In this document: positions 1 through 64,000 of the stretch, in pieces | Layout of the letters: every line of letters begins with the position of its first letter | Numbering within the stretch: position 1 is the stretch's first letter | DNA from: Chloroflexota bacterium | GTDB taxonomy: Bacteria > Chloroflexota > UBA11872 > VXOZ01 | NCBI GenBank assembly: GCA_963663275.1 | Contig: OY760183.1 | Location: 1,632,001 to 1,696,000, forward strand | Length of the DNA: 64,000 nucleotides | Direction: 5' to 3' | Program-made: the position numbers and the translations under genes | Notes under the pieces: model-generated | The model's input: the letters and a program-made list of their open reading frames with translations, nothing else | The model's database searches: none | Told to the model about the DNA's origin: nothing

Positions 1-2417
1 GTTGCCGCCGCCAGCCGCCGCAGGAGGCGATAATTGGTCTCGAAACTCAGGAATTCGGCCGCCACCGGCACCACCGCGCCGGTGATTTGCTCCACCACGG
101 GCGTATCGCCGTCATACTGGGTGATGCGCAGGGCGTAGACGCCGGCCTTATCGGTGGTCAGCGTGCCGCCGTACCGTCCCGGCGCGGTCTGGGGCAACGT
201 GAGCGAGAACGCGCGCTGTTCCGGTCCGGCCACCTCCACCCGCGTATCGAGCAAGTTGCGGACGTTGCCCTGGTCGTCCACCGAATCTACCGCGAGCGTT
301 ACCTCGCTGCCGTCCACGCGCACCTGCGTCGCCAGTTGCGGGTTGAGGGGGCTTGGCATGGTCCAGCGCACCATTTGCGCCCAGAAGCGTTGATTGTCTG
401 GCCACTCGCCCCAATCCGCCGCCCAGTCCTGTCCCGCGTCGCTGGTCCACGCCACGGAGCGGCCCAGCCCGTACTGCCACTGGGCCAGGATGACCTCGCT
501 GGTGTCGGAGAGCAGGGGCGTTTCCGCGGCCGGTTTCGCCTCCGTGCGCACGAACGCCGAGAGATTGGGCAGGGAATCCGGCAGGATGGCGCGCAGGATC
601 GGGCTGGCCGCCACCACCTGCGGCTGGAAGAGGCGGCTCATGATGAGCGAGCGGCTGGCGCGTTGGCTCTCTTTCGTTACCACCTGGGGGATATTCTCCG
701 GCACGTCGGCGTAGTAGTAGCGGCCGTCGCCCTGCCGCACCAGCCGCTGCAAGAGGTTTTGGTCGGCGTCGGCGCCCACCGCCACCGCCGAGAGGGTGAT
801 GTGGTCGCGCCTCATGCGGGTCATCAAGGTTTCCCAGAGGCCGGGCGCGGAGGTTGACTGGCCGTCGGTGACCAGGATGATGTGCTTCACCTGGGCCGGG
901 GTGCGGCGGAGCGTATCGTAGGCCAGTTGCAGGGCATTGTAGATGTCGGTGCCGCCGCCGGCCTCGATGGTAGAGACGCGCCGCACCACGTTGCGGGCGT
1001 CCTCGGCGTCGTTCACCGGCGCGGGGCGCACCACCCACTGGGGCGTGTACTCGAACGCCAACACGCCCAGCACGTCACCGGCCTGGAGAATCTCCACCGC
1101 CTGCGCCGCCGCCTCCCGCGCCATGGCGATCTTCGATACCGGAGCACCCTCGTTCATGCTGCCCGACTTGTCGATGAGCAGCGCCAGCGCCAGGGTGGGC
1201 AACTCTTCGTGGTCCGGCGGCTGCGAGATGACCGGCAACGCGCGTTCCAGGGGCGTGCCGCCGTAGTCGCCCATGCCGAACGAGGCCGCGCCGCCCAGCG
1301 CGACCAGGCCGCCGCCAAGGCGTTGCACGTAGGTTTGCAGCGCAGCCATCTGCTGGTCGGTGAGCAAGGAGGCCGGCACGTTCACCAGCACCACGCTGGA
1401 GACGCCGTCCAGGTCTTCCGGGCGCGCCGGAAGCTGGGCCGGCGTGACGTTCTGGGCCTGGATGCCGGCCGCCTGGAGCGCCTGGGTGAGAATGAGCGCG
1501 TCCCCGGTGACGCTCTCCACCACCAGCACCTCGCCCTTCGGCCCCACCTGGGAATAGCCGTAGGCGTCGTTGTTCTGCGGACGCTGGTCGTCGGGCGCTA
1601 CCACCTGGGCGCGGAAAGAGTAGAACCCCTCTTCCAGGCCGGGCTGCTGGATGGTGAAGGCGTTTTGCCCGTATTCGAGATTGACCGGCCCCTCGCTGAC
1701 GAGGGTCTCGTTCATGAACAGGCGCAGTACCGCTTCACCGCGCAGCGTGGAGGTCACCGCGACCCGCACCTCGAAACTCGCATCCGCGCGCAGGGCCGGC
1801 GGCGGCGCCACCTCGGTCACGGCGGCGTCCACGCCCGGCTCGGCCAGGAGCGGCACCACGTCCACCTGCACGCCCTGGGCCGCGACCACCTCCGCGGCGC
1901 GCATCACGTCGCCGGCCGTTTGGTTGCCGTCGGAGAGCAGCACGATGCGTTGCGGCGCGTCTGGCGGGAAGAATGAGGCGGCCATCTGCAGCGCGTTGGC
2001 GATGTTGGTGCGTTCGTCGCCGCCCGCGGGCGGTTCGCCTTCGTCCGGCGCGCCGCGGCCGAACGGCTGCTCGATGCGGGTTTCCGCGCCGAAGGTCAGG
2101 AGCGCGTATGCGTCATCCGGCGCGCGGGCATCGACCGCTCTTTCGATCCACTGGCGCGCGGCGGCCTGGGTTGCCGGGGGCACGCTGGCGGAAGTATCGA
2201 GCAGAAAGATCGTATTGACCGGTCCGCCCGGCAGCGGCAGCCGCAATCCGGCCAGCGCGGCGATGAGCAGCGCGACCGCCAGCAGGCGCAGCGTTGTGGC
2301 CAGCGCCAGCGTGCGCCGCGAAAGCTGCATCACGCCCCGCCAGGCAATGAGAATGACAAAGACCCAGGCGAGCGGGATCAGGAGCAGCAGCCACGGTTGT
2401 GTGAAGTATGCAAGCAT
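1..2417 (-). CDS. VWA domain-containing membrane protein with glutamine amidotransferase-like domains (partial, runs off left edge)
   Basis: Not in ORF track because no stop lies in the window. ATG at 2417 reads MLAYFTQPWLLLLIP; MIDAS-type motifs LLDTSASV and LIDKSGSM, SDGNQT, and a late RFWAQMVRWT segment. Starts 2 nt after the upstream stop. Confidence 0.85.
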   Translation of the reverse strand, partial: MLAYFTQPWLLLLIPLAWVFVILIAWRGVMQLSRRTLALATTLRLLAVALLIAALAGLRLPLPGGPVNTIFLLDTSASVPPATQAAARQWIERAVDARAPDDAYALLTFGAETRIEQPFGRGAPDEGEPPAGGDERTNIANALQMAASFFPPDAPQRIVLLSDGNQTAGDVMRAAEVVAAQGVQVDVVPLLAEPGVDAAVTEVAPPPALRADASFEVRVAVTSTLRGEAVLRLFMNETLVSEGPVNLEYGQNAFTIQQPGLEEGFYSFRAQVVAPDDQRPQNNDAYGYSQVGPKGEVLVVESVTGDALILTQALQAAGIQAQNVTPAQLPARPEDLDGVSSVVLVNVPASLLTDQQMAALQTYVQRLGGGLVALGGAASFGMGDYGGTPLERALPVISQPPDHEELPTLALALLIDKSGSMNEGAPVSKIAMAREAAAQAVEILQAGDVLGVLAFEYTPQWVVRPAPVNDAEDARNVVRRVSTIEAGGGTDIYNALQLAYDTLRRTPAQVKHIILVTDGQSTSAPGLWETLMTRMRRDHITLSAVAVGADADQNLLQRLVRQGDGRYYYADVPENIPQVVTKESQRASRSLIMSRLFQPQVVAASPILRAILPDSLPNLSAFVRTEAKPAAETPLLSDTSEVILAQWQYGLGRSVAWTSDAGQDWAADWGEWPDNQRFWAQMVRWTMPSPLNPQLATQVRVDGSEVTLAVDSVDDQGNVRNLLDTRVEVAGPEQRAFSLTLPQTAPGRYGGTLTTDKAGVYALRITQYDGDTPVVEQITGAVVPVAAEFLSFETNYRLLRRLAAA

Positions 2418-2419
2418 CG

Positions 2420-4285
2420 CTAGGTGCGCACGCGGTGGTACCAGACCCACTCGAAGAGCAGGAGAATGAGCGCGAACAGCGCAAGGAACCACCAGAATTC
2501 CTGGAAGACGGGCAATTCCACCGGCGGCACGGCGGCCTCGCCGCCGGCAAGCGCGGGCAATTGCGCCCCCACGTTGGCTTCCGCGCCCGCGGCGAGCCCG
2601 GCAGTCTCCTGGAGGCTAACGATGAAGATCTCGCGGTAGATCTCCTGCTCTCCCGCGTAGTGCGCCACCTGGTAAACGCCCAGTTCCTCCGTGGCGGAGA
2701 AGGGGATGCGCTGGCGGCCCGCGAAGGCAACGCGCCCGCCGCCCGGCTGTTCCACCACCAGGCGGTCGGCATGGGGATGCAATCCAAGCTCGATTACGTC
2801 CTGCGGCTGCGCGTGGGCGACCGTCTCCTGAATGCGGTACGGGTTGAGCCACTGGTAGACGTTTCCCATCAGCACCGGAAAGGCGGTGCGCAGCGGCAGG
2901 TTGCTCCGCAGCAGCGAGAATGAGAAGACCACCATGCGCCGCCCGTCGAGCGTGCCGCTGAAGAGCAGCGGGCCGCGATTGCTGCCGATAAGTTCGTCCG
3001 CCCAGGGCGGCAGTTCCAGGCGCTGGGCGCGGGAGACGCGCAGGTCGCGGAGGTCCACGAACCGCATGAGGTCGTGCTCCTGCGCCACGAACGCCACCGG
3101 CGGCTCCATGATTTCGCCGGTCACCGGCAGGAACGGAGCGCCGGCCGGCGGGTCGAAGATGAGCCAGTTGCCGGGCGGCAGCGCGTCCGGCAGCCAGCCG
3201 TCGAAGATGTAGAGGTCGTAGACGTCCGCAGGCCGGTACTCCGCCGGCAGCGCGTGGTCAAGCGCGAGAAAGGGAAACGACGCCAGCGCCGTGCTGAGGA
3301 AGAAGGGCGTGTCCGAGACCAGCAGCGCGCGCAGCACCGGCGGCGGGGTGAGGATGGCCGCGGCGCGGTCGTCCGCCGCCAGCGCGTCCTCGTGGTCCAG
3401 CGCGGCGTCGACGCGAGCGGTTCCGGCGGGAAAGTCGCCAAAGACGACGTCCAGCGAGGAGCCCGGCTGCGGATAGGGCGCAAGAGTGATCTTGCGCCGC
3501 TCCAGCGGCTGGCCGTCCGCCAGAATCGCCAAGGGCACGGTGGCGGGCTGGGCGCTGTAGTTTTGGACCTGCACAAAGGCCTGGAGGCTATCCAGGTGGC
3601 GGCGGACGGCGAAGGCACTGATGCCTTGGTTATTCGCCGGCGCGCCTACCCGCGCGAAACGCACCGTGGCGTTGAGCGACCCGGGGATGGTGGGCGCGCC
3701 AAAACTGCCGTCGGTGTAGAGGAAGACCTCGCTGCCGGGCAGGGCGTCGGCCAGCGAGACCGCCAGTTGCAGGGCGCGATCCGTATCGCCCACGGCGGCG
3801 GTCTGGGTGATGCTCTCGATGGCGGCGCGGGCCTCCTCCAGCGATCGCGTCTGGTAGACGAGCACGGCGGGCTGGTTGCCGAAACTCATCACGGTGAGCC
3901 GGTCGCCCGGCTCTCTGAGCGCCGCCTGCGCCAGCGCGGCGGCCTTGGCCTCTTCCAGCCGCGTGGAGTCGCCGAAGGCCACGCTCATGCTCGCCGAGGC
4001 GTCGATCACGTGCACCACGTGGCGCTGGGGCAGCGTATCGGCCGTGCGCTCCGGGCGCGCCAGCACCAAGGCGAGTAAGAGCACGGCGAGGAGTTGCAGG
4101 AGGAGCAGCAGGTGGCGCCGCAGCCGTTGCCAGAGGGTGAGCGCCTGCTCGCGCTGCGCCAGGTCGCGCCAGAGGAATACGCTGGGCACCTCCACGCGCA
4201 GGCTGCGCGGGCGCAGAATGTAGAAGAGCAACACCAGCCCGGCCAGCGCCGCCCACGCCAGGGCCAGAGGTACCAGCAGACTCAT
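2420..4285 (-). CDS. BatA N-terminal plus VWA domain membrane protein
   Basis: N-terminal BatA-like segment (LLFYILRPR..VPSVFLW..LLLLLQLLA..LARP), VIDASASM MIDAS, YTDG, C-terminal TM with LLFEW. Start moved to ATG 4285 (ATGA overlap with DUF58 stop). Confidence 0.88.
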   Translation of the reverse strand: MSLLVPLALAWAALAGLVLLFYILRPRSLRVEVPSVFLWRDLAQREQALTLWQRLRRHLLLLLQLLAVLLLALVLARPERTADTLPQRHVVHVIDASASMSVAFGDSTRLEEAKAAALAQAALREPGDRLTVMSFGNQPAVLVYQTRSLEEARAAIESITQTAAVGDTDRALQLAVSLADALPGSEVFLYTDGSFGAPTIPGSLNATVRFARVGAPANNQGISAFAVRRHLDSLQAFVQVQNYSAQPATVPLAILADGQPLERRKITLAPYPQPGSSLDVVFGDFPAGTARVDAALDHEDALAADDRAAAILTPPPVLRALLVSDTPFFLSTALASFPFLALDHALPAEYRPADVYDLYIFDGWLPDALPPGNWLIFDPPAGAPFLPVTGEIMEPPVAFVAQEHDLMRFVDLRDLRVSRAQRLELPPWADELIGSNRGPLLFSGTLDGRRMVVFSFSLLRSNLPLRTAFPVLMGNVYQWLNPYRIQETVAHAQPQDVIELGLHPHADRLVVEQPGGGRVAFAGRQRIPFSATEELGVYQVAHYAGEQEIYREIFIVSLQETAGLAAGAEANVGAQLPALAGGEAAVPPVELPVFQEFWWFLALFALILLLFEWVWYHRVRT

Positions 4286-5165
4286 AGCACCACTCTCCGC
4301 AGCAACCGCTGGAACACCACCTCTTCCAGCGGCCACGAGGTTTCCAGGCGCACGTAGCGCGCGTTGCGCCGCCCGCAGAAGGTCTCAAGCTGGTCCGCCC
4401 AGGCGAGGGCGTGCTCGCGGTACTGGTTCAGGGTTTCCGCGTCCGCGGCCACGTTGATGCTCCGGCCGGTTTCCCGGTCAACCAAGCTCAACTCGCCGCT
4501 CAGTTGCGGGTTGATCTCCGCCCAATCGAGCACGTGGAGCAGGACGAGTTCGTGTCCGGCCTCTTGAATGGCCGTGATGCCCCGGTAGGCGTCCTCGGTC
4601 ATCATGTCCGAAATCAGAATTACCAGGCCGCGCTGGGCGTTGCGGGCGGTGTAGTGGCGCATGGCCGCCACCAGGGAGGTGGCGCCGCCGACCGATTCCG
4701 CCTGCTCCAGAAAGTCGAAGTAGCGCAGGATGAAGGCGCGCCCCTGGGCCGGGGCGAAATACTGCTCGATCGTCTCGCTGAAGACCGCCGTGGAGAGCAC
4801 GTCGTCGCGGTTGAGCGCGATGTAACCCAGGCTGCCGGCCAGGGACTTGGCGTACCTGAATTTGTTCTGCCGTCCCCAATCCATCGAGCGGCTGCCGTCC
4901 ACCAGCACGTGCACGGCCAGGTGCTCTTCGGCTTCGCGCAGCTTGATATACAGGCGGTTGGAGCGGCCAAAGACGTTCCAGTCCACGTGGCGGAAGTCGT
5001 CGCCGGGGCTGTAGTTGCGGTAGTCGGCGAATTCGATCGAAGAGCCGAACTGGCGGCTGCGCCGCCCGCCGCCGCTGACCATGCCGTAGCCGCGCCGGCT
5101 GATCAGTTGCAGGCGATCCAGCCGCCGCAGGAAGGCGTGGTCGATCAGGGCCGAGGGACTCGGCT

Positions 5166-5169
<4 letters not shown>
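4282..5169 (-). CDS. DUF58 family protein
   Basis: EFADYRNYSPGDDFRHVDWN signature, DGSRSM, ISD; lies directly downstream of MoxR. Confidence 0.92.
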
Positions 5170-6163
<994 letters not shown>

Positions 6164-6167
<4 letters not shown>

Positions 6168-7876
6168 GGTGCTTGCTCCAGGGCGTTTGAGAGGGCGTTG
6201 AAGTACTGTTGGACGTAGTCGGCGACGGTCCAGGGCACGAAGTGGCTGGCGCCGCCGGTGGAGACGATGGCGTTGCCGGCGTCGGTCACGCCGAATTGTG
6301 CGGGCGCCGCGCCCGCGCCGGGCACGGCCACCGGCGCGCGCTGCGGCGACCAGCGCGACGGGCCGACGCCTCTATCCGCCAGCACCACCGAGGGCTTCTG
6401 TTCGACCTGCAAGCGCGGCGCTTCCGGGCCCGGCTGGAACGACTCCTCGCCGGTGTTGCCGCCGCCCTGGCTGGGGCCGCCGCCGGGGGCGGACTGGAGT
6501 TGCCAGGAGTCCTGCCGCCGCGACGGCCCGGACTGCTCCGTCACGCCGGCGGTATTGAAGGCTTGTTGCGATTGCGCGCTTTGCTGCTCTCCGCCCGTTT
6601 GCGCCCCCGCTTCCTCGCCGCCGGCGCCGGCGCGCAGTTGCTCCGCCTGCGCCTCGAGTTGCTGCTGCGTGCGGATGCGCTCGCCGCGCTCTTGAATGGC
6701 GTCACCAAGTTCCTGCAACTCACGCTGCGTCTCCCGGTCGTTGTAGGAAGCGACCTCGCGGCTCACGTCCGCCAGTTCCTGCGCCAGGCGCGGATCCACC
6801 GCCTCGGCGCGCTCGGCGGCTTTGGTGAAGGCTTCGGTCATGTCGTTGCGGTCCTCGCGGGAGAGGTCGCGCACGTTTTGCGCCAACTGTTCCAGGGCCT
6901 GCGCCGCCTGCTCGTAGTTGCCCTGTTGCAGGTTCTGCCCGGCGCTGCGGGAGGGCCGCGCCTGTGAGAGCTCGCGTCCTACCTCCGCCAGGGCGGTTTC
7001 CTGCTGGTTGACGTGGGGATTGCGCGCTTCCTCCAACTGTTGGGCAAGGTCGGATAGACCCGCCTCGCCTTGCCCGCGCTCACCGGACTCTTCCTCTTCC
7101 CCCGCCTGGCCTTGCTGCCCGGCGTTCTGTGGTTGCGTGCCGTCGGCCTGGGTCAGCAGGGGCTGGGTCTGCTCGGGTTGCGTCGGGTCCTGCGCCGCCG
7201 GTTCGGCAAGTTCCCCGGCGGCCGCCGGGCTCTGCGTCTCTTCTCCCACCACCAGCGCGTCGGGCGGCGTGGGTTCGAGCAGCGTGCCCTCGCGCGCGGC
7301 CGCCACCTGGTGCGCCAGGGGCGCGAGCGGCGCGAACTGGCCGGCCATGTAGGGGAAGATTTCCCAGAAGAAGAGCGCCGACAACGACACGAACAGCAGC
7401 AGCGTGTCCCACTGCGTCAGGCGCAAGGGGAACGCCCGCCTGGGTTCGATGTCCGCCGCGTGGCGCGTTGCGTCGGCCAGGAGCGCCGCGCGGAACGGGC
7501 TGGGGGGAGTAAGCCCCAGCACCTCGACCGCCGAGGCCAGGCGCTCGGACAAGGCCAGGCGGGCGTCGTAGGCTTTAGCGACGTCCAGCGCGCTCCGCCG
7601 CCGCAAGAGGGTGGGCGCGAGCACTACCGCGAAGACGCCGGCCGCCAGCAGCAGGCTGACGGAAAAGATGGGGAATTGCGGCGCGAGCAGCGAGCCGACC
7701 AACGAGAGGGATACGTAGAGCAGCGACGCTATCCACAACGCCCGCGCTCCCCGCAGCAGCACGGCGCGCAGCCGCAGCCGCCGGCCAAACCGCATAATGC
7801 GGTCTACGTACAAGGCCGCCGCGGCGTCGCCCTGCCCGGAGAGTTCAGCAGTTGCTGTGTTCGACGAGGTCGCCAC
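6164..7876 (-). CDS. Membrane protein with Q/E-rich coiled-coil C-terminus (MoxR operon partner)
   Basis: Three predicted TM segments, LSERLASAVE motif, long helical Q/E-rich region, C-terminal VP..YVQQYF; 4-nt overlap with moxR start. Confidence 0.75.
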
Positions 7877-8162
7877 GCTGATTGCCGCTTCCTAAGCCCC
7901 GGCGGCGACTTCACCGAAGAGGCCGACTTTACCGCGGGCGGCGGGTTCACCCATTGGCGGCTGCATGGATTCATTGCCCCCAGAACGCGGCGTCCGCGAC
8001 GCAATCCGGCAGCCCCCAGGCGCGCCCGCGCGCGCCAAACTCGTGTGGAAACGCAGCCTGCCCCCGGTCTGCTCCTTGCTACAATCTTACCTGACAGCCG
8101 CACACCCGTAAACGCAGCCGGAGTTATCGGCACGAGACGCGGCGCCTTTGCAGGGCTGCTCT

Positions 8163-8251
8163 GTCATTCCGAGCGCAGCGCAGCGGAGAGAGGAATCTAG
8201 CGCTCGCTGCCAGAACGTCGGTTCTAGATTCCTCGCTCCGCTCGGAATGAC
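8163..8251. repeat. GTCATTCC-family palindromic doublet (REP/REPIN-like)
   Basis: GTCATTCCGAGCG..AGGAATCT ... AGATTCCTCGCTCCGCTCGGAATGAC; copies recur at 16563, 21008, 34451, 41439. Confidence 0.9.
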
Positions 8252-8425
8252 ATGAAATCTAGTTGGAATGACGTGAAACCTAGCCCGATGGAGAGGTCAG
8301 CTCTGGATCTGCTTATTGCCAACGCGGCGGTGATTGAAGCGCCTGATACGCTATGCTACTATGGCACCCAAATACCCGCCTACCGTAGCAAGCGACTATT
8401 GCTGTGCCGATTGCAGGAGGACACG

Positions 8426-10387
<1,962 letters not shown>

Positions 10388-10444
10388 GGAGGCTACCCGG
10401 AGGGGAGTCTGGATTACGAAGCGGGAAGTGCCAGGAACGAAAGC

Positions 10445-10479
10445 GGCGGGCTCTGCGGTTGACGACCGCAGGGCCCGCC
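10445..10479 (+). terminator. GC-rich hairpin downstream of acs (terminator-like)
   Basis: 15-bp stem GGCGGGCTCTGCGGT/ACCGCAGGGCCCGCC with one G-U pair; no clear U-tract. Confidence 0.45.
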
Positions 10480-10540
10480 AATGTCCCTTAACGAAAGAAA
10501 CCTCCACCGCGTCAACAAACGGGAGAGGTTTCCCCTTCTC

Positions 10541-10774
10541 GGAGGCGGGGGACAAGCCCCAATGCTGTCGCATTAAACACAATGAGAGTGAAAACAACGC
10601 TCGTTTCTCCGGTAGCGCAGGTTTGTAACCTGCGTCTTCCGTAGGGTCAATCCATTTCGTTCTCACTTTGCTTGCTCCGGCGGGGGACAAGCCCCCGCGC
10701 TACGTTTACGCGACAGCATTGGGGACAAGCCCCCGCGCTACGTGTCTTGGATTCCTCGCTGCGCTCGGAATGAC
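10541..10774. repeat. Mosaic cluster of GTAG-type REP-like palindromes plus a GTCATTCC half element
   Basis: GGGGACAAGCCCC(CGCGCTAC) at ~10546, 10681, 10721; GGTAGCGCAGGTTTGTAACCTGCG at 10611; GATTCCTCGCTGCGCTCGGAATGAC at 10750. Confidence 0.88.
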
Positions 10775-10811
10775 TCTTGGCCGGTCTATCGTGCCGGGTA
10801 TTGCTTGGCGG

Positions 10812-11186
10812 CTACTTTACGGCTACCGCTACCCGCTCCGCCGCCACCGGCTCTTCCTCGCCGGGATTGAGCCACCGCTCGCCGTACTCGCGCATCATTT
10901 CCAGCACCGGCACCAGCGCGCTGCCTTTTTCGGTGAGGGCGTATTCCACGCGCGGCGGGATTTCGGCGTAGGCGCGGCGGGTGATGATCTCTTCTTCTTC
11001 CAGCGTGCGGAGGCGTTCCACAAGCGTATTGGGGCTGATGCCTTCCAGGGAGCGTTCCAAGGTGCAGAAGCGCTGGGGGCTGGCGGCAAGGTCGCGCAGG
11101 ATCAGCAGCGTCCAGCGACCGCAAATCAACGAGGCGGTGCGCGCAATCGCGCACTCGACTTCCTTATCCGAACAGCGAGTGGACAT
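10812..11186 (-). CDS. HxlR-family winged-helix transcriptional regulator
   Basis: CAIARTASLICGRWTLLIL..RF..GISPNTLVERLRTLE..IPPRVEYALTEKG; start moved to ATG 11186. Confidence 0.92.
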   Translation of the reverse strand: MSTRCSDKEVECAIARTASLICGRWTLLILRDLAASPQRFCTLERSLEGISPNTLVERLRTLEEEEIITRRAYAEIPPRVEYALTEKGSALVPVLEMMREYGERWLNPGEEEPVAAERVAVAVK

Positions 11187-11425
11187 GGCAACCTCTGCAC
11201 TCCGCTGCGGGCGGAATCGCCCACCTTGCACTCGCGCCACTTGATTCGATTGTAGCGCAGCCCTGGCGCTACGGTCAAACCGAACGCGCGCTTTCTCTAT
11301 TGCCAATTGTGCTTAAAAGCGTATCAATCCGCTCCATGCCGCCACGCGCGCCCGCGTCCCTGTTGACGACTATGCCCTCCATACGATATAAGAAGTCGCA
11401 GTACCGAAAGGATGTTGAGTTCGCT

Positions 11426-11896
11426 ATGGCACGACGAATTGGAATCTCACTGCTCTTCAGCCTCATCGTGGGACTGGCGGCGGTAACGCCGGCCGCGGCG
11501 TTCTCGTTCGTCGTGGAGAATGAAGACGGCACGCTGACGAACCTGACGCGCGCGCGGCCGCCGGCATTCCGGCGCGATCAATCGACGTACACGGTAACGC
11601 AGGTGGAATTCGGCAACGCGACCTACTATCATCCGTCGCTGCACGGCGGCACCATGGCAAACGGCGAGATCTACGATCGCTACGACCCCATCATCGCCGC
11701 CAGCCCGTTCTTCCCGATGGGCACGGTGGTGCGCGTCACGCGGCTTTCCACGGGCGCGAGCATCATGGTCGTCGTGAAAGACCGCGCCCCGGCGCCGGGC
11801 TTCATGTGGATCGACCTCAGCGAAGCGGCGTTCATCCAGTTGGCGCCGTTCGTTACCGGCCGCTTCGACGTGCGCATGGAGTTGTTGAGCCAGTGA
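11426..11896 (+). CDS. Secreted RlpA-like (double-psi beta-barrel) protein
   Basis: Signal peptide (..PAAA-F), GNATYY..GGTMANGEIYD, FPMGTVVRVT, VKDRAP, IDLSEAAF. Confidence 0.85.
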   Translation: MARRIGISLLFSLIVGLAAVTPAAAFSFVVENEDGTLTNLTRARPPAFRRDQSTYTVTQVEFGNATYYHPSLHGGTMANGEIYDRYDPIIAASPFFPMGTVVRVTRLSTGASIMVVVKDRAPAPGFMWIDLSEAAFIQLAPFVTGRFDVRMELLSQ

Positions 11897-11930
11897 TCCC
11901 GGCCCTCGGCGTTCCGCCCGGACTTGCGCC

Positions 11931-12911
11931 GTGAAGAGCGGCGCGTACACCATCGAGCCGCTCACGCCGGCGCCTGAACACGTGGGCGGCATCCGCGAAG
12001 AGCTTAACCTGCTCACCTACGGCCCCAGCGACATCCTGCTGGCCAAAGACGGCGGCGCGATCGCGGGCGCGGTGCGCCTGGCCCTGCGGGAGGACGCCCG
12101 CCGCCGCCACGGCCTCATTGCCGATCTGACCGCGCATGAAGACTATGCGCGCCAGGGGCTTGAGGATGCGCTGATCGCCGCCGCCGAAGAGCGCCTGAAG
12201 TCCAGAGGCGTGACGAAGATCGACGCCGTCGTGCGCGACGGCGAGGGCGCTACCGTGCCCTTCTACGAACGCGGCTACTGGGCCGCCCGCAAGATGGTGC
12301 TGCTCACGTGGGATCTGAACTCCCTGGACGACCTGGAAACGAGCCCGGCCTTCACCATCGAAGAGCAACCCGCTCCCGAGCCGGGGTTTCTCACCGACTT
12401 CGCGCTGAACAGCTACCAACCGTACTGGCGCTGGTGGAAAGAGTACAAGGAAGATACGCGCTGGCATCGCGTGGAATACCCGGCCGAACCGGAAGCGCCG
12501 CCCAGCGCGGCGCTGGCCCAGGAGATGCGCGCCCGCGTGGAAGCGCGCGCCGCCGCCTTTGGCACAACCGCCCCGCAGACGCTCTTTGCCGCGCGCATCG
12601 ACGGCGAGGCGGTCGCGCTCTGCGACGCCAAAGCCGCGGCGGACGACATTACGTTCGATTGGGGCTTGCTGGTGCGCCGCGACTTCGGCGGACGCCGCAT
12701 CGGCTCGGCGCTGCTGGGGCACGCGCTCCATTGGCTCAAGGCGCAAGGACTGGCGTCGGCGCGCATCGTTACTACATCGGGATTGGACGACTACGATCCT
12801 ACCGTGTATCTCTACGCCGCCGCCCACGGCGGCGTGATTCGCGCCGAATACCTGAATCTGGTGAAGCGCAGGCTGTACGGCGGGTCCGCCGGTGACCCGG
12901 AGCGAGGCTAG
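11931..12911 (+). CDS. Tandem GNAT-family acetyltransferase
   Basis: Two acetyl-CoA-binding motifs (AHEDYARQGLEDALI and VRRDFGGRRIGSALL) plus FYE-RGY. Confidence 0.8.
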   Translation: MKSGAYTIEPLTPAPEHVGGIREELNLLTYGPSDILLAKDGGAIAGAVRLALREDARRRHGLIADLTAHEDYARQGLEDALIAAAEERLKSRGVTKIDAVVRDGEGATVPFYERGYWAARKMVLLTWDLNSLDDLETSPAFTIEEQPAPEPGFLTDFALNSYQPYWRWWKEYKEDTRWHRVEYPAEPEAPPSAALAQEMRARVEARAAAFGTTAPQTLFAARIDGEAVALCDAKAAADDITFDWGLLVRRDFGGRRIGSALLGHALHWLKAQGLASARIVTTSGLDDYDPTVYLYAAAHGGVIRAEYLNLVKRRLYGGSAGDPERG

Positions 12912-12924
12912 CAGTCCAGCACGA

Positions 12925-13053
12925 TTGTATTGATGGGTAGCGTAGGTTTGTAACCTGCGCCATCCTGCCGTAGCGTGGAGCGACCGCGCCAAATCGAGGG
13001 CCTGGGCACAGGTTACAGACCTGTGCTACCGGCAATCCTACCCATCAATGCAA
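12925..13053. repeat. Inverted GTAG-REP pair with 16-bp outer inverted repeats (REPIN/MITE-like)
   Basis: TTGTATTGATGGGTAG ... CTACCCATCAATGCAA (15/16 match) enclosing two inverted GTAGCGYAGGTYTGTAACCTG copies. Confidence 0.75.
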
Positions 13054-13252
13054 GAGTGTCGAACCACTAGCCCCGGCCAGGCGCTTGCGGCTATGGGCAA
13101 ACGTCCACGCCTATAGGCGAGCGTTCACCCCCCGCGCCGCATATTCACTATTTCCCGAAAGTGTGGTAGTCTAAATCCGAACGCGACGACGCATCGCCGT
13201 ACCGGAATTCGCAGGAACCGCACAGAAACACGCATAGCAGGGAGCGCCCATC

Positions 13253-13858
13253 ATGGCTTTTACCGTGAAAGACCTCAAGTTCGGCAAGGATGCGCTGGAA
13301 GGCATATCCGAAAAGACCGTAACCGTGCACCACGATACGCTCTACGCGGGCTACGTGAACAAGCGCAACGAGATCGAGGAAGGCCTGAAGGGCGTGGACC
13401 GCTCCACGGCCAACCAGGCCTACAGCGCCTACCGCGCCCTGAAGCTGGAAGAGACCTTTGCCGCGGACGGCCAGATTCTGCACGAACTCTACTTCGATAC
13501 GCTTGGCGGCAACGGCGAGGCCGGCGGCGAACTGGCGGAGAAGATCGCCGAGGACTTCGGCTCCTGGGACGCTTTCATCGAGGACGCCCGCGCCTGCGCC
13601 ATGGCCGCCCGCGGCTGGATGGTGACCGCGCTCGACCCCACCGACGGCAAGATCCACAACTTCCTCTGCGACGTGCACAACCAAGGCGGCGTCTGGGGCA
13701 CGGTGCCGCTCTGGACGATCGATACCTACGAGCACGCTTACTTCATGGACTACGGCAGCGATCGGCCGTCCTACATTACGGCCCTGCTGCAGAACGTGGA
13801 CTGGGACGCGGTGAACGAGCGATACCAGGCGGCCAAGGCGTCGCTGGCGGCGCGCTAA
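13253..13858 (+). CDS. Fe/Mn-family superoxide dismutase
   Basis: Metal ligands in VHHDTLYAGYV, LHELYF and DTYEHAYFMDY; DFGSWDAF and RGW. Metal preference cannot be read from sequence. Confidence 0.93.
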   Translation: MAFTVKDLKFGKDALEGISEKTVTVHHDTLYAGYVNKRNEIEEGLKGVDRSTANQAYSAYRALKLEETFAADGQILHELYFDTLGGNGEAGGELAEKIAEDFGSWDAFIEDARACAMAARGWMVTALDPTDGKIHNFLCDVHNQGGVWGTVPLWTIDTYEHAYFMDYGSDRPSYITALLQNVDWDAVNERYQAAKASLAAR

Positions 13859-13910
13859 TCTGGCGGCCTCTCTCGGGCATTCCCGGCGAGTGTGATTACA
13901 ATCGAATATG

Positions 13911-13951
13911 CAATGCAAAGGCGCAGGCAATCAGCCTGCGCCTTTGCATTG
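13911..13951 (+). terminator. 18-bp perfect hairpin downstream of SOD
   Basis: CAATGCAAAGGCGCAGGC-aatca-GCCTGCGCCTTTGCATTG. Confidence 0.55.
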
Positions 13952-13999
13952 GGCTGCGCGCGTAGCCCTGAGGCCGAACGGCTGCTACAATGACACGGC

Positions 14000-14131
14000 G
14001 TAGGGCGCACGGAATCGGGGATAACACGATGTAGTGGGGCACGACACGTCGTGCCCCACGCCAAAAGCGAAGTAGGGCGCACGGGATCAGGAATAACACG
14101 GTAGGGGCACGACACGTCGTGCCCCACGCCA
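14000..14131. repeat. Tandem duplication of a ~70-bp unit containing a GGGGCACGACACGTCGTGCCCC palindrome
   Basis: Two units starting GTAGGGCGCACGG at 14000 and 14072. Confidence 0.85.
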
Positions 14132-14166
14132 GAGTCAAAGCACACGCGGGAAGAGAGGCAGGCGCG

Positions 14167-14958
14167 GTGAGTTTAGCAGCGGATATAGAGGAAACAAGTG
14201 TGCCGCCGGGTTCGCTTGCCGTCTGGAGTCTGGGGCAAGCCGGGTTTGCGTTCAAGTCGAGCCATGGCGCGGTCGTCTACGTCGATCCGTATCTGGGCGA
14301 TGCGTGCAATCAACTTTACGGGCTGGAACGGCTGATCGCGCCGCCGCTGGCCGCGTCCGCGGTGCGTGCCGGCTACGTGCTCGCCACCCACAACCACGCC
14401 GACCACCTTGACCCGGACGCTTTCCCGGAAATCGCCCGCTACAACGCAACGGCGCTGCTCATCGGCCCGTCGTCCTGCACCAATGCCATGCGCGCGCTCG
14501 GCATTCCCGCCAGCCAGACGTATACGCTGAATCACGACGACGTGCTGCACAGCGGCAGCGTCACAATTCACGCCACGTTCGCCAACCACGTCTGGGGCGA
14601 CCCGGACGACGCGCCCGATGCGGTGGGGTATGTCATTGACTTTGGAGACGTGCGCGTTTACGTCAGCGGCGATACGCTCTACCATGAGCGCATGGAAGGT
14701 ATCGCCGCCTTGCAACCGCACCTGGCCTTCATCTGCATCAACGGGCGCTGGGGGAACATGCCGGCGTCCGAAGCCGCCCATCTCGCCACCGTGCTCCGCG
14801 CCCGGACCGCCGTGCCCACGCACTACAACATGTTCGCGAACAATACCGCCGATCCCGCCGACTTCACCCGCGCGCTGGCAGAAGAAGGAGGCGGCGTGCA
14901 GCCGCTCGTTCTCACGCCAGGGCAGGGCGCGCTCTACCCGGAAAGGAACGCCTCGTGA
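14167..14958 (+). CDS. MBL-fold metallo-hydrolase (UlaG-like)
   Basis: WSLGQAGF, VDPYL, THNHADHLD, SGDT, PTHY; GTG start at 14167 preferred because 14119 lies in a repeat. Confidence 0.88.
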   Translation: MSLAADIEETSVPPGSLAVWSLGQAGFAFKSSHGAVVYVDPYLGDACNQLYGLERLIAPPLAASAVRAGYVLATHNHADHLDPDAFPEIARYNATALLIGPSSCTNAMRALGIPASQTYTLNHDDVLHSGSVTIHATFANHVWGDPDDAPDAVGYVIDFGDVRVYVSGDTLYHERMEGIAALQPHLAFICINGRWGNMPASEAAHLATVLRARTAVPTHYNMFANNTADPADFTRALAEEGGGVQPLVLTPGQGALYPERNAS

Positions 14959-16238
14959 GCCAGAAGAGAATCCTCAAAGCCGATTGGGCCTTCACCGCTA
15001 CCGGCGCGGACCTGATTCAAGACGCCGCGGTGGTGTTGGAAGGCGGGCGCATCGCGTTCGCGGGGCCGGCGGCGGAACTCGAACCCAACCATTTGGAAGG
15101 CGCGCTCGTGGAGGAGTTGCCCGGCCACACGCTGCTGCCCGGCCTGCTGGACGGCCACACCCACCTGAGCTTTACCGCCGGCCGCCATCACGAGGAAGTG
15201 GTGGACGAGATCAGCCGCGAGACCGATATGCAGCAGGTGGTGCGCACCGCGGCCAACGCCCAGAAGTGCCTGCGCGCCGGCCTGACCACCGTCCGCGACC
15301 TGGGCGGCCGCCGCGACGTGGTGCCCACGGTGCGCGACGCGATCTACAGCGGCCGGATTGCCGGTCCGCGCATTCTCTCGTGCAACGTGCCCATCACCGT
15401 TACCGGCGGTCACATCCACTTCGTCGGCTGGGAAGCCAACGAGGAATGGGAACTGCGCCAAGCCGTGCGCACGTTGATAAAACACGGCGCGGACGTGATC
15501 AAGATCTGCGCCAGCGGCGGCAACATGACCGCCGAGTCCAACCCGCTCATGACGCAGTACAGCGCCGAGCAACTGGGCGTGGTGGTGGCGGAGGCGCACA
15601 AGCTGGACACGCCGGTGGCGGCGCACGCCATTCCCGCCGAGAGCATCCGCAATTGCATTGAGGCCGGTATCGACACCATCGAGCATTGCGTCTGGCTGGG
15701 CCCCGACGGCGGCTACGCCTACGACGCCGGCGCCATGGCCACGGCGGTTGAGAAAGACCTGACGGTGTCGATCACTCTCGCCGGGGTGCTGCGGGGCTAC
15801 CTGGACGACGTGCCCCACAGCGAAGACATGCGCGCGGCCATGAACATCGACGGCCCGCTTGAAGAGGAACGAGTCAACCTCTTCCGCAGCATCTGGCAGT
15901 CGGGCGTGAACCTCATCGTCTCCAGCGACGCGGGCGTGCGCTATACGCCGTTCGACGATTTCTACATTTCGCTGCGCTGCGCGGTGGAGTTGCTCGGCAT
16001 CCCGGCCGCGGAGGTGCTGCTGATGGCCACGCGCAATCCGGCGAAGGGCCTCGGCGTGCTCGGTGAACGCGGCACGCTGGAGGCGGGCAAGGTTGCCGAC
16101 GTGATCGCTGTGGCGGGCAATCCGCTGGCGGACATCAAGGCGATGGCCGACGTGAAACTCACCATCATAGGCGGCACGGTCATGTTCCGCGACGGCATGA
16201 TCGACGCCCCGCGCACTGCCGTCCTGGGAGAGAGCTAA
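14955..16238 (+). CDS. Amidohydrolase family protein (imidazolonepropionase/Xaa-Pro dipeptidase-like)
   Basis: LLPGLLDGHTH, GADVIKICASGG, AAHA, IEH, SSDAG, GTLEAGKVAD. Confidence 0.9.
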   Translation: MSQKRILKADWAFTATGADLIQDAAVVLEGGRIAFAGPAAELEPNHLEGALVEELPGHTLLPGLLDGHTHLSFTAGRHHEEVVDEISRETDMQQVVRTAANAQKCLRAGLTTVRDLGGRRDVVPTVRDAIYSGRIAGPRILSCNVPITVTGGHIHFVGWEANEEWELRQAVRTLIKHGADVIKICASGGNMTAESNPLMTQYSAEQLGVVVAEAHKLDTPVAAHAIPAESIRNCIEAGIDTIEHCVWLGPDGGYAYDAGAMATAVEKDLTVSITLAGVLRGYLDDVPHSEDMRAAMNIDGPLEEERVNLFRSIWQSGVNLIVSSDAGVRYTPFDDFYISLRCAVELLGIPAAEVLLMATRNPAKGLGVLGERGTLEAGKVADVIAVAGNPLADIKAMADVKLTIIGGTVMFRDGMIDAPRTAVLGES

Positions 16239-16269
16239 GCAGACCAAGAGCGCGGTTTCGGTTAGCAAC

Positions 16270-16329
16270 TTCGGTTTGTGGGTTCGGTCTGCGGGTTCAG
16301 TCTGCGGGTTCGGTTTGCGGATTCCGTCT
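16270..16329. repeat. 13-bp minisatellite (TTCGGTYTGCGGG) x ~4.6
   Basis: ttcggtttgtggg ttcggtctgcggg ttcagtctgcggg ttcggtttgcgga ttccgtct. Confidence 0.85.
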
Positions 16330-16341
16330 AACGAAACTTCG

Positions 16342-16716
16342 CTCCTGTCCCCTCTCCCTCTGGGAGAGGGCTAGGGTGAGGGCGAATCATCAGGATACCC
16401 GTAGCGCGGGGGCTTGTCCCCCGCATCTTGGGCAATACGGTCAACACCGTACCGGACAAGGCGCACAATGCCGTTCCAGATGGGTTTGGCGGACACCTGA
16501 AGAAACGCTCTTGTCTCCTTTCCCTCGGCTGACAAGGGTAGGTAATATAATCGGCATACCGTGTCATTCCGAACGGAGCGCAGCGGAGAGAGGAATCTAA
16601 GGCATAGCCTCGGAAGTTCAGCATTCCAGATTCCTCGCTCCGCTCGGAATGACATTTGCATACTCCTGTCCCCTCTCCCATTGGGAGAGGGTTAGGGTGA
16701 GGGCGAATCATCAGGA
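16342..16716. repeat. Composite repeat: two 54-bp direct repeats (CCCTCTCCC/GGGAGAGGG hairpin family) flanking GTAG and GTCATTCC palindromes
   Basis: Direct repeats at 16342-16395 and 16663-16716; GTAGCGCGGGGGCTTGTCCCCCG at 16401; GTCATTCC doublet at 16563-16653. Confidence 0.88.
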
Positions 16717-16743
16717 AACAGAAAGCTGAAAGGGCACTGAAGC

Positions 16744-18135
16744 ATGGCGGCGCAGTTGCTATCCGACATTCGTATACGCGAAGTTGAGACCTACTTCACC
16801 GACGAGCGCGCGCGTACGCCGCTCAAGTTTGGCGGGGTCACAATGGAAGAATCCACCCACGTGCGGGTGCGCGCGGCGGTGGAGAACCGCGCCGGGCAGG
16901 TGGCGGAAGGCTGGGGCAGCATGTTCCTGGCGATTGGCTGGGCCTGGCCGACGGACGCCGTGGGCGCGATGGAGCGCGACGCGGCCATGCGCCAGGTTGT
17001 CGAACGCTACGCCAAGTCCCTGGAGGGCCACAGCGGCTACGCCCATCCGATCGACATTGCGCTCAAGACCGAGCCGGCTTTGCTCAGCAACGCCGCCGCC
17101 GCCAGCCGCGATATGCAACTTGCCGAGCCGATGCCGGTGCTGGCCTCGCTGGTCTGCGGTTCGCCCTTCGACGGCGCGCTGCACGACGCCTTTGGCAATG
17201 TTAACGGCATCTCCAGCTACGACGGCTACTCCGACGAATTCATGGCGGAAGACCTGAGCGCGTACCTCGGCCCGGAATTCAAGGGACGGTATCTCGACGA
17301 CTACGTGCGCCCGGCTTTCGTGGCGGAACTGCCCGTCTTCCACCTGGTCGGCGGCCTGGACAAGCTGTGGGAGCGCGAAATCACGGCCGACGACCCGGAC
17401 GACGGCGAACCGGTCTCACTCGACCAATGGATCGCGCGCGACGGTATGTACTGCCTTAAAATCAAGCTCCTGGGCAACGACATGGACTGGGACGTGCAGC
17501 GCACCCTGGACGTATACGCCGTGGGCAAGGAATCGCTGGCAAAGCAGGGTCGCGCGGAAATCTATCTCACGGCGGACACCAACGAAATCTGCGAGACTCC
17601 CGACTACATGGTCGAGTACCTGGAACGGGTGCGGGAGCAGTCGCCCGCGGCCTACGACGCCTTGCTCTACGTGGAACAGCCCACGCACCGCGACCTGGAC
17701 CGAGCGCCCTTCCGCATGGACGGCATCGACAAGCTCAAGCCAGTCATCATGGACGAAAGCCTCTACAATCACCGCCAGTACGAGCGCGCTAAGGAACTCG
17801 GCTGGTCCGGCATCGCGCTGAAGGTGTGCAAAGGCCACTCCCACAGCCTGCTCTTCACGGCGCTGGCCACCCACGACGGCTTGCCCTACACGGTGCAGGA
17901 CCTCACCAATCCCGACCTCTCGCTGATCCACTCGGTGAGTTTCGCGGCGCGCATCAACCCCATGAAGGGCGTGGAGTGCAACTCGCGCCAGTTCTTCCCG
18001 GCCTCCAACGCCGCCGTGGCCGCCGTCCACCCCCGCATCGCCAACGTCCGCAACGGCGTGGCCCACACCGGAACCCTCACCGGCACCGGGCTGGGCTACC
18101 AGGTGGAACGCATTCTGGCACACGCTGGCGGCTAG
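16744..18135 (+). CDS. Enolase superfamily enzyme (mandelate racemase/muconate lactonizing-like)
   Basis: KIK motif, metal ligands in DTNE, EQP and DES, ALKVCKG. Confidence 0.85.
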   Translation: MAAQLLSDIRIREVETYFTDERARTPLKFGGVTMEESTHVRVRAAVENRAGQVAEGWGSMFLAIGWAWPTDAVGAMERDAAMRQVVERYAKSLEGHSGYAHPIDIALKTEPALLSNAAAASRDMQLAEPMPVLASLVCGSPFDGALHDAFGNVNGISSYDGYSDEFMAEDLSAYLGPEFKGRYLDDYVRPAFVAELPVFHLVGGLDKLWEREITADDPDDGEPVSLDQWIARDGMYCLKIKLLGNDMDWDVQRTLDVYAVGKESLAKQGRAEIYLTADTNEICETPDYMVEYLERVREQSPAAYDALLYVEQPTHRDLDRAPFRMDGIDKLKPVIMDESLYNHRQYERAKELGWSGIALKVCKGHSHSLLFTALATHDGLPYTVQDLTNPDLSLIHSVSFAARINPMKGVECNSRQFFPASNAAVAAVHPRIANVRNGVAHTGTLTGTGLGYQVERILAHAGG

Positions 18136-18188
18136 GAACTGAAACGCCCGCCCAGCTTTGTCGTGCGTTCAGGCCGGTTAGGCATTTG

Positions 18189-18947
18189 TCAAAGCGAATC
18201 ACCGCCGTCTACGTCGAGGATCTGCCCTGTGACCCAGGCCGCTTCGTCGGCGGCAAGGTAGACGGCTGAGAGGGACACGTCGGCGGGATGGCCGTCGCGG
18301 GCGAGGGTTGCGGGCGGCAGGCCGGCGTCTTCCGCGCCGCGGGAATCGCCGATTGACCCCGGGCAGATGCAGTTCACGCGGATGCCGTGGGCGCGGTATT
18401 CGCGGGCGAGGGTGCGGGTGAGGCCGACCAGCGCCTCTTTGCCGGCGGCGTACCCCACGTTGGCCTCCCGGCGGGTGCGCGAGGCCGCCGCGACCAGCAG
18501 AATGCAGCCGCCGCCCTGCGCTACCATCGACGGCAACACCGCGCGGGTGCAGTAGTACGCCGTGTCGAGGTTGATGGAGATGAGGTAGCGCCATTCGTCC
18601 GGGGCGGTCTCGTGCAACTTCTGTTCGCCGTAGGCGTAGTCGCCGAGATTGTCGAAGAGCACGTCGATGCGCCCCCAGCGGTCGAGCGCGGCCTGGGCCA
18701 TGTCGGCGGCCCCCTCCGGAGTGGCCAAGTCGCCCGTGGCAATGGCGGCCTCACCGCCGCGCTCCTGGATTTCCCGCGCCAGCGCCGCTAGCGGTTCCGC
18801 ACGCCGCGCCACCAAGAGCACCTTCGCGCCCTCATGCGCAAACCGCAGCGGCGTCGCGCTCCCCATGCCGCCGCCGGCCCCGGCGATTACGGCCACCTTT
18901 CCCGCAAGACGGCCCGTGTTTCCGTTGCCAATGTCGTTGCTCATCAC
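18189..18947 (-). CDS. Short-chain dehydrogenase/reductase (SDR)
   Basis: IAGAGGGMG, YAAGK, IRVNCICPG, WVTGQILDVDGG. Confidence 0.93.
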   Translation of the reverse strand: MMSNDIGNGNTGRLAGKVAVIAGAGGGMGSATPLRFAHEGAKVLLVARRAEPLAALAREIQERGGEAAIATGDLATPEGAADMAQAALDRWGRIDVLFDNLGDYAYGEQKLHETAPDEWRYLISINLDTAYYCTRAVLPSMVAQGGGCILLVAAASRTRREANVGYAAGKEALVGLTRTLAREYRAHGIRVNCICPGSIGDSRGAEDAGLPPATLARDGHPADVSLSAVYLAADEAAWVTGQILDVDGGDSL

Positions 18948-20936
18948 TTATCCTTCCGCTTTGTGGTAGGTGTGCGTCATGGCCGCTTCGGATTCTGCCA
19001 CGCCGGAGAGGACGTCCACGTGGCGTTGGAGGCGCAGGCGTTCGTTCAGGGGGGCGTCCGGATCGGCCAGGGCCTGGTAGACCACCGCGCCCTCGCAATC
19101 GGCGGGCACCGGCAGGCCCATCAGGTGGCAGACGGTCGGCACAAGGTCTTTCAGGCTGACGTTGCGCGCCAGCGTGTGGCCCCGCTTCACGCCCGGGCCG
19201 GAGAGCGCAAAGAGGCCGCGCAGGTCGCCCATGCCCTGGGTAGCCGAGGGAAACTGCGGCCCGTGCTGGGAGCCGTATTCGTCGGCATAGCAGAACACCA
19301 CGTCGCCGGTGGTATCGCCGTAGAGATCCAACATGCGGGCGTCCTGTTTCTTGATGGCAAAGCCGATCGGCTTGAGGCCGGTTTCCGGATCGGTATAGTC
19401 ATAGAGCGCCGCGATGATTTCGTTCTGCACCGAAACGTAGTCTTCCGGCTCCACGATGCCTTGCGGGTCGCGCCCCTTGAGGTTCACCCAGACGTACGAC
19501 GAGCCGCTGGCCGCCGCGCGGGTCTTGGACCAATCCACCTGCCTGCGTCCCGTGTACATGGCAAAGTGCGCCACCGCGTCCGGATCATCCTCTTCGGCAA
19601 GCACGGTCAGCCCGGCGTCGATGAGAATCTGGCCGGGATTGCACTTGTAGCCGTTGGCTTTCGCGCCGTGGTCGGAGACGTAGGCGTAGAGCGTGCGCCG
19701 GGGGGCGGCTGCGGCTATGTCGCCGAAGGCGCGGTCCAGGCTCTCGTACATGCGCGCTTCGACTTCCTGCCAGTGCTTGAGACTGTCTTCATCGCGGTTG
19801 TGCGCCGGATCGACTTCACTGGCGAAGAGGTGGTAGAAGTAGTCGGGCGTGTGGATATGGATGAAGAAGAGGTCCCAGGGCTTTTCGTTCATCAGGTAGC
19901 GGGACGTGTCGGCAAACCACTGGTGGCTCATGTCGCAGAGTTCGATGAAGGTGTCGGCGTCGAACCAGCCCATGCGGAAGGTGCGCAGGCCGAGATACGG
20001 CGCGGGCAGACCCCGGCACTGCCCCTTTTCGAATATCTCGCGGTCCAGCCCTTCCGGGTGAGTCCAGCCGTCCAACTGGCAGAGCGGGGTCACGAAGAGC
20101 GTGGCCGTCTCGCCGTCGGCGGACAGTTCCAGCAGCTTGGCGCGAAAGACCGCCTCGGCCTCGCCCAATTCCGCGCAGGCAAACTCGCGGACGATGTTGT
20201 CCGACCACTCGCCGACCCGCAGCGAGCACATGGCGGCGGCGCGGTCGCGCTGTTCGCAGACGTGGACGGTGGTGAAGTTCCCGTGTTCATCCGCCTCCAG
20301 CAGCAGATGCCAGGTGAGCGGTCGCATCGCGTACTTTGGGTAGCGGAAGCGCCAGGGCAACTCGGCTTCCAGGTATGCCACGCCGTCCTCCAGGCCCTGC
20401 CAATCCTCGGCGTCTTCCACCTCGATCAGCGTGCCCTCCACGTAGTCGCCGGTGGAGAAGAGCGCATCGCCGGAGAAGGTGTAGGCGTGGTGGAAGGTGG
20501 GATGGTCGTGCCATTCGTTGACGGAGAGGCCGTAACCGGCGATTTGCCAGCCGTCTTTCATGCGCGCCGGCCACGACGACGGCCAATTGATGACGATCGA
20601 CCGCTTGCCGGCCTTTTCCGCCGCTTCCCAGAGATACTCCGCCGTGTGCCAGCGGGAGTCGAAGGCGGCGTGGGTCTGGCCGATGGGTTCGCCCGGCCAA
20701 TGGACGTTGAAGTCGGTGAAGCCGGTGCGGCCCGCCGAGGCGCCGGTGGCGATTGTGGTCCAGTTTGGCGGCGTTATCGTGGGATAGGGCACCAGGCAAT
20801 GCTCCGCCCACGCGCCGTTTTCGACGAGTTTGCGCATGAGCGGCATCCGGCCCGCGCCCATGAGCCGCTGCAACGTGGGCAGAATGGGGCCGTCGATGCC
20901 GAATACGACCAGCTTTTCCGGGGGGCGGTAGGCCAT
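18948..20936 (-). CDS. Alkaline phosphatase superfamily nucleotide pyrophosphatase/phosphodiesterase
   Basis: VFGIDG, PTITPPNWTTIATG (Thr nucleophile), PDYFYH, VSDHG, SQHG. Confidence 0.9.
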   Translation of the reverse strand: MAYRPPEKLVVFGIDGPILPTLQRLMGAGRMPLMRKLVENGAWAEHCLVPYPTITPPNWTTIATGASAGRTGFTDFNVHWPGEPIGQTHAAFDSRWHTAEYLWEAAEKAGKRSIVINWPSSWPARMKDGWQIAGYGLSVNEWHDHPTFHHAYTFSGDALFSTGDYVEGTLIEVEDAEDWQGLEDGVAYLEAELPWRFRYPKYAMRPLTWHLLLEADEHGNFTTVHVCEQRDRAAAMCSLRVGEWSDNIVREFACAELGEAEAVFRAKLLELSADGETATLFVTPLCQLDGWTHPEGLDREIFEKGQCRGLPAPYLGLRTFRMGWFDADTFIELCDMSHQWFADTSRYLMNEKPWDLFFIHIHTPDYFYHLFASEVDPAHNRDEDSLKHWQEVEARMYESLDRAFGDIAAAAPRRTLYAYVSDHGAKANGYKCNPGQILIDAGLTVLAEEDDPDAVAHFAMYTGRRQVDWSKTRAAASGSSYVWVNLKGRDPQGIVEPEDYVSVQNEIIAALYDYTDPETGLKPIGFAIKKQDARMLDLYGDTTGDVVFCYADEYGSQHGPQFPSATQGMGDLRGLFALSGPGVKRGHTLARNVSLKDLVPTVCHLMGLPVPADCEGAVVYQALADPDAPLNERLRLQRHVDVLSGVAESEAAMTHTYHKAEG

Positions 20937-21007
20937 GAGGCTCTCTTCCTGTGGTTCTTCGGTTGTGTTGATTGTTCCGGGAGGCGGGCCGACAGGGGTA
21001 TGTACGT

Positions 21008-21442
21008 GTCATTCCGAGCGCAGCGAGGAATCTAAAGACGCTGACTTTGCAGGGCTGCGTTTTAGATTCCTCACTTCGCTGCGCTCCGTTCGGAATGACA
21101 CGTGAAGTCGATTATAGAGTACATATCCCTGTCAGCGGGAGGCGGGGGACAAGCCCCCGCGCTACGGCGTTACCAAACCCGTCCTACTTTCATCGCTCCG
21201 GTAGCGCAGGTTTGTAACCTGCGCCGGCCTGTGCGGTCATGACGGCGCGGTTGGTGAGGCGGAGGCGGGGGACAAGCCCCCGCGCTACGAGGTCAGCAAC
21301 TACGCCTTTCTCTTATCCCTCCGGTAGCGCAGGTTTGTGATCTGCGCCGGTCTGTGCGGTGAGGCCGGGGCAAGCGGTGAGCCGGAGGCGGGGGACAAGC
21401 CCCCGCGCTACGCATTAGATTCCTCGCTGCGCTCGGAATGAC
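21008..21442. repeat. BIME-like mosaic: GTCATTCC doublet, then alternating GTAG palindromes with ~123-bp period
   Basis: GTCATTCC element 21008-21099; type A at 21143, 21266, 21389; type B at ~21200, ~21323; half element 21417-21442. Confidence 0.9.
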
Positions 21443-21508
21443 AGACTGTTACACCAAATGTGTGACAGAGAGGAATCACAGGCAAATGACGGTAGACATC
21501 AACCTTGC

Positions 21509-22363
21509 CTAGCCGGCTGTCGCAACCGTCCCAGCGGCGGCGGCGTAGTAGGGCAGGGCGTTTTCGCCCGTGGCCGCGGCCAGGGCGTTCCAGGCGCGGA
21601 AGAGTTGCGCGTACATGAGGAAGTAGTCCTGGTGGGTCGGTTCGGTCTTGCCGATCTCCGATGAGAGATAGCCGTCGTAGCCGTCGCGCTGGAGCAGCCC
21701 GAAGAGTTCCGCGTAAGGAAAGCCGTTCACGAAGTCGTGCATGTGCACGTGGCCGATCAGGTGCGCCACGCGGTTGTAGGTGGAGGCCACCGAACCGCCC
21801 ACCAGGTCGCGGTTGTCGCAATTGTAGAGGATGCTCACCTGCGGGTGGTCGGCGTGCTCGACCGCGGTCATGGCGAAGTGCCAATAGTTGAACTGGCCGT
21901 GCATCTCCAGCATCACGTTCACGTCGTGGGGCGCGGCGAACTCGCCCAATTCGCGGAGCGCGTCGCCCACGTAGCGCATCACGTCTTCGCGGGCAGGCGG
22001 CGGCCCGCCGTCCACGCCTTCTTTGGGCATGTCGTTGCCAAAGACGCGAATCTGGCCCGCGTTGACGTCCGCCGCCAGTTCTATGTAGCGCTTGCTGCGC
22101 TCGATGACCTCCCGCCGTTGGGCGGCGTCCGGCGATTCGAAGCGGGAACTGGTGCTGATACCGGCGATTTCCAGGCAGGCGTCCTGCACCTGGTAGCGGG
22201 CCGCGCGGCGCTCCTCGGCGCTGGTCTCCAATTCCACGCCGTGCTTGTGGCCGGCCTCGGCGCGCAATTCCAGGCCGCTGAAGCCGCCCAGACGCGCCAC
22301 CTCGATAAGCTCCGACAGGTTCCAGTGCCGCGCCATGTTGTAGGTCAGGAGACAGAGTTTCAT
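21509..22363 (-). CDS. Sugar phosphate isomerase/epimerase (xylose isomerase-like TIM barrel)
   Basis: GLELRAEAGHKHGVE, IRVFGN, LEMHG, HVHMHD, GYDGYLSSE. Confidence 0.88.
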   Translation of the reverse strand: MKLCLLTYNMARHWNLSELIEVARLGGFSGLELRAEAGHKHGVELETSAEERRAARYQVQDACLEIAGISTSSRFESPDAAQRREVIERSKRYIELAADVNAGQIRVFGNDMPKEGVDGGPPPAREDVMRYVGDALRELGEFAAPHDVNVMLEMHGQFNYWHFAMTAVEHADHPQVSILYNCDNRDLVGGSVASTYNRVAHLIGHVHMHDFVNGFPYAELFGLLQRDGYDGYLSSEIGKTEPTHQDYFLMYAQLFRAWNALAAATGENALPYYAAAAGTVATAG

Positions 22364-22526
22364 GGTGTTGCTCCAAGTAGTGTGTAGAGTTTCCCGTTGG
22401 CACGATAGCGCGCCCCGCCCGCGCCGTCAACAGCGACCGGCGGGGCGCGTATTCATCACGGAGGCGGCGCGAGCGCCTGGTCCCGAACAAGGGTGCGAAC
22501 GGTGCGGGCAGCGATTGGGGCGTGAA

Positions 22527-22564
22527 CAGGTGTAGGGGCACGATATGTCGTGCCCTTACACCTG
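22527..22564. repeat. GTAG-type palindrome (GTAGGGGCACGACATGTCGTGCCCCTAC family)
   Basis: CAGGTGTAGGGGCACGATATGTCGTGCCCTTACACCTG; copies at 28451 and 33051. Confidence 0.88.
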
Positions 22565-22653
22565 TAAGCGCACGCGGCGGCCCGTTCGCGGCGCCAGGTG
22601 TGGGTATTCATTCATTGCGCGGTCGAGTATGATGGGAAAAGAGGCGCATACGA

Positions 22654-23934
22654 GTGGAGCGTGCCCTCATGCGGTGGATTGGCAGACAGCAAAGCGTACG
22701 GTTCGGCGGCCGCCCGGCGCGCCGGCACGACCGGCCCGCGCGGCTGCCGGTATGGCCGCTGCTGCTGGCGCTGTGCGCGTTGATCGGCGTCATTGGCGCT
22801 GTCGCGAGCGGGGCGTTTTTCACCGGGGACTTCCAGGCTCCCGCCGAGACGCCCAGCGCGCCGGTGACCGAGACCGCGCCCTGGCCGGTCCCGCGGACGG
22901 CAAGCGCCACGAACATTGGGCTGGCGTTCGAGTCGCCGCCAACGGCAAGCGTCGCCACACCGCAGCCGGCTGCCGTTGCTCCTGCGCCCACCGTCGCGCC
23001 GCCACTGCCGCAGTCCGCCCGGCTGGTTGGCCTCCGGCACGAGTACCAGGGGTGGAACAATTGCGCCCCCACGTCCCTCGGCATGGTGCTCAGCTACTTC
23101 GACCGCGCGGAGGCGCAGCACGAAATCGCGCCCTTCCTCAAGCCCGATCCCAACGACAAGAACGTAAGCCCGCATGAGATCGCCGCGTACGCCCAGAGCA
23201 TTGGCCTGCGCGCGCACGTGGGCGTCGCCGGCGACCTGGCCCTGCTCAAGCGACTCCTGGCCGCCGGGTTGCCCGTTATCGTAGAGTTCTGGTTCGAGCC
23301 GGATCCGGATGACGGCATGGGACACTACCGCGTGCTGTCCGGCTACGACGAGCAGGCCGGCGCGTTCTACGCCTACGATTCGTACGTGGGCCCCAACGTG
23401 ACAATGGCCTACGCGGATCTGGACGCCGTGTGGCAGGTGTTTAACCGCGCGTACGTGGTCGTCTATCCGCCGGAGAGCCAGACCGCCGTGGATACGATTC
23501 TTACCGAAAGTTACGGCGGCGCGCCGATGTGGGAGCGCGCGCTGCGCATCGCCCAGGAAGAGATTGCGCGGGATCAGAACGATGCGTTCGCCTGGTTCAA
23601 CCTGGGCAGCAGCGCGCTACGGCTCGGGGACACCCAGCAGGCGGTTCACGCCTTCGATTGGGCGCGCCAACTCGGCCTGCCCTGGCGTATGTTCTGGTAT
23701 CAATTCAGCCCGTTCGAGGCCTATTGGGCGCAGGGCCGGTACCAGGACGTCATCGCACTGGCCGAGGCCAATCTGGCAATCGTCTCCGTGGAGGAATGGC
23801 ACTACTGGCGCGGGCGGGCGCGGGAGGCGTTGGGCGACGCGGAGGGCGCGCGCAGCGACTACCAGGCCGCCGTGGCGTTGAATGCCAACTTCACCGCCGC
23901 CAAGGAAGCGCTGGCCGAGAGCAACGCGGCCTGA
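22654..23934 (+). CDS. Membrane-anchored C39-like cysteine peptidase with C-terminal TPR repeats
   Basis: N-terminal TM, Pro-rich linker, QGWNNCAP (Gln/Cys), GHYRVLSGYD (His), YDSY (Asp), TPR helices (AWFNLG, WHYWRG). Confidence 0.85.
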   Translation: MERALMRWIGRQQSVRFGGRPARRHDRPARLPVWPLLLALCALIGVIGAVASGAFFTGDFQAPAETPSAPVTETAPWPVPRTASATNIGLAFESPPTASVATPQPAAVAPAPTVAPPLPQSARLVGLRHEYQGWNNCAPTSLGMVLSYFDRAEAQHEIAPFLKPDPNDKNVSPHEIAAYAQSIGLRAHVGVAGDLALLKRLLAAGLPVIVEFWFEPDPDDGMGHYRVLSGYDEQAGAFYAYDSYVGPNVTMAYADLDAVWQVFNRAYVVVYPPESQTAVDTILTESYGGAPMWERALRIAQEEIARDQNDAFAWFNLGSSALRLGDTQQAVHAFDWARQLGLPWRMFWYQFSPFEAYWAQGRYQDVIALAEANLAIVSVEEWHYWRGRAREALGDAEGARSDYQAAVALNANFTAAKEALAESNAA

Positions 23935-24078
23935 GCGCGGGGACCGCGTTTGTCGTTCATGGTGGGACGTCCGCGCCCGGCCTGGCGTTCTATGCCGGTG
24001 TGCCAAGCGGAAGGGACGCAGGTTACAAACCCGCGCTACCGGAGGTAGGGAGCTTTTTGCTGGGGCAGCGGCGCGATT

Positions 24079-24870
24079 CTAGTAGTGAATATCCTTGCCT
24101 AACTCTTTCACCCCGGCGGAGAATTGGTCGAGCGCGCCGCTGAGCATCTCCCGGGCGTCGCGGTCTGAGGCCGCCCGCGCCACAAAGTCCACCGGCATGT
24201 GGGTATCGCTGCGCAGGGCCACGTACGCCTTCGCGTAGAGGCCGGGATATTGTTGCATCGCCTCTTCGATGAGCGGCGAGCACTCGGACTCGCTCATGTT
24301 CACGAACACGCGGCGGGCGGCGCTCTTGGTCTCGAGCGAATCCGAAATGGCGGTCGCCACGTAGCGATCGAAAAGCGCCTCCATCTCGCGCGGCGGGCCC
24401 GGCATCACGAAGTAGGTCGTCTCGGCTTTGCTCACCTGGATGCAGGGCGCCCATCCGGCCGGGCTTGCCCAGACGACTGCGTTTTCCGGCACGGTAGCCA
24501 TCTTGCGCAGGCCGGGGGTCAGGTCGTCGGCGCTCATTTGCCGCCGCCGCTGGTAGTCTTCCAGCAGGTTTGGCTCCTCGTAGGTACCCACGCCCAAGAG
24601 CCGCGCCAGGGCCTCCACGGTAATGTCGTCGGGCGTAGGGCCGAGGCCGCCGGTGACCACCACGAAGTCCGCGCCGGCGTCGGCGGCGTCTTGCAGCGCG
24701 GCGATAATTTCATCCAGCACGTCGGGAAGCACGACGATCCGCCGCACTTCCGCGCCCAGGTCGGTAAGTTGCTGCGCCAGCCAGAATGAATTGGTGTCCT
24801 GGATGCGGCCTAGCACCAGTTCGGTGCCAATGGCCACGATCCGCACCGTGGGAACGTGAGGGTCCGGCAC
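24079..24870 (-). CDS. CinA-like molybdopterin-binding domain protein (no PncC domain)
   Basis: AIGTELVLGRIQDTNS, TGGLGPTPDDIT, MPGPPREM. Confidence 0.9.
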   Translation of the reverse strand: MPDPHVPTVRIVAIGTELVLGRIQDTNSFWLAQQLTDLGAEVRRIVVLPDVLDEIIAALQDAADAGADFVVVTGGLGPTPDDITVEALARLLGVGTYEEPNLLEDYQRRRQMSADDLTPGLRKMATVPENAVVWASPAGWAPCIQVSKAETTYFVMPGPPREMEALFDRYVATAISDSLETKSAARRVFVNMSESECSPLIEEAMQQYPGLYAKAYVALRSDTHMPVDFVARAASDRDAREMLSGALDQFSAGVKELGKDIHY

Positions 24871-24884
24871 GCTTTTCTCTCCTT

Positions 24885-26621
24885 CTATCCAAAGAACGGC
24901 AGCCGCCAGCCCTCCAGGGGCGAGCGCACGCGCGTGACGTTCTTCCTCGTCTTGATGTACCAGCGGTCGATTTCGGCCAAGCGGGATTCAACGGTGGGCA
25001 GCACCATGGGCACGCTGACGCCGCGCACGGTGGCGCGCACGGCAAAGCTGTAGCGCGGCGTGAGCAGCATCAAGCTGGGCGCTTCCTCGGCGAACGTGCG
25101 CTGGAAGTCCGCGTACATGGCTTTGCGTTCGTTCTGGTCCAGGGTGTGGCGGGCGTTCTGGAGCGCCTCGTCCACGCGGGGATCGACGAATCCGGCAAAG
25201 TTCCAGCCGCTGTCGATCTGGCTCGAGTGCCACGTCACGTACGGATCGGGATCCAGGCCGTCCAGCAGCCAGGTGTAGAGGGCGATGTCGAACTCACGGG
25301 TCAGCAGAAAGTCGTTGAGCAAACCGGAGGGGCGCTCGGCTTGCACCGCGGCGGCGATGCCAACCGCCCACAATTGCTCCACGATCGCTTCGGCGAGTCT
25401 AATCTGGTCCGGCGCGTCCGTAGTCAGCAGCGTGAGCGAGAGGCGCACGCCGTCCTTGGCGCGCACTTGATCCGGGCCGGGCCTCCAGCCGGCTTCGTCC
25501 AGGAGCGCCCGGCTCTTCTGCGGGTCGTACGGGTAGCGCGCCACGTCATTGAAATAGGCCCACGAGAGCGGCAAAATCGGACTTTCCAGCGGATCCGCGG
25601 CGCCCGCCAGCACGTCCCGCGCCAGGTATTCGCGGTCGATGGCGTGGGCAATCGCTTGCCGCACCGCGCGCTCGTAGAACTGGTTGCGGCGCAGATTGAA
25701 GTAGAGAATCGTATAGCCGGCCAGCGGCGCGCTATAGGCCTGCACGTCGGCCAATGCCTCCACCCGGCCGGCTTCCGCGGCCGGCAGGTAGCTCACGCCT
25801 TCCACCTCGCCTCGCTCCAGGGCCGTAATGGTAGCCTTGGCGTTGGGATAGAACTTGAACTTGATGAAGCGGATGCGGGGGCGGCCGTTGTGGTACGCCT
25901 CGTTCACCCGCAGCAGGGCGGATTCCTCGGTGACCTCCACCACCCGGTACGGGCCGGTGCCGATTGGCCGCAGATTGAAGAGGCTGAGCCTGATTTGATC
26001 GATGGTAATCCCGTCCAAACGATGACGGGGCAGGATGCCGATGGTGGCGTACTCGAGGATGGGCACGTAGACGTTGTTGAGCACAAAGACGCGCACGGCC
26101 CAGTCGCCGGCGCGCTCTGCCCTGACGTTGCTCCATACGGGATGATTGTGCTGGGGACTGGACAAGAGCGCGAAGGTGAAGAGCACGTCGTCCGCCGTAA
26201 AGGCCGCGCCGTCGTGCCACGTCACGTCGGACCGCAGGAAGAACGTGTAGGAACGGCTGGCGGTGTCGATCTCCCAGCCGGTGGCCAGGTCGGGCACGAT
26301 CGCGCCGTCGGGCGCGTAGGCGGTGAGGCCGTTGAAGACCAGTTGGGAAATGGTGCGCGCCGTCTCGTCCTGGGCAAGGACGGAAACCAACGTGGGCGGC
26401 GGTCCCAACGTGCCTTCGATGTAGGTGCCGCCGTAGTCGGGGACGTCTTCAACGGTGGCGGCATAGGCGAAATACGCCAGCAGCGCCGCCACCAGCAGCG
26501 AACCGACGCCGCCGACCAGGACCGCGCCGGCAATGCGCGAAGAGGAGGGCGACCTCATCGAAGATGGAGATCTCATCGGAGACGGCGATTTCGTCGAAGA
26601 CGGCGCAATTCGATCAGCCAT
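24885..26621 (-). CDS. Peptide/nickel ABC transporter substrate-binding protein (family 5)
   Basis: VFNGL..PDLATGW..FFLRSDVTWHDG..FTADDV, PIGTGPY, VRQAIAHAIDR; N-terminal TM anchor. Confidence 0.92.
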   Translation of the reverse strand: MADRIAPSSTKSPSPMRSPSSMRSPSSSRIAGAVLVGGVGSLLVAALLAYFAYAATVEDVPDYGGTYIEGTLGPPPTLVSVLAQDETARTISQLVFNGLTAYAPDGAIVPDLATGWEIDTASRSYTFFLRSDVTWHDGAAFTADDVLFTFALLSSPQHNHPVWSNVRAERAGDWAVRVFVLNNVYVPILEYATIGILPRHRLDGITIDQIRLSLFNLRPIGTGPYRVVEVTEESALLRVNEAYHNGRPRIRFIKFKFYPNAKATITALERGEVEGVSYLPAAEAGRVEALADVQAYSAPLAGYTILYFNLRRNQFYERAVRQAIAHAIDREYLARDVLAGAADPLESPILPLSWAYFNDVARYPYDPQKSRALLDEAGWRPGPDQVRAKDGVRLSLTLLTTDAPDQIRLAEAIVEQLWAVGIAAAVQAERPSGLLNDFLLTREFDIALYTWLLDGLDPDPYVTWHSSQIDSGWNFAGFVDPRVDEALQNARHTLDQNERKAMYADFQRTFAEEAPSLMLLTPRYSFAVRATVRGVSVPMVLPTVESRLAEIDRWYIKTRKNVTRVRSPLEGWRLPFFG

Positions 26622-26641
26622 GCTTCACGCCCAGCCGCGCG

Positions 26642-26857
26642 CTAGATGCGCACGAGGATGATCGACACGAGGATGAAGAGCGCCGCGATGCCAATCGTGA
26701 CGTTGAAGAGCAGCCGGTCGACGCCGCGGCGCGTATTGTGAATGGTGTCCGAGCCGCCAAACGCCGAGCCCAGCGCGGCGCCGCCCGCCTGCAACAGCAC
26801 CGCCGCCACCAGCGCGACGGACAGGATGATCTGTATTATCTGGAGATATTGTTCCAT
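26642..26857 (-). CDS. secG: Preprotein translocase subunit SecG
   Basis: VLLQAGGAALGSAFGG..TRRGVDRLLF, two TM helices; ATG 26857 with GGAG RBS. Confidence 0.92.
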   Translation of the reverse strand: MEQYLQIIQIILSVALVAAVLLQAGGAALGSAFGGSDTIHNTRRGVDRLLFNVTIGIAALFILVSIILVRI

Positions 26858-27117
26858 CTGGACTTTCTTCTCCTCACTCTGCAATATCTTATTCCGCGGG
26901 TGACTGCCGCGCCGGCGCGCAACCGGCGCCGGACGCGCCGTCAAGGCCGCCGCGCAGTATGCGTCACCGTGCCGCGATGCCGCGACTTCGGCCCGTTCAG
27001 CCAATTCCTCACCGTGGGGAGGCAGCCTCCACCAGGGGCGGGCATCGTCATGTCCGCTTCATTATACCAAGTCTGAGCGGAGGGAGAGCGGCGGTTTGAT
27101 TGTGGCGCGCTGTACTA

Positions 27118-27273
27118 CCCGTTCACCCTTCGACGCGGCTCAGGGCGAACGGATAGAACAGCGCATAATAGTCCTATGGGGCTACATGGGGGCTTGTCCC
27201 CCGCCGGAGAAAGAGAAGCGGTCACGCCAAGGATTGACCGTAGAGCGAACGCAGGTTGCAAACCTGCGCTACC
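27118..27273. repeat. Cluster of palindromes (CCCTTCGAC..CTCAGGGCGAACGG family plus GTAG types)
   Basis: CCGTTCACCCTTCGACGCGGCTCAGGGCGAACGG 27119-27152; GGGGGCTTGTCCCCCG ~27188; GCAGGTTGCAAACCTGCGCTACC ~27251. Confidence 0.75.
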
Positions 27274-27452
27274 GGAGCTGGAGTTCTATCGGAGTTGCAG
27301 GTCAGAGAGTGCCTGCGTCGCGTGTCAGGGATGTTGTGCCAAAATCGAGACTTGACAGTCGCTTTCTCGGTGCGCCGGAGGCCCCGGCTCATGCGCATCT
27401 ACGCTACAATGGCTAGGCGCAACCGCCAGTTAGCATGAGAGGAGACCGCAGC

Positions 27453-28322
27453 GTGTATAAGAAGATCAGTGGCTTTGGCGATGAGATTACCGACGACTTC
27501 GGCGCGCAACTCGACGCCATGCAGGAAATCGGCATCGACTACATCGAAGTGCGCAATCTGGCCTTCGACGGGAAGCCCAGGGACGTGGTGGTCGATCTCT
27601 CGGAAGACGACTTGCGGGCGGCGAAACAGGCGCTGGACAGCCGCGGCATGAGGGTTTCCGCCATCGGCTCGCCGATCGGCAAGATCGGCATTACCGACGA
27701 CTTCGACGCGCATCTGGAACGCTTCCAGGGCGCGTTGCGCGCCGCCGACGTGTTTGAGACCTCCGCAATCCGCATGTTCTCCTTCTTCATGCCGGAGGGC
27801 GAAGACCCGGCGCAGTACCGGGATGAAGTGATGCGCCGCCTCCAGGCGCTGAGCGACGCGGCGCGGCGGTACCGGCCGGACATCATGCTGCTGCACGAGA
27901 ACGAGAGCGACATCTACGGCGACACGCCGGCGCGCTGCCAGGACATCTTCGAGTCGGTCGGCGCCGAGAACCTCCGCCTTACCCTCGACCCGGCAAACTT
28001 CGTGGCCTGCGGCGTGAAGCCCTATACCGAGGCCTACCCCGCGCTGAAACCCTGGCTGCAATATGTGCACGTGAAGGACAAGGAATCGCCGCAAGGCAAG
28101 GTGGTCATCGCCGGTGAAGGCGGCGCGGAATGGCGCGAACTCCTGCGCGCGTTGAAAGCCGACGGGTACGACGGCTTCTTCTCGCTGGAACCGCACTTGC
28201 AGGTGGCGGGCCGCTCCTTTGGCTACACCGGGCACGACCTCTTCGCCCAGGCGCACGCGGGCTTGATGACCCTGCTGACGGAAACCGGCTGGCAGTCCGC
28301 GCCCGCTGGCGGCGCCGCGTAG
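27453..28322 (+). CDS. Sugar phosphate isomerase/epimerase (TIM barrel)
   Basis: ISGFGDEI, SAIGSPIGK, IRMFSF, HENE, DPANF, HVKD, SLEPHL; GTG start with AGGAG RBS. Confidence 0.9.
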   Translation: MYKKISGFGDEITDDFGAQLDAMQEIGIDYIEVRNLAFDGKPRDVVVDLSEDDLRAAKQALDSRGMRVSAIGSPIGKIGITDDFDAHLERFQGALRAADVFETSAIRMFSFFMPEGEDPAQYRDEVMRRLQALSDAARRYRPDIMLLHENESDIYGDTPARCQDIFESVGAENLRLTLDPANFVACGVKPYTEAYPALKPWLQYVHVKDKESPQGKVVIAGEGGAEWRELLRALKADGYDGFFSLEPHLQVAGRSFGYTGHDLFAQAHAGLMTLLTETGWQSAPAGGAA

Positions 28323-28346
28323 TCCGCTGCCGCACACGTGCGGTGT

Positions 28347-28482
28347 ACGACAAAGGCGTAGGTTCACGACAGAGGTGTAGGGGCACGACAAAGGAGTGGG
28401 TGCCCGATAAAGGTGTAGAGGCACGACAGAGTTGTAGGTACGCGACAAAGGTGTAGGGGCACGACATGTCGTGCCCCTACAC
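28347..28482. repeat. Six degenerate 19-bp tandem units ending in a full GTAG palindrome
   Basis: Consensus ACGACAAAGGTGTAGGGGC x6, then GTGTAGGGGCACGACATGTCGTGCCCCTACAC. Confidence 0.88.
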
Positions 28483-28579
28483 CGGGCGGCAAACCCTTTT
28501 AGGCATCGTTTTCGTAACTGTCCACTCTCCTGCGGCCGCATTGCGCGGCGCGGGTCTCTGCACGGGCGCGCGTTGGGGG

Positions 28580-30325
28580 CTAGGCGATTTCCGTGATGGA
28601 GACGCTATCGAACCAGGCCGTGCCTGTCGTGCCCGGCAGGGCGGAGAGCGCCACCCGGCAGCAGTAGACATAATCCGGCAAGACGGGTGTGGCGACTGCA
28701 AGGCGCGTCCAGTCCTGGCCGGCTGCGCCGCGTTCGCTGCCGCCAACCGGTTCTGAGCGCGCGCGGCCAAGGAAGCCCATGTCGCCGTTCCATTCCAGCG
28801 AGACCGTCATCCCTCCGCCGCGCAGGTCTTTCGTGCGCACCCAGGCTTCGAGCGCGTAGCGTTTGCCGGCGGTGGCCGCGAGCAGTTTGCCGTCGTCATT
28901 CAGCACGCGGCGGATTGCGGGCACGATTGGCTCCGCGCCGTCGCTGTGCCAGCGGATGCTTTCCTGGCTCGTGCGCGCCACCGCCCCGTCGCGGGCGTAC
29001 TGCGGGCGCGGCAGCACCCAGCGCGCCGCGCCTTCTTCCATGCCTGCCACCACCGTGCCATGCGGCGGCAGGTCGGGATACGGCAGTTGCGGGCTGGCGG
29101 CGGACAATTCCGGCAGGGCCGCCGCCGGTTTGCGCAACGTCAGCGTGTCGAAGCAATTGCCGTCGGTGTCGATGGCGCGCACCCGGCATTCGTCCGGCGC
29201 AACCGACGTGAGTAGCAGGTGGTTGACGGGCTTTGCCAACGCCGAAACGGGATGCAGGTGGTCCCAGAGTTCGCTGGGCGCCAGGCTCATGTCGTAGCCG
29301 CCGCCGCCGGAGACGAAGTAGACCACGCCGATTTGGCTGTCGTACTCTCCGCCCCGCAGCGGATGGAAGCGCTCGTAGATGGTGGCGTGGGCGGTGTACA
29401 CGATGTCCACGCCGTAGCGTTCGAACAAGGGGCAGAGCGCGCGGGTGGCCGGTATCTCGCAATTGTTCGAACAGTACGGCGGATGATGGAAGACGACGAA
29501 TTTCCAGCGGGCGTTCTGAAAAGTCTTGAGGTCGTGTTCCAGCCAGTGCCATTGCTCCGAGCCGGGCCGGTAGTCCAAGTTGCTGTTGAGCACGGTGAAG
29601 TGCGCCGCGCCGTAGTTGAAGGAATACCAGTAGTGGGGTTCCGGGTAGTTGAAGTAGCGGAAGTAGCCCTCGTTGGGGGAGTCGTGATTGCCCATGGCGG
29701 CGAACCACGGCGTGTAAGGCAGAAGATTCGACGTGCACGCGAAGAAATCGCTGAAGCGCGCAATCTCGTCCTGGGCGTGGTCGCCGGCCCCGACGCAGAT
29801 GTCCGCCCGGTAGGCGCGGGCAAGGCCGGCGTTGCGGCGGTGGACGTGGTTGACACGCAGGCTGTCGCCGTAGGTGGCGAACGAGAAGGGCGAGTTTGCG
29901 CGAACGGCGGTGCGAAAGCTGGCGGGGGCTGAGGTGACTGTTTCTTTTCCCAACGGTGAATGGGCATGATTTTGGTTGGCAGGAGAGAAGACCCCCTCAC
30001 CCCGGCCCTCTCCCCAGGGAGAGGGAGAGAAAGAGGAAGGGGGAGAGGGGGAAGTCTGCGGGATTGCGGAGCAAGAGGAAACCCGGTAGAAGTAGTCTTG
30101 TTCGGCCTCGAGGCCGGTGATGCGGACGGCGTGGACTGTGCGCGGTTCGGGGTCTTCGCTGCGGCAGGGATAGGTCGGTTCCGGCCGGCCAGCGTAGGCG
30201 CTCCAGCCCAGGCGGGCGCTGCGTTCGTACTCCACGACAGAGGTGGCGGGTTCGTCGGTCTGCCACATGATGGTGATCGCGTCGTGGGCCACGTTTTGCA
30301 GATACGGGCCGGCGGTGATTTTCAT
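28580..30325 (-). CDS. Metallophosphoesterase (purple acid phosphatase-like; FN3 plus catalytic plus C-terminal carbohydrate-binding-like domain) with in-frame repeat insertion
   Basis: GPYLQ..TIMWQTD, YFYRV..SFRTA, YGDS, AGD, GNHD, HHPPY, YER, VSGGGG; ATG 30325 lies 5 nt after the kelch gene stop. Confidence 0.87.
   Translation of the reverse strand: MKITAGPYLQNVAHDAITIMWQTDEPATSVVEYERSARLGWSAYAGRPEPTYPCRSEDPEPRTVHAVRITGLEAEQDYFYRVSSCSAIPQTSPSPPSSFSPSPWGEGRGEGVFSPANQNHAHSPLGKETVTSAPASFRTAVRANSPFSFATYGDSLRVNHVHRRNAGLARAYRADICVGAGDHAQDEIARFSDFFACTSNLLPYTPWFAAMGNHDSPNEGYFRYFNYPEPHYWYSFNYGAAHFTVLNSNLDYRPGSEQWHWLEHDLKTFQNARWKFVVFHHPPYCSNNCEIPATRALCPLFERYGVDIVYTAHATIYERFHPLRGGEYDSQIGVVYFVSGGGGYDMSLAPSELWDHLHPVSALAKPVNHLLLTSVAPDECRVRAIDTDGNCFDTLTLRKPAAALPELSAASPQLPYPDLPPHGTVVAGMEEGAARWVLPRPQYARDGAVARTSQESIRWHSDGAEPIVPAIRRVLNDDGKLLAATAGKRYALEAWVRTKDLRGGGMTVSLEWNGDMGFLGRARSEPVGGSERGAAGQDWTRLAVATPVLPDYVYCCRVALSALPGTTGTAWFDSVSITEIA
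29993..30025. repeat. CCCTCACCC..CCCTCTCCC-nnn-GGGAGAGGG hairpin inside a coding sequence
   Basis: CCCCTCACCCCGGCCCTCTCCCCAGGGAGAGGG, read as SPSPWGEGRGEG on the minus strand. Confidence 0.9.
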
Positions 30326-30330
30326 ACGCG

Positions 30331-31260
30331 CTACCGCTGGTACGACCACACGTCGTTGTAAAGCGTATCGCCAAAGCCGCCGATCACCCAGAGCTTGTCC
30401 CGGTATGCGAGGCAGACCGGCGCGTGGCGAATCGGCCAGATAGGATCGCCAACCGCTTCCGTCCAATGCGCGCCGTCGGAAGAGAACCAGACGTCGTTGC
30501 GGTTGCCGTTGTGGTGGCCGCCGATGATCCACAGCTTGTCGTCGTACACTGCCGAGGCGTGGAAGCGGCGTTCTTCCCACTCAGCCTGGACGTTAACCAG
30601 ATCCCACTTCTTGCCGTCGGTGGAGCGCCATACGTCGTTATGGTTGACAACGGTATTGTTCGGGTAGTTGGTGTTGTAGACGCCGCCGCCCATGAGCCAC
30701 ATTGTGCCGTCGAAGACGACCGAGGTGTGCATACTGCGGGCGCTCCACGGCGCGTGCTCCGTTACCAGGTCCCAATGCTCGCCGTCGGTTGACGTCCAGA
30801 CGTCCTGATAGTGGTGAAACTTCTCGATGTCGAAGCCGCCAAAGAGCCACATTCTGCCGTCATAGACTACGGCGGAGGCCGCGGTGCGCCGCCCCCACGG
30901 CGCATTCTCGGTGGCGGCAACCCAGTCTTTGCCGTCGGCGGAACACCAGACGTCTTGCAGAGAAATGTCGGGTTTGTCCGAGCCGCCAAAGAGCCAGACC
31001 TTGTCGTTGTAGACCAGCGTGCAGGGGAGGTTGCGCTTGCGCCACGGCGCGGCGGGCGTGACTGCCTCCCAGTGGACGCCGTCGGACGACGACCAGACGT
31101 CGTTGACGCGGGTGGGGATGAAACCGCCGAATATCCACATCTTATCGCGGAAGACGGCTGCTCCCATGGAGTCGCGCTTCGTCCACGGGGCTTGGGCCGT
31201 TTCTTGTTGCCAGGTTATGCGCGCCGCTTGGCTTGTTGAGTCAGTTGGCATGGGTGTCAT
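30331..31260 (-). CDS. Kelch-like beta-propeller repeat protein
   Basis: Six repeats of (A/P)W..R....V(Y/F).GKMW(L/I).GG....(N/Q)DVW.S.DG. Confidence 0.88.
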   Translation of the reverse strand: MTPMPTDSTSQAARITWQQETAQAPWTKRDSMGAAVFRDKMWIFGGFIPTRVNDVWSSSDGVHWEAVTPAAPWRKRNLPCTLVYNDKVWLFGGSDKPDISLQDVWCSADGKDWVAATENAPWGRRTAASAVVYDGRMWLFGGFDIEKFHHYQDVWTSTDGEHWDLVTEHAPWSARSMHTSVVFDGTMWLMGGGVYNTNYPNNTVVNHNDVWRSTDGKKWDLVNVQAEWEERRFHASAVYDDKLWIIGGHHNGNRNDVWFSSDGAHWTEAVGDPIWPIRHAPVCLAYRDKLWVIGGFGDTLYNDVWSYQR

Positions 31261-31469
31261 CGCTTTCTTGAGGTCAGTGTGATGGGGCCGACGAGGGCCT
31301 GTGGCTACGATAGCAGACCGAGAGGGTGTTTCCAAAGCGAATGTCGCGCGCCGGGGGTCGTGTCGCGGCTTGGCGCGGCGGTCTATCGTACAATGGATAC
31401 CGACAGGGGTTGCGCGTCCTTGTGCGGTTGCTGGATTCGCGCGGAGTGCCGGAGGCAGGGTGAAGCGCG

Positions 31470-32990
31470 GTGATTATCTACACGGATCACGATGAGGAAC
31501 GCCTCTACCCGGAGGAAGAGAAGATCGCCGACGAGCGGGCGGAGTTCGAACGCGACCGCGCCCGCATCATCCACAGCGCCGCTTTCCGGCGGTTGCAGGG
31601 CAAGACGCAGGTCTTCGGCGTGCGCTACGGCGACTTCTTTCGCACGCGGCTCACGCATTCGCTGGAGGTGGCGCAGATCGGCAAGGCGCTGGCGTTGCGG
31701 TTAGGGGCGGATCCGACCTTGGTCGAGGCGATTTGCCTGGCGCACGACATCGGCCATCCGCCGTTCGGCCACCACGGGGAACAGGCACTGCGGTCGCGCA
31801 TGGCGGCGCTCGGCAATTTCGAGGCGAACGCCCAGAATCTGCGGGTGCTGACGCAGCTTGAGGTGAAGTCGGACCGGTACGCCGGGCTCAATCTGACGCG
31901 GGGGGCGCTGGACGGACTGCTGAAGTATAAGGCGCTGTATGAAATTCCAAGTGGCGCGGGCGCGCTTGGCCAAGCGAACCCTCACCCTAACCCTCTCCCT
32001 CAGGGAGAGGGGATTCGTGGGAACGCGCCCAGCCCTCATCTCGATCCTCTCCCTCAGGGAGAGGGGACAAAGGGAGGGAGCGGGGACGCGCACAGTCGAA
32101 CGACAGGTGAGGATACTCGCCTTGGCTCTCTCCCTCAGGGTGAGGGGATTCAAGGGAACACACTCAATCCTCTTCTTGGTCATCTCTCTGAGAGAGAGGG
32201 GGCTGTTGCAGGGAACGAGATGAAGGCGTGCTACGCCGAGGATGCGCCGTTGCTTGCGTGGATTTGCGAGAGAGGCTCGTTGGAGGAGCGGTCGTTCGAG
32301 TGCCAAATCATGGATTGGGCCGACGACGTGGCGTATTCGGCGCACGATCTGGAAGACGGCATCAACGTGGGCATGATCAGCGTGCAGAACCTGCGGCGTC
32401 CGGCCAACCAGGAGGCGGTCGCGCGGCGCGTGCAGGCGGGCGCGGCGGAGCGGGGGCGCTCGTGGTCGGAGGCGGACGTGGTGCGAGAACTCGACTGGCT
32501 GGCGGCGCGCCTGAGCGAGTTGGAAGGCCTGCCGACGCCGCGCCACGCCCGGGCGGCATTGAAGGACTTGACCTCGCGCCTGATCAACGAATTCGTGCGC
32601 TGCGCTCAAGGCGCGCCCCGGCTGGGTTGGACGGAAGGCCTATCGGAACGCTACCGCTACGGCTTGATGGTGCCCGAAGCGCAGGAACGGCGCTGCGAGG
32701 TGCTGAAGCAGGTGGCGTTTGTGCTGGTGTTCGCGGAGCCGCGCGTGACGACGCTGGCGCATCGCGCGCACCACATGGTGGAGCGGCTGTTCGCGGTATT
32801 CCAGGCGGAGGAGAACGCGGCGATGTATCCCTTTGAGTTTCAAGACCAGTTTACGGGCGCGCGCAACGGCGCGGCGCGCATGAGGGTGGCCTGCGACTAC
32901 ATCGCCTCTATGACGGATTTCCAGGCCGAACGCGCCTACCAGCGCCTTTTCGTGCCCGGTTACGAGAGCATTCTGGATCCGTTAGTGTAG
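31470..32990 (+). CDS. dgt: dNTP triphosphohydrolase (dGTPase, HD domain) with in-frame repeat insertion
   Basis: FERDRARIIHSAAFRRLQGKTQV, RTRLTHSLEVAQI, AHDIGHPPFGH, FEANAQ, ADDVAYSAHDLEDG, DYIASMTD. Confidence 0.95.
   Translation: MIIYTDHDEERLYPEEEKIADERAEFERDRARIIHSAAFRRLQGKTQVFGVRYGDFFRTRLTHSLEVAQIGKALALRLGADPTLVEAICLAHDIGHPPFGHHGEQALRSRMAALGNFEANAQNLRVLTQLEVKSDRYAGLNLTRGALDGLLKYKALYEIPSGAGALGQANPHPNPLPQGEGIRGNAPSPHLDPLPQGEGTKGGSGDAHSRTTGEDTRLGSLPQGEGIQGNTLNPLLGHLSEREGAVAGNEMKACYAEDAPLLAWICERGSLEERSFECQIMDWADDVAYSAHDLEDGINVGMISVQNLRRPANQEAVARRVQAGAAERGRSWSEADVVRELDWLAARLSELEGLPTPRHARAALKDLTSRLINEFVRCAQGAPRLGWTEGLSERYRYGLMVPEAQERRCEVLKQVAFVLVFAEPRVTTLAHRAHHMVERLFAVFQAEENAAMYPFEFQDQFTGARNGAARMRVACDYIASMTDFQAERAYQRLFVPGYESILDPLV
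31979..32202. repeat. Four CCCTCTCCC/GGGAGAGGG hairpin copies inside dgt
   Basis: Copies at 31979-32012, 32033-32066, ~32116-32147 and ~32168-32202, encoding PHPNPLPQGEG, PHLDPLPQGEG, RLGSLPQGEG, LGHLSEREG. Confidence 0.9.
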
Positions 32991-33048
32991 ATTGCCGCCG
33001 CCCAACGGCAGGCCGTTCGGCCCTCAAATCCGGCATGTGTCAATCCGG

Positions 33049-33202
33049 CGTCAGGTGTAGGGGCACGACATGTCGTGCCCCTACACCTGACGTCCGGCCC
33101 CTTTACAACGTTGTTGAATTGCGTAGGGGCGGTTCGCGAACCGTCCCCACGGCGCACGGTGAATCACAATCCCGGTAGGGGCGGTTCGCGAACCGCCCCT
33201 AC
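33049..33202. repeat. GTAG-type palindromes between convergent genes
   Basis: 44-bp perfect palindrome 33049-33092; GTAGGGGCGGTTCGCGAACCGCCCCTAC-type copies at 33123 and 33175. Confidence 0.9.
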
Positions 33203-33215
33203 CTGTGTGCAGTGT

Positions 33216-34304
33216 TTACCAGACCTCGTCCGTTCTGCGCCAGACCATCTGGGGCCGGACGTTTTCCAGGGGCAGGTCGGCGATCATGCCGTAGTCCTCG
33301 CCGTGGTAGGCGGCGATGATGGCTTCCATCGACTTCTTGGATTCGACGCCGTTGGTCAGCGGCGTCTTATCGTTCACGATGCAGTCGATGAAGTGCTCGC
33401 ACTCACCGGCGAAGTTCTTGCGGGCGCTGAAGGCGTCCATCAGGTCGGCCTTGCTGGGGTCGTCTTCCAGGACGAGCGTGCCTTCCTTGTCGCCCGCCTG
33501 CCAGAGCGTCAGGCGGCGGACGCCGTCGGGATCGTAGCTCAGGATCAACTCGCCGCCTTCCAGGTAGACCGCGAAGCGCAGGTGGCAATCGCTGTGCTTC
33601 GTGCCCCAGGAGGCCACGTAGTTGCCCAGAGCGCCGCTGGCAAAGCGGTAGATGGAGACGGCGGTGTCCTCGCGGCCCAGGGTATCCTTGCGGAAGCGGT
33701 CGTCGCTCAGGCAGGTGGCTTGCACCACGTCGCCTAGGTTCCAGATCATCTGGTCGACGTAATGGCAGCCGTGGCTGAGCAGGCAGCCCATGGGAAAGGT
33801 CTTCCACGACTTGCGCCAGCCGGCCGGATTCGCCATGTTGTCTTCCGTGCGCACCTGCGCCATGTAGGGCTGGCCGTAGGCGCCGCCGGTAACTTGCTCG
33901 TTGAGTTTCTGCCAGATGGGTTGGTAGCGGGTGACGTAGGCCACCATGAGCTTGACGTTCCGCTCGTCGGCCACGCGGATCATCTCGTCGGCGTCTTCCA
34001 GCGTCGTGGCCATGACCTTCTCGGTGAGCACGTGCTTGCCGCGGTGCATGGCGGCCAGGCTCATTTCGGCGTGGAGATGGGGCGGCGTGCAGATGTCCAC
34101 GGCGTCCACCTCATCGAGAATCGACAGGTAGTCCGTCGTCCACTTGGCGCCGGTGCGCTCGGCCTCGGCCTTGGCCTTCTCTTCGTCCACGTCCACGCAG
34201 TAAGCCAACTCGCAGGCTTCGCTCATGCGGGCGTAGGCGTTGATGTGGCCGGTGCTGATGCCGCCGCAACCGATGACGGCGATGCGAATCTTGCTTTCGT
34301 TCAT
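33216..34304 (-). CDS. Gfo/Idh/MocA family oxidoreductase
   Basis: VIGCGGI, VDICTPPHLH, GKHVLTEK, GCHYVD, EDTA. Confidence 0.93.
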   Translation of the reverse strand: MNESKIRIAVIGCGGISTGHINAYARMSEACELAYCVDVDEEKAKAEAERTGAKWTTDYLSILDEVDAVDICTPPHLHAEMSLAAMHRGKHVLTEKVMATTLEDADEMIRVADERNVKLMVAYVTRYQPIWQKLNEQVTGGAYGQPYMAQVRTEDNMANPAGWRKSWKTFPMGCLLSHGCHYVDQMIWNLGDVVQATCLSDDRFRKDTLGREDTAVSIYRFASGALGNYVASWGTKHSDCHLRFAVYLEGGELILSYDPDGVRRLTLWQAGDKEGTLVLEDDPSKADLMDAFSARKNFAGECEHFIDCIVNDKTPLTNGVESKKSMEAIIAAYHGEDYGMIADLPLENVRPQMVWRRTDEVW

Positions 34305-34450
34305 GGCTGTGTGCTCCTCCTGGCGCTGTTGCCTGTTTCTATGCGTGTCATCTGAATGTCATCCGCTGACGAGCGGCGCTCCGCGGCGGGCGGGCGACGC
34401 GCTGCCTCTTTTTCCCTCTCCCCGAGGAGAGCCGACAGGGCTATGTGAGT

Positions 34451-34542
34451 GTCATTCCGAGCGGAGCGCAGCGGAGAGAGGAATCTAGAGCAAGGTCCCG
34501 CAATTCCAGCATCTCTAGATTCCTCGCTCCGCTCGGAATGAC
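34451..34542. repeat. GTCATTCC-family palindromic doublet
   Basis: GTCATTCCGAGCGGAGCGCAGCGGAGAGAGGAATCT...AGATTCCTCGCTCCGCTCGGAATGAC. Confidence 0.9.
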
Positions 34543-34610
34543 ACGTAGAGTTGGATGGAAAGTGCGTACCCCTGTCGGCCTGGGAATAGGGAACGCATGT
34601 AGTCCGTCTT

Positions 34611-34769
34611 TGCGAATTCCCCCTCACCCTAACCCTCTCCCCCGGGGAGAGGGGATGAAGGCTGCTTTCTTTGCGAGTTTCCCCTCACCCTAGCCCTCTC
34701 CCCGGGGAGAGGGAATGGAAACCGTCGCCTTTGGGAGTTCCCCCTCACCCTAACCCTCTCCCTCGGGAG
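34611..34769. repeat. Three tandem ~60-bp units of the CCCTCACCCTAACCCTCTCCC hairpin; third copy interrupted
   Basis: Units at ~34620, 34681, 34741; the missing right arm of the third copy (AGGGAGAGGGG) is at 35947-35957. Confidence 0.88.
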
Positions 34770-34786
34770 GCCTTTGCATAACTCTG

Positions 34787-35797
34787 TCATTCCGGCGAAA
34801 GCCGGAAGGTGGATTCACATTTCAAGTGCAACACCTGGTTGATGAATACTTCGGCTGGCGTTTGGAAGTCAAGACACTTGCGCGGGGTGTGGTTGTAGGC
34901 GTGGACCAGTTGCGCAAAGCGTTGTTGGCTCACCTGTGCCAGGTCGGTCTTGCGCGGCAGCCGGCGCCGCAGGCGGCCGATGGCGTTCTCGATGCCCCCT
35001 TTCTGCCAGGGCGAGTGGGTATCGCAGAAGAAGGTTTGGATGCCCAAGTCATGGAGGCGGTAATGCTGTGCGAACTCCGTGCCATTGTCGAACGTGACGG
35101 TCTGGCTGCACGCTGGGGGCAGCGCGGCGAACAGGTCGTGCAGGATAGTGGCGATCGGCGCTGCCGCCTTGCCGGGCGGTCGCGCGGCCAGCAACAGGCG
35201 CGAGTGGCGCTCGTGCAGGGTCAAGACTGCTTGACCGTAGGTGCGAAAGAGCATCAGGTCCGCCTCCCAGTGGCCGGGCGTTTGGCGGTCTGCCGCCGCC
35301 TGGGGCCGTTCTGCCAGCGGTCGGCGCTGGGCAATGAACGAGGCCGGACTGCCGCCCTTTCGCCCGCGCCAGCCCCGTTTGGACTTGGCGCGCGGCAGGT
35401 AATGCCGCCAGTTACCGTCCTTCGTGCGCGCCTGCTGCCCGTAGATGAAGCGATAGATGGTCTCGTGAGAGACGACCGGCGCGCCGTTCTCCCGCGCCAA
35501 ACGTCCGGATACCTGCTCCGGCGACCAACAATCCCGCAAGTATCCCAACACCACCTCCCGCAACTCGGCATCCCGCTCCAGCTTGCTGCCGCGCCAGCAC
35601 CGCGCCCACGCCTGATCATCGGCATACTTTGGCTCATAGCCTGCCGATTGCGATCCATTTCGTTTCACCTCCCGCGAAATCGTCGATGGCGCGCGACCCA
35701 GAGTTGCAGCGATTTGCCGGTGCGAGGTTCTCGCGGTGAGAAGTCGGGCAATTTCACACCGCTCTTCAATGGTAAGTTGTGTGTATTGTTTTCCCAT
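34787..35797 (-). CDS. IS30-family DDE transposase
   Basis: N-terminal HTH (IAATLGRAPSTISREVKRN), WSPEQ, SHETIY, WEADL, TFDNGTEF, PWQKGGIEN, PRKCL. Confidence 0.96.
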   Translation of the reverse strand: MGKQYTQLTIEERCEIARLLTARTSHRQIAATLGRAPSTISREVKRNGSQSAGYEPKYADDQAWARCWRGSKLERDAELREVVLGYLRDCWSPEQVSGRLARENGAPVVSHETIYRFIYGQQARTKDGNWRHYLPRAKSKRGWRGRKGGSPASFIAQRRPLAERPQAAADRQTPGHWEADLMLFRTYGQAVLTLHERHSRLLLAARPPGKAAAPIATILHDLFAALPPACSQTVTFDNGTEFAQHYRLHDLGIQTFFCDTHSPWQKGGIENAIGRLRRRLPRKTDLAQVSQQRFAQLVHAYNHTPRKCLDFQTPAEVFINQVLHLKCESTFRLSPE

Positions 35798-35841
35798 GGC
35801 AACACCTTAGCAAAGTGTTGCACTTCGTTTGTGAGTCTAGG
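34808..35841 (-). mobile_element. IS30-family insertion sequence (1034 bp, 3-bp target duplication GAA)
   Basis: Imperfect 27-bp IRs sharing TCACA..AAGTGCAACAC at 34808-34834 and 35815-35841; GAA at 34805-34807 and 35842-35844. Confidence 0.9.
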
Positions 35842-35982
35842 GAATCCAGAGCGGTGTCACAACTAAATAAGGCATACCGTCAAGCCATTTCATCCCAATC
35901 CCAGCCTTCCCCCTCAATGGGCAAGGGGTTATGCAAAGGTCTCCCCAGGGAGAGGGGACTAAGAGCTACGAATGCTCCAACG

Positions 35983-37341
35983 TTAGAACAGCCGGCTGAG
36001 CAGGTTGAGCGCGCACTGTTGCATGGCCGGCCCGGTGCCGACGCCGCCCAGGGATGAATAGCCGGCCCAGGTTTCGTAGCCGCCGTGCTCGGTCAGGGCC
36101 TTGTCGGTGCAGACGTAGCCGATGTAGCCGTTGGCCAGGCTCACGACGAACTGCGGCGCGGCGGGCGACTGCTCCTTGATTTCCAGGCCGAACTCCACGA
36201 AGATCTCGCCGGGCAGAGCGACAATCGCCGCCTCGCCCAGCCGCAGGGCCTGCACCGGCGCGGTGTGCGTCAGCGGCATTCGCGCCAGCCGTTGGCATTC
36301 CGCGGCGTACACGTCCGAAAGCTGATGCGGCAGCATCTGGCCGACCACCCAGCTAAACGGCCCGGAATCGTAGTCGGAGTATGTGCCGGCGGGCGCCGCC
36401 AGGATCTTCTCGGCCATGGCGAGGTCTTCTTCCGTGATGGACTTGCGCGTGAACTCGAACGTATCCACCGCCGCGTCCAGCTCGAGTTCGTCGTGCATCT
36501 CCATGAGCTGAATCTCGGTGATCAGGTGGCCGGCGAGCACGTTGGCCATTTTGATGGCCTGCTTGTGGCCGCTGGCGGTCCACTTGCGCTGGCCGCTGTA
36601 GTCATTGTTGTTGATGTCGCCGGAGGTGCCGTTCCAGAGCATGCCGACGCACTGGGGGTCGAGGTAGCGTTGCACCAGCCGGTGGAAGTGCCCGAAGTAG
36701 TCGGCGGAGATGGCCAGGCCGTTATCCGTGCCCACGTAGTGCAGCACGAAATTGGAGACGGCGGCGATTGGCCGTCCGTCCGCCCCTTCCACGTAGAGCA
36801 TGGTGACTTCAGGGTCTTTGGGATAGGTCGGTTTCACCAGGTCGGGACTGCCCGCGCCCGGGTTCATGCGCACGGTGCCGTCGCGCATGTGCCAGCGGCG
36901 GTTGAACGAGATGCGGTCCTCGTGGGCCGTGGCAAAGCCCACGCGGGCGGGTTCCAGGCGCTGGGTAGCGATTTCCACGGCGTCCGCAATCTTGCGCGGT
37001 GCCCACGCGACGTACTCCGCGTCTTCATTGGTGCCGAGCAGATCGGCGATGCCGGCCGCGGTGTGGGTGTGCGTGGCGTTGATCATGACGTTTTCGGCGG
37101 GAATGCCGCAGCGCGCGCCGATGCGCTCCTTGGCGGCGTCCGCCATGCCTTGGGGCATCACGATGAGGTCGCACGTGACGAGAGCCAGCCGCGTAGCGCC
37201 ATTGTCGATGACCAGCGCCTTGGCCAGGAGTTCGTCGTCTACGTCCGCGGCGTAGCGTGTGCGGTGGCCGCCCGGAACCTCGATGCCCAGCCACGGCGTG
37301 ATGTTCGCCGTGGCGGCGCCGGCTTGCAGTGCTGTACTCAC
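35983..37341 (-). CDS. Neutral/alkaline ceramidase N-terminal domain-like hydrolase
   Basis: AKALVI, CDLI, ATHTHTA, FNRR, NFVLH, ISADYFG, GTSGDIN, PGEIF, LANGYIGY; GTG 37341 with AAGGAG RBS. Confidence 0.85.
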   Translation of the reverse strand: MSTALQAGAATANITPWLGIEVPGGHRTRYAADVDDELLAKALVIDNGATRLALVTCDLIVMPQGMADAAKERIGARCGIPAENVMINATHTHTAAGIADLLGTNEDAEYVAWAPRKIADAVEIATQRLEPARVGFATAHEDRISFNRRWHMRDGTVRMNPGAGSPDLVKPTYPKDPEVTMLYVEGADGRPIAAVSNFVLHYVGTDNGLAISADYFGHFHRLVQRYLDPQCVGMLWNGTSGDINNNDYSGQRKWTASGHKQAIKMANVLAGHLITEIQLMEMHDELELDAAVDTFEFTRKSITEEDLAMAEKILAAPAGTYSDYDSGPFSWVVGQMLPHQLSDVYAAECQRLARMPLTHTAPVQALRLGEAAIVALPGEIFVEFGLEIKEQSPAAPQFVVSLANGYIGYVCTDKALTEHGGYETWAGYSSLGGVGTGPAMQQCALNLLSRLF

Positions 37342-37450
37342 GCGCGTCGCTCCTTGTGTACACTCATTACGCAATCATCCAGTCTCGACGCAAGTATAGC
37401 GCAGAATGATGCCGGGCGGAAGTGGGTGCGAGACCCGTGCGAGCGTGCCA

Positions 37451-37480
37451 TTGACAAGGGGCACGCGAACAACTTACGAT
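37451..37480 (+). promoter_or_regulatory. Putative sigma70-type promoter of the GPP34 gene
   Basis: TTGACA-N18-TACGAT, about 40 nt upstream of ATG 37518. Confidence 0.5.
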
Positions 37481-37517
37481 AACTGCAAACCCTACAGTGA
37501 AGTAAGGAGTGACGGAA

Positions 37518-38168
37518 ATGTTGCGATTTGCAGAAGAGATCATGCTCCTCTTGCTCGATGATGAGAGTGGAGAGTTCGCGCACATACCCGAGTGGTCGCT
37601 GCGCTATGCTCTGGCCGGCGCGGTGCTGATGGACCTTGCGTTGGAGAATAGGATCGACACCGACCCGAAGCGGCTGATGCTGCTGGATCCTACGCCCATC
37701 GGCGACGACCTGCTGGACCCGACGCTGGCCGCCATCGTGGAGTCCAAGGACGTGCACGACATTTGCCATTGGATCGAGCACACGGCTGAGAATGCCTATA
37801 CCATTCGCGACAAGGCGATGAAGCGGCTCATCACCCACGGCATCCTGGAAAGCCGCGCCGATCGTTTCCTCTGGGTCTTCCGGGCCCGGCGCTACCCGGT
37901 GATCGACGGCAAGGCGGAGCGGGAAGTGAAGCTGCGGATCATGGAAGTGCTCTTCAGCGACGTGATCCCCGACCCGCGCGACATCGTCATCATCTGCCTG
38001 GCGGACGCCTGCGGCATCTTCCGCACGCTGCTCTCCAAGCAGGAACTGAAGCACGCGGCCACGCGCATCGAGCAGGTTCGCAAGCTGGACCTGATCGGCC
38101 AGGCGGTCTCGCAGGTGGTCTGGAACATCGAGTCGTCGCTGGCGCTCTCGATGCATCCGATGGCATAG
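37518..38168 (+). CDS. GPP34 family (GOLPH3/Vps74-like) protein
   Basis: LRFAEEIMLLLLDDESG, LAGAVLMDLALENRI, PIGDDLLD, FLWVFRARRYP, PDPRD; ATG 37518 with AAGGAG RBS. Confidence 0.88.
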   Translation: MLRFAEEIMLLLLDDESGEFAHIPEWSLRYALAGAVLMDLALENRIDTDPKRLMLLDPTPIGDDLLDPTLAAIVESKDVHDICHWIEHTAENAYTIRDKAMKRLITHGILESRADRFLWVFRARRYPVIDGKAEREVKLRIMEVLFSDVIPDPRDIVIICLADACGIFRTLLSKQELKHAATRIEQVRKLDLIGQAVSQVVWNIESSLALSMHPMA

Positions 38169-38287
38169 GACTGGGATAGGGTTTGCGCCCGCGGCGGCAG
38201 GCGCGGCGGCTGTCCGCGGGCCGCTGCCGGCGGTAGCATAGAGGCCGGGGCGCGAGGACCGCGAGCGATTGATTGGGTGAAGAAAAT

Positions 38288-38329
38288 GCCCGTAACGGCG
38301 CGAAGGCGCCGTTACGGGCTGTTTTTTTT
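38288..38329 (+). terminator. Rho-independent terminator (probably bidirectional)
   Basis: 14-bp perfect stem GCCCGTAACGGCGC-gaag-GCGCCGTTACGGGC followed by a T-tract, with an A-tract on the other side; lies between convergent genes. Confidence 0.85.
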
Positions 38330-38396
38330 GCTTTGCCGGAGTGCGCGGTAGCGGGCGCACGGTCCGGGGAAACGTCCGCGACCCGGCCGCTTGGCG

Positions 38397-39233
38397 CTAG
38401 GCGCTGACCCCGTAGAAGCGCGCGGCGTTGCCGCCAAAGACGCCCGCCATGCTGTTCTCGTCCAGCAGCGGCGATAGAATTTCCGTCAAAGCGCCGATTA
38501 CGTCGTCGTAGCGCGCCGCCAGGAGGCAGACCGGCCAGTCGCTGCCAAACATCACGCGCTCCGGTCCAAAGCACGCCAGGGTATGTTCCACGTAGGGCTT
38601 CAGATCGGCGGGCGTCCAGTGGGCGTGGTCGGCCTCGGTGACCATGCCGGACAGCTTGCAGTAGACGTTTTCGTGCTGGGCAATCTCCGCCAGCAGCCCG
38701 TCCCACGGCTCGAACCGCCGCGCCGCAATCTCCGGCTTGGCGATGTGGTCGATCACGGCGCGCAGGTGCGGCACGTGTGCCAGCGCCCGCAGCACGTGCG
38801 GCATGTGCTGGGGGCGCACCAGAAAGTCGAAGGGAAAGTCGTGGGCCGCCAGCAGCCTGAGGTTCTCCAGCACGTGCGGCCGGGTTATCCAGGCGTCGTC
38901 GGCCAGGTCGTGCAGCATGGGGCGAATGCCGACGAACGCCGGTTCCTGGCGGTACTTCTCGAACAGCCTGAGAAAGTCGGGAGCGGCCATGTCGAGCCAG
39001 CCGACCACGCCGCCAACGGTCTCGTCCGCGGCGGCCAGCGAGAGCATGAAGTCCGTCTCCGCTACGGTCGGCGCGGCCTGCACGATGATCGTCTTGTCGA
39101 TGTTGTGCCGGTCCAGCGCGGGCTTCAGGTCGGCGGGCAGGTAGTCCCGGTAGAGCACGCCCATGTCCGGCGTCAGCCAGCCGTAGTCGCCCCGGCTCAG
39201 CTTCCAGTAATGCTGGTGTGAATCGATACGCAT
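38397..39233 (-). CDS. Amidohydrolase_2 family protein (L-fuconolactonase-like)
   Basis: IDSHQHYW, VQAA, IDHIAKP, CKLSG, FGSDWPV. Confidence 0.92.
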   Translation of the reverse strand: MRIDSHQHYWKLSRGDYGWLTPDMGVLYRDYLPADLKPALDRHNIDKTIIVQAAPTVAETDFMLSLAAADETVGGVVGWLDMAAPDFLRLFEKYRQEPAFVGIRPMLHDLADDAWITRPHVLENLRLLAAHDFPFDFLVRPQHMPHVLRALAHVPHLRAVIDHIAKPEIAARRFEPWDGLLAEIAQHENVYCKLSGMVTEADHAHWTPADLKPYVEHTLACFGPERVMFGSDWPVCLLAARYDDVIGALTEILSPLLDENSMAGVFGGNAARFYGVSA

Positions 39234-39293
39234 CGCAACGCTTTCAATCCCCGGCTTGCAACCGGTACGGGCAACTCACTCAGGCAAGAAACA

Positions 39294-40286
39294 CTACCAA
39301 TAGGGGTTCTTGGTGTCTACCACGTCGGCATCGGTGATGCCGGACACGCGCCGGCAGACCTGGCGGGCCCGGTACACCTGATCGTGGTCCTGGAATTCCG
39401 CGCGGATCCTGGCTACGCCGCTCTCCGGGTCAACGCCCACGGATTCGAAGCGAATGCCGAAGAGGTATGAGTCGTCTTCCAAGACCTTCGCTAGGGCGAT
39501 GCTCTTGCGAAACCACGCGGCGCGTCCGGTGATCATGCCCAGGATGTGATTGTGGGCGATGTCCCAGTACATCCCAAAGAGGATGCCCGAAAAGAACCAC
39601 ACGGGAAACACGCTCACCGCGAGCGTCCAGCCGTTTTCCACCATGGTGCCAAGCGCGGCCATGAGACCTATGGGCACGCCGATGCCGGACAGGACCTGAT
39701 GGGGCCCGAAGTAGACGGAGACAATTGGCCCCAGGACTATGCGCCAGTAGATGTCGTGATTGGCCTGAAAGCGGCGCAGGATTCCCATCAGCAATCCCAG
39801 CACGCCCGCGCCGATGACGACGGGGGAGAGGTTCAAGATGAGCGCCACTATGGTCAAAAGGCTGCTAAGCAGCAATCTCAGGCTGAGGGGGTTTGTGCCC
39901 GGCTCCCCGGACCAGATTGTGAGCACTCCCACGGCGATGACGACGAGGATGATGATCCCAGCCGTGATTTCCAGAACTTTCAGCGTGCGCAGGCGCTCCC
40001 AAAAGCCGGACAGAATTACGAGCGGCGTGAGCACGATGGCAAAGAGCAACGCGCCCGCCATGAGCGCCACCATGAAGGAATTGAGAATGGGCCACAAGAC
40101 GACCGCAAGCCCGATCGGAATGATGAACGCCATGGGCGCGAGCGCGCCGGCAATGCCGCCGGAAAGCAGCGTTACCCGCAGGCCGGCGATCATCACCAAG
40201 GTGTCCGCTACCGTGGCGGAGATGATTTCGCGGCGCGAAAGGAATCGCGTGTCGTCGGAGCCGCCTAGGGTGTTTGGCTGTGCCAT
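39294..40286 (-). CDS. Uncharacterised multi-pass membrane protein with BON-like C-terminal domain (paralog B)
   Basis: About 7 hydrophobic segments; C-terminus ..VGVDPESGVARIRAEF..QVYRARQVCRRVSGITDA; similar to the upstream gene. Confidence 0.7.
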   Translation of the reverse strand: MAQPNTLGGSDDTRFLSRREIISATVADTLVMIAGLRVTLLSGGIAGALAPMAFIIPIGLAVVLWPILNSFMVALMAGALLFAIVLTPLVILSGFWERLRTLKVLEITAGIIILVVIAVGVLTIWSGEPGTNPLSLRLLLSSLLTIVALILNLSPVVIGAGVLGLLMGILRRFQANHDIYWRIVLGPIVSVYFGPHQVLSGIGVPIGLMAALGTMVENGWTLAVSVFPVWFFSGILFGMYWDIAHNHILGMITGRAAWFRKSIALAKVLEDDSYLFGIRFESVGVDPESGVARIRAEFQDHDQVYRARQVCRRVSGITDADVVDTKNPYW

Positions 40287-41158
40287 TAGATTACCAGGGA
40301 GCGATCGACCGCAGCGGTGTATTCGTCCCAGATGTCATCGCGCATCTCCCACGGCAGCATTTCCACCTCTACCGCGCGGATGCCGACGATGCGGCGCGCG
40401 ACCTGGCGCGTCCGCTTCACCTGCTCCGGCGTTTGGAACCAGCCCTGTATCCGCGCCGTGTGCCCGTCCGCGCTCACGGCCAGATCGGCAAAGATGCAGC
40501 CGAAGAGGTCGCTATCGTTGTGCAGGACGAACGAGAGGCTGAGGGTCCGGCGGAACCAGACTTCGGAACCGACCCACGACTGCATCATGCCCTGGAACCA
40601 CCCCTGCCAGTATTGGTCGTAGACCAGGCCGGAGAGCAGCCAGGGTATCAGGAGGTAGCCGACCATGAACGGCATCTCTTTCCAAAGTGCGAGCCCGAGG
40701 AAGAGCAGCGGCACGCCGATGATGCTGAGCAACAGGCCGGGCAGGGAATCCCAGGTGGAGCGCAACGGCACGGGCAGGAGGCTGCGCTCTACGCCCCGCA
40801 GGATGAGGCGCGCTTTGGCGGTGCCCAAGAGGCCGCCCGCCAGCAGGGCCGGCCACAGCGCCATGAGCATGGAAACCCAGCCGAAGGTGTGGGAAAGGGC
40901 GAGCGAGAAGACGCCGATGAGGTTGAAGGTGAAGAGCATCACCATGATCGGCCAGATGGCGATGAGGATCATGATGACGGCAAAGAGACCGGCAAAGACG
41001 CCCGCCCCGGCGATGAAACCGGCAATGAGCGGTATGCGCCGGTCGGCGACGAGCAGCATGGTCTCATGGGGTGTGCCGGTCGCCCACTCTTCGCGCCGGA
41101 GCGCCCGCGGCCGCGTCCAGCCGCTCGGGTCCCACCAAGGCCGCTGTGTGCTGCGCAT
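40286..41158 (-). CDS. Uncharacterised multi-pass membrane protein with BON-like C-terminal domain (paralog A)
   Basis: About 4-5 hydrophobic segments; C-terminus ..LAVSADGHTARIQGWF..QVKRTRQVARRIVGIRAV; TAATG overlap with paralog B. Confidence 0.7.
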   Translation of the reverse strand: MRSTQRPWWDPSGWTRPRALRREEWATGTPHETMLLVADRRIPLIAGFIAGAGVFAGLFAVIMILIAIWPIMVMLFTFNLIGVFSLALSHTFGWVSMLMALWPALLAGGLLGTAKARLILRGVERSLLPVPLRSTWDSLPGLLLSIIGVPLLFLGLALWKEMPFMVGYLLIPWLLSGLVYDQYWQGWFQGMMQSWVGSEVWFRRTLSLSFVLHNDSDLFGCIFADLAVSADGHTARIQGWFQTPEQVKRTRQVARRIVGIRAVEVEMLPWEMRDDIWDEYTAAVDRSLVI

Positions 41159-41438
41159 GGCCTGCTCTGCCTTTCCACCGCAACTTCCAGACAGTGCGCC
41201 CTACGGCCTATGATACTACGTTGGACGCTTTGTCTGCACAACCCAGTCGGGATTGCGCGCTGGCGCTCCCCTCAGGCGGTGAGCGGCGGCAGAGGAGAAT
41301 GCCCCCTCTCTTGGGGGAGAGCGTAGACGGAAGTGCTCCCTCTCCTGGGGCTGGCACGGGTATGTAAATGTCAATTGTAAGTTGTAAAAGGCGGGGAGAT
41401 TGGGAACGCAAGGAGGAAGCGCGAGGGGCGCGTCGCCT

Positions 41439-41530
41439 GTCATTCCGAGCGCAGCGAGGAATCTAGGGATGCTAGTTTTGCGGGGCGGCGCCTTAGATTC
41501 CTCTCTCCGCTGCGCTCCGTTCGGAATGAC
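41439..41530. repeat. GTCATTCC-family palindromic doublet
   Basis: GTCATTCCGAGCGCAGCGAGGAATCT...AGATTCCTCTCTCCGCTGCGCTCCGTTCGGAATGAC. Confidence 0.9.
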
Positions 41531-41669
41531 ACGTGAAGTCGGATATTGATTGCATACCTCAATCAGGTCTCCTGGGCGAGTGGGACGGGGTTAGGGGGGG
41601 ACTCCGGCGTTGGGGTGAAAGAGCGTGATGCGTGACTGTAATGATTGCGTTCCGTCAGGAGCGCGCGGT

Positions 41670-41845
41670 GCGCAGGTTACAAACCTACGCTACCGGAGGG
41701 AAGAGGCGAGTGCGCGCGTGCGCAGGTTACAAACCTGCGCTACCGGAGGGGAAGGGGCGAGTGCGCGCGCGCAGGTTGCAAACCTGCGCTACCGGAGGGC
41801 AAGCGGCGAGTACGGTGCGCGCAGGTTGCAAACCTGCGCTACCGG
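41670..41845. repeat. Four tandem ~50-bp units, each carrying a GTAG-type palindrome
   Basis: GCGCAGGTTRCAAACCTGCGCTACCGG at 41670, 41720, 41769, 41819, with near-identical linkers. Confidence 0.9.
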
Positions 41846-41889
41846 ACGGAGGGCGGTATGGACGTTTCGCGGCGGCGGGCGGGGCAAGG

Positions 41890-42702
41890 CTACGCCCGGT
41901 GGCGGAACATCCAGGTGGCCACCGGCAGGGCCACCGCGATGATGCCGACGCACCAGGCCAGCGCCAGCCAGCCGCTGTTGCCGATGGGCGTGCCGACCAT
42001 CCAGGCGCGCATGGCTTCGATGACCAGGGTTACGGGTTGGTTTTCGGCAAAGACGCGCAGCACGGTGGGCATGTTGGCCGTGGGCACGAAGGCGCTGCTG
42101 GCGAAGGTGAGCGGCATCAGCACCATGAACCCGGCCCACTGCGCAGCCTGCAGCGACTTGACAACCATGCCCAGTATGGCCGAAATCCAGGAAATCGCCA
42201 GGGTAAAGACCAGCAACAGGCCGAAGACCAGCAGCCACTCGGTGGCATCGGCGGTAGGGCGGAACCCGACGAGAAAGCTGGCCGCCAGCATGACCAGAGC
42301 CGAGATGGTGTTGCGCACCAGGTCGGCGATCACGTGCGCCGCCAGCAGCGCGGAACTGGCCATCGGCAGCGCCCGGAAGCGGTCCACAATCCCCCGTTGG
42401 AGATCGACCAAGACGCTGAAGGTGGTGGTGTTCGCGCCAAACGCCGCGGTCTGCACCAGAATGCCCGCGACGAGAAAATTGACATAACTCGTTTCACCGG
42501 TGTTGATCGCGCCGCCGAAAACGTAGCGAAAGAGCAGCAGGAACATCACCGGCATCATGAAGGTCGAGAACAACTGATCGATGTTGCGTGTGATGTGCGT
42601 CAGGCTGCGTTTCGTCAGCACCCAGTAGTTGTCGAGCATCCAGTAGATTTCCGGACGGCTTTGCGTTTCGGTTTCCGCCAGCAGAGATGCCGTTTGCTTC
42701 AT
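41890..42702 (-). CDS. ABC-2 type exporter permease (DrrB-like)
   Basis: MPVMFLLLFRYVFGGAI, GIVDRFRALPM, PLTFASSAFVP, NQPVT. Confidence 0.92.
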   Translation of the reverse strand: MKQTASLLAETETQSRPEIYWMLDNYWVLTKRSLTHITRNIDQLFSTFMMPVMFLLLFRYVFGGAINTGETSYVNFLVAGILVQTAAFGANTTTFSVLVDLQRGIVDRFRALPMASSALLAAHVIADLVRNTISALVMLAASFLVGFRPTADATEWLLVFGLLLVFTLAISWISAILGMVVKSLQAAQWAGFMVLMPLTFASSAFVPTANMPTVLRVFAENQPVTLVIEAMRAWMVGTPIGNSGWLALAWCVGIIAVALPVATWMFRHRA

Positions 42703-43727
42703 TGCGTCATCTTCTCCTGATCCTCTTCGCCGTTGTCGTTCGCCGGCGGCGTGGCCGCGGCCCCGGTGAGCGTGAGAAAGACGTCGTCCAACGTGGGGCG
42801 GTGCAGCGAGACGTCTTCCACCTCTACGCCGTCCTCTTCCAGGCGTTGCAGCGCCTCTCGCAGTTCGTGGACGCCCTCGTGGCTGGCGATGCTCAGCAGA
42901 CGCCGCTTGCTATCCAGATGCAGGGACTGGCCGGCCAGGGCACGCTCCGCCGCCGTCAGGTCGCTGCCGGCCGCGATGACGATGTCCAGCCGCGTGGCGC
43001 CGATTCGCGCCTTGAGTTCGTCGGACGTGCCGGCGGCAATGACGGAACCATGGTCGATGACAATGATTCTGTCCGCCAGTTGGTCGGCTTCCTCCATGTA
43101 CTGCGTGGTAAGCAGAATAGTAATGTCGCTGGCCGAGAGCCGCTTGATCATCTCCCAGAGCGCCAGGCGGCTGCGGGGGTCCAGCCCCGTCGTCGGCTCG
43201 TCCAGGAAGATCACCGGCGGCGAGGCGATGAGGCTCATGGCTATGTCCAGGCGGCGGCGCATCCCGCCCGAATAGGTACTCACCTGGCGGCGCGCCGCGT
43301 CGGTAAGCTCGAACAGTTCCAGCAGGTCGCGAGTGCGGCGTTTGGTGTCGGCCCGGCTCAGGCGGTAGAGCCGCCCCAGCATCAGCAGGTTCTCCTCGCC
43401 CGTGAGGTATTCGTCCACCGCCGCGTACTGGCCGGTAAGCCCAATGCTCTTGCGCACCCGGTCGGCCTCCCGCACCACGTCATGGCCGTTGACTGCGGCC
43501 CGTCCGCCGTCCGGCGGCAGCAGCGTGCTGAGGATGCGGATGATGGTGGTCTTGCCGGCCCCGTTCGGGCCCAGCAGCGCCAGGATGCTGCCGCGTTCCA
43601 CTGCCAGGTCGATGCCTTTCAGCACTTCCAGTTTCTTGAAAGACTTGCGCAGGCCCGTAAGGACAATTGCGTTCTGGTGGGCAGCGCCGGCGTCCGTTTT
43701 AGCAAGTGAAGTCAGGGTTTCCGTCAT
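42699..43727 (-). CDS. ABC exporter ATP-binding protein (DrrA-like)
   Basis: GPNGAGKTT, YSGGMRRRLD, FLDEPTTGLDP, TTQY; start moved to ATG 43727 (AGGAG RBS). Confidence 0.94.
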   Translation of the reverse strand: MTETLTSLAKTDAGAAHQNAIVLTGLRKSFKKLEVLKGIDLAVERGSILALLGPNGAGKTTIIRILSTLLPPDGGRAAVNGHDVVREADRVRKSIGLTGQYAAVDEYLTGEENLLMLGRLYRLSRADTKRRTRDLLELFELTDAARRQVSTYSGGMRRRLDIAMSLIASPPVIFLDEPTTGLDPRSRLALWEMIKRLSASDITILLTTQYMEEADQLADRIIVIDHGSVIAAGTSDELKARIGATRLDIVIAAGSDLTAAERALAGQSLHLDSKRRLLSIASHEGVHELREALQRLEEDGVEVEDVSLHRPTLDDVFLTLTGAAATPPANDNGEEDQEKMTQ

Positions 43728-43783
43728 TGCCTCTCCTTGTGGGATGGACTGTGCCGGTCGATGGGGTCCGCCGGGGGTCAGGT

Positions 43784-44326
43784 CTATTCCACGTCGTCCA
43801 CCGGCGGCTCGGCTGCCGGCTGGATCAGGGCGAGGGGCTGGCCGTACTCCACCGGCTGGCGCGATTCCACCAGAAAGCGTTCCAGGGTGCCGGCGATGGG
43901 CGCTTGGATCTCGTTGAGCACGTTCAGCACCTCGACGTAGCCGAGCAACTGCCCCTCGGCCACCGCCGCGCCTTCGTCGAGCACGGCGCGTTGTCCCTCG
44001 CCCCGGCTGCGGGAGAAAACCCCCACCCATCCCGCGTGCACCGTGTGCAGGCTTGGCTCACCGGCTGCCGCCGCGGCGGACGAGGCTGGAGATGTGGCCG
44101 CCGTTTCGCCGACGACTTCGGCCTGTGCCGTGCGCTTGAGGGCCACGCGCACGCCCTGGTGCTCCACGGCAAGTTCTTCAACGTCCGATTCGGCAATCAG
44201 GTCCAGGAGCGGGTGCAGCCACTCCCGCACCACTTGATCCAGCGTCTGCGCGGATTCCTTGCCGGACGCAGCCGGTTCTGGCGCGGATGACGTTTCCGGG
44301 ACGGCCTGTTCGCCTTGCTCAGTCAC
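43784..44326 (-). CDS. accB: AccB/BCCP-like biotinyl-domain protein lacking the biotinylated Lys
   Basis: BCCP layout (LLDLIAESDVEEL N-domain, Ala-rich linker, V.EGQLL..E....NEIQAP..G....V....PVEYGQPL) directly downstream of efp; EAMKM is replaced by EVLNV. Confidence 0.75.
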   Translation of the reverse strand: MTEQGEQAVPETSSAPEPAASGKESAQTLDQVVREWLHPLLDLIAESDVEELAVEHQGVRVALKRTAQAEVVGETAATSPASSAAAAAGEPSLHTVHAGWVGVFSRSRGEGQRAVLDEGAAVAEGQLLGYVEVLNVLNEIQAPIAGTLERFLVESRQPVEYGQPLALIQPAAEPPVDDVE

Positions 44327-44889
44327 TATGAACGCACCCGTTCGATGTAGCTGTTCGTGCGCGTGTCCACGCGAATTGTATCGCCCATGTTCACGAAGAG
44401 GGGCACGTTGACCACCAGGCCGGTTTCCAGGGTGGCCGGTTTCGTGCCGCCGGCCGCGGTGTCGCCCTTAACGCCGGGCGCGGTATCCGCGATTTCGAGT
44501 TCGATGGAAGGCGGCAGGGCGACGTCCAGGACGCGCTCGCCGTGCATCTCCAGCTCGATGGTGGCGCCGTCTCTGAGGAAGTGCGCGGCATTGCCCAGCA
44601 GCGCGCCGTCCACCAGAATTTCGTCGTAGGATTCCGTATCCATGAAGTGGAAGACGTCGCCGTCCTGGTAGAGGAACTGGGCCGGGCGCTGCTCCAGCCG
44701 GATCTGGCGGAAGCGCGCGCCGGCGTCGCAGGTGCGGTCGATGATGTGGCCTTCCTGCACGTTGCGCAGCTTGAGCCGCACCACCGCGCCGCCGCGTCCC
44801 ATCTTGATGTGCTTCACTTCTTCCAGGCGGAAGATGGCGTCCTCGTATTCGATGACGACCCCTCGTCGTAGGTTACCTGTGTCGATCAA
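44326..44889 (-). CDS. efp: Elongation factor P
   Basis: HIKMGRGGAVVRLKL, QFLY, FMDTESY, PGVKGDT, KPATLETG, VPLFVN..VDTR..YIER; TTG start with AGGAGG RBS. Confidence 0.96.
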   Translation of the reverse strand: MIDTGNLRRGVVIEYEDAIFRLEEVKHIKMGRGGAVVRLKLRNVQEGHIIDRTCDAGARFRQIRLEQRPAQFLYQDGDVFHFMDTESYDEILVDGALLGNAAHFLRDGATIELEMHGERVLDVALPPSIELEIADTAPGVKGDTAAGGTKPATLETGLVVNVPLFVNMGDTIRVDTRTNSYIERVRS

Positions 44890-44913
44890 TGCGCTATGCC
44901 TCCTGCGCTTGCG

Positions 44914-44948
44914 CCCCTCACCCTAACCCTCTCCCACGGGGAGAGGGG
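44914..44948. repeat. CCCTCACCCTAACCCTCTCCC hairpin immediately upstream of the efp RBS
   Basis: CCCCTCACCCTAACCCTCTCCCACGGGGAGAGGGG. Confidence 0.88.
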
Positions 44949-45209
44949 ACTGGAGCGGAGTTTTCTGTTGTTTGCCTAGTTCATCCGGAAATGGTTGGTA
45001 TATCGGGCAATCGAGTGTGTATCCGGTAATGGTGTGTGTATGCGGCAACTATGCCTGTGTCCGGCTGCCGTGTGGGTTCTTTTCGGCTACGGTGCGTCCA
45101 ATTCTTGCTACGGCGCTTGTTCAGCCGTAAACCGTGCGTGCCAATTGGGAAATACTCACATCCCGTTCAGGCAAGGTTTACGAGCCATTGAGGTGGTAGT
45201 TATGGAGAT

Positions 45210-46304
45210 TCATCCTGAGAATCGCAGTTTCGGCGAGCCGGTGAGGATTTCGGCGCCGTCGTCGTGGAGCAGCGCCAGGTCCTCGATGCGCACGCCGCCT
45301 ACGCCGGGCAGGTAGATGCCGGGTTCGATTGAAAACACGGCCCCGGCCGGCAGCGGCGTATCGCCGGCCAGCGGCGAGAGGCGCGGGGCTTCATGGATTT
45401 CCAGGCCCACGCCGTGCCCCAGGCCGTGGCCGAAGTGGTCGAGATGCCCGGCGGCTTCGATAACGTCACGGGCGAGCGCGTCGGCCTCCACGCCGGTCAT
45501 GCCGGCGCGCACCTGCGCCGCGGCGGTTTCCTGCGCTTGCAAGACCACGCCGTAGATTTCCCGCATCTCCGCCGGCGGCGTGCCGAGGACGACGGTGCGG
45601 GTCATGTCCGAGCAGTAGCCGTCGGCAACGCAGCCAAAGTCCATGACGATGAAGGCATCGCGGGGAATGGTGTCGTCGCCGGGCCGGTGGTGGGGCATGG
45701 CGGCGTTGGGTCCGGCCGCGACGATGGACGGAAACGAAAGCCCTTCCGCCCCGGCTTCCCGCATCAGCACCTCCAAGCGCCAGGCCACCGCCCGCTCGGT
45801 CACGCCGGGGCGCAGCCACGCCAGCAGTTCGGCCAGGGCGTTGTCCGCGATGGCGATGGCGCGCCGGAGAGCGGCCACTTCATCCGGCCCTTTGGCCACG
45901 CGGAGTTTCTCCACCACGCCTTTGGTTCCGATCAGGTCAACCTCACCGGACAGGCTCTCGCCATAGGAATCATGGTTCGCCACGCTCACGTGCTCGCTCT
46001 CGAACGCCATCCGCCGGACGCCGTGCTGCCGGCAGAGGTCCAGCAGCGCCGGGCCGAGCGCGCCGGTGAGCGGCACAACCGTGAAGCCTGCCGCTTGCTT
46101 GCCCGCTTGCTCGGTGTAGCGGGAGTCGGTGATGAGCAGCGCGGCGGCGGCGCAGAGCAGCAGCCAGCCGGACGAGCCGGTGAAGCCGGAGAGGTAGCGG
46201 CGGTTGTAGTCGTTGCTCACCAGGAGCGCGTCCGCTTCCAACTCGTCGAGCCGGTCGCGCACGTTTTGCACCCTGGGAGCGGTAGCAGTTTGTGTGGTAC
46301 TCAT
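45210..46304 (-). CDS. Xaa-Pro aminopeptidase (M24 family)
   Basis: YLSGFTGS, DSRY, PHH, DFG..GYCSDMTRT, HGLGHGVGLEIHE, IEPGIY..GGVRIED. Confidence 0.94.
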   Translation of the reverse strand: MSTTQTATAPRVQNVRDRLDELEADALLVSNDYNRRYLSGFTGSSGWLLLCAAAALLITDSRYTEQAGKQAAGFTVVPLTGALGPALLDLCRQHGVRRMAFESEHVSVANHDSYGESLSGEVDLIGTKGVVEKLRVAKGPDEVAALRRAIAIADNALAELLAWLRPGVTERAVAWRLEVLMREAGAEGLSFPSIVAAGPNAAMPHHRPGDDTIPRDAFIVMDFGCVADGYCSDMTRTVVLGTPPAEMREIYGVVLQAQETAAAQVRAGMTGVEADALARDVIEAAGHLDHFGHGLGHGVGLEIHEAPRLSPLAGDTPLPAGAVFSIEPGIYLPGVGGVRIEDLALLHDDGAEILTGSPKLRFSG

Positions 46305-46361
46305 GTGTGTAAATGCGGTCGGATCTACGGAGTGTATATATCCAATTGTAGCACGCAATGG

Positions 46362-47084
46362 CTACGGAACGGCGGAGACCGCGCCCAAGCTGATGAGCCA
46401 GCGGGCGATGGCGGCGGTCACGTTCGCCTCGACCCAGGCGGCGACGACCAGGAGCGGGATTACAAGGAAGACGTACCCCTTGCCGAGGTTGGCCGCGGCC
46501 CAGACCGCGTTCTCGAGCGTGCTGAGCGCAGGCACGGGCCGCAGGAACGACCAGGCGAGCCGCATCGAAAGGACGCTGCCCACCAGGATTGCGGGTATTT
46601 CGAACACGCCGTGGGGCAGCACCAGGAGCAGGCCCACCAGCACGGCGGACGGCGTGACCGCGTCGAGTTGCGCGCCAAGCATGCCCAGGAGGATGCCGGG
46701 CAGCGTGACCACCAGCAGCGGATAGATGCCGAGCGTGAACACCGCGAGGAGCGGGCTCAGCAGCAGGACGCGCAGGTTGTTACGCAGGATGGCCCCGGCG
46801 GTAATGCCCTCGATGCCGCCCAGGCGCTCGATCTGCGCGGCGTAGGCGCGGAGCAGGGCCTGCGTGGCCTGGGGATAGAACTCCGCCAGCGCGGCCCCGC
46901 CGGCAATGCCGCAGCAGAACGCGGCGGCGGTAAGCAGCAGTAGCCAGCGGTTGAAGAACAGGAGAGCGGGGATATCGCGCGCGTAGACGCGCACCGGCGA
47001 GAACGGCGCGCGCGGCGCCTGGGGAGCGCCGCCGGAATCGCAGACGGCCGTAGCCAGCCGGCCAAGCCGCTCCCGCGTTAGCAC
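46362..47084 (-). CDS. SpoIIM-family membrane protein
   Basis: ILRNNLR, LPHGVFEIPA, LLVVAAWVEANVT; hydrophobic segments. Confidence 0.85.
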   Translation of the reverse strand: MLTRERLGRLATAVCDSGGAPQAPRAPFSPVRVYARDIPALLFFNRWLLLLTAAAFCCGIAGGAALAEFYPQATQALLRAYAAQIERLGGIEGITAGAILRNNLRVLLLSPLLAVFTLGIYPLLVVTLPGILLGMLGAQLDAVTPSAVLVGLLLVLPHGVFEIPAILVGSVLSMRLAWSFLRPVPALSTLENAVWAAANLGKGYVFLVIPLLVVAAWVEANVTAAIARWLISLGAVSAVP

Positions 47085-47090
47085 AACGCG

Positions 47091-47339
47091 CTAGCTCTTC
47101 TTGGCCGCGTCCCCGCCGCTCGCAGCCTGCTCGGACTTTGCTTCGGTGTCCGCGGCGGATTCGGCTTTCTGCTCGCCCTCCGCGTCGCCGGTCTCTTCCT
47201 CTTCCTTCATGGCCGTGCGGAACTCGCGAATGCTCTTGCCCAAGGACCCGCCGAGACCCGCGATGCGGCTGCCGCCGAAGAGGATCACGATGATGACAAG
47301 TATGATGAGGAGTTCCGTCCACCCAAATGTGCCAAGCAT
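47091..47339 (-). CDS. tatA: Twin-arginine translocase subunit TatA/E
   Basis: GWTELLIILVIIVILFGG..I..LGGSLGKSIREFR. Confidence 0.94.
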   Translation of the reverse strand: MLGTFGWTELLIILVIIVILFGGSRIAGLGGSLGKSIREFRTAMKEEEETGDAEGEQKAESAADTEAKSEQAASGGDAAKKS

Positions 47340-47595
47340 TCCAATTTCCCTTTCATGCCGATGGCCGTTCCAAGTGTGCTTTGTCTGCTTTCCATGATAC
47401 GCGCGCGGCGGGCGAGAATCAAATCGAACGCGGGAGCGCCCCGGCGGCGCCGCCGCTGAATGCCGCCGCCGCGGCCGTCGCGCGGGGGCGGTTGTTTCTC
47501 GTCCAATGCTATGCTATCGTGAAGAAACACATGGGCGTTGTCCGCCCGCCGTTCACCATCGCAAGGGGCGCTGTTCTCGTGCAGGGGTGTAACCC

Positions 47596-48903
47596 ATGAA
47601 GCGCAAGCCTTTCCTCTCCATTCTGCTGGCGTTGGCGCTTGTCCTGACCGTCGGCACGGGCGCTTTCGCGGCGGGCTTTACGGCGGGTTCCCATGGCTCC
47701 CCCATCCAGCCGTTGGCGCAGGTGTTGTCGGGAGTCATTCCCGGCTTGCAGTCCGCCGCGCCGCCGGAGGACCATGAGGAGAAGTGGGAACTCTTCCTGC
47801 AAGTGTGGGAAATCGTCTCCAAAGAGTTCTACCGGCAGCCGATGGATCACGATGCGATGATGCGCGGCGCGATTCGCGGCATGTTGGAGACCCTCGGCGA
47901 TCCGCACACGGTCTTGCTCGATCCCTCGGTAAGCGAGCGGGCGCGGGAACAGACCCGCCAGAAGTTCCAGGGCATCGGCGCGCGCATAGAGGATAAAGAA
48001 GGACAGATCGTCGTCAACTCGGTGTTTCCCAATTCTCCCGCGGAGAAGGGGGGCTTGAAGCCGGGCGACATCATCATGGCGGTAGACGGGACTTCGCTGG
48101 AGGGACTTTCGCCGGAAGAGAGCGCGCTGCAAATCCGCGGGACCGCGGGCACCGACGTGACGCTGACAATCAAGCGGGGCGAGGAAGAGCCGTTCGACCT
48201 GACGCTGACGCGCGCCGAGGTGGACATTCCCTCACTCTCGATGCAAATGCTCCAGGGGAACGTGGGCTATATCCGGCTCTGGGGTTTTGGGGCGCTCACT
48301 GCCGATGAATTGCGCACGTCGCTGCAATCGCTGGTGGACGACGGCGCGCCGGGCCTCATTCTGGACTTGCGGAATAATCCGGGCGGCTTGTTGGGATCGG
48401 CGATCAGGGTGACCGGCGAGTTCTTGCCGCGCGGCTACGTGGTGCTCTATGAGGAGTCGGTGGTGGTCAGCCAAGCTCCTCGCGCCGACGCGGAGGAGAC
48501 TGACGACGACGGGGAGACGCAGTACCAACTGCGCCCCTATAAAGTGCGCATAGATGGGGTGGCCCTCGATATTCCGCTGGTCGTCCTGGTCAACGAGCGC
48601 AGCGCCAGCGCCTCGGAGATCGTGGCCGGGGCCTTGGCCCACTACGACCGCGCCGTCATCATCGGCCAGCGAACGTTTGGCAAGGGCACGGTGCAGTTGC
48701 CCCACGACCTGAGCGACGGCTCGCAGCTTCGCGTCACCATTGCGCGCTGGCTGACGCCGGGCAAAGAGTCGATCTCCGATGTCGGGATCACCCCGGGCAT
48801 TGAAATGGACGCCGAAGTCACCGTCCCCCTGGAAGAAGATGAGGCGGTGCAGCGCGCGCTGCAAGAGCTTACCCAGCTTGCCGCTCTCCCCGACGTTGCC
48901 TGA
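47596..48903 (+). CDS. ctpA: Carboxyl-terminal processing protease (S41, PDZ)
   Basis: Signal peptide, GDPHT, FQGIGA PDZ, DLRNNPGG, SASASEI, TFGKGTVQ, WLTP. Confidence 0.94.
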   Translation: MKRKPFLSILLALALVLTVGTGAFAAGFTAGSHGSPIQPLAQVLSGVIPGLQSAAPPEDHEEKWELFLQVWEIVSKEFYRQPMDHDAMMRGAIRGMLETLGDPHTVLLDPSVSERAREQTRQKFQGIGARIEDKEGQIVVNSVFPNSPAEKGGLKPGDIIMAVDGTSLEGLSPEESALQIRGTAGTDVTLTIKRGEEEPFDLTLTRAEVDIPSLSMQMLQGNVGYIRLWGFGALTADELRTSLQSLVDDGAPGLILDLRNNPGGLLGSAIRVTGEFLPRGYVVLYEESVVVSQAPRADAEETDDDGETQYQLRPYKVRIDGVALDIPLVVLVNERSASASEIVAGALAHYDRAVIIGQRTFGKGTVQLPHDLSDGSQLRVTIARWLTPGKESISDVGITPGIEMDAEVTVPLEEDEAVQRALQELTQLAALPDVA

Positions 48904-48921
48904 CGGGCGCTACCAATACCA

Positions 48922-50205
48922 ATGAAAGGGCAGACCTTGCGTAGGCATACCCTGCCGAACGGACTGCGGGCGCTCATCCTGCCTATGCCGCACACCCGGG
49001 CCGTTACCGTCAGCCTCTTCTGCGGCGCCGGGTCTCGCTACGAGCCGTACGACCAGATGGGAATCTCCCACTTTCTGGAACACATGCTCTTCAAAGGCAC
49101 CGAGCAACGGCCGGACCCCCAGGAGATTGCGGAGGCGATCGAGCGCACCGGCGGGTTGCTGAACGCCAGCACCGGACGCGAGGCGACGGTAATCTGGGCA
49201 AAAGTAGCCTCGCACCACCTGCCGATTGCCTTCGACATCCTCTCCGACATCATCCTCAACCCCTCGTTTCGCGCCGACGACGTGGAGCGCGAGCGCGGCG
49301 TCATCCTGGAGGAACTGGACCTCTACCAGGATACGCCGTCGGATTGGGTGCACGTCCTCATGTCGCGCCTGCTGTGGCCGCGCCACCCGCTGGGAGAGGA
49401 CATTGGCGGCCGTCCCGAAACGATCATGGACATTACCCGGGACGACCTGCTGAAGCACCTGGAAGACTTCTACCGCGCCAACAACATGGTGCTGGTGGTG
49501 GCGGGGGGCGTGGACGCGGACCGGGCCCTGGCGCACGCGGAAGAGGCGTTTGGCGGCCTGCGCAAAGGCACCGGCCCGGCCTGGCTGCCCGCGGTGGCCA
49601 CCCAGCCGCAGGAGCGGGTGGTTACCCAGCCGGAAGACCACAACCAAGTGCAGCTTTGCATCGGCGGCGCGGGCCTCTCCCACGCCGACCCGGACCGCCA
49701 CGCGCTGGAATTGCTCAATACGGCGTTGGGAGACGGCATGAGTTCGCGCCTGGCGGTGGAGGTGCGCGAGCGGCTGGGCCTGGCGTACGACATCTACTCC
49801 TACGCCGAGCAGTACTTCGATACCGGCGCGTTCATCATTGCCGCCGGTGTTGAAGACACGCACCTTGACGGCGCTTTGTCCGCCATCTGGGAACAGGTGG
49901 AACGAATGCGGCAGGAGAAACTCACGGCGGATGAGATGGACAAGGTGCGGGAATTCACCAAAGGACGCCTGCTGCTGAGCATGGAAGACAGCTGGAACGT
50001 GGCCAGTTGGTACGGCAGCCAAGAGGTGCTGATGCATTCGACGGTGACGCTGGACGAAATGCTGGCTACCCTGGACGACATTACGGCCGACGACGTGCTG
50101 CGGGTGGCCCAGCGCGTGTTCGTGCCCGGCTGGGCGCACGTGGCGCTGGTGGGGCCGGGCCTCGACCGGGCGGCGATGGAAGACATGGTGAGCCTGTGGA
50201 ACTAG
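48922..50205 (+). CDS. M16 family (pitrilysin-like) zinc peptidase
   Basis: GISHFLEHMLFKGT, NASTGRE, ERGVILEE, GMSSRL..VRERLGLAY. Confidence 0.94.
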   Translation: MKGQTLRRHTLPNGLRALILPMPHTRAVTVSLFCGAGSRYEPYDQMGISHFLEHMLFKGTEQRPDPQEIAEAIERTGGLLNASTGREATVIWAKVASHHLPIAFDILSDIILNPSFRADDVERERGVILEELDLYQDTPSDWVHVLMSRLLWPRHPLGEDIGGRPETIMDITRDDLLKHLEDFYRANNMVLVVAGGVDADRALAHAEEAFGGLRKGTGPAWLPAVATQPQERVVTQPEDHNQVQLCIGGAGLSHADPDRHALELLNTALGDGMSSRLAVEVRERLGLAYDIYSYAEQYFDTGAFIIAAGVEDTHLDGALSAIWEQVERMRQEKLTADEMDKVREFTKGRLLLSMEDSWNVASWYGSQEVLMHSTVTLDEMLATLDDITADDVLRVAQRVFVPGWAHVALVGPGLDRAAMEDMVSLWN

Positions 50206-50218
50206 CGGCTCAACGCGC

Positions 50219-50325
50219 TTGTATCGATGGGTAGCGTAGGTTTACAACCTGCGCCTGATGGGTAGCGTAGGTTTGCAACCTGCGCGGTTTTGTTGGCGCT
50301 GCCGCTTGGCTCTACCCGTCTATGT
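50219..50325. repeat. GTAG-REP pair related to the 12925 element
   Basis: TTGTATCGATGGGTAGCGTAGGTTTACAACCTGCG, a second copy at ~50257, and distal CTACCCGTCTATG. Confidence 0.75.
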
Positions 50326-50480
50326 GACGTAGCCGCTCTACGCGGTCGTCGTCTGTGACGTAGGCGGAGGCTGCGACCAGGCCGGCGGCTGCGGCGAAGG
50401 CGGCGTTGCCGACGGTTCCAGGCGAGATGCACGCGGCGGCTTCCTCGTACACGCAACAAACCGGCGGATTTTAGGGCAGT

Positions 50481-51977
50481 ATGAAGCTGAAGGACTTTCT
50501 GCAGTGGGGAGAGCAGGCGCTGGCGCTGCGGCGCTTCGCGCTGGCGGAAGAGATTGCCCGCTTCCTGCTGGCGCAATCGCCGCAAAACCTGGCGGCGCGC
50601 ACCTTGATGGGCCACGTCTCTCTGGCGTCAGGCAACTTCGCGCTGGCCGAAGAGCACTTTGCGCAGGCGCTGGACATGGACCCGGAGAATCCACTGACGC
50701 TCACCCGCTACGCCGACGCGCTAGAAGCCCAGGAACAGGAGGCAGAGACGCTGGCGGCGCTGCGCCGGGCGTTCGAGTGCGACCCGGCGCGCATGGAGGT
50801 GAAGCAGCGCATGGTGGCGCTGCAAAGCGGCGGGGACGGCGCGCTGGCCGGTGAGGCGCTCCTGACGCGCATGGGGCTGGCGCGCATCCATCTGCGCAGC
50901 GGCCTCATCGAACATGCGATTGCCGAATTGCGCCAATTGCTGGAAGGACGCGAGGCGCACTGGAGCGCGCAAGTGGCATTGATGGAGGCGCACTGGCTCA
51001 ATGGCGATCGGCAGGCGGCCGGCGGGCTTGCCGATGAGATACTCCGCGCGCACCCGAACTGCTTGAAAGCGATCCTCCTGTCGGCGGACGTGCGCGCCCA
51101 CCTGGGGCTGATGGACCAGGCGCGGCAGTTCTTCGAGCGGTCCCGCCAGGTGGATCCGGACTTTCTGCTGGCCCGCGCCCTCTACCCGGCCAACGGCCCT
51201 TCCCGCTTGCCCTTGCCCGGCGACGACGCGGAACTGAACGTGCCGCTCGACTTCTTGCAGCGGATCGAAGCGGAACTGGCCGCCAAGGCTGAACCGGAAC
51301 AGGAAGGCGCGACGCAGGCGCCGCCTGCGCCGGAGCGGACGGACTCCGCGGAGCGGGCGGCCGCTGCTCGAGACGCAGGCGCACAGGAGCCGGCCGCCGC
51401 GCAACCGGATAGCCAGCGCGTCATCGTTACGCCTCCTCCAAGCGGGGAGCCGGAGACCGCAGACCCAGCGCCGTCCCCGCCCGACGCGGGCATGGAATCC
51501 GCAGAGGAAGCGGCCGCGGCGACCGCGTCTCCGGCCCGTCAGGATGCAGAACCCGGCCCCGCTGAGGCTGTCGATTCCGGCTCCACGGAAGACGCCGGCC
51601 TCGCTACAGAACCGGATTTCGCTGAAGTCGCCGCCGCAGACGCAGACGTTGTAACGGATGCGGAGGCCGCGCCGGACGCAGACCCCGAGGCGGACAGACG
51701 TGTTGCCGCGGAGGCGGGCGGGACCCCTGAGGCCGAGGGTGCGACGTGGGAAGCCCTACTGCACACCCTGGAGCAGCAGGCCGGCCGGCCGGACGAAGCC
51801 GCGCTGGACTCGATCGTGGAACGCCTGGAGGCGCTCGCCGATTCCGCGCCGGATAAGCTGCAAGCGTGGCAACAGCTTGGCGACGTCTACCAGCGCCTGG
51901 GACGGACCGACCGCGCCATGCGCGCCTACATGAAAGCCCTGGAAAGCAGCGGCAAGAAGGACGCCGGGAACGGGTAA
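50481..51977 (+). CDS. Tetratricopeptide repeat protein with acidic low-complexity linker
   Basis: N-terminal TPR helices, A/E/P-rich linker, terminal TPR (AWQQLGDVYQRLG..RAMRAYMKAL). Confidence 0.85.
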   Translation: MKLKDFLQWGEQALALRRFALAEEIARFLLAQSPQNLAARTLMGHVSLASGNFALAEEHFAQALDMDPENPLTLTRYADALEAQEQEAETLAALRRAFECDPARMEVKQRMVALQSGGDGALAGEALLTRMGLARIHLRSGLIEHAIAELRQLLEGREAHWSAQVALMEAHWLNGDRQAAGGLADEILRAHPNCLKAILLSADVRAHLGLMDQARQFFERSRQVDPDFLLARALYPANGPSRLPLPGDDAELNVPLDFLQRIEAELAAKAEPEQEGATQAPPAPERTDSAERAAAARDAGAQEPAAAQPDSQRVIVTPPPSGEPETADPAPSPPDAGMESAEEAAAATASPARQDAEPGPAEAVDSGSTEDAGLATEPDFAEVAAADADVVTDAEAAPDADPEADRRVAAEAGGTPEAEGATWEALLHTLEQQAGRPDEAALDSIVERLEALADSAPDKLQAWQQLGDVYQRLGRTDRAMRAYMKALESSGKKDAGNG

Positions 51978-52144
51978 CGCAGAACCGGTAGGCGCGGCGC
52001 AAGTAGAAGGTCAAGCCAAGCGACTGTATCCCATGCCGCCTGGGGCGCGCTGTGGGCAAACTGCCGCTGCCGTTGCGGACGCCGCCCAGATCGACGCGCC
52101 ACGGGCGAGCGTGACTGCCATCGACGTTGGAGAGGAGCGAGCGC

Positions 52145-53848
52145 ATGAAGAAGGTCCTGCTGTTCGCCAGCGCCCTGCTCGCGCTGCTCGTGGCGCTCCT
52201 CATTGTCGGGACGCTCTTCTTCTTTCCCGCCGCCATGTTCGATGAAGAGGGCGGCTTCTTCGGGGCCGGGGCCGCGGTGGAAGCGGAAATGGCGATGGCG
52301 TCTGCCGAAGAGGCCGACTCCATGGAAGACGCGCCGGCAGCGAAGATGGCCGCGGTTGCGCCGGAGGCCGCCCCGCAGGAAGCGCCCGCTGCCGGGGTTG
52401 CGGCCAACGCCAAGGTTGCGGCGGCGCCAGCGGCAACTTCGGCGGCAACGGACGACGCCAAGGTCATTCGCAACGGCACGCTCACCCTCGTGGTGGACGA
52501 TCCGGCCGCGGCCGTGACGGCGGTGGAAGGCATCATCGCCGGGATGCCGGGCGCGTTCATTGCCGCCGCCGAGATGCGGCGCGCCGGCGATCCCCAGCCG
52601 ACGGCGCTCACGCTGCGGGTGCCGGCGGCGTCGTTCGACCAGGCGTTGGCGGCGCTGCGGGCGCTGGCGCGGGAGACGCTGGCGGAGCAGACGACCGCCC
52701 GCGACGTGACGGAAGAGTATACCGACCTCGACGCGCGCCTCCGCAATCTCCACGCCGCCGAAGCGCAACTGCTCGCCCTGGTGGAACAGGCCGATACGGT
52801 TGAAGACCTGCTGCAGATCGAGAAGCGCCTGGCGGAAGTGCGGGGCGAGATAGAGAGGCTGCAGGGGCGCTTCAACGTGCTTCAGGACCGCATCGCGCTG
52901 GCAACGATCCGCCTGCTGCTGCACGCGCCGCCGGACCTCTCCGTGGAAATTGCGGCCGGAAGCCCGCCCACGGCCCGCGCCGTGACCTCCTTCGCGCTCA
53001 CCTATCGCAATGACGGCAGCGTCCCGGCCCGCGACGGCAGGCTCACGCTCCGCGTGCCCGAACGCCTCAGCGTGTACGAGGTGGGTGAGGGCGGCCGCTA
53101 CGATCCGGACGCCCGTGAGATTCAATGGCGATTGGCGGACGTTGCGCCCGGCGCGGTGGGGAGCGTAAACGCCTACCTGCGTGTGGAGGCGACCGACACC
53201 GACATTCTGCTGGAGGCCGCCATCCGGTCGGCAAGCGCGGAGGCGGACAGCGCCAACAATACGGCCGCCATCACGCTGACTTTCACGCCGGACCTGGCGC
53301 TGAGCGTCGAAGGCCGGGCTGCGGGCGCGCAGGGCAGCGATGTGCCCATTTGGATATTCGCGGTCAACGCCGGCACGGCTGACGCCACCGACGTGACGGT
53401 GCGGGCGGTGATTCCTCCCGGCTTGACCTTCGTGCGGGCGGACGCCGGCGGCGGCTACAACCGGGAGACGGACAGCGTCGTGTGGAACCTGGGACGGCTG
53501 GAGGCCGGCGCCGGCGTCGAGGCGGTCATGCATCTGCGGGTGGACGCCGCGGAAGGCCGCTTGCGCATTCCCATTGCCATTGCCGCCGAACAGGCCGACG
53601 CCGTCACCTTCAATAACCGCGCCGACGCGTACGTGACCGCGCTGCGCGAGGACGTCTCCACCCGTTCCGTCTGGCGGCCCGGCCGGACGCTGGAGGCAAG
53701 CCTGGCGGCGCTTGTCATCGTGGCGCAGCGGGCGGTGGACGTGCTCATCTGGCTGCTGATCTTCGGCATTCCGCTGGGCCTCATCGGCGGGGCGGTGTAC
53801 GGCGCGCTCGCGGTCATGCGCCACCGGCGGCGGAGGCGGAACGGTTGA
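52145..53848 (+). CDS. DUF4349 domain protein with two DUF11-like Ig repeats
   Basis: KVIRNGTL, LTLRVPA, DVTEEYTDLDARL, LLQIEKRL..VRGEIE; two YRNDG/VNAG..A.D..V...P.GL..W.L..NN.A repeats; C-terminal TM; ATG 52145. Confidence 0.82.
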   Translation: MKKVLLFASALLALLVALLIVGTLFFFPAAMFDEEGGFFGAGAAVEAEMAMASAEEADSMEDAPAAKMAAVAPEAAPQEAPAAGVAANAKVAAAPAATSAATDDAKVIRNGTLTLVVDDPAAAVTAVEGIIAGMPGAFIAAAEMRRAGDPQPTALTLRVPAASFDQALAALRALARETLAEQTTARDVTEEYTDLDARLRNLHAAEAQLLALVEQADTVEDLLQIEKRLAEVRGEIERLQGRFNVLQDRIALATIRLLLHAPPDLSVEIAAGSPPTARAVTSFALTYRNDGSVPARDGRLTLRVPERLSVYEVGEGGRYDPDAREIQWRLADVAPGAVGSVNAYLRVEATDTDILLEAAIRSASAEADSANNTAAITLTFTPDLALSVEGRAAGAQGSDVPIWIFAVNAGTADATDVTVRAVIPPGLTFVRADAGGGYNRETDSVVWNLGRLEAGAGVEAVMHLRVDAAEGRLRIPIAIAAEQADAVTFNNRADAYVTALREDVSTRSVWRPGRTLEASLAALVIVAQRAVDVLIWLLIFGIPLGLIGGAVYGALAVMRHRRRRRNG

Positions 53849-53864
53849 GCGCGCCGCCGGAAAG

Positions 53865-55502
53865 ATGAACGCATCCGTTTCCACCGACGCGATCCTGGCC
53901 CGCGCCGCGCTGGTGCTGCTGCTCGGCAACGTGCTCAGCCGCATTCTGGGCCTGGTGCGCGAACAGACGATCGCCTACCTCTTTGGCGTGAGCGGGGACG
54001 CCTCATCCTTCGTCGCGGCGTCCCAAGTGCCGACGATGGTCTACGACCTCTTGCTCGGCGGCGCGGTGACGGCGGCGTTGGTGCCCGTATTCAGCGACTA
54101 CGCGCGCAACAACCGCGAATTTTCGGCGCTGTTCGGCGCTATGCTCGCGCTGGCTGCGGTGGCGCTGGGCGGCATGGTGGTGCTGCTCAGCCTCTTCGCC
54201 GAGCCGCTGGTGCGCGTGCTCGTGCCGGGTTTCGCCGGGCAACTTGCCAACCAATGCATCATATCGTCGCAGTCCGCGACCATGGCGGCCAGCGGCGGCC
54301 CCGCGCCGGAACTGCTGGCGCAGACCGTGTGGCTCACCCGCCTGGCGCTGCCGGCCGCCGCGTTTCTGGGATTGTCAGGCGTCGTCAACGCGGCGCTCTA
54401 CGCCGGCCGCAAGCCGCACTATCCGGCCTTCTGCGCGGCAATCTATAACCTGGCAATCATCCTCACCGCCCTGCTCTTCGTGGGCCGGTTGGGCATCGCC
54501 AGTCTGGCGATCGGCGTGCTGGCGGGTTCGGTTGGCCAGCTCGTCTTCCAATTGCCCGGCTTGTGGCGCATGGGGCTGCGACCCCGGTTGGCGTTCTCGC
54601 ACCCCGCCGTGCCGCGCATCCTGCGGCTGTACGCGCCGGTCTTTGCCGGGCTCATCATCACCCAGCTTGCCATCGTCCTGGACCGCAACCTGGCGTCCTG
54701 CACCGGCCCGGACAGCATCGCCGCCATGAACTACGCCACGCGCCTGGTGCAACTCCCGCTGGGTTTGGTCGGCTCGGCAATCGCGCTGGCGGTGCTGCCG
54801 CTGCTGGCCGCCGCGGGCGCGAGCCGGGACACGGCCGACTTCCGGCGCATTCTCAGCCAAGGCGTGCGGCTCATACTCATGTTGATGCTGCCGCTCTTCG
54901 CCTTGATGCTGGTCTGGCACCGGGAGATTGTGGAGCTAGTCTATCAACGCGGCGCGTTCGACGCCGCCGGCACCGGCGCTACCGGCCTGGCGCTCTTGCT
55001 CTACAGCCTGCAACTGCCGCTCACCGGCCTGGACCAGCTCTTCATCTTTGCCTACTACGCGCGCAAGAATACGCGCACGCCCGTGCTGGTCGGCATACTT
55101 GGCATCGGCTTCTATCTGGCGGTCGCGCTGCCGTTGCTGGGGCCGTTGGGAATGCCGGGGCTGGTGCTTGCCAATACCGTGCAGAATGCCGGCCACGCGC
55201 TGGTCATGCTCTGGCTCCTCAACCGGCTGCTGGGCGGCGTGGGTGGCGCGGGCTTTGGCCGCTTCATGGCCGTGATTGGCGCGTGCGCGCTTCTGGTGGC
55301 CGCGGCGGCCGGCGTGATGCTCTTCGCGTACACCACGCTGGCGGGGGCGGGAAGCGCGGCGGGGCTGCTGGCGCTGGTCGTGGGCGGCGGCGGGATGTTG
55401 CTCGTGGCGTATCTGGGCGCGCTGCGCCTGTGCAGGCTGCCTGAACTCGCGCTGCTGGCCGAGATGACGCCCGCTTCGCTGCGTAAGGCGCTGCGGCGCT
55501 GA
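53865..55502 (+). CDS. murJ: Lipid II flippase MurJ (MviN)
   Basis: SRILGLVRE, ALVPVF, YATRLVQLPLG, YQRGAF, YYARKNTRTP. Confidence 0.93.
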   Translation: MNASVSTDAILARAALVLLLGNVLSRILGLVREQTIAYLFGVSGDASSFVAASQVPTMVYDLLLGGAVTAALVPVFSDYARNNREFSALFGAMLALAAVALGGMVVLLSLFAEPLVRVLVPGFAGQLANQCIISSQSATMAASGGPAPELLAQTVWLTRLALPAAAFLGLSGVVNAALYAGRKPHYPAFCAAIYNLAIILTALLFVGRLGIASLAIGVLAGSVGQLVFQLPGLWRMGLRPRLAFSHPAVPRILRLYAPVFAGLIITQLAIVLDRNLASCTGPDSIAAMNYATRLVQLPLGLVGSAIALAVLPLLAAAGASRDTADFRRILSQGVRLILMLMLPLFALMLVWHREIVELVYQRGAFDAAGTGATGLALLLYSLQLPLTGLDQLFIFAYYARKNTRTPVLVGILGIGFYLAVALPLLGPLGMPGLVLANTVQNAGHALVMLWLLNRLLGGVGGAGFGRFMAVIGACALLVAAAAGVMLFAYTTLAGAGSAAGLLALVVGGGGMLLVAYLGALRLCRLPELALLAEMTPASLRKALRR

Positions 55503-55750
55503 TGGCAACGACTTCACGCTCCGGACGGCGCCTCTGTGACTAACGACGTTGAAAAAGCCAGCGGGGAACGGCGGACGCAAGCGCGCCGAGAGCGCGGCAA
55601 GGCGCGCGCCGGTAGGCCGTCCGGCGCGAGAGTGTGGCATGATAGGAGTGAATGTTTTGGTATGCTCCGGGCCGCGGCCGGGCGCGAAAATCTCTCCTTG
55701 GAAAGGGCGCTCACCGCGCGGTGAGCGGCAACATGAACGCGGTGTAGACT

Positions 55751-58588
55751 GTGGAAACTGATTCCCGGCAGACCGGCATGCGCCGGGTGCCGATCGAACA
55801 ACTGCGCGACGACGTGCACTTTCTCGGCAGCGTGCTGGGCAACGTGCTGCGCGAGCAACACGGCGCGGCGCTCCTGGACCTGGTCGAGGACATTCGCCTG
55901 CGCGCCATCTGGCAGCGGACTACCACCGCGACCGTATCGCTGCAACCGCTTGCGGATTCGGTAGCCGAATTGCGGCCGGACGAGATGTTCACCGTCGCGC
56001 GCGCGTTCTCGCTCTACTTCTATCTCATCAACGCCGCGGAAGAGCAGCACCGCCTGCGCCGCATGAGGGAGAACGAGCGCACCAGCTATCCCCAGCCGCG
56101 CTATGAATCCATTGCCGCCGCCGTGGGCCGCCTGAAGGACGAGGGCGTCACGCCGGCGGAACTGGCGCCCATTCTGGCGTTGCTTTCCCTGCGTCCCGTC
56201 TTTACGCGGCACCCGACGGAAGTGCGGCGGCGCACGCTGCTCGTCTTCCTGGAGATGCTGCGCACCTGCCTGGCGGAACGCGAGGGCAACCCGCAGGACC
56301 TCTCGCCGGAGCGGGGGGCCGGCGCGAAGATTCACGAAATCGTGACGATTCTGGCGCAAACGGACATTACGCCCTGGGAGCGGCCCACGGTGCTGGGCGA
56401 GGTGGACGACGGCCTCTACTACTTCGACCACGTGCTGCTGGACGTCATTCCGGCGCTCTACCACGAGTTCGAGGACGCGCTGCGCGCCTATGCGGAAGAC
56501 TACCCGTTCACGCTGCCGCGCTTCCTGAGCTTCGGCTCCTGGATGGGCGGCGACCGGGACGGCAATCCCTTCGTGACGCCGGCGGTGACCGAGGAGACCC
56601 TGCGCATGCACCGCTCGCTGATTCTCGATCGGTACATACGGGACCTGGACGAACTCTGGCGGGTGCTGAGCCTCTCCGCCCGCTACGCTACCGTTTCGCC
56701 TGCGCTGCTGGATTCTATCGCCGAGGACCGGGCGTCGCTGCCGGGCGCGGGCGTAGGCACGAAAGCGGACCTGACCGAGCCGTACCGGACGAAGATCCAG
56801 TTTATGCAGAAGCGCCTGGCGCGCACCAGAAGGCGCTACGCCGGGGGCGGCGCCGCGGCCGCGGGCGCGTATCACACCCCCGGCGCTTTGCTGGACGACC
56901 TGGTGCTCATGCGGCAGAGTCTGGTGGAAAACGGCGGCGAGCGCATCGCCCAGGGCCTGCTGCGCGACGTGATCCGGCGGGTGCAGGTGTTCGGCTTCCA
57001 CCTGGTGGACCTGGACGTGCGCGAACACAGCGCGGTGCACGCCGCTACTCTGGACGAATACCTGGCCGCCGCGGACGTTACGCCGCAGTACAGCGGCCTG
57101 GACGAGGCGGCCAAGGTGGCGCTGCTGACGCGGCTGCTGGCCGCCCCCGCCGCGCTCGGCTTTCCGGAAATTGCGGTATCCCCGGCGGCCCGGCAGGCGT
57201 TCGAGACGTTTGCCAGCATCGCCCGCATGCAGGTGGAGGTGGGGGTTGAGGCCTGCAACACGTACATCATCAGCTTTACCGAAGCCGTGAGCGACGTGCT
57301 GGAAGTGGCGCTGTTGGCGAAAGAGGCCGGGCTGTGGCAGGTGGACGCCGATGGCCGTGTGCGGGAAAGCCGCCTCAAGGTCGTGCCGTTGCTCGAAACC
57401 ATCGAAGACCTGCGCGGCGGCTACGACTTCATGCACGCCTTGCTCGCCATACCCGTCTTCCGCTCCCACGTGGCGCGCTGGGACGACCGCTGCGAGGTGA
57501 TGCTGGGGTATTCGGACAGCAATAAGGACGGCGGCTTCCTGACCGCCACCTGGGAACTCTACTGCGCGCAGAAGCAGGTGGTGGCCGCCTGCCGGGCGCG
57601 CGGCGTGACCGTGCAACTCTTCCACGGGCGCGGCGGCGCGCTGGGTCGGGGCGGCGGGCCGACGAACCGGGCGATCATGGCGCAGCCGCCGGATTCGCTG
57701 GCCGGCGGCATGAAGCTGACGGAACAGGGCGAGGTCATCTTCTCCCGCTACGGGCGGCGTCCGGTGGCGCACCGCAACCTGGAACAGGTAATCCACGCCA
57801 TGCTGCTGGCGCGGCTGAGCCCCAGTGTGCTGGAGTCCCGCGCTTCCCTGGAGCCGGATTGGGAGGGCGTCATGGCCGCACTATCGCAAACGGCGTTTCG
57901 CGCCTACCGCTCGTTGATCTACGAGACGCCGGAACTGCGGACGTACTACCAACAGGCCACCCCCATCGCCTACATCAGCCGCATGAACGTGGGTTCGCGG
58001 CCGGCCTCGCGGAAAGGCGGCGACCGGGTGGAGGACTTGCGGGCGATACCGTGGGTGTTCGCGTGGACGCAGAGTAGACATAACGTGCCCGGATGGTACG
58101 GCGTGGGCAGCGCCTTGCACGCCTTCATCGAGGCGGACGAGGGCAATCTGGAGCGTTTGCGCGCCATGTATACGCGTTGGGTCTTCTTCCGTTCGCTCAT
58201 CGATAACGCCCAGTTGAGCATCGGCACCGCCGACATGTCCGTGGCGCGCCTCTACGCCAGCCTGGTGACCGACGACGCCGTGCGCGAAAAGGTCTATACT
58301 GCCATTGCGCAGGAGTATCAACGCACGCGGGAGGCGCTCTTGCAGATTACCGACCAGGAGCACCTCCTGGATTCATCGCCGGTGCTCCAGCGGTCGATTT
58401 TGCTGCGCAATCCTTACGTGGACCCGCTGCACTGCCTGCAAGTGCGCATGATGCGGGAGTGGCGCGCGGATTTTGGCGGGGAGGCGGAGACGCCGCTGGA
58501 TGAACTTTCGCCGGAAGCGCGGCGCTTGCTGGAAGGGATTTTCCAGACGATCAACGGCATCGCGGCGGGCGTGCAGTCAACGGGATAA
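55751..58588 (+). CDS. ppc: Phosphoenolpyruvate carboxylase (bacterial type)
   Basis: HPTE, SWMGGDRDGNP, PLLETIEDL, MLGYSDSNKDGG, FHGRGG..GRGGGP, TEQGE, LRAIPWVFAWTQ; start may instead be ATG 55778. Confidence 0.96.
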   Translation: METDSRQTGMRRVPIEQLRDDVHFLGSVLGNVLREQHGAALLDLVEDIRLRAIWQRTTTATVSLQPLADSVAELRPDEMFTVARAFSLYFYLINAAEEQHRLRRMRENERTSYPQPRYESIAAAVGRLKDEGVTPAELAPILALLSLRPVFTRHPTEVRRRTLLVFLEMLRTCLAEREGNPQDLSPERGAGAKIHEIVTILAQTDITPWERPTVLGEVDDGLYYFDHVLLDVIPALYHEFEDALRAYAEDYPFTLPRFLSFGSWMGGDRDGNPFVTPAVTEETLRMHRSLILDRYIRDLDELWRVLSLSARYATVSPALLDSIAEDRASLPGAGVGTKADLTEPYRTKIQFMQKRLARTRRRYAGGGAAAAGAYHTPGALLDDLVLMRQSLVENGGERIAQGLLRDVIRRVQVFGFHLVDLDVREHSAVHAATLDEYLAAADVTPQYSGLDEAAKVALLTRLLAAPAALGFPEIAVSPAARQAFETFASIARMQVEVGVEACNTYIISFTEAVSDVLEVALLAKEAGLWQVDADGRVRESRLKVVPLLETIEDLRGGYDFMHALLAIPVFRSHVARWDDRCEVMLGYSDSNKDGGFLTATWELYCAQKQVVAACRARGVTVQLFHGRGGALGRGGGPTNRAIMAQPPDSLAGGMKLTEQGEVIFSRYGRRPVAHRNLEQVIHAMLLARLSPSVLESRASLEPDWEGVMAALSQTAFRAYRSLIYETPELRTYYQQATPIAYISRMNVGSRPASRKGGDRVEDLRAIPWVFAWTQSRHNVPGWYGVGSALHAFIEADEGNLERLRAMYTRWVFFRSLIDNAQLSIGTADMSVARLYASLVTDDAVREKVYTAIAQEYQRTREALLQITDQEHLLDSSPVLQRSILLRNPYVDPLHCLQVRMMREWRADFGGEAETPLDELSPEARRLLEGIFQTINGIAAGVQSTG

Positions 58589-58688
58589 GACTTTGTCAAG
58601 GCCCCCGTCATCGCTTGGAGGAAGAACGGCGCCGAATCCATCTTTCCCGCAACCCGCCAAAGCCCCACGAAAGCGGCGCTTCATCGGC

Positions 58689-58716
58689 GTAGGGGCGGTT
58701 CGCGAACCGCCCCTAC
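58689..58716. repeat. GTAG-type palindrome
   Basis: GTAGGGGCGGTTCGCGAACCGCCCCTAC, identical to the 33175 copy. Confidence 0.9.
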
Positions 58717-58854
58717 TACGAGACACCTCATCCCATTGCGGCGCGCGCACGCGGCAGGTAGTATGAACGTGGCGGCACATAGGTCGCTGCGATTGCAATC
58801 TCGCGCAGTGCCCGCCGGTCGAATATGACGACGCGTGATTGGAGGGTTGGTACG

Positions 58855-59751
58855 ATGGCGCTGCAGACGACGGTTCTACCCGATACGCTTACCTCGAACG
58901 GCAACGCTTTCGACCTCTCCAACGAGACGTTTGGCGAGTTGCGTGAGGCCAACGGCTTGCTGGGCAATCCGGCCGCGCTGCGCGAACGCTTTGCCGAGGA
59001 CGGCTACCTGCTGCTGCGCAACTACCTGGACGTGGAGAAGGTGCTGGCGGCGCGGCGCGAACTGATCGGCCGGCTGGACGAAATCGGCCTCATCGACCGC
59101 TCCCGCCCTTTCATGGACGCGGTTTTCTCCGGGGATACCAGCGGCATCAGCGCCAGCGACCGCAAGCACTTCGCCCGCCGCCTGCGCTCCGGCCCGGCGC
59201 TGAAAGAGGTCTGCTTTACCGGGCGGGTGATGGAGTTCTTCACGCAGTTCTTTGGCGAAGAGGTGCTGCACCTCAACTACGTCTGGGTGCGCAACGTGCG
59301 GCGCGGCGCGGCTACCGGCTGCCACTTCGATTGGGTCTACATGGGACGCGGCACGCCGAACCTGATGACGGCGTGGATACCCCAGGGCGACGTGCCCCTG
59401 GGCGACGGCCCGCTGGCGATCCTGCGCGGCTCCCACCAGTGGGAAGAGTTGCAGAATACCTACGGCGCGATCGACGTGGACAAGGACAAAGAGAAGAACC
59501 CCTACGGCGGCGGCTGGCTGACCAAGAACCCGACCCAGCCCCAACAACGCTACGGCGGCCGCTGGCTTACCACGGAGTTCGAACCGGGCGATCTGCTGGT
59601 CTTCGGCATGTTCACGCTGCACTGCGCCATCGACAACGAAAGCCCGCAAAACCGCATCCGCCTCTCCACCGACACCCGCTACCAACCGGCCACCGAACCC
59701 GCCGACGAACGCTGGATCGGCGACGACCCCTTCGGCCACGGGATGATGTAG
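58855..59751 (+). CDS. Phytanoyl-CoA dioxygenase (PhyH) family Fe(II)/2OG oxygenase
   Basis: DGYLLLR, HxD (CHFD), TAWIP, GPL..GSH, GDLLVF..TLH, RLSTDTRY; ATG 58855 with GGAGG RBS. Confidence 0.92.
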   Translation: MALQTTVLPDTLTSNGNAFDLSNETFGELREANGLLGNPAALRERFAEDGYLLLRNYLDVEKVLAARRELIGRLDEIGLIDRSRPFMDAVFSGDTSGISASDRKHFARRLRSGPALKEVCFTGRVMEFFTQFFGEEVLHLNYVWVRNVRRGAATGCHFDWVYMGRGTPNLMTAWIPQGDVPLGDGPLAILRGSHQWEELQNTYGAIDVDKDKEKNPYGGGWLTKNPTQPQQRYGGRWLTTEFEPGDLLVFGMFTLHCAIDNESPQNRIRLSTDTRYQPATEPADERWIGDDPFGHGMM

Positions 59752-59805
59752 AGACCAAGTACTTGCGTGGGGGCTGGTGAGAATACTCTGTCAGAGTTTC
59801 CAGGC

Positions 59806-62472
59806 TCAAAGCCTGAAATCTGAGCGCCTAGACTGGCGCAGAAGCCTCTTTAACTCTCGGGTTTCCTTTTGCAGCGCTTCAATTTGCGTTGACTGCGCAA
59901 TACTACGGTCTTCTATAGCTTCCGCAGGTAGGCCTAGTTTCTCCTTAGCCAAAGCTCGGTTGGCGTAGTATTGGGGTGGGACCTTTCCCGTACAGAGTCG
60001 GATGGCATTGTCAAAGTCCTCTAACGCTTTCTCGAATTCCTGCAAGTTGCTATTGCAGACACCGCGGCTGTAGAACCAAACAGCGGGGCGGTTGTGAAGA
60101 CTGTTTAGAAGAGAGTTGCTAAACCGGTCAAGAGCAATTGCCATGCTAAAGTCTTCTACGGCCAGCCTGTAATCGCCTAAGCTGCGAAAGGATGCACCTC
60201 GTCTGTAGTAAGCTTCATCGTCCTCCGGATCAATTGCAAGTGCTTTTGAAAGGTCAGAAATTGCTTCCTTATGTTTTCCCAAGTGCCGGTACGAGTCACC
60301 GCGACTAAAATAGTAGTAGGCTCTCTCAGGCTCCAATTCAATAGCCTTGTCGTAGTCTCCAATAGCCAACTGGTACTTCTGGTTCTTTTTGTACACCCAA
60401 CCTCGTTGTGCGTGATATCGAACCACACTTGGGTCTAGTTCAATTGCCTTACTGTAGTGGCCAACACTACTTTCAAATTTCTCATACCTGTCGAAAAGGT
60501 CACCACATGCTTCATACACTTTGGCAAAGTCGGGACGAATTTCTAGAGCCTTCTTGAAGTCGGTGAGGGCTCGCTCAGGAATGTCGACCTCAGGGCTACT
60601 GTAAAGTGTGCCCCGGCAGAGCAGGTAATCAGCATTACTTGGATCCAGTTCAATTGCAGAGTTGAAGTCTGAAAGCGCCTCATCGTATTGATTTAGCTTC
60701 CTGTAACAGTTACCTCGACGGATGTAGTAGCTGGCATTATCTGGCTCTAACTCAACTGCCCTGGTGTAATCCTTTTGGGCAGCATTGACATGATCTTCAT
60801 CACTAAAGGGGTCACCATTCTCAAAGTGAAGGTCTCCGCGGCCCGCGTATGCCCATGCACTATCCGGCTCGAGCTCAACTATCAAGTCATGAAGGTCTTT
60901 GGCTCGATTGAAACATTGCTCAGACAAGTAGAGCGCAGCGGCCAGCTTGCAGTCTTCAACGGCAGTCTTGACTTTACCTAGATCCTTGTAAGTCAGGCCA
61001 CGGGCCGTATAGTAATCGGCATACTTCGGCCGCAGCTCTATCGCTCTATCGAAGTCGGCAATGGCTTTACGGTGCTTTCCTTGTTCATTGTAGAAGTAGC
61101 CCCGTTGTGCATAGGTCACCGCACATGTAGGAAGTCGAGAAACAAGCCTGTCGTGAAGGCTCAAGGCTTCTCGAGGCTTAAGGTCGTCTACATAGTCACG
61201 AATTCTTCTCAGGTATCCCTCGGCGTTCTCTGGATCTAGTTCTACTGCTTTGCAGCAGTCCGCGAGAGCTTCGTCCAGTCTCTCTAACCTCAAATAGCAG
61301 TAGCCCCGCTGTGCATAGGTCACCGCACATGTAGGCAGTCGAGAAACAAGCCTGTCGTGAAAACTCAAGGCTTCTCGAGGCTTAAGGTCGTCTACATAGT
61401 CACGAATTCTTCTCAGGTATTTCTGGGCGTTCTCTGGATCTAGTTCTACTGCTTTGCAGCAGTCCGCGAGAGCTTCGTCCGTTCTCTCTAACCTCAAATA
61501 GAAGTCGCCTCGATCGGAGTAGTGTTGGGCATTTTCTGGTTGTAGTTCAATTGCCCTATCGTAAAGCACCAACGCTTTTTCGGGAGGGATGATGTCCATG
61601 GTCCACCAAAGGGAATGTGGGAATTTCCCTGGATGGAAATCGACAGCTTTCAGGCAGTCTGCCAACGCTCTTTCAGCATTATTGACCCGTAGGTGAGCGT
61701 ACCCGCGGTGATGGTAGCATTCGCTTTCTTCGGGCAGTAGTTCCACGGCCTTGTCAAAGTCCTGAAGGGCTCTTTCATAGCACTTTAATCTCGTAAGGAG
61801 AATGCCGCGTTGCAAATAGTACAACCCGTTGTCTGGCTGGAGCGCGATACAGGTGCTATAGCTTTCAACGGCTTTCTCATACTCCGACTTCCCATATTGG
61901 GTGCCACGTAAACCAAAGAGTACGTCGCCACGTTCAGAAAAGAAGCTCCCAAGTGCGACGTAGTGTGACACTTCGGTTGGTTCGAGGCTGATTGCCTTAC
62001 CGAAGTCTGCCAAGTCTGCGTCTGCGTCTGCGTCAAAGCGAATCTTCCGCGCATGGTAGTTTCCGCGTGCGATATATGCTGCGGCGTTACCGGGATCCAG
62101 TTCAATGGCTCTGTCGTAATTCGGTAAGGGTATGTAGAGCTTTCCTAAGTTCTCGAATAGGACTCCACGGGCGATATAGACATCAGGGCAATCTGGCTGA
62201 AGCTCAGCTACTCTTTGATAGTCCGCCAATGCTTCTTCTGTCTTGCCCAAGTCTCTAAAGCAGTTGCCACGGGCCAAATGAGCACAAGTGTGTCCTGGCT
62301 CGATTCGAATTGATTTCGAGAATTGCCGGATGGCTTCATCCAGTTGACCTTTTTTGAAGAGTTCGGCGCCAGCCTCGTAGTGAGACTTGGCATCTCCTGT
62401 ACAATCAGGCACCACACTTTCCCCCAATCTGCGAAAACAAAATGCACCACTACCGGTTAGATAGTAGTGCAC
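59806..62472 (-). CDS. Large TPR-repeat protein (low GC, probably horizontally acquired)
   Basis: Roughly 20 TPR units (Y..RG..Y..L.....A..D...A..L.P); start uncertain (GTG 62472 or ~62415). Confidence 0.9.
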   Translation of the reverse strand: MHYYLTGSGAFCFRRLGESVVPDCTGDAKSHYEAGAELFKKGQLDEAIRQFSKSIRIEPGHTCAHLARGNCFRDLGKTEEALADYQRVAELQPDCPDVYIARGVLFENLGKLYIPLPNYDRAIELDPGNAAAYIARGNYHARKIRFDADADADLADFGKAISLEPTEVSHYVALGSFFSERGDVLFGLRGTQYGKSEYEKAVESYSTCIALQPDNGLYYLQRGILLTRLKCYERALQDFDKAVELLPEESECYHHRGYAHLRVNNAERALADCLKAVDFHPGKFPHSLWWTMDIIPPEKALVLYDRAIELQPENAQHYSDRGDFYLRLERTDEALADCCKAVELDPENAQKYLRRIRDYVDDLKPREALSFHDRLVSRLPTCAVTYAQRGYCYLRLERLDEALADCCKAVELDPENAEGYLRRIRDYVDDLKPREALSLHDRLVSRLPTCAVTYAQRGYFYNEQGKHRKAIADFDRAIELRPKYADYYTARGLTYKDLGKVKTAVEDCKLAAALYLSEQCFNRAKDLHDLIVELEPDSAWAYAGRGDLHFENGDPFSDEDHVNAAQKDYTRAVELEPDNASYYIRRGNCYRKLNQYDEALSDFNSAIELDPSNADYLLCRGTLYSSPEVDIPERALTDFKKALEIRPDFAKVYEACGDLFDRYEKFESSVGHYSKAIELDPSVVRYHAQRGWVYKKNQKYQLAIGDYDKAIELEPERAYYYFSRGDSYRHLGKHKEAISDLSKALAIDPEDDEAYYRRGASFRSLGDYRLAVEDFSMAIALDRFSNSLLNSLHNRPAVWFYSRGVCNSNLQEFEKALEDFDNAIRLCTGKVPPQYYANRALAKEKLGLPAEAIEDRSIAQSTQIEALQKETRELKRLLRQSRRSDFRL
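61095..61501. repeat. 204-bp (68-aa) near-identical tandem duplication inside the TPR gene
   Basis: 61095-61298 versus 61299-61501, offset exactly 204 nt. Confidence 0.92.
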
Positions 62473-62475
62473 CTA

Positions 62476-62551
62476 TGGTACCCCGTGAGCGACTCGAACG
62501 CTCGACCCCTGGCTCCGCAAGCCAGTGCTCTATCCACTGAGCTAACGGGGC
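62476..62551 (-). tRNA. tRNA-Arg (anticodon GCG)
   Basis: GCCCCGT/ACGGGGT acceptor stem, D-arm GCTC-AGTGGATA-GAGC with A20, anticodon arm CTGGC-TTGCGGA-GCCAG, T-loop TTCGAGT, encoded CCA; 76 nt. Confidence 0.95.
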
Positions 62552-62776
62552 ATGTGTTGTGCTTTTCTTAGTATAGCATAGTGGTTTGTGCCGGCATTCT
62601 CTACGGCGCGAGTTGAATGGGCCGTTTTGCGGGAAGCCGGGGGCTTTTGGGGGCGAGCGTGTGGGAAGAATCGAAGAGGAGGCTGCGGGAACTTTGTTTC
62701 CACAGCCTCCTTCTATCAAGGTCTTTGCGCCACGCGACGCGGCGGTCGCGGAAGACACGCTGCGCCGCGGAATCTC

Positions 62777-62886
62777 CCCCTCACCCTAGCCCTCTCCCCA
62801 GGGAGAGGGAATAGGACGTGGCCGTATTTCCCTCCCCAGGGAGAGGGAACAAGACGCGGCTGCGATTCCAGTGCCAGGGAGAGGGA
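62777..62886. repeat. CCCTCTCCC/GGGAGAGGG hairpin with two degenerate downstream copies
   Basis: CCCCTCACCCTAGCCCTCTCCCCAGGGAGAGGGAA, then CCAGGGAGAGGGAAC twice. Confidence 0.82.
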
Positions 62887-62891
62887 ACAGA

Positions 62892-62937
62892 GCGCGGGGG
62901 CAATTTCCTCACGTCAGTGAGGAAATTGCCCCCGCGC
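62892..62937 (-). terminator. 21-bp perfect hairpin downstream of hflC
   Basis: GCGCGGGGGCAATTTCCTCAC-gtca-GTGAGGAAATTGCCCCCGCGC; no clear U-tract. Confidence 0.5.
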
Positions 62938-62995
62938 CTCTCGGCTAGCCCAGGCGAACGGGCGCCGGGTTACTTGTCCTGCGCGCTTGCCGGGT

Positions 62996-63913
62996 TTACT
63001 CGTCCTCCACGCTTGCCGGGATGGGCGCTGGCAGAGCCGTGCCCACGTCGCGTTGCGGCGACGGGTCGATCAGGTACTTGAAGAATTCGCTTTCCGGTGA
63101 GATGACCAGCATGTCGCCTTGTTGGAGCACCTTGACGTAGGCTTCCAGGCGGCGGCGGAAGGCGAAGAATTCGGGGTCCTGGTTCAGGGCGTTGGCGTAG
63201 ATGGCGATGGCTTCCGCGTCGCCTTGGCCGCGGGTTTGGGCCGCTTGCTCCTCGGCTTCCGCGACGATCACGATGCGTTCGCGATCGGCGGAGGCCATGA
63301 TTTCGGCGGCTTGCTCCTCGCCCTCGGCGCGGTAGCGGTTGGCTTCACGGGCGCGCTCGGCACGCATACGGTCGAAGACGCTCTCCTCGACCTCTTCCGG
63401 CAGGTCGGCGCGTTTGAAGCGCACGTCCACCACCTCGATGCCGAAGTCCAAGGCGCGCTCGCGGCTGGCAATGGTAACGGCTTCCATGATGTTCTCACGT
63501 TCACCGGCGATCATCACGTCGAAGTTATACGTCGCCAGCGTCCGGCGCAATTCTGAGAAGACCACGTCGTCCAGGCGCGCCCGGGCGCCGTTCTCATTTT
63601 GCACACTCACGAAGAACGTGAGCGGGTCGATGATCCGCCAGCGCGTTACGTGGTCTACTTGAACACGCTTCTTGTCAAGCGTGAGATACTCCTGGGGCTC
63701 GGCGTCGCTGGAGAGCAGACGCCGGTCGAAGAAGACCGCTTCCTGGATGAACGGCAGCTTGAAGTAGAGCCCGGGGTCTCTGGCCGTGTAGCGATACTCG
63801 CCAAGCTGCAAGACGATGGCCTGATTGGTCTCGGTGACGACGAACGTCACTTGCGACGCGACGATGAGAATCAGCGCCCCCAGGGCGATGATTGCGGTTA
63901 GGGTTCGTCCCAT
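62996..63913 (-). CDS. hflC: FtsH protease modulator HflC
   Basis: N-terminal TM, PGLYFKLPFIQ, TLDKK, FGIEVVDVRFKRADLP, RMRAER, RAEG, DPEFFAF.R.LEAY. Confidence 0.95.
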   Translation of the reverse strand: MGRTLTAIIALGALILIVASQVTFVVTETNQAIVLQLGEYRYTARDPGLYFKLPFIQEAVFFDRRLLSSDAEPQEYLTLDKKRVQVDHVTRWRIIDPLTFFVSVQNENGARARLDDVVFSELRRTLATYNFDVMIAGERENIMEAVTIASRERALDFGIEVVDVRFKRADLPEEVEESVFDRMRAERAREANRYRAEGEEQAAEIMASADRERIVIVAEAEEQAAQTRGQGDAEAIAIYANALNQDPEFFAFRRRLEAYVKVLQQGDMLVISPESEFFKYLIDPSPQRDVGTALPAPIPASVEDE

Positions 63914-63925
63914 GCGGCGCCTCCT

Positions 63926-64000
63926 TTACTGGCTAATTCCTGATGACTGGGTTCCGGTCTGCAAGTCCCGCAGCGGGAGGAAGGGCAGCACGCTGCCGTC
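63926..64000 (-). CDS. hflK: HflK C-terminal end (partial)
   Basis: Reads DGSVLPFLPLRDLQTGTQSSGISQ-stop; VLPFLPL tail and position directly upstream of hflC. Confidence 0.7.
   Translation of the reverse strand, partial: DGSVLPFLPLRDLQTGTQSSGISQ

What the first reader, a model, noticed from the sequence alone, without database searches (positions are those of the whole stretch)
29948..30073. Second in-frame insertion of the same hairpin, opposite orientation, in the metallophosphoesterase FN3 domain
Seen: about 42 extra codons between YFYRVSS and ETVTSAPASFRTA contain the same hairpin, read on the other strand as SPSPWGEGRGEG. Two neighbouring genes thus carry it in both orientations without frameshift. 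Inference: coding-region insertion is recurrent in this genome, and the element is stop-free in the frames used.
Basis: partly seen in the sequence, partly recalled or inferred. Interest (0 to 1): 0.7.

Follow-up and report, generated by a model that had tools for sequence, protein, structure and literature searches.

The report
BoxC-type DNA repeat translated inside phosphoesterase
A short GC-rich DNA repeat known from between the genes of E. coli sits in frame inside a phosphatase-like gene of this Chloroflexota bacterium and is read as a floppy surface loop, which is a real but already familiar kind of event.

Summary
The metallophosphoesterase gene (window 28580-30325, minus strand) carries a net 38-codon in-frame insert between beta-strands of its N-terminal domain. 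The insert is absent from 11 of 15 same-genus orthologs and 18 of 25 aligned database homologs.

Only 36 nt of the insert (29992-30027) are repeated DNA. That core is a copy of the BoxC / PIT / "intrastrand triplex motif" (TM) repeat, type B, described in E. coli (Holder 2015, PMC4666352).

This 3.53-Mb genome holds 332 copies. About 95% are intergenic, and 12 lie in frame in 9 Pfam-confirmed genes, including the neighbouring HD-phosphohydrolase gene. So coding insertion is recurrent but rare.

The insert is predicted to be disordered. The core is nucleotide-identical in all four species that carry the insert, while its flanks diverged and expanded by tandem duplication. Those four species are not a clade (AU p = 0.0005; an unlinked UvrA tree gives the same sister pairs). 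This points to recombination or repeated loss.

No transposase link was found. The one RAYT-like gene is flanked by a different REP, and there is no DUF559 gene.

This is a new member of a known kind, like Rickettsia palindromic elements and intragenic REPs. The scan has noted BoxC-type in-frame inserts before on other DNA.

The parts
28580..30325 (-). Host gene: 581-aa metallophosphoesterase with a purple-acid-phosphatase-like N-terminal domain. The reading frame is intact.
   Evidence: ORF. Pfam Pur_ac_phosph_N (residues 10-87) and Metallophos (169-313). 159 homologs with E <= 0.001, most of the close ones (50% identity or more) 534-545 aa.
29960..30073 (-). In-frame insert of net 38 codons (residues about 85-122; boundaries uncertain by about 3 codons) between strands 77-86 and 129-138 of the N-terminal domain.
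   Evidence: Alignment A1. YRV-to-FRT distance 57 against 19 residues. Coordinates. Residues 90-126 have pLDDT below 50 and are coil in the AlphaFold2 model.
29992..30027 (-). BoxC / TM repeat core, type B. The G-rich strand is the gene's sense strand, read as PSPWGEGRGEG (29993-30025).
   Evidence: 36 of 36 nt identical to at least 8 other genomic copies. Nucleotide-identical in the orthologs of G008, G009 and G001. About 89% identical over 43-46 nt to copies in 4540 of 5426 E. coli genomes. Matches Table 1 of PMC4666352.
30006..30025 (.). Hairpin proper: CCCTCTCCC, loop CA, GGGAGAGGG.
   Evidence: Sequence. Predicted fold -8 kcal/mol on the + strand.
29992..30005 (.). Third block (CCCCCTCACCC, complement of GGGTGAGGGGG) plus the CGG/CCG linker that defines type B.
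   Evidence: Sequence. Linker counts in the genome: CGG-type 147, TAA-type 142, other 43 of 332.
31470..32990 (+). Neighbouring HD-domain phosphohydrolase gene carrying a net 87-codon in-frame array of four TM-like hairpins. The C-rich strand is the sense strand, read as PHPNPLPQGEG and variants.
   Evidence: Pfam HD and HD_assoc. Hairpins at 31991-32011, 32045-32065 and 32126-32146. Congeners are 419 aa and lack the array.
28718..28738 (-). A second, small insert in the same gene: about 6 extra codons (SERGAAG region) absent from all 24 other aligned homologs. It is not a hairpin copy.
   Evidence: Alignment A1, columns 601-699. Coordinates.

Best explanation
The feature is an intragenic, translated copy of the BoxC / PIT / TM repeat. 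This is a 33-37-nt GC-rich element made of a CCCTCTCCC/GGGAGAGGG hairpin plus a third block, GGGTGAGGG, joined by CCG (type B) or TTA (type A).

The family has amplified to about 330 copies in this Chloroflexota genome. It is almost entirely intergenic because insertions into genes are normally purged.

In this gene a repeat-bearing segment landed in a surface loop of the N-terminal beta-sandwich domain. It is read in a stop-free frame that gives a Pro/Ser/Gly/Glu-rich, disordered peptide, so the enzyme tolerates it (inferred).

The segment then evolved like repeat DNA, not like protein. Its flanks diverged and expanded by tandem duplication of the left hairpin arm. The 35-nt core stayed identical in four species, most likely through gene conversion from the many other copies or through constraint on the DNA/RNA structure (inferred).

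Its patchy distribution across species is best explained by short-tract homologous recombination that moved or removed the insert allele (inferred). How new copies are made is not known.
For: Identity of the element:
- The three blocks and the CCG linker are in the sequence.
- 332 oriented copies occur genome-wide, in two linker types.
- 39 of 43 close inverted pairs combine type A with type B, mostly 93-94 nt apart, as reported for E. coli (PMC4666352 section 18).
- Copies about 89% identical occur in 4540 of 5426 E. coli genomes.

It is an insertion:
- 11 of 15 congeners and 18 of 25 aligned homologs have the short loop.

It is tolerated:
- The frame is open.
- Many columns elsewhere in the protein are invariant across the 25 homologs.
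- Residues 90-126 have pLDDT below 50 and are coil, between two strands.

Gene insertions are purged:
- 12 of 332 copies lie in genes that cover 79% of the DNA.

Frame choice:
- All 5 G-rich-sense type-B copies, in 5 genes, use the PSPxGEGRGEG frame. None uses the other open frame.

Core maintenance:
- The longest invariant run among the four insert-bearing orthologs is 35 nt, at the core. The next longest is 20 nt.
- 67.6% of other columns and 37.7% of third positions are invariant.

History:
- The insert-bearing rows are not a clade (AU p = 0.00048).
- An unlinked UvrA tree gives the same sister pairs: G000+G011, G001+G016, G008+G009.
- Next to the insert, G001 is closer to G008/G009 (0.81-0.88 identity) than to its sister G016 (0.67-0.80). 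Elsewhere the reverse holds.
Against: - No RNA or protein data show that the insert is translated. No RNA run was listed for this stretch.
- The structure model is of modest quality (mean pLDDT 69.3).
- The simple hairpin does not fold better than shuffled sequence (z -0.8 and -1.2). Structure-based selection is therefore not shown.
- Gene calls are my own crude ones (79% coding), so intergenic and coding counts are approximate.
- The recombination signal rests on 90-nt windows without a formal test.
- Only 36 of about 114 inserted nt are recognisable repeat, so what exactly was inserted is unknown.
- The frame-bias sample is small (5 and 3 genes).
- Perfect core identity across species could equally mean recent independent re-insertion.
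Confidence: 0.82

Rival explanations
1. Independent hits at a hot spot. Three lineages (G000; G001; G008+G009) each acquired a TM-bearing segment separately at the same codon, because the site is a preferred target.
For: Both the gene tree and the UvrA tree force at least 2-3 changes. The 5' part of the G000 insert (CSAIPQTSPSPPSSFS) does not align with the FPEDPCETQ... of the others. The core is identical to the genomic consensus in all four, as fresh copies would be. UvrA in this genus shows two regions hit in most species.
Against: The non-repeat 3' flank is alignable in all four (VFSPANQNHAHSP / VSSPAGREYANRSP / LSAPADPAYAGLSP). The 5' flank of G001 is homologous to that of G008/G009. These flanks are not repeated elsewhere in the genome. 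DNA flanking the insert in G001 resembles G008/G009, as expected for an allele transferred by recombination.
Confidence: 0.12
2. Exaptation. The insert, or its DNA/RNA structure (hairpin, triplex or G-quadruplex on the G-rich sense strand), is kept because it does something useful, for example a translational pause between domains or a new interaction loop.
For: The core is invariant at all 35 nt, silent sites included, in four species. The insert persists in lineages about 15-20% diverged. In vitro triplex formation and a competing G-quadruplex reading are reported for this motif (PMC4666352, passages; PMC5100583, passages).
Against: 11 of 15 congeners do without it. One database homolog (P0007) keeps the insert but has lost the core. 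Insert length varies from 38 to about 126 net codons. It is predicted to be disordered. In the passages I read of PMC4666352, the earlier studies cited there found no promoter or terminator activity for these elements.
Confidence: 0.08
3. The gene is a decaying pseudogene or the insert is an assembly artefact, so nothing is translated.
For: Repeats are prone to misassembly. No expression data were available.
Against: The 581-codon frame is open. Conserved columns are kept throughout. Four independent genome assemblies and 6 further database proteins carry an in-frame insert at the same codon.
Confidence: 0.02
4. The loop is an ordinary host low-complexity linker and its likeness to the repeat is chance.
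For: The region is rich in Pro, Ser and Gly.
Against: 36 of 36 nt are identical to at least 8 other loci and about 250-320 matches cover the core. Shuffles gave 0 matches.
Confidence: 0.01

Closest known systems
BoxC / PIT elements / TM_ECO intrastrand triplex motifs of E. coli and more than 260 other genomes (Holder et al. 2015, NAR 43:10126, PMC4666352; abstract, Table 1, sections 15 and 18 and found passages read)
   Same: Same three-block sequence. Same two loop types (TTA = A, CCG = B). Same inverted A+B pairing. Multi-copy and dispersed. No linked mobility gene. Associated with local rearrangement.
   Different: In E. coli K-12 the 23 copies are reported as always intergenic. Here there are about 330 copies in 3.5 Mb, and 12 are translated inside 9 genes. 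There are also array forms with tandem half-units.
Rickettsia palindromic elements (Ogata et al. 2000, 2002; cited from the review PMC10969869, passages read; original papers not read)
   Same: Palindromic repeats inserted in frame in unrelated housekeeping genes, read through, and placed where the fold tolerates them.
   Different: RPEs are about 100-150 bp and specific to Rickettsia. Nearly half of the RPE copies sit in genes, against 3.6% here. No sequence relationship is apparent: the RPEs are lineage-specific, while this core matches E. coli BoxC.
Intragenic GTAG/CGTC REPs (Di Nocera et al. 2013, PMC3733652; abstract and passages read)
   Same: Short palindromic repeats, mostly intergenic and downstream of genes, with a minority inside genes. 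Those often sit in uvrA and other repair genes and encode 20-80 residues. UvrA is a host here too.
   Different: This element has no GTAG or CGTC tag. The single RAYT-like gene of this genome is flanked by another REP family.
G-quadruplex-hairpin-duplex switch motifs HPG1/HPG2 of E. coli (Kaplan et al. 2016, PMC5100583; passages read)
   Same: The motif string is found in that paper. My inference from the group sizes (16 and 7, 23 in all) and the shared string is that these are the same E. coli repeats, read there as G-quadruplex formers. The G-rich strand here has four G3 tracts.
   Different: Described there as intergenic only. No structural test was made here.

Membership tests
BoxC / PIT / TM_ECO repeat | Three roughly 9-nt blocks, pyrimidine-purine-purine (CCCTCTCCC, GGGAGAGGG, GGGTGAGGG), with loops of 1-6 nt | tested here: met
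   Sense strand reads CCCTCTCCC-TG-GGGAGAGGG-CCG-GGGTGAGGG. Compare Table 1 of PMC4666352.
BoxC / PIT / TM_ECO repeat | Second loop TTA (type A) or CCG (type B) | tested here: met
   The focal copy is type B. Genome-wide: 147 B, 142 A, 43 other of 332.
BoxC / PIT / TM_ECO repeat | Close inverted pairs combine one type A with one type B | tested here: met
   39 of 43 inverted (-+) pairs within 200 nt are A+B. 30 units share a conserved roughly 60-nt spacer.
BoxC / PIT / TM_ECO repeat | Sequence likeness to the E. coli copies | tested here: met
   blastn: 4540 of 5426 E. coli genomes matched, median 7 places per genome. The 8 best-ranked records listed are each 89.1% identical over 43-46 nt.
BoxC / PIT / TM_ECO repeat | Intergenic location (reported as 'always' in E. 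coli K-12) | tested here: not met
   This copy and 11 others are inside genes. 315 of 332 are intergenic. Location describes the E. coli copies and is not part of the motif definition.
BoxC / PIT / TM_ECO repeat | Forms an intrastrand triplex in vitro | not testable with these tools
   Needs CD or NMR. Only a hairpin fold was computed.
REP with RAYT transposase (REPtron) | GTAG or CGTC tag at one end, and a Y1 transposase gene flanked by the same repeat | tested here: not met
   The element has no tag. The one PF01797 hit in the genome (43.7 bits) is flanked by a different GTAG REP.
MITE | Terminal inverted repeats and a target-site duplication | tested here: inconclusive
   The solo core has no terminal inverted repeats. 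The junctions TTCCCCG and TCTCCCG in G008 share 5 of 7 nt, too weak to call. The 30 composite A-spacer-B units do look MITE-like.
Rickettsia palindromic elements | Roughly 100-150-bp families specific to Rickettsia, each with a conserved peptide | not tested
   No RPE sequence was compared here. By what is described of them this 36-nt core differs in size, and it matches E. coli BoxC instead. It works like an RPE but I do not file it as one.
   The only PF04480 match in the genome scores 17.6 bits, below the cut-off of 20.6, and lies inside a 549-aa frame.
Rfam whalefall-1 RNA (RF01762) | Score at or above the gathering threshold (37 bits) | tested here: not met
   20.1 bits at 29993-30027, 18.2 at 31978-32013 and 24.0 at 34681-34715.
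Metallophosphoesterase with purple-acid-phosphatase N-domain (host protein) | Pfam Metallophos and Pur_ac_phosph_N above their cut-offs | tested here: met
   45.8 bits (cut-off 21.5) and 37.7 bits (cut-off 30).

The most novel reading that the evidence does not exclude
Inside genes, the BoxC/TM core is actively kept at its consensus sequence, by gene conversion from the hundreds of other copies or by an unknown enzyme that recognises it. Insert-bearing alleles pass between species by short-tract recombination. The repeat would then be a renewable seed of new disordered protein loops, which grow by tandem duplication of a hairpin arm (PSxPSLSGA units in G008/G009) and later decay into ordinary sequence, as in the adenosyltransferase loop.
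Probability: 0.25. Interest if true: 0.6.

Novelty: new member of a known kind. Interest (0 to 1): 0.38.

Why it matters
BoxC/TM repeats are among the most widespread bacterial repeats, and their origin and mode of spread remain unexplained. In the passages I read they are described as intergenic.

This genus offers a natural experiment:
- copy number runs from 3 to 268 among 17 related genomes;
- filled and empty sites exist in the same genes;
- a coding copy keeps a perfectly conserved core while everything around it changes.

That makes two questions testable. One is which gene content tracks repeat amplification. The other is whether such repeats feed new loop sequence into enzymes. For annotation, the practical lesson is that PSPxGEGRGEG and PHPNPLPxGEG peptides mark repeat-derived segments.

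Tried and rejected
- RAYT link. The single Y1_Tnp gene is flanked by another REP family. Rejected.
No gene above the cut-off. Rejected for this genome.
- Rfam. Only sub-threshold whalefall-1 matches and chance miRNA and frameshift-element matches.
- Hairpin stability against shuffles. Not exceptional, so thermodynamics alone says nothing here.
- Search for longer homology between the insert flanks and other repeat copies. Alignments extend beyond the core only through low-complexity CT-rich tracts and array-type half-units. The 30 composite A-spacer-B units share no flank with the insert.
- My first GC3 filter for coding copies missed the HD gene. I replaced it with a codon-usage gene caller.
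- Expression. No RNA holder was listed for this stretch.
- Literature. I found no paper describing BoxC/TM copies inside genes in three searches. This is a limited search, and the supplementary tables of PMC4666352 and PMC3733652 were not opened.
- I first took the insert as 45 codons from the length difference (581 against 536 aa). Seven of those lie elsewhere in the protein, about 6 of them in a separate C-terminal insert, so the net figure is 38.

Full report
**1. The observation**

The window lies in a single-contig genome of 3,531,182 bases with 64.3% G+C. One source names a close homolog of the host protein as coming from a Chloroflexota MAG.

On the minus strand, 28580-30325 encodes a 581-residue protein with Pfam Pur_ac_phosph_N (residues 10-87) and Metallophos (169-313). 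It includes PSPWGEGRGEG at 29993-30025. The hairpin CCCTCTCCC-CA-GGGAGAGGG is at 30006-30025.

**2. It is an insertion**

Among the 25 aligned homologs, 18 read YFYRVSS(S)-SPGGxxVxSxxASFRTA with no extra residues. Seven have extra residues at exactly this point: the query, P0003-P0007 and P0011.

Among the 16 other genomes of the same genus, 14 hold a full ortholog. One has no ortholog (best E 9.7e-5) and one has only a C-terminal piece. Of the 15 orthologs including the window's, 4 carry an insert (G000, G008, G009, G001) and 11 do not.

The net gain in the window is 38 codons: the YRV-to-FRT distance is 57 residues against 19. The other 7 residues of the 581-versus-536 length difference lie elsewhere in the protein, about 6 of them in a separate small insert near residue 530.

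**3. What is repeated**

Only 36 nt (29992-30027) recur in the genome. There are about 250-320 matches, and at least 8 are identical at 36 of 36 nt. The other roughly 78 inserted nt are unique.

A pattern allowing one substitution per block finds 332 oriented copies, 163 on one strand and 169 on the other. They fall into two linker types: CGG 147, TAA 142, other 43.

**4. What the repeat is**

A full-text search with the motif strings led to Holder et al. 2015 (PMC4666352). Its Table 1 lists the 23 "TM_ECO" copies of E. coli K-12, such as CCCTCTCCCTGTGGGAGAGGGCCGGGGTGAGGGC. These are the BoxC / PIT elements. They come in type A (TTA loop) and type B (CCG loop). Type A always pairs with type B in inverted pairs, and the copies are reported as always intergenic and without linked mobility genes.

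The focal copy is type B. In this genome 39 of 43 close inverted pairs are A+B, mostly 93-94 nt apart. Thirty such pairs share a conserved spacer of about 60 nt.

blastn finds copies in 4540 of 5426 complete E. coli genomes; the 8 best-ranked records listed are each 89.1% identical to the focal copy over 43-46 nt. Those stretches came from Planctomycetota, Pseudomonas, Acinetobacter, Akkermansia, Dehalococcoidia, Anaerolineae, cyanobacteria, Myxococcota, Nitrospiria, Elusimicrobiota and others.

Among 41 related genomes, 30 hold exact copies. This genome has the most (268). Its congeners have 3 to 182.

**5. Where copies sit**

I made crude gene calls with a codon-usage caller: 2754 genes covering 78.9% of the DNA, and it reproduces the genes of the window. 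On those calls:
- 315 copies are intergenic;
- 5 touch a gene edge;
- 12 lie inside 9 genes.

Density in tandem and convergent spacers is about twice that in divergent ones: 0.49 and 0.48 against 0.23 per kb. Di Nocera et al. describe the same pattern for REPs (PMC3733652).

The host genes are real:
- an NAD-dependent epimerase;
- UvrA, with three copies between the UvrA_inter and UvrA_DNA-bind domains;
- two Eco57I/MmeI-like methyltransferase genes;
- MoeA, with two copies inside MoCF_biosynth;
- a cobalamin adenosyltransferase;
- a LytR_cpsA_psr protein;
- the HD phosphohydrolase next door;
- this gene.

Peptide searches agree. PHPxPLPxGEG gives 5 matches in predicted genes out of 108 six-frame matches. 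PSPxGxGxGEG gives 5 out of 135.

In the HD gene, all 14 congeners that have the gene lack query residues about 159-249. The 6 congeners I translated are 419 aa against 506 aa. The extra 87 codons hold four tandem TM-like hairpins. That insert is specific to this genome.

In the adenosyltransferase, 5 congeners have a short loop. Four genomes have a recognisable repeat-derived loop. Seven have a loop of like length without a recognisable repeat.

UvrA frames in the genus run from 1063 to 1494 residues (the partial G014 frame apart). The matches break at two regions, about residues 245-304 and 690-782.

**6. Frames**

This part is my own reading of the sequence. Type B has a stop in one of six frames and type A in three of six.

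All five G-rich-sense type-B copies, in five genes, use the frame giving PSPxGEGRGEG. None uses the other open frame, LPLPGERAGVRG. The C-rich-sense type-A copies, in three genes, use PHPNPLP and not LTLTLS.

The sample is small. The direction fits selection for hydrophilic, flexible peptides.

**7. Tolerance**

The AlphaFold2 model has mean pLDDT 69.3 and pTM 0.75. It places residues 90-126 in coil with pLDDT below 50, between strands 77-86 and 129-138. Many columns elsewhere in the protein are invariant across the 25 homologs.

**8. History**

The four insert-bearing orthologs share an identical core of 35 nt. This is the longest invariant run in the whole gene; the next longest is 20 nt. 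Elsewhere 67.6% of columns and 37.7% of third positions are invariant.

The flanks differ. G008 and G009 carry 2 and about 10 tandem 27-nt units derived from the left hairpin arm. Intergenic copies in this genome show the same array habit. One database homolog (P0007) keeps the insert but lacks the core.

A tree of the protein without the loop does not unite the four rows. The AU test rejects their union (lnL difference 43.7, p = 0.00048). A tree from UvrA, about 500 kb away, gives the same sister pairs: G000+G011 (95/98), G001+G016 (95/91) and G008+G009 (99/99). It forces three changes.

The non-repeat flanks of the inserts are homologous between lineages. In 90-nt windows next to the insert, G001 resembles G008/G009 (0.81-0.88 identity) more than it resembles its sister G016 (0.67-0.80). 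Further along the gene it is the reverse.

I read this as one origin followed by short-tract recombination, either transfer of the insert allele or its replacement by an insert-free allele. This is inference, and no formal breakpoint test was run.

**9. Mechanism of spread**

This remains open. The only Y1-transposase-like gene is flanked by a different GTAG-type REP. There is no DUF559 gene above the cut-off. Rfam offers only sub-threshold whalefall-1 matches. The published work found no linked mobility genes either.

**10. Verdict**

The element is a known repeat family, and in-frame palindromic inserts are a known phenomenon:
- RPEs, via the review PMC10969869;
- intragenic REPs, PMC3733652.

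Earlier notes of this scan describe BoxC-type in-frame inserts in other genomes. I reached the BoxC identification independently.

What this case adds:
- the scale of amplification (332 copies here);
- the perfectly conserved core inside a coding sequence;
- the patchy distribution across species, which suggests recombination.

Noticed in passing
window 28342-28488 and 33049-33092: Another repeat family: the GTAG-type palindrome GGTGTAGGGGCACGACATGTCGTGCCCCTACACC, preceded at 28342-28474 by five 19-nt tandem units. It lies in the spacers flanking the gene block.
   Followed up: no
window 33123-33202: Two copies of a third palindrome, GTAGGGGCGGTTCGCGAACCGCCCCTAC, 52 nt apart.
   Followed up: no
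G000:C1:383050-383358 (L021): The single RAYT-like Y1 transposase gene is flanked on both sides by tandem copies of a GTAGCGCGGGGGCTCGTCCCCCGC-type REP. This looks like a classical REPtron for a family other than the focal one.
   Followed up: partly
genome-wide, e.g. G000:C1:110654-110777: Thirty composite units: type-A copy (reverse), a conserved roughly 60-nt spacer, then a type-B copy (forward). They are about 125-130 nt long and MITE-like.
   Followed up: partly
G000:C1:1162614-1165985 (L023) and congeners L186-L214: UvrA is decorated across the whole genus. Open frames run from 1063 to 1494 aa (the partial G014 frame apart), with two variable regions at about residues 245-304 and 690-782. 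A second, more distant UvrA-like gene lies at C1:3465547-3468456.
   Followed up: partly
G000:C1:3253945-3254580 (L027) and L170-L185: The cobalamin adenosyltransferase loop occurs in three states in the genus: short (5 genomes), repeat-derived (4) and long without a recognisable repeat (7). This suggests that repeat-derived loops decay into ordinary sequence.
   Followed up: partly
window 28718-28738: About six extra codons (SERGAAG region) in the C-terminal domain of the phosphoesterase, absent from all 24 other aligned homologs. Not a hairpin copy.
   Followed up: no
window 29993-30027, 31978-32013, 34681-34715: Sub-threshold Rfam matches (18-24 bits; gathering score 37) of the repeat to the metagenome-derived whalefall-1 RNA motif. 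That motif may itself be a relative of this repeat.
   Followed up: no
window 16351-16381, 16672-16702, 34622-34652, 34683-34712, 44916-44946, 62779-62808: Six further copies of the repeat in the window. I did not check each against the gene calls.
   Followed up: no

Follow-up and report, generated by a model that had tools for sequence, protein, structure and literature searches.

To our knowledge, the BoxC/PIT/TMECO repeats, which have been known since the 1990s, have no accepted function or mode of spread, and we know of no transposase or mobility mechanism for them. In their motif, a C-rich arm is separated by a loop from a G-rich arm, and a 3-nt loop joins this to a second G-rich arm; the motif may fold into a hairpin, an intrastrand triplex, or a G-quadruplex. 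The TMECO pattern is published as 5'-CCCTCNCCC N3-6 GGGNGAGGG N3 GGGNGAGGG-3' (Holder et al. 2015, PMC4666352). It was counted in 262 proteobacterial genomes in the main text of that paper, and its members in E. coli K-12 are described there as "always located intergenically". In the sections of the paper available to us, TMECO sites are tied to local deletions, slippage, and rearrangement, and earlier work is cited as having detected neither promoter nor terminator activity, nor a triplex footprint in vivo. The same sequence has been treated as a G-quadruplex-hairpin-duplex switch (bioRxiv 10.1101/032615).

Repeats that contribute peptides to host proteins are described in other families. Rickettsia palindromic elements (RPEs) are specific to Rickettsia, about 150 bp in length, and bring with them a conserved ORF peptide of their own (Ogata et al. 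2000, as summarized in the part of the review PMC10969869 available to us). According to the same part of the review, they are dispersed palindromic repeats that stand in frame in unrelated metabolic genes and add a peptide to an apparently functional host protein. Intragenic ERIC, Corynebacterium Cod-2 repeats, and cyanobacterial MITEs within ORFs are also known from the available portions of PMC10969869 and PMC2267715.

We analyzed a window of 64 kb, that is, the whole stretch of DNA under study, from a Chloroflexota genome. The dgt gene, its insert, and the repeat units in the insert are as follows.

31470..32990, plus strand: dgt, 506 amino acids with a GTG start, an intact gene for a dGTPase-family dNTP triphosphohydrolase carrying the insert (list of open reading frames)
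31941..32222, plus strand: insert region of dgt, 94 codons from E158 to M251 (protein and DNA alignments with orthologues, pLDDT)
31976..32029, plus strand: unit A1, 54 nt, read as NPHPNPLPQGEGIRGNAP (nhmmer E=2e-11)
31979-32011, G-rich strand being the template strand: BoxC/TMECO type A motif in A1 (dgt copy 1), a perfect copy (exact pattern match)
32030..32083, plus strand: unit A2, 54 nt, read as SPHLDPLPQGEGTKGGSG, with the hairpin intact and the third arm decayed (nhmmer E=6e-6)
32084..32110, plus strand: spacer between the unit pairs, 27 nt, completing the 135-nt period (comparison at a 135-nt shift)
32111..32164, plus strand: unit B1, 54 nt, a decayed A1 copy, read as ...LGSLPQGEGIQGNT (nhmmer E=0.003)
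32165..32218, plus strand: unit B2, 54 nt, a strongly decayed A2 copy, read as ...LLGHLSEREGAVAGN

The preliminary description of this DNA placed about 94 codons between LLKY and K..Y.ED, and the alignments agree: the insert lies between LLKYKALY and KACYAED of the dgt product. We confirmed that the observation is real, and it is a new example of an already known use of dispersed repeats as protein loops. We consider it likely (a probability of roughly 0.75) that the repeat entered a loop of dgt, was duplicated in frame by slippage or recombination, and is now decaying as a tolerated disordered loop.

On sequence grounds, we assign the dgt repeat to the BoxC/PIT/TMECO intrastrand-triplex motif family. 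Over its 33 nt, copy 1 (31979-32011) does not differ from E. coli K-12 TMECO no. 17 (PMC4666352 Table 1), and the A1 hairpin folds at -18.4 kcal/mol. The repeat was initially described as a palindrome; the hairpin is present, but with its third, G-rich arm the element is more than a palindrome and matches the triplex (also G-quadruplex) motif. When the first loop was relaxed to 2-8 nt, eight exact TMECO matches were found in the window, against none in 100 shuffles. Five of the eight, including dgt copy 1, fit the strict pattern with a 3-nt loop, and the full pattern is absent in dgt copies 2-4. The hairpin core, with up to three mismatches, occurs at eight sites (15 strand-matches) against 0.02 expected from shuffles, and four of these sites, 31992, 32046, 32127, and 32181, are in dgt. 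A blastn query with 34617-34660 matched 5409 of 5426 E. coli genomes, in a median of 17 places each, and also 657 plasmid records. The K-12 copy adjoining fabI (L025 4202-4242) corresponds to TMECO no. 9.

Six of the eight exact copies lie between ORFs with family matches, and the other two lie inside the frames of dgt and of a metallophosphoesterase (MPE) gene. The intergenic loci are listed below.

16350..16382, plus strand: TMECO copy between amidohydrolase and MR_MLE genes (profile and pattern match)
16671..16703, plus strand: TMECO copy 41 nt upstream of the MR_MLE gene (profile and pattern match)
34604..34767, minus strand: tandem array with a period of about 60 nt and 2.7 copies (TRF; pattern matches at 34621 and 34682)
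44915..44947, minus strand: TMECO copy (profile and pattern match)
62778..62809, minus strand: TMECO copy adjoining a tRNA gene (profile and pattern match)

All of the intergenic copies reported previously were recovered, at 16350, 16671, 34621, 34682, 34742, 44915, and 62778. The hairpin of the third array copy is interrupted by an IS, and repeated right-arm fragments follow the copy at 62778..62809 up to about 62880. The array at 34604-34767 is missing from the orthologous spacer of relatives. The window holds eight exact motifs in 64 kb, against two hairpin-core copies, both in MPE, in about 245 kb of the 12 closest relatives. Family loci vary among close relatives in the number of dgt units (four, three, or none), the length of the MPE segment, and the presence of the array. 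No Rfam family matched any repeat copy, the sole match in the window being a tRNA, and the RNA folding energies of the copies were not significantly below those of dinucleotide shuffles (z -0.5 to -1.9). Copies were also seen in L013 and L015; Pfam gave no support for coding sequence embedding in the frames that span them, and one of them sits upstream of the domains matched in an MR_MLE frame, at the edge of that frame. A rule by which intragenic periods are multiples of three (54, 135, and 27) and intergenic ones are not was dropped, the intergenic array having a period of about 60. A separate repeat family with a GTAG head also occurs in the window, for example at 33040-33200.

The window copies share with BoxC/PIT/TMECO the sequence pattern CCCTCNCCC-loop-GGGNGAGGG-N3-GGGNGAGGG, both second-loop types, A (TTA) and B (CCG), the occurrence of tandem or paired copies, and sites tied to local rearrangement. 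They differ in three respects. The first loop is 2 nt in three of the eight exact copies, including that in MPE, against the published 3-6; a CTA second loop, which is absent from the K-12 table, occurs in three of eight; and known K-12 members are intergenic, whereas window copies are in frame inside two Chloroflexota genes. Since the dgt and MPE copies lie inside homologue-supported frames, intergenic location describes the known members and not the sequence family. The likeness to REP/BIME (RAYT) elements and MITEs is that of short GC-rich hairpins that are mostly intergenic and targets for IS insertion; an IS30-like element lies in the hairpin of one window copy. In REP/RAYT elements, the palindrome bears a GTAG-type head and the genome encodes a RAYT. 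In contrast, the aligned window copies are without a GTAG head. Terminal inverted repeats and target-site duplications, which mark MITEs, were not seen at the dgt insert, where junctions are blurred by divergence. The likeness to RPEs is in behavior only: two unrelated genes of the window, dgt and MPE, carry in-frame inserts with the ORF preserved. However, the window element is 33-56 nt long, common to several phyla, and amplified in tandem inside a gene. Because of its size and host phylum, we do not file it as an RPE. ERIC, Cod-2, and cyanobacterial MITEs are likewise small repeats read as peptides in coding sequences, some in different frames, but they belong to other sequence families, and the available portions of PMC10969869 and PMC2267715 report no tandem amplification to an enzyme loop of about 90 amino acids.

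The second in-frame copy lies two genes upstream of dgt, at a site outside those listed in the preliminary description.

28580..30325, minus strand: MPE, 581 amino acids (protein P0121), with a purple-acid-phosphatase N domain and a Metallophos domain (Pfam)
29994..30025, minus strand: BoxC/TMECO type B copy in the MPE coding sequence, with a CCG second loop and the G-rich strand being sense, read as SPSPWGEGRGEG (pattern match)

The MPE insert shows the same process as dgt in a second gene. It is lacking in nine of 11 aligned orthologous loci and present in L007 and L008. The corresponding segment has 63-124 residues in seven of 33 homologues, against 24-25 in the other 26; among the lengthened homologues, the motif peptide is duplicated in one and 9-residue arrays occur in several. 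The L007 and L008 genes carry 27-nt tandem repeats. In the MPE tree, the insert label needs three changes, at least two of which are forced by well-supported branches, and the carriers are not one clade. Possible histories are a single gain followed by two losses, several gains, or an exchange of alleles.

In the whole gene, the sequences of the window, L007, and L008 have no longer identical stretch than the 33-nt MPE motif; the second longest has 26 nt. The third-codon positions of the motif are identical in all three at 11 of 12 sites, against 48% (213/442) in identical-residue columns elsewhere, with a binomial tail of about 0.002 for at least 11 of 12, and the flanks of the insert are hypervariable. 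These observations argue for an insert that acts as a nucleic acid, its structure being kept for slowing transcription, replication, or translation, or for seeding variation, and that is not a neutral passenger. The perfect state of dgt copy 1 and the G-quadruplex/hairpin switch proposed for the same sequence (bioRxiv 10.1101/032615) point in the same direction. However, dgt copies 2-4 are decaying, the motif peptide is degraded in P0124 and the core is lost in P0127, and the absence of promoter or terminator activity and of a triplex footprint, as given in the available sections of PMC4666352, does not favor such a role. Alternatively, the core may be conserved because it was acquired recently or repeatedly, or through gene conversion. 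We regard a nucleic-acid role as unlikely.

The dgt product belongs to the dGTPase-type dNTP triphosphohydrolases of the HD superfamily, as indicated by its domains, family score, residues, and fold. It carries the Pfam HD and HD_assoc domains and scores 321 bits against TIGR01353 (cut-off 152). NF002829, its best-scoring NCBIfam equivalog model, gives 376.8, slightly below the cut-off of 385, and the match is cut in two by the insert. The predicted fold resembles 7lwz, 9p8w, and 2dqb (Foldseek), with TM-scores of 0.79-0.83 against 7lwz, normalized to the target. One of these nearest structures, 9p8w, is an anti-phage dGTPase. As initially described, the frame and all HD motifs are intact: the frame is open over 506 codons, and all 66 columns invariant across 66 aligned homologues are kept, including H63, H92, D93, H96, D285, H292, and D293. 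The dgt core is under purifying selection, with a dN/dS of about 0.1; the values on the window branch (0.09-0.12 over 418 codons) are rough because dS is near saturation (0.6-1.4).

The insert is predicted to be a disordered loop. In the structure model, which had been suggested as a check on loop placement, residues 169-249 have a pLDDT below 50 and are almost without secondary structure, while 366 of 506 residues are above 90 and form the core. The insert codons are rich in G, P, L, and E. The type A motif itself is free of stop codons in three of its six reading frames. The only listed homologue that shares the insert is P0001 (97% identity, on a separate contig of 1.7 kb, compared as protein), from which the window differs at six of 76 insert residues and nine of 412 others (Fisher p=0.018); the insert thus evolves about four times faster than the rest of the protein. 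The loop is probably translated, tolerated by the enzyme, and neutral.

A loop co-opted as protein, either as a flexible regulatory or interaction segment or, if the dGTPase is defensive, as a decoy against phage inhibitors, appears to us a little less probable again than a nucleic-acid role. The insert is in frame in two sequences differing at 2-3% of residues, the product matches the PADLOC dGTPase model (E=3e-123), and 9p8w is among the nearest structures. However, the loop is predicted to be disordered, its rate is about four times that of the core, its copy number varies, and none of 12 syntenic orthologues has it. The score with the NCBIfam anti-phage model is also below its cut-off (342 against 400), and dgt lies in a conserved core neighborhood, the gene order MPE-kelch-dgt-GFO being kept among relatives.

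The insert is present in the window lineage and absent from relatives. In all 12 syntenic Chloroflexota orthologous loci (79-85% identity), dgt is a gene of 1257 nt and 419 codons without the insert; the window gene is longer by a net 261 nt (87 codons), within the gap of about 80-90 amino acids that the preliminary description had expected. The distance between the anchors is 10-21 residues in 119 of 120 listed homologues, 82 in P0001, and 100 in the window protein. A protein search with the insert only (residues 160-253) matched P0001 alone; the motif peptide is too short for matches to other proteins to reach significance. The claim that this segment is normally a short loop holds for close orthologues but not for the nearest solved dGTPase structure, which has about 68 residues between the blocks aligned around the insert site; the site therefore varies in length across the dGTPase family. 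No clear target-site duplication, terminal inverted repeat, or clean junction was found at the dgt insert, where the junctions are blurred because the ancestral 21 nt have diverged past recognition.

The units within the insert retain a duplication hierarchy. Two 54-nt pairs about 135 nt apart had been noted, and we found a direct repeat of 135 nt (31981-32082 against 32116-32217) at 74% identity. Four hairpin sites were found, as claimed, but copy 4 (B2) had no match with the nhmmer profile, which was built from eight window copies, two of them genic (dgt copy 1 and the MPE copy). It was seen only as a 3-mismatch minus-strand match to the hairpin core, and was recognized from its register in the 135-nt repeat and its 37/54 identity to A2. 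TRF did not detect the 54-nt or 135-nt periodicity of dgt because the units are too diverged, while a repeat search and in-register comparison detected both. Over 54 nt, the identities are 40 for A1-B1, 37 for A2-B2, 33 for A1-A2, 30 for A2-B1, 28 for B1-B2, and 28 for A1-B2. Since A1-B1 and A2-B2 are the most alike, the data fit one insertion followed by in-frame duplications of 54 nt and then 135 nt, and not the four insertions proposed previously. Independent arrival of four repeats at one hot spot, although the family also forms an intergenic tandem array (34604-34767) and the MPE carriers are not one clade, so that a site could have been hit repeatedly, is very improbable given this pair pattern and the exact 54-nt and 135-nt spacing of units that share frame and orientation.

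P0001 has three units, one 54-nt unit fewer than the window. Its sequence, NPHPN|PLPQGEGTRGGSG, fuses the 5' part of A1 with the 3' part of A2; one 54-nt period was lost between identical hairpin cores, and the absent period is A2. Repeats can mislead assemblers and the database matches did not include a protein identical to the 506-aa product, but an assembly artefact or a decaying pseudogene is the least credible explanation of all, since P0001 has the same insert with the same decayed B1 and B2 on another contig, the frame is open, dN/dS is about 0.1, and all invariant residues are kept.

In the explanation that we consider likely, the insert arose as a single entry with subsequent amplification. 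One unit of BoxC/PIT/TMECO, about 54 nt long, would have landed in a short, length-tolerant loop of dgt on the lineage leading to the source genome, which is rich in copies of the family. The structure-prone repeat may then have undergone local slippage or unequal recombination, giving first a 54-nt duplication and then a 135-nt duplication of the pair. The gene being under purifying selection, survivors would have been limited to stop-free changes in multiples of three. The outcome would be 87 extra codons forming a disordered surface loop that the enzyme tolerates, with later copies decaying and the loop evolving faster than the core. The mode of entry and slippage as the cause of amplification are what we infer; the hierarchy of units and the intact frame and catalytic residues are observed. 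The preliminary description invoked a selfish repeat that invaded, amplified, and is now diverging. Entry, amplification, and decay of a dispersed repeat agree with our reading, but we do not retain the term "selfish" because no mobility mechanism is known.

The present results place BoxC/TMECO in frame inside genes and in Chloroflexota; the papers covered describe intergenic copies only. We found no report of the family inside coding sequences or in Chloroflexota in the literature searched, which comprised openly available papers and the main text of PMC4666352. In two conserved genes, closely related Chloroflexota differ cleanly in whether the site is empty or filled, and there are copy-number variants in between; BoxC entry, slippage, and protein cost thereby become directly comparable. 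The dgt case suggests how a conserved enzyme may gain about 90 residues of predicted disorder from a structure-prone repeat and remain intact. Genes such as dgt may be under-annotated, because the insert splits the family-model match and leaves the score just under the equivalog cut-off.

More tentatively, and with the odds against it, BoxC/TMECO may be an element that crosses phyla, with nearly identical copies in Proteobacteria and Chloroflexota, and that can enter coding sequences and seed fast-growing disordered segments through structure-driven instability, with selection, conversion, or re-insertion keeping its core unchanged as DNA. If this is true, the alleles at the dgt and MPE sites, empty, filled, expanded, contracted, and decayed, form a natural series that could reveal the insertion and amplification mechanism of a 30-year-old orphan repeat. 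BoxC/TMECO would then no longer be just an inert curiosity between enterobacterial genes.

The gene dgt (31470..32990, plus strand) encodes a 506-aa product with Pfam HD and HD_assoc domains. This product scored above the cut-off of the dGTP triphosphohydrolase model TIGR01353 (321 bits vs 152) and matched the PADLOC dGTPase model (E=3e-123); it may serve in housekeeping or in defence. With NF002829, the best equivalog model, it reached 376.8 bits against a cut-off of 385, and the match was broken into two by an insert of 94 codons (31941-32222) that separates LLKYKALY from KACYAED. Eight sites in the window (G+C 64.9%) matched the hairpin core with 3 or fewer mismatches, against 0.02 expected, and four of them were located within dgt. 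The four in-frame hairpin copies of the preliminary description were thus confirmed. A profile built from eight window copies detected copies 1-3 (E=2e-11, 6e-6, and 0.003, respectively) and did not detect copy 4, which is therefore placed by register only.

By its sequence, this repeat belongs to a family first named the BoxC repeat of E. coli and since renamed twice, as the PIT element and as TMECO (Holder et al. 2015, PMC4666352). According to the main text of that study, a C-rich arm is followed by a loop and a G-rich arm, and a loop of 3 nt leads to a second G-rich arm; the whole folds into an intrastrand triplex in vitro. It also reports 3610 occurrences in 262 proteobacterial genomes, K-12 copies that are always intergenic, and loci that vary unusually from strain to strain. 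A role as a G-quadruplex/hairpin switch has also been proposed for this sequence (Doluca et al., bioRxiv 10.1101/032615). When a first loop of 2-8 nt was allowed, the published pattern had 8 matches in the window and 0 in 100 shuffles. K-12 TMECO no. 17 is identical to dgt copy 1 over 33 nt, and the K-12 copy beside fabI corresponds to TMECO no. 9. The earlier reading as a hairpin was correct but incomplete, as the element has a third, G-rich arm, that of a triplex motif. Only its location and the phylum of its host depart from the published account. No report of BoxC/PIT/TMECO inside a coding sequence or in Chloroflexota was found in the freely readable papers searched, including the main text of PMC4666352. 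In its behaviour, the window element resembles the palindromic elements of Rickettsia and further small repeats within genes, as far as the accessible descriptions extend. It falls outside those families.

A blastn search with the copy at 34617-34660 matched 5409 of 5426 complete E. coli genomes (median, 17 places each) and 657 plasmid records, mainly from Rhizobium, Klebsiella, Sinorhizobium, and Azospirillum. Against proteobacterial records (E. coli, Klebsiella, Azospirillum, Rhizobium, and Sinorhizobium), the Chloroflexota MAG copies of the ~40-nt repeat had 84-95% identity; such conservation across phyla may reflect transfer or constraint. TMECO was also present in L013 and L015, the two Dehalococcoidia loci looked at; the first and second C-rich arms of the L013 copy (11982-12048) enclose another small hairpin, CCCCGTA...TACGGGG. 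In ~245 kb from 12 close relatives, TMECO was seen only twice, both times in the metallophosphoesterase gene. We conclude from this that the window lineage has gained copies.

The dgt orthologue search of genome contigs returned 22 loci, 12 of which (L001-L012) are from Chloroflexota MAGs with 79-85% identity. The order metallophosphoesterase-kelch-dgt-GFO oxidoreductase is kept in these 12 loci, indicating that dgt is a core gene of the clade. In all 12, dgt is 1257 nt long and insert-free, a net difference of 261 nt (87 codons). Sixteen full-length orthologues (81-86% identity) read KAIHGSRPGLRKSCYAED at the insert site. Between the anchors, the window protein has 100 residues and P0001 82, compared with 10-21 in the other 119 of the best 120 homologues. 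The ~90-aa loop is absent from the syntenic orthologues, as expected previously. However, a short loop is not the rule for the whole family: HMMER left query residues 159-273 unaligned opposite residues 172-240 of 7lwz, and the site thus varies in length. In a concatenated four-protein tree, the window joined L005-L008 with 98/98 support, and its own terminal branch was long. The insert therefore arose along this branch. P0001, a protein listed from a different 1.7-kb contig (97% identity), carries the insert, including decayed units, minus exactly 18 residues.

Regarding composition, G+C is 65% in the window and 58-60% in its closest relatives among L001-L012 (L011, 63%), and dgt GC3 is 0.85 in the window and 0.68-0.78 in six relatives checked. 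Of the five rows in its clade of the four-protein tree, the window also has the longest terminal branch.

The two halves of the insert form a 135-nt direct repeat with 74% identity. We divided the insert into 54-nt units, A1 (31976), A2 (32030), a 27-nt spacer, B1 (32111), and B2 (32165); BoxC is listed at 50-56 bp, which is close, and the intergenic TMECO array has a period of ~60 nt. Identities were highest for A1-B1 (40/54) and A2-B2 (37/54) and lower for A1-A2 (33), A2-B1 (30), A1-B2 (28), and B1-B2 (28). Four separate insertions, as previously proposed, do not fit this pattern. It fits one unit and two duplications: a single unit would have been doubled by a 54-nt duplication, the two units would have drifted apart somewhat, and the pair with its spacer would then have been duplicated by 135 nt. 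In P0001, the 5' part of A1 is fused to the 3' part of A2, a junction that is the expected product of one period lost between identical hairpin cores.

The reading frame is open, and the HD motifs are intact, as initially described; the window protein retained 66/66 invariant columns of a 66-sequence alignment. dN/dS on the window branch was 0.09-0.12 (418 gap-free codons), with dS near saturation. An AlphaFold2 model from the same alignment (mean pLDDT 83.4; 366/506 residues at 90 or above) matched the dGTPase structures 7lwz, 9p8w, and 2dqb. The insert, rich in G, P, L, and E, is predicted to be disordered, with pLDDT <50 and almost no secondary structure at residues 169-249. Between the window protein and P0001, 6 of 76 aligned insert residues differed vs 9 of 412 elsewhere (Fisher p=0.018), one of the nine being a GTG start read as V. 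Overall, the loop has the appearance of a surface segment under weak constraint that a working enzyme tolerates, and we infer that it is translated.

A second in-frame copy was located two genes upstream of dgt, in a metallophosphoesterase gene (28580-30325, minus strand) with purple-acid-phosphatase N and Metallophos domains. It lies between FYRVSS and SFRTAV in the opposite orientation to the dgt copies and reads SPSPWGEGRGEG. The motif copies in this gene are as follows.

Window, 29994-30025: motif copy in the minus-strand metallophosphoesterase gene
L007, 6391-6425: motif copy in the orthologous gene
L008, 6136-6174: motif copy in the orthologous gene

The insert was absent from 9 of 11 aligned orthologous loci (L011, with a split match, was omitted); in L007 and L008 the core is the same and the insert is longer. 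Across 33 database homologues, the window protein among them, residues between the anchors numbered 24-25 in 26 and 63-124 in 7. Of these seven long inserts, one carries two copies of the motif peptide and several contain 9-residue serial repeats, seen at the DNA level as 27-nt tandem repeats in L008 and L007; the core is degraded in one and missing from another. The carriers do not group together in the tree, where L007 pairs with L006, which has no insert (support 100/100), and the label has to change three times. The longest identical run shared by the window, L007, and L008 across the whole gene is the 33-nt motif, with 11/12 third-codon positions conserved vs 48% elsewhere (binomial tail ~0.002); the surrounding insert is hypervariable. 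Selection on the DNA itself, gene conversion, or repeated acquisition (re-insertion) may account for this constancy.

Other repeats were also noted. An IS30-like element (34768-35941; HTH_38 and rve; transposase ORF 34787-35797, minus strand), whose terminal inverted repeats are close to GGCCTTTGCATAAC, splits the hairpin of the third copy in the intergenic array into 34742-34767 and 35942-35960; the spacer holding this array is ~1680 nt in the window and ~180 nt in relatives. A ~96-nt palindromic element based on GTCATTCCGAGCGGAGCG (34449-34544) represents another dispersed family, a fragment of which (~16625-16660) adjoins the TMECO copy at 16671. REP-type palindromes with a GTAG head lie just downstream of dgt, for example at 33040-33200. 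Further small repeat families occur at 14000-14131, 28347-28466, 41661-41850, 50226-50285, and 21134-21412, some as tandem arrays (periods 19/38, 50, 68, and 123 nt). The TPR-repeat ORF 59806-62472 (minus strand) contains a 204-nt tandem duplication (61091-61509; 2.1 copies, 94% identity).

The empty, filled, and variable sites at dgt and the metallophosphoesterase gene may be used to examine how this orphan repeat gets into DNA and makes it unstable.

Follow-up and report, generated by a model that had tools for sequence, protein, structure and literature searches.

Oriented integration of an IS30-family insertion sequence into a host hairpin repeat that supplies the stop codon of its transposase

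The window analyzed in this work, i.e., the whole stretch of 64,000 nucleotides from the genome of a Chloroflexota bacterium, contains an insertion sequence whose transposase gene runs past the end of the element into the DNA that received it. This raises two questions: whether the element is integrated at one defined position of its target, and whether the stop codon found there serves to control the expression of the transposase. The first-pass annotation of the window, made from the sequence alone, had proposed a positive answer to both.

The element and its open-ended transposase gene

The features of the element, at positions counted along the window, are as follows:

34808..35841, minus strand: IS30-family insertion sequence, 1034 bp, with ends placed by comparing its flanks with 161 empty sites and by the other 3-bp duplications of relatives
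34808..34834, minus strand: right inverted repeat (IRR), through which the ORF runs (..LHLKCEST); TTGAAA ends 12 nt from the tip
35815..35841, minus strand: left inverted repeat (IRL); TAGACT starts 2 nt from the tip
34805..34807, no strand: target-site duplication, copy 1, GAA on the plus strand and TTC on the minus strand
35842..35844, no strand: target-site duplication, copy 2, placed by flank comparison
34787..35797, minus strand: transposase ORF, 336 codons plus stop, the last six codons and the stop lying outside the element
34787..34789, minus strand: stop codon TGA (TCA on the plus strand), provided by the hairpin's GGAATGAC flank, 18 nt past the element end

The host genome (one contig, 3.53 Mb) carries nine copies of the 34808-35841 stretch, all 100% identical, and the length of 1034 bp refers to this stretch without the duplicated 3 bp. 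The terminal inverted repeats are imperfect, as their alignment revealed 21 identical residues within the first 32 positions and an 11-nt perfect core. Taken alone, the 3-bp duplication at this locus could sit one base off (TTC or TCC), and the element ends, N-C-TAGACTC...GAATCCACC, were set by the duplications TAC, TGC, ATC, CCC, TCC, and GAG found around its relatives. With the ends so defined, an exact 3-bp duplication was recognized in 93 of 107 distinct sites, and 68 of the 75 distinct element sequences are exactly 1034 bp long.

Members of the IS30 family, as described in ISfinder, are approximately 1.0-1.25 kb in length, have inverted repeats of 20-30 bp, and generate duplications of 2-3 bp. 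The length, the terminal repeats, and the 3-bp duplication of the element agree with these ranges. The affiliation to the IS30 family, assumed in the first-pass annotation, was borne out by the transposase, which scored 237.5 bits (cut-off 80) over residues 38-307 against the NCBIfam profile NF033563 of this family, the runner-up profile, IS481, reaching 69.8 bits, i.e., under its cut-off of 224. The Pfam domain HTH_38 was found at residues 5-47 (56.3 bits), and the score of the Pfam rve domain (31.6 bits) is slightly below the cut-off of 32.6. The catalytic residues, placed by conserved motifs, are D180, D237, and E270, and their spacing of 57 and 33, together with the N-terminal HTH, agrees with the pattern D-(54-61)-D-(33)-E quoted for the IS30 family (PMC2516522). 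Judging from these protein features, the element is a member of the IS30 family.

The reading frame of the transposase is closed on its upstream side by an in-frame TAA located four codons before the ATG. At the other end, the last bases of the element are read as ...TGT GAA TCC ACC and are followed in the flank by TTC CGG CTT TCG CCG GAA TGA. Translation of the ORF confirmed the earlier description of a transposase with no stop inside the element: its C-terminal part, ...LHLKCEST, is encoded within the element, the final FRLSPE comes from the flank, and the frame ends at the TGA at 34787-34789.

The target hairpin and the MITE that carries it

The DNA on both sides of the element was resolved into the following features, none of which is assigned to a strand:

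34786..34807: split target hairpin (NTS/SRM-type), larger part, GTCATTCCGGC-GAAA-GCCGGAA
35845..35849: split target hairpin, remainder, TCCAG
34766..34807: short arm of a 142-bp IS5-type MITE, terminal inverted repeat (TIR) at 34766-34782
35842..35944: long arm of the same 142-bp IS5-type MITE, TIR at 35928-35944

The sequence of 34786-34807 is GTCATTCCGGCGAAAGCCGGAA and that of 35842-35849 is GAATCCAG. According to the first-pass annotation, removal of 34808-35841 together with one GAA restores a palindrome of the GTCATTCC type, and this proved correct: the resulting 27-mer is, in reverse complement, the uninterrupted site CTGGATTCCGGCTTTCGCCGGAATGAC, which is present in the host genome at 161 places with up to four mismatches, 42 of them exact. 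All nine copies of the element occupy the same base and the same orientation of this repeat (CTGGATTC^CGGC..GCCGGAATGAC), with 3 bp duplicated. In each of them the left flank ends with ...CTGGATTC (...ctggaTTC), the right flank reads TTCCGGCTTTC(G/A)CCGGA(A/G)TGAC, with TTC adjoining the element on both sides, and the TGA is at the identical place. The DNA farther out differs among the nine copies, which represent at least seven distinct target copies. In all nine cases the rejoined flanks restore the repeat, as in the type 1 association of Tobes and Pareja, used as the criterion for REP-specific insertion sequences. The sharing of one site by the nine copies is far beyond chance.

Since 161 uninterrupted sites exist, the hairpin is host repeat DNA and not a part of the element. 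The opposite assumption, namely that the hairpin and its TGA belong to an element longer than 1034 bp or are left behind by it, would account for the same 22 nt following every copy and for the left half of the target, TGGATTC, being the tip region of the right repeat on the other strand. We find it hardly credible, as it is refuted by the empty sites, i.e., the uninterrupted hairpins without any IS; moreover, the flanks vary (tcgcc or tcacc; ggaatgac or ggagtgac) around 1034 bp that are identical, elements with the same ends occupy hairpins whose stem and loop change from genome to genome, and this class of repeats is known independently of IS30 elements (PMC11893778). Neither a hairpin carried along to unrelated sites nor random insertion with variable C-termini, the two outcomes that the first-pass annotation had set against its own reading, was seen.

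After restoration, the site agrees with the SRM pattern known from the literature, which has 153 matches in the host genome, and is three mismatches away from the NTS consensus; the NTS repeat was described for Neisseria, and an asymmetric flank gives the repeat an orientation (PMC11893778). By this match, the target belongs to the NTS/SRM (dRS3-like) class of repeats. When the hairpin is folded, the TTC of the duplication is paired with the GAA directly preceding the TGA. The insertion point and the stop codon would then adjoin at the base of the stem, and either the duplex or the folded hairpin may be the form that is recognized.

Several further searches concerned the host. The cumulative GC skew of the genome, lowest at 1.10 Mb and highest at 2.37 Mb, is weak, and the hairpins and the nine IS copies have no clear replication-strand bias with respect to it. 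Contigs of four public runs contained neither an IRR-IRL joint nor an empty allele of this locus; the same contigs did contain joints leading from 34807 into paralogous empty MITE copies (..GCCGGAA then TCCAG..). The locus is present in 16/16 other genomes of the genus (81-88% identity), and in none of the 13 orthologous loci inspected were the MITE, the hairpin, or the IS found; there is no direct before-and-after pair among them. The spacer between the oxidoreductase and ceramidase-like genes (about 34305-35982) is about 1.7 kb long and is filled by repeats, the MITE, and the IS; in other species of the genus, the corresponding spacer is short and repeat-free at 12 of the 13 orthologous loci. 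A search with the PF01541 profile found no small GIY-YIG (Ssn) gene in the host genome, its matches being two places that both encode long UvrC-like proteins. Only one Y1 transposase gene (RAYT or IS200-like) is present in this genome, at G000:C1:383050-383358; the hairpin is absent from its flanks, which are arrays of another, GTAG-type repeat (..GTAGCGCGGGGGCTCGTCCCCCGC..).

The hairpin sits inside the 142-bp MITE in 95 of the 161 empty sites and in 9/9 occupied ones, the remaining 66 empty sites being solo. The MITE has 17-bp terminal repeats, GGAGACCTTTGCATAAC, and 45 of its copies retain both ends at a spacing of 140-149 bp. Its ends are common to a 1241-bp IS5-family element located at G000:C1:1441993-1443233, which encodes a 322-aa transposase (NF033581, 297.6 bits). 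As most of the host hairpins lie in the MITE, the IS30 element is housed mainly in hairpins that another transposon has multiplied. A preference for MITE-borne over solo hairpins is only suggestive, when the 9/9 occupied sites are set against 95 MITE-type and 66 solo empty ones.

Three tandem units of a different repeat (..CCCTCACCCTAACCCTCTCCCCGGGGAGAGGG..) flank the MITE at 34600-34770. Within 34300-36300, no Rfam family reached its gathering score, the top hit being whalefall-1 (24 bits vs 37), located on the neighboring repeat. The idea of a transposase promoter provided by the MITE was dropped: a scan of 34600-36100 for sigma-70-type promoters yielded 0 sites vs 0.4 expected, a hybrid TTGTGA/TAGACT pair scored only 8/12, and other genomes do not have that flank. 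It is also worth mentioning that the IS copies at G000:C1:2470188-2471221 and G000:C1:2814835-2815868 have a common inner MITE arm that is absent elsewhere in the genome, and differ in the outer MITE parts, which suggests two insertions in sister MITEs, or gene conversion.

The association with the MITE allows for another explanation of the nine contexts, in which the MITE and the IS30 element spread together as a composite, through the IS5-family transposase or recombination, instead of nine targeted insertions of the IS30 element. We consider it very improbable, although both IS5-type TIRs are kept at a spacing of 1179 bp in four copies, and there are two pairs of copies with identical inner MITE arms, one arm type occurring only in its two IS-bearing copies. 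At least seven MITE sequences flank elements that are 100% identical, and in other genomes the same position is used in hairpins outside this MITE. Furthermore, the two copies that share the private arm have different outer MITE parts and an identical IS, therefore the IS arrived after the MITE copies had diverged. Identical MITE arms in all nine copies combined with IS5-type duplications outside the TIRs, as composite spread would leave them, were not seen for most of the copies.

Generality of the pattern among relatives

Among species-representative genomes, 586 relatives were detected, of which the best 80 by protein similarity were examined, together with 30 from close kin. The best 80 loci, with 68-89% protein identity, come from 30 assemblies (25 of Chloroflexota including Dehalococcoidia, four of Nitrospirales, and one of Binatia). 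A match was obtained in 22 of 41 related genomes, with the source genome counted in; the kin genomes in this sample are not independent. The loci (L001-L121) yielded 116 complete copies, among which 107 flank pairs are distinct.

In 83 of these 107 distinct sites, which represent relatives 68-100% identical from three phyla, the element occupies the canonical position of the hairpin and is bordered by an exact duplication of 3 bp; in none of the 107 is it reversed. The remaining sites include ten with a clean duplication but without the hairpin and 14 without an exact duplication, the latter being mostly one-mismatch hairpins or hybrids of two sites. The TGA at +18 ends the frame in 79 of the 83 canonical sites, and no in-frame stop occurs within the last 20 codons of any of the 75 distinct element sequences. 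The ORF encodes 336 aa and terminates at a TGA 18 nt outside the element in 66 of the 80 loci. The first-pass annotation had claimed that an element devoid of its own stop inserts into a palindromic repeat at a defined base and orientation, and the counts from the host genome and from the relatives uphold this claim on both points.

The 83 canonical sites have the consensus TGGATTCCcGC.TtCGCgGGAATGACGG, in which the information is high in GGAATGACGG; this consensus represents the Neisseria NTS repeat in reverse complement. The sites of the relatives follow ATTCCC-N8-GGGAAT, i.e., the core pattern of dRS3 (PMC3898611; PMC11893778). Hairpins occupied at the same position were also found in other genomes outside the MITE described above, and their stem and loop vary among genomes under the same element ends. 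Accordingly variable are the tails of the proteins: in the best 120 protein clusters of a large protein collection, 98 of which have a length of 336 aa, the last six residues are the translated hairpin (FPLSRE, FRLSPE, FLPPQE, YRPSPV, FPPARE, and others).

The pattern extends to more distant relatives. Decayed copies with 53-60% identity, from another genus, are located in the same site, and in a library clustered at 50% the ending '..CEST plus six residues' persists down to about 47% identity (P0133, P0196, P0228). More distant IS30-family proteins have other endings, e.g., ..VALQT. The stop-less, hairpin-closed architecture is common to the whole lineage. Two relatives with 47-56% identity, P0123 and P0173, end with ..(K/E)(R/C)EST followed by PSLRSG, a six-residue tail that is not the translation of this hairpin; such tails may mark sub-lineages using another repeat family. 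In the plasmid collection, the nearest relatives are at most 47% identical. The IS30-family relative L124 from plasmid pJE1 of Sphingomonas sp. JE1 (41% identity) has flanks that are mutual inverted repeats at 17 of 21 positions, and it may have a palindromic target of its own.

The ORF of E. coli IS30 (plasmid record) closes at a TGA lying 7 nt inside the IRR, and in two plasmid-borne relatives with 41% identity the stop precedes the right-end repeat. As these ORFs end within their own elements, the missing stop is a derived state.

The target-supplied stop codon, its possible role, and related systems

Taken together, the comparisons of element ends, flanks, and empty sites demonstrate, at the level of sequence, site- and orientation-specific integration into a hairpin, with a 3-bp duplication and a stop codon supplied by the target. 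The element integrates, with a near-absolute specificity for position and orientation, into the arm of an NTS/SRM-class hairpin, with a cut between CTGGATTC and CGGC and duplication of 3 bp, and its frame, having no stop through the right inverted repeat, is closed by the TGA of the GGAATGAC flank after the addition of six hairpin residues. This flank, the part of the consensus with the highest information content, is probably a main recognition element of the target. Its recognition would place the element always 18 bp upstream of a TGA, the orientation being set by the asymmetric flanks TGG / GAC, and with the stop assured by the choice of target, the element may have lost the stop and the 3' untranslated end that it once had. 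If its two ends are similar, a transpososome would be expected to use both orientations, contrary to the insertion in a single orientation observed here. Six of the ten non-hairpin sites with a clean duplication keep the TGA exactly at +18 (chance about 1 in 64), four of these six retaining a remnant of the right arm, so that they are not fully independent evidence for GGAATGAC alone.

The movement itself would proceed by the copy-out-paste-in route via an IRR-IRL junction, by analogy with IS30, for which a junction promoter is known. In a junction with a 2-3 bp spacer, TTGAAA of the IRR and TAGACT of the IRL would be 16-17 bp apart and could form a promoter. The putative -35 hexamer, TTGAAA ending 12 nt from the right tip, is present in 62 of the 75 distinct elements, and the putative -10 hexamer at the left tip has the form T-A-x-A-x-T in 73 of 75 (TAGACT in 47, TAAACT in 15, TAAATT in seven, and TAGATT in four). 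Junction promoters have been documented for IS2 (PMC3299598).

A separate question is whether the borrowed stop controls expression. The loss of the stop may have been selected, only insertion into the repeat in the correct orientation yielding a terminated, active transposase, but we regard this as unlikely. It is equally doubtful, in our opinion, that copies landing in genes are thereby disabled and the lineage confined to a harmless site. Such adaptive coupling could explain why none of the 75 distinct elements regained a stop, though single-base changes could make one, and it is consistent with the constancy of the TGA at +18 and of the 336-aa length, as well as with the persistence of the trait down to the relatives at about 47% identity. 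The bases capable of forming a stop lie, however, in the inverted repeat and are constrained anyway, and the sequence of the tail varies freely with the hairpin. The frame also stays open in copies at off-target or mutated sites, where the tails have 4 to 76 residues (the lengths in intact copies being 4, 5, 14, 15, 28, 32, 33, 50, 65, and 76). Had the element been inserted in reverse at the sites of this genome, the frame would close after a median of 16 codons, and no stop would be reached within 100 codons in 10 of 67 cases. At the position of the TGA, a stop would be available in 154 of the 161 empty sites. Moreover, dead reversed copies would still be visible and none was found at the 107 sites; as the orientation is fixed already at insertion, termination is not needed to explain it. 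Finally, the transposase of one good copy could still move misplaced copies.

In the first-pass annotation, correct termination was thought to depend on site-specific insertion, coupling the expression of the transposase to a safe haven. The range of tolerated tails, the early stops in the reverse orientation, and the stops offered by nearly all empty sites do not support this, and the sequence evidence leans against the need for a control device. We therefore favor the explanation given above, together with the loss of the stop as a neutral or compaction by-product and not as an expression switch, and as a whole we consider it probable. That the loss is a by-product is argued from the variability and tolerance of the tails, and selection could also maintain the complete loss of the stop.

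A more far-reaching proposal, quite unlikely in our estimation, is that the lineage reads the same asymmetric NTS/SRM flank as the Ssn nucleases, and that the flank holding the stop became part of the gene. It is also rather improbable that, as this proposal implies, only a copy at a verified landing site encodes the normal 336-residue enzyme, the sub-lineages diversifying with the hairpin families of their hosts and being able to live on MITE-multiplied hairpins.

The combination of traits preferred here has partial counterparts in known systems. IS30 of E. coli and IS1655 of N. meningitidis resemble our element in having one transposase with an N-terminal HTH and a DDE core, inverted repeats of approximately 26 bp, a duplication of 2-3 bp, and a tendency to insert at defined hot spots that are nearly palindromic; the ORF of IS30 also reaches the right repeat. 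In contrast to IS30, the frame described here leaves the element, and the target is a dispersed host hairpin struck off-center and in one orientation. IS30 is known to move by copy-out-paste-in via joined inverted repeats (PMC9333248), and IS1655 was associated with REP sequences in 2/13 and 2/6 copies in a survey (PMC1525189). Insertion at the same position of a repeat, which is restored by rejoining the flanks, is shared with the REP-targeting ISPsy8, IS1397 (IS3), ISPpu9, ISPpu10, ISPa11, ISRm19 (IS110), and ISRm22 (IS4). These belong to other transposase families, and the relevant part of the survey documents REP-specific insertion for IS3, IS110, and IS4 elements, lists no IS30-family case, and describes no target-supplied stop (PMC1525189).

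Stop codons provided by the target have been encountered in two further families. IS870 of the IS630 family takes its stop from the target. In the IS481-family elements ISLxc2 and ISLxx4, the stop of the transposase lies in the host site, in the duplicated CTAG (PMC2516522). In the IS481/IS630 type the stop abuts the element in the duplication, whereas here it lies outside the duplicated 3 bp, at a distance of 18 nt from the element end; the function is similar and the arrangement is different. The repeats themselves are known from Neisseria, where NTS/SRM sequences are the cleavage sites of SsnA and are also exploited by the Nf phage recombinase (PMC11893778). Unlike in Neisseria, many of the repeats found here are borne by an IS5-type MITE, and no small GIY-YIG gene was found in the genome with PF01541. 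A search limited to the published literature returned no description of this arrangement, and we read it as a variant combining the properties of REP-targeting insertion sequences and of the target-supplied stops of the IS481/IS630 type.

With this element, the IS30 family gains a clear case of repeat-specific, oriented integration, previously documented for IS3, IS110, and IS4 in the part of the survey cited above (PMC1525189). An insertion sequence is thereby linked to NTS/SRM hairpins, the biology of which was opened recently by the work on Ssn nucleases. The landing site supplies the end of a gene at a distance, which is a matter of concern for annotation, as transposase genes of this kind overrun the ends of their elements. 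A compact element with a 27-bp, orientation-defined target would also be useful for studying the target choice of DDE transposases.

Follow-up and report, generated by a model that had tools for sequence, protein, structure and literature searches.

A lysine-less biotin carboxyl carrier protein paralog, linked to efp and conserved in Chloroflexota, as a candidate BADC-like subunit of acetyl-CoA carboxylase

Non-catalytic BCCP (biotin carboxyl carrier protein) look-alikes have been regarded as a plant speciality. In the available text of two papers, the plant BADC proteins are described as non-catalytic subunits that bind both biotin carboxylase (BC) and BCCP, and they are termed both inhibitors and assembly "glue" (PMC11926652, PMC12706156); the available text of the first also calls them "unique to the plant htACCase" (PMC11926652). 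For the E. coli enzyme, the accessible part of one report gives BCCP residues 1 to 30 as an alpha/beta/beta motif that was proposed to oligomerise BCCP inside acetyl-CoA carboxylase (ACC) tubes (PMC11160672), and in the accessible part of another the 4HR7 structure is described as having BCCP bound to BC at a helix of residues 64 to 73 (bioRxiv 10.64898/2025.12.30.697075). A regulator of a different kind is MSMEG_0435-0436, a KipA/KipI homolog that sequesters biotin (PMC13012033). A full-text literature search returned no description of a bacterial BCCP that lacks the lysine.

The window analysed here is a stretch of 64,000 nucleotides from a Chloroflexota genome assembled as one contig (3.53 Mb, 99.57% complete). 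It contains a gene, here named bccpL, whose features are collected with those of its neighbours in Table 1. The GTG start of bccpL and the TAG stop of efp have base 44326 in common, a one-base overlap. Residues 132 to 140 read EVLNVLNEI, with EVLNV encoded as GAG GTG CTG AAC GTG, and in a profile alignment Asn135 was matched to the K of E. coli vEAMKMMNQI. The SPMVGTF motif is changed to AGWVGVF, and NEI, G and PVEYGQPL are retained. Reading of the ORF and its codons thus bore out what the sequence-only reading had noticed at this gene, namely the BCCP architecture, the stop/start overlap with efp, the Asn codon, the AGWVG change and the residues that were kept. Past residue 64 the translation is free of lysine; its only lysines, at residues 23 and 64, were not conserved among relatives. 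The protein matched the Pfam Biotin_lipoyl domain (PF00364) at 29.9 bits, over the cut-off of 22.1, and the BCCP family TIGR00531 at 76.6 bits (69.1 bits in a six-frame search), which falls short of the curated cut-off of 115.2. Because Asn stands at the lysine position and there is no other lysine in the domain, bccpL is predicted to be unable to carry biotin. Since the defining lysine is absent and the score lies under the curated cut-off, it falls outside the functional BCCP family.

Table 1. Features of the bccpL locus in window coordinates, followed by bccpL residues compared between lysine-less rows and fabF-linked AccBs
Feature	Coordinates	Strand	Basis
ABC-2 permease (DrrB-like), partner of the DrrA-type ATPase	41890..42702	-	Pfam ABC2_membrane 103.5 bits
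DrrA-type ABC ATPase, downstream of bccpL	42699..43736	-	TIGR01188 365.5 bits, cut-off 312.45
bccpL, lysine-less BCCP paralog, 180 aa	43784..44326	-	Intact ORF and translation
Acidic C-terminal tail PAAEPPVDDVE and stop codon of bccpL	43784..43816	-	Genus-specific
Biotinyl-domain fold without modifiable lysine, residues 93-170	43817..44050	-	AF2, Foldseek
Asn135 codon AAC (gtt on the + strand), site of the biotinyl lysine	43922..43924	-	Codon read
Ala/Ser/Pro-rich flexible linker, residues 65-92	44051..44134	-	AF2 pLDDT, relatives' alignment
N-terminal helix and beta-hairpin, residues 22-64	44135..44263	-	AF2 model, alignments
efp (elongation factor P), directly upstream of bccpL	44326..44889	-	TIGR00038 218.4 bits, cut-off 185.8
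pepP, Xaa-Pro aminopeptidase-like M24 peptidase, first in pepP-efp-bccpL	45210..46358	-	Peptidase_M24 234.4 bits, Creatinase_N 95.8 bits (Pfam)
bccpL position 101			V in 24/24 lysine-less rows; A, N or T (V in 0/13) in fabF-linked AccBs
bccpL position 158			P in 20/24 lysine-less rows; P in 0/13 fabF-linked AccBs
bccpL position 160			E in 22/24 lysine-less rows; E in 0/13 fabF-linked AccBs
bccpL position 161			Y in 22/24 and F in 2/24 lysine-less rows; Y/F in 0/13 fabF-linked AccBs

The AlphaFold2 (AF2) model of bccpL, computed from an 18-row alignment (mean pLDDT 81), begins with a helix at residues 22 to 46 and strands at 51 to 56 and 59 to 64 (pLDDT about 84). It continues through a linker that is disordered in the model at residues 68 to 87 (pLDDT below 50) and variable in length and sequence among relatives, and it ends in a barrel at residues 94 to 170 with a pLDDT of 94 to 98. 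The N-terminus was alignable to the N-terminal part of E. coli BCCP and of canonical AccBs, and as modelled its helix-strand-strand arrangement would correspond to the alpha/beta/beta oligomerisation motif of E. coli BCCP. The top Foldseek matches of the model were E. coli BCCP domains, with a TM of 0.94 by target length to 1bdo and a TM of 0.95 with an rmsd of 0.7 Å to 4hr7_G. The family profile matched full-length E. coli BCCP (4hr7_B) with an E value of 5e-30, covering both its N- and C-terminal parts, and the E. coli thumb segment aligned to this profile ungapped, so that a thumb-length segment is present in the family. The acidic tail, which ends in DDVE (...PxPExxxDDVE), was found in 16/16 copies from the genus and was missing in other families; it may be a short docking peptide.

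A canonical accB, accC and birA, for which the sequence-only reading had proposed to look, are all present elsewhere in the genome. A six-frame search with TIGR00531 identified three places, these being bccpL itself, an AccB directly after fabF, and a biotinyl domain that ends a second biotin carboxylase. The fabF-linked AccB (L001 1318..1794) has 158 aa and the canonical motif EAMKVFNEV. The stand-alone AccC, which scored 651.4 bits with TIGR00514 and so passed the cut-off, is encoded about 877 kb from bccpL, where its gene adjoins nusB with a fabG-like reductase nearby, and BirA was matched at 140.9 bits. The second biotin carboxylase, a fused BC-BCCP scoring 581.8 bits with TIGR00514, lies outside the window (G000:C1:3468838-3470735) and has a C-terminal biotinyl domain like that of BC1 of Chloroflexus; the source genome was alone among 17 of its genus in having it (E ≤ 1e-60). 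A complete conventional carrier system is therefore present, to which the efp-linked gene adds a paralog that lacks the lysine.

In a protein search of the same class that included the source genome, a match was found in 60 of 61 genomes; the single genome without one is 69% complete, and nearly all others had two matches. All 30 efp-linked copies that were first read lack the lysine (N in the 16 genus genomes, G or S elsewhere). Eight more, including copies of family f4, read D, N or G, which brings the count to 38 of 38 lysine-less copies across six families, all with an intact reading frame. These eight came from ten regions that were fetched as extra sampling, the other two being a fabF-linked copy and a region with efp and pepP but no BCCP match by tblastn. 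Across relatives the residue at the lysine position was N, G, S, R or D. Within the genus, 15 further genomes have the lysine-less motif, and three proteins from other assemblies (P0001-P0003), 89 to 96% identical, share it. The second match was fetched from 20 relatives and in 20/20 proved to be a fabF-linked AccB with EAMK(V/T)FNE. The median pairwise dN/dS was 0.14 for bccpL (58 pairs), 0.25 for the fabF-linked accB (76 pairs) and 0.05 for efp (65 pairs), as computed by the Nei-Gojobori method (NG86) over 13 genus genomes from pairs with a dS of 0.05 to 1.5, which are non-independent and in many cases of high dS. By this measure the constraint on bccpL is no weaker than that on the true carrier.

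These data bear directly on whether bccpL might be a decaying accB relic, an assembly or sequencing error, or a carrier that uses another attachment site. Its score below the curated BCCP cut-off and the functional accB elsewhere in the genome would both suit a relic. However, the frame is intact in 38/38 relatives' copies, the dN/dS is lower than that of the true accB, and the barrel was modelled at a pLDDT above 94, while the identical motif in independent assemblies argues against an error and the absence of any lysine after residue 64, with lysines 23 and 64 unconserved, argues against another attachment site. We therefore consider this group of explanations very improbable, and a sequencing error or pseudogene is ruled out by the independent assemblies, the uniformly lysine-less copies and the selection on them. 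The sequence-only reading had itself raised the case that close orthologs keep the MK and that this allele shows relaxed selection or a sequencing error; the orthologs and the dN/dS gave the opposite result.

In a scan of one genome per species, 80 loci were kept, of which 24 were lysine-less and 56 had the K. The lysine-less loci were directly after efp in 21 of 24 cases and were all from Chloroflexota, including a Ktedonobacter MAG, with the sole exception of a Riflebacteria contig (L083); accC was downstream in just two of them, L083 and an Anaerolineaceae MAG contig (L109). In the Ktedonobacter MAG, and likewise in one other MAG, a lysine-less efp-linked copy is accompanied by a fabF-linked EAMKVFNEI copy. 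In Herpetosiphon the efp-linked copy retains the K and is the only stand-alone BCCP, alongside one fused form. When 1.84 billion representatives were searched with a lysine-less profile, 30,483 matches were obtained at E ≤ 0.001. Among 226 aligned domains (the best 150 representatives, 65 protein-search matches and the query, with some close copies and extra domains of longer proteins), the lysine position was K in 107, and the remaining 119 had a gap or a different residue there (N 49, G 35, R 13, Q 7, D 5, S 3, others 7); since the representatives were ranked by the lysine-less profile, these numbers indicate a large and diverse family rather than its share of all BCCPs.

On a quick IQ-TREE phylogeny of 102 BCCP rows the K/no-K label has to change twice, once for the Chloroflexota set and once for Riflebacteria. 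When the hairpin columns were left out, the 31 lysine-less Chloroflexota rows still fell on one side of a branch, at an SH-aLRT of 77.8, which is not strong. The fabF-linked canonical AccBs of the class formed their own clade (support 99), as did the K-keeping Chloroflexia copies (95), and the lysine-less rows were placed beside Chloroflexota BCCPs in this tree, which contains no plant sequences. The data fit a single old loss of the lysine after duplication, for which so short an alignment is no proof.

The Riflebacteria contig carries, at L083 389-2086, a lysine-less accB (VESMNLKYEI) directly upstream of accC, and it is apparently independent of the Chloroflexota set. The accC match there is in two pieces (831-1667 and 1673-2086), and a frameshift is possible.

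The gene order around bccpL was then compared with that of other species. No accC follows bccpL, the next genes downstream being those of the DrrA-type ATPase and the ABC-2 permease, in agreement with the sequence-only reading, and profile matches confirmed both assignments. On the DrrAB exporter as a neighbour, that reading needs a correction. The gap between bccpL and drrA is 47 bases (43737-43783) in the source genome and about 1 kb in genus relatives, where another gene lies in between (a 222-aa ORF in L039, 7565..8233), and no drrA was found downstream in other families; the direct adjacency is therefore specific to the source genome, and DrrAB was rejected as a functional partner of bccpL and is regarded as incidental. 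No intrinsic terminator or sigma-70-like promoter was found in the gaps between pepP, efp, bccpL and drrAB. Terminator-like sites numbered 4 against 3.6 expected, none of them in the intergenic gaps of pepP-efp-bccpL-drrAB.

Two further features were observed beyond the exporter genes. Just downstream of the permease gene, at 41654-41851 of the window, are four tandem copies of a unit of about 50 nt, each containing the palindrome GCGCAGGTT(A/G)CAAACCTGCGC; these repeats look like a REP-like or terminator-like hairpin array. Beyond them, at 39294-41158 on the minus strand, lie neighbouring genes for two multi-pass membrane proteins, 330 and 290 aa long, whose C-terminal soluble ends are similar; they are probable tandem paralogs.

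In the relatives, efp was directly upstream of the lysine-less gene in 29 of 30 loci, the 30th beginning at a contig end, and pepP was upstream of efp in 27/30. No accC was found within the 1.5-kb flanks of any of the 30 loci, and in 30/30 loci of relatives accC adjoins nusB. An efp-linked accB that retains the K was observed in loci from Herpetosiphon, cyanobacteria, Nitrospirota and Hydrogenedentota. The Hydrogenedentota order is pepP-efp-accB-accC, and Firmicute loci have the order accB-accC...nusB. By this comparison of gene orders, the efp-accB linkage appears ancestral. From the Firmicute order, taken with efp-accB elsewhere, it would follow that the class split an old pepP-efp-accB-accC-nusB cluster between accB and accC. 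In the history that we propose, bccpL descends by position from the efp-linked accB of the ancestor. The task of carrying biotin would have passed, in an old lineage of Chloroflexota, to a second accB linked to fabF; accC would have moved away to its present place next to nusB, and the lysine would have been lost from the efp-linked copy.

This history is relevant to the suggestion that the domain was repurposed outside ACC, whether in EF-P function or translation, as a transcriptional autoregulator like N-terminal E. coli AccB, or as a docking module for another enzyme or PII. The pepP-efp-bccpL order with its stop/start overlap in 29/30 loci, from which accC has departed, would be expected of such a role, as would the absence of any acc gene from the flanks read within the class. 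Nevertheless, the efp-accB pairing appears to be ancestral and also occurs with lysine-bearing accB, so that the linkage is no evidence of a new role; and since it would be inherited, there is no reason to assume an EF-P-related function for bccpL. A search for an EpmA-type EF-P modification enzyme gave nothing over the cut-off, its matches being frames of 522 and 605 aa which we take to be tRNA synthetases, and a search for EarP was uninformative, as its control was silent (no match in any control genome). In addition, the invariant residues of bccpL are those of a predicted AccC interface, and one ortholog lies inside an acc operon, both described below. Repurposing outside ACC thus appears unlikely.

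The ortholog in question is on L109, where the order is accD (4955..5878), accA (5784..6920), the lysine-less BCCP gene (6917..7420), accC (7427..8794) and then fabZ. Its motif is HVDVLGVRHEV, and further along the contig are fabF and a canonical accB (IEAMKLFNEI). The L109 protein was placed within the efp-linked lysine-less clade (support 92), on a long branch.

Structure prediction with AccC, a comparison that the sequence-only reading had suggested, gave a complex that passed its controls. The model of AccC with bccpL, computed from alignments of 13 and 18 rows, respectively, had an ipSAE of 0.71 (0.71, 0.74 and 0.71 in the runs) vs 0.00 for the best of three controls; of 157 solved complexes, 116 come up to the mark applied to this score, as do 2 of 215 mismatched pairs. 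The pLDDT of the partners was at least 64, and the runs shared at least 41% of contacts. The contacts were at residues 34, 49-53, 59, 64-69, 71-73 and 98 of AccC and at residues 99-103, 133-134, 136, 158 and 160-163 of bccpL. Those at AccC 64-69 and 71-73 coincide with the helix of residues 64 to 73 in 4HR7, and the model therefore reproduces, as a prediction, the known non-catalytic BCCP docking site. Because 4HR7 was already solved, the pass may reflect memory of that structure; the model speaks for a BCCP-like surface, that is, for likeness rather than binding.

To examine this surface, 24 distinct lysine-less Chloroflexota rows were compared with 13 fabF-linked biotinylatable AccBs of the same lineages (Table 1, positions 101 to 161). 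At the matching sites E. coli BCCP has MVGTF and PVEFDE. The motif is also kept in 57 other canonical rows, but these had been fetched by a peptide pattern of the motif, so that the E. coli alignment is the sole unbiased comparison. The lysine-less copy thus appears to have kept the ancestral docking motif and the biotinylated carrier to have lost it, and this split between the paralogs argues against simple competition for one site and favours a division of labour, in which docking would fall to one paralog and carrying to the other. Folding rather than docking could, however, be what keeps VGxF and PVEYGQ conserved.

The comparison also bears on the original BADC model, in which bccpL would be a pure competitive inhibitor that vies with holo-AccB for the biotin carboxylase site and acts as a dose-dependent brake on fatty-acid synthesis. 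The fold and N-terminal motif common to bccpL and AccB, and the predicted position of bccpL at the BCCP site of AccC, are compatible with such a brake, and in the available text of both papers the initial description of plant BADCs is that of negative regulators (PMC11926652, PMC12706156). However, in 13/13 rows the biotinylated paralog is without V101, P158, E160 and Y161, and the two proteins would therefore not be competitors for one identical interface. The translational coupling to the highly expressed efp also suggests a constitutive rather than a regulated supply, and the later plant literature, in the accessible text of one paper, favours an assembly role (PMC11926652). Pure inhibition is thus quite unlikely.

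We therefore favour, at a rough probability of 0.6, the reading that bccpL is a non-catalytic, BADC-like ACC subunit, an anchor or modulator. It would retain the alpha/beta/beta motif for oligomerisation, the linker with its flexibility and the fold of the biotinyl domain, together with a surface (VGxF, the hairpin flanks and PVEYGQ) for the non-catalytic site of biotin carboxylase at helix 64-73. Through this surface bccpL would sit on AccC, and through its N-terminus it would co-assemble with the biotinylated AccB. It might then act as an anchoring or "glue" subunit, or modulate the number of carrier domains held by ACC, in either case functionally like the plant BADC proteins. Activation, anchoring and inhibition by bccpL are not distinguishable from its sequence. 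Counting against an ACC role is that bccpL lies beside no acc gene in the source genome and nearly all relatives and stays with pepP-efp.

In a separate observation, the 4.3-Mb Chloroflexota MAG G062 (the genome of L056) yielded only a lysine-less BCCP at E ≤ 1e-5, and no lysine-bearing carrier, stand-alone or fused, was found in it at that threshold. A lysine-less copy alone is hard to reconcile with a partner role, except if the search missed a fused carrier or parts of the genome are lacking from the MAG.

A more specific form of the anchor reading, which we hold only tentatively, is that many Chloroflexota have a two-BCCP ACC, in which the lysine-less paralog would be a permanent anchor on helix 64-73 and the fabF-linked AccB would be held only via hetero-oligomerisation with this anchor. 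If true, bacteria would have evolved, independently, a counterpart of the plant BADC "glue", and the function of the non-catalytic BCCP site that E. coli 4HR7 and the ACC tubes display would be separable onto a subunit of its own. An old, large and selectively maintained bacterial family would also offer a simple test system, with one BC, one carrier and one lysine-less paralog, all small proteins, and would help to show the purpose of the non-catalytic BCCP docking site on biotin carboxylase. A practical consequence concerns annotation: source databases label the lysine-less proteins as carriers ("biotin carboxyl carrier protein" for P0017 and P0024), so that the gene taken for accB when the metabolism of Chloroflexota MAGs is reconstructed may be the wrong one.

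Among known systems, bccpL is most readily compared with AccB/BCCP itself (TIGR00531; 1BDO, 4HR7), with which it shares the domain order of helix-hairpin, Ala/Pro-rich linker and biotinyl barrel with a thumb-length segment, the VGxF and PVE(Y/F) motifs, and the ancestral position after efp. It differs in having EVLNV instead of EAMKM, a score under the cut-off and no accC after it, and in the presence of a separate biotinylatable AccB in the genome. The ACC of Chloroflexus aurantiacus, with a fused BC-BCCP (BC1) and a separate BC2/BCCP (PMC11077971), is from the same phylum, and the source genome likewise has a stand-alone AccC and a BC with a C-terminal biotinyl domain. In contrast to bccpL, all carriers studied there have EAMKM and are biotinylated, and the available text mentions no lysine-less paralog (PMC11077971). 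The closest likeness in proposed function is to plant BADC1-3, which are also BCCP homologs without the biotinylation motif that coexist with true BCCPs, as bccpL does (20/20 relatives fetched have a canonical AccB). Unlike the BADCs, the bccpL family belongs to bacteria, its origin within Chloroflexota is separate as judged from a tree lacking plant sequences, and its binding is predicted here. Of the earlier suggestion of a BADC-like regulator or scaffold, or a repurposed domain, the BADC-like part has thus gained support from conservation, selection, the AccC model and the L109 context, with no BADC ancestry implied; "BADC-like" is meant here, by analogy, as the way in which bccpL probably works.
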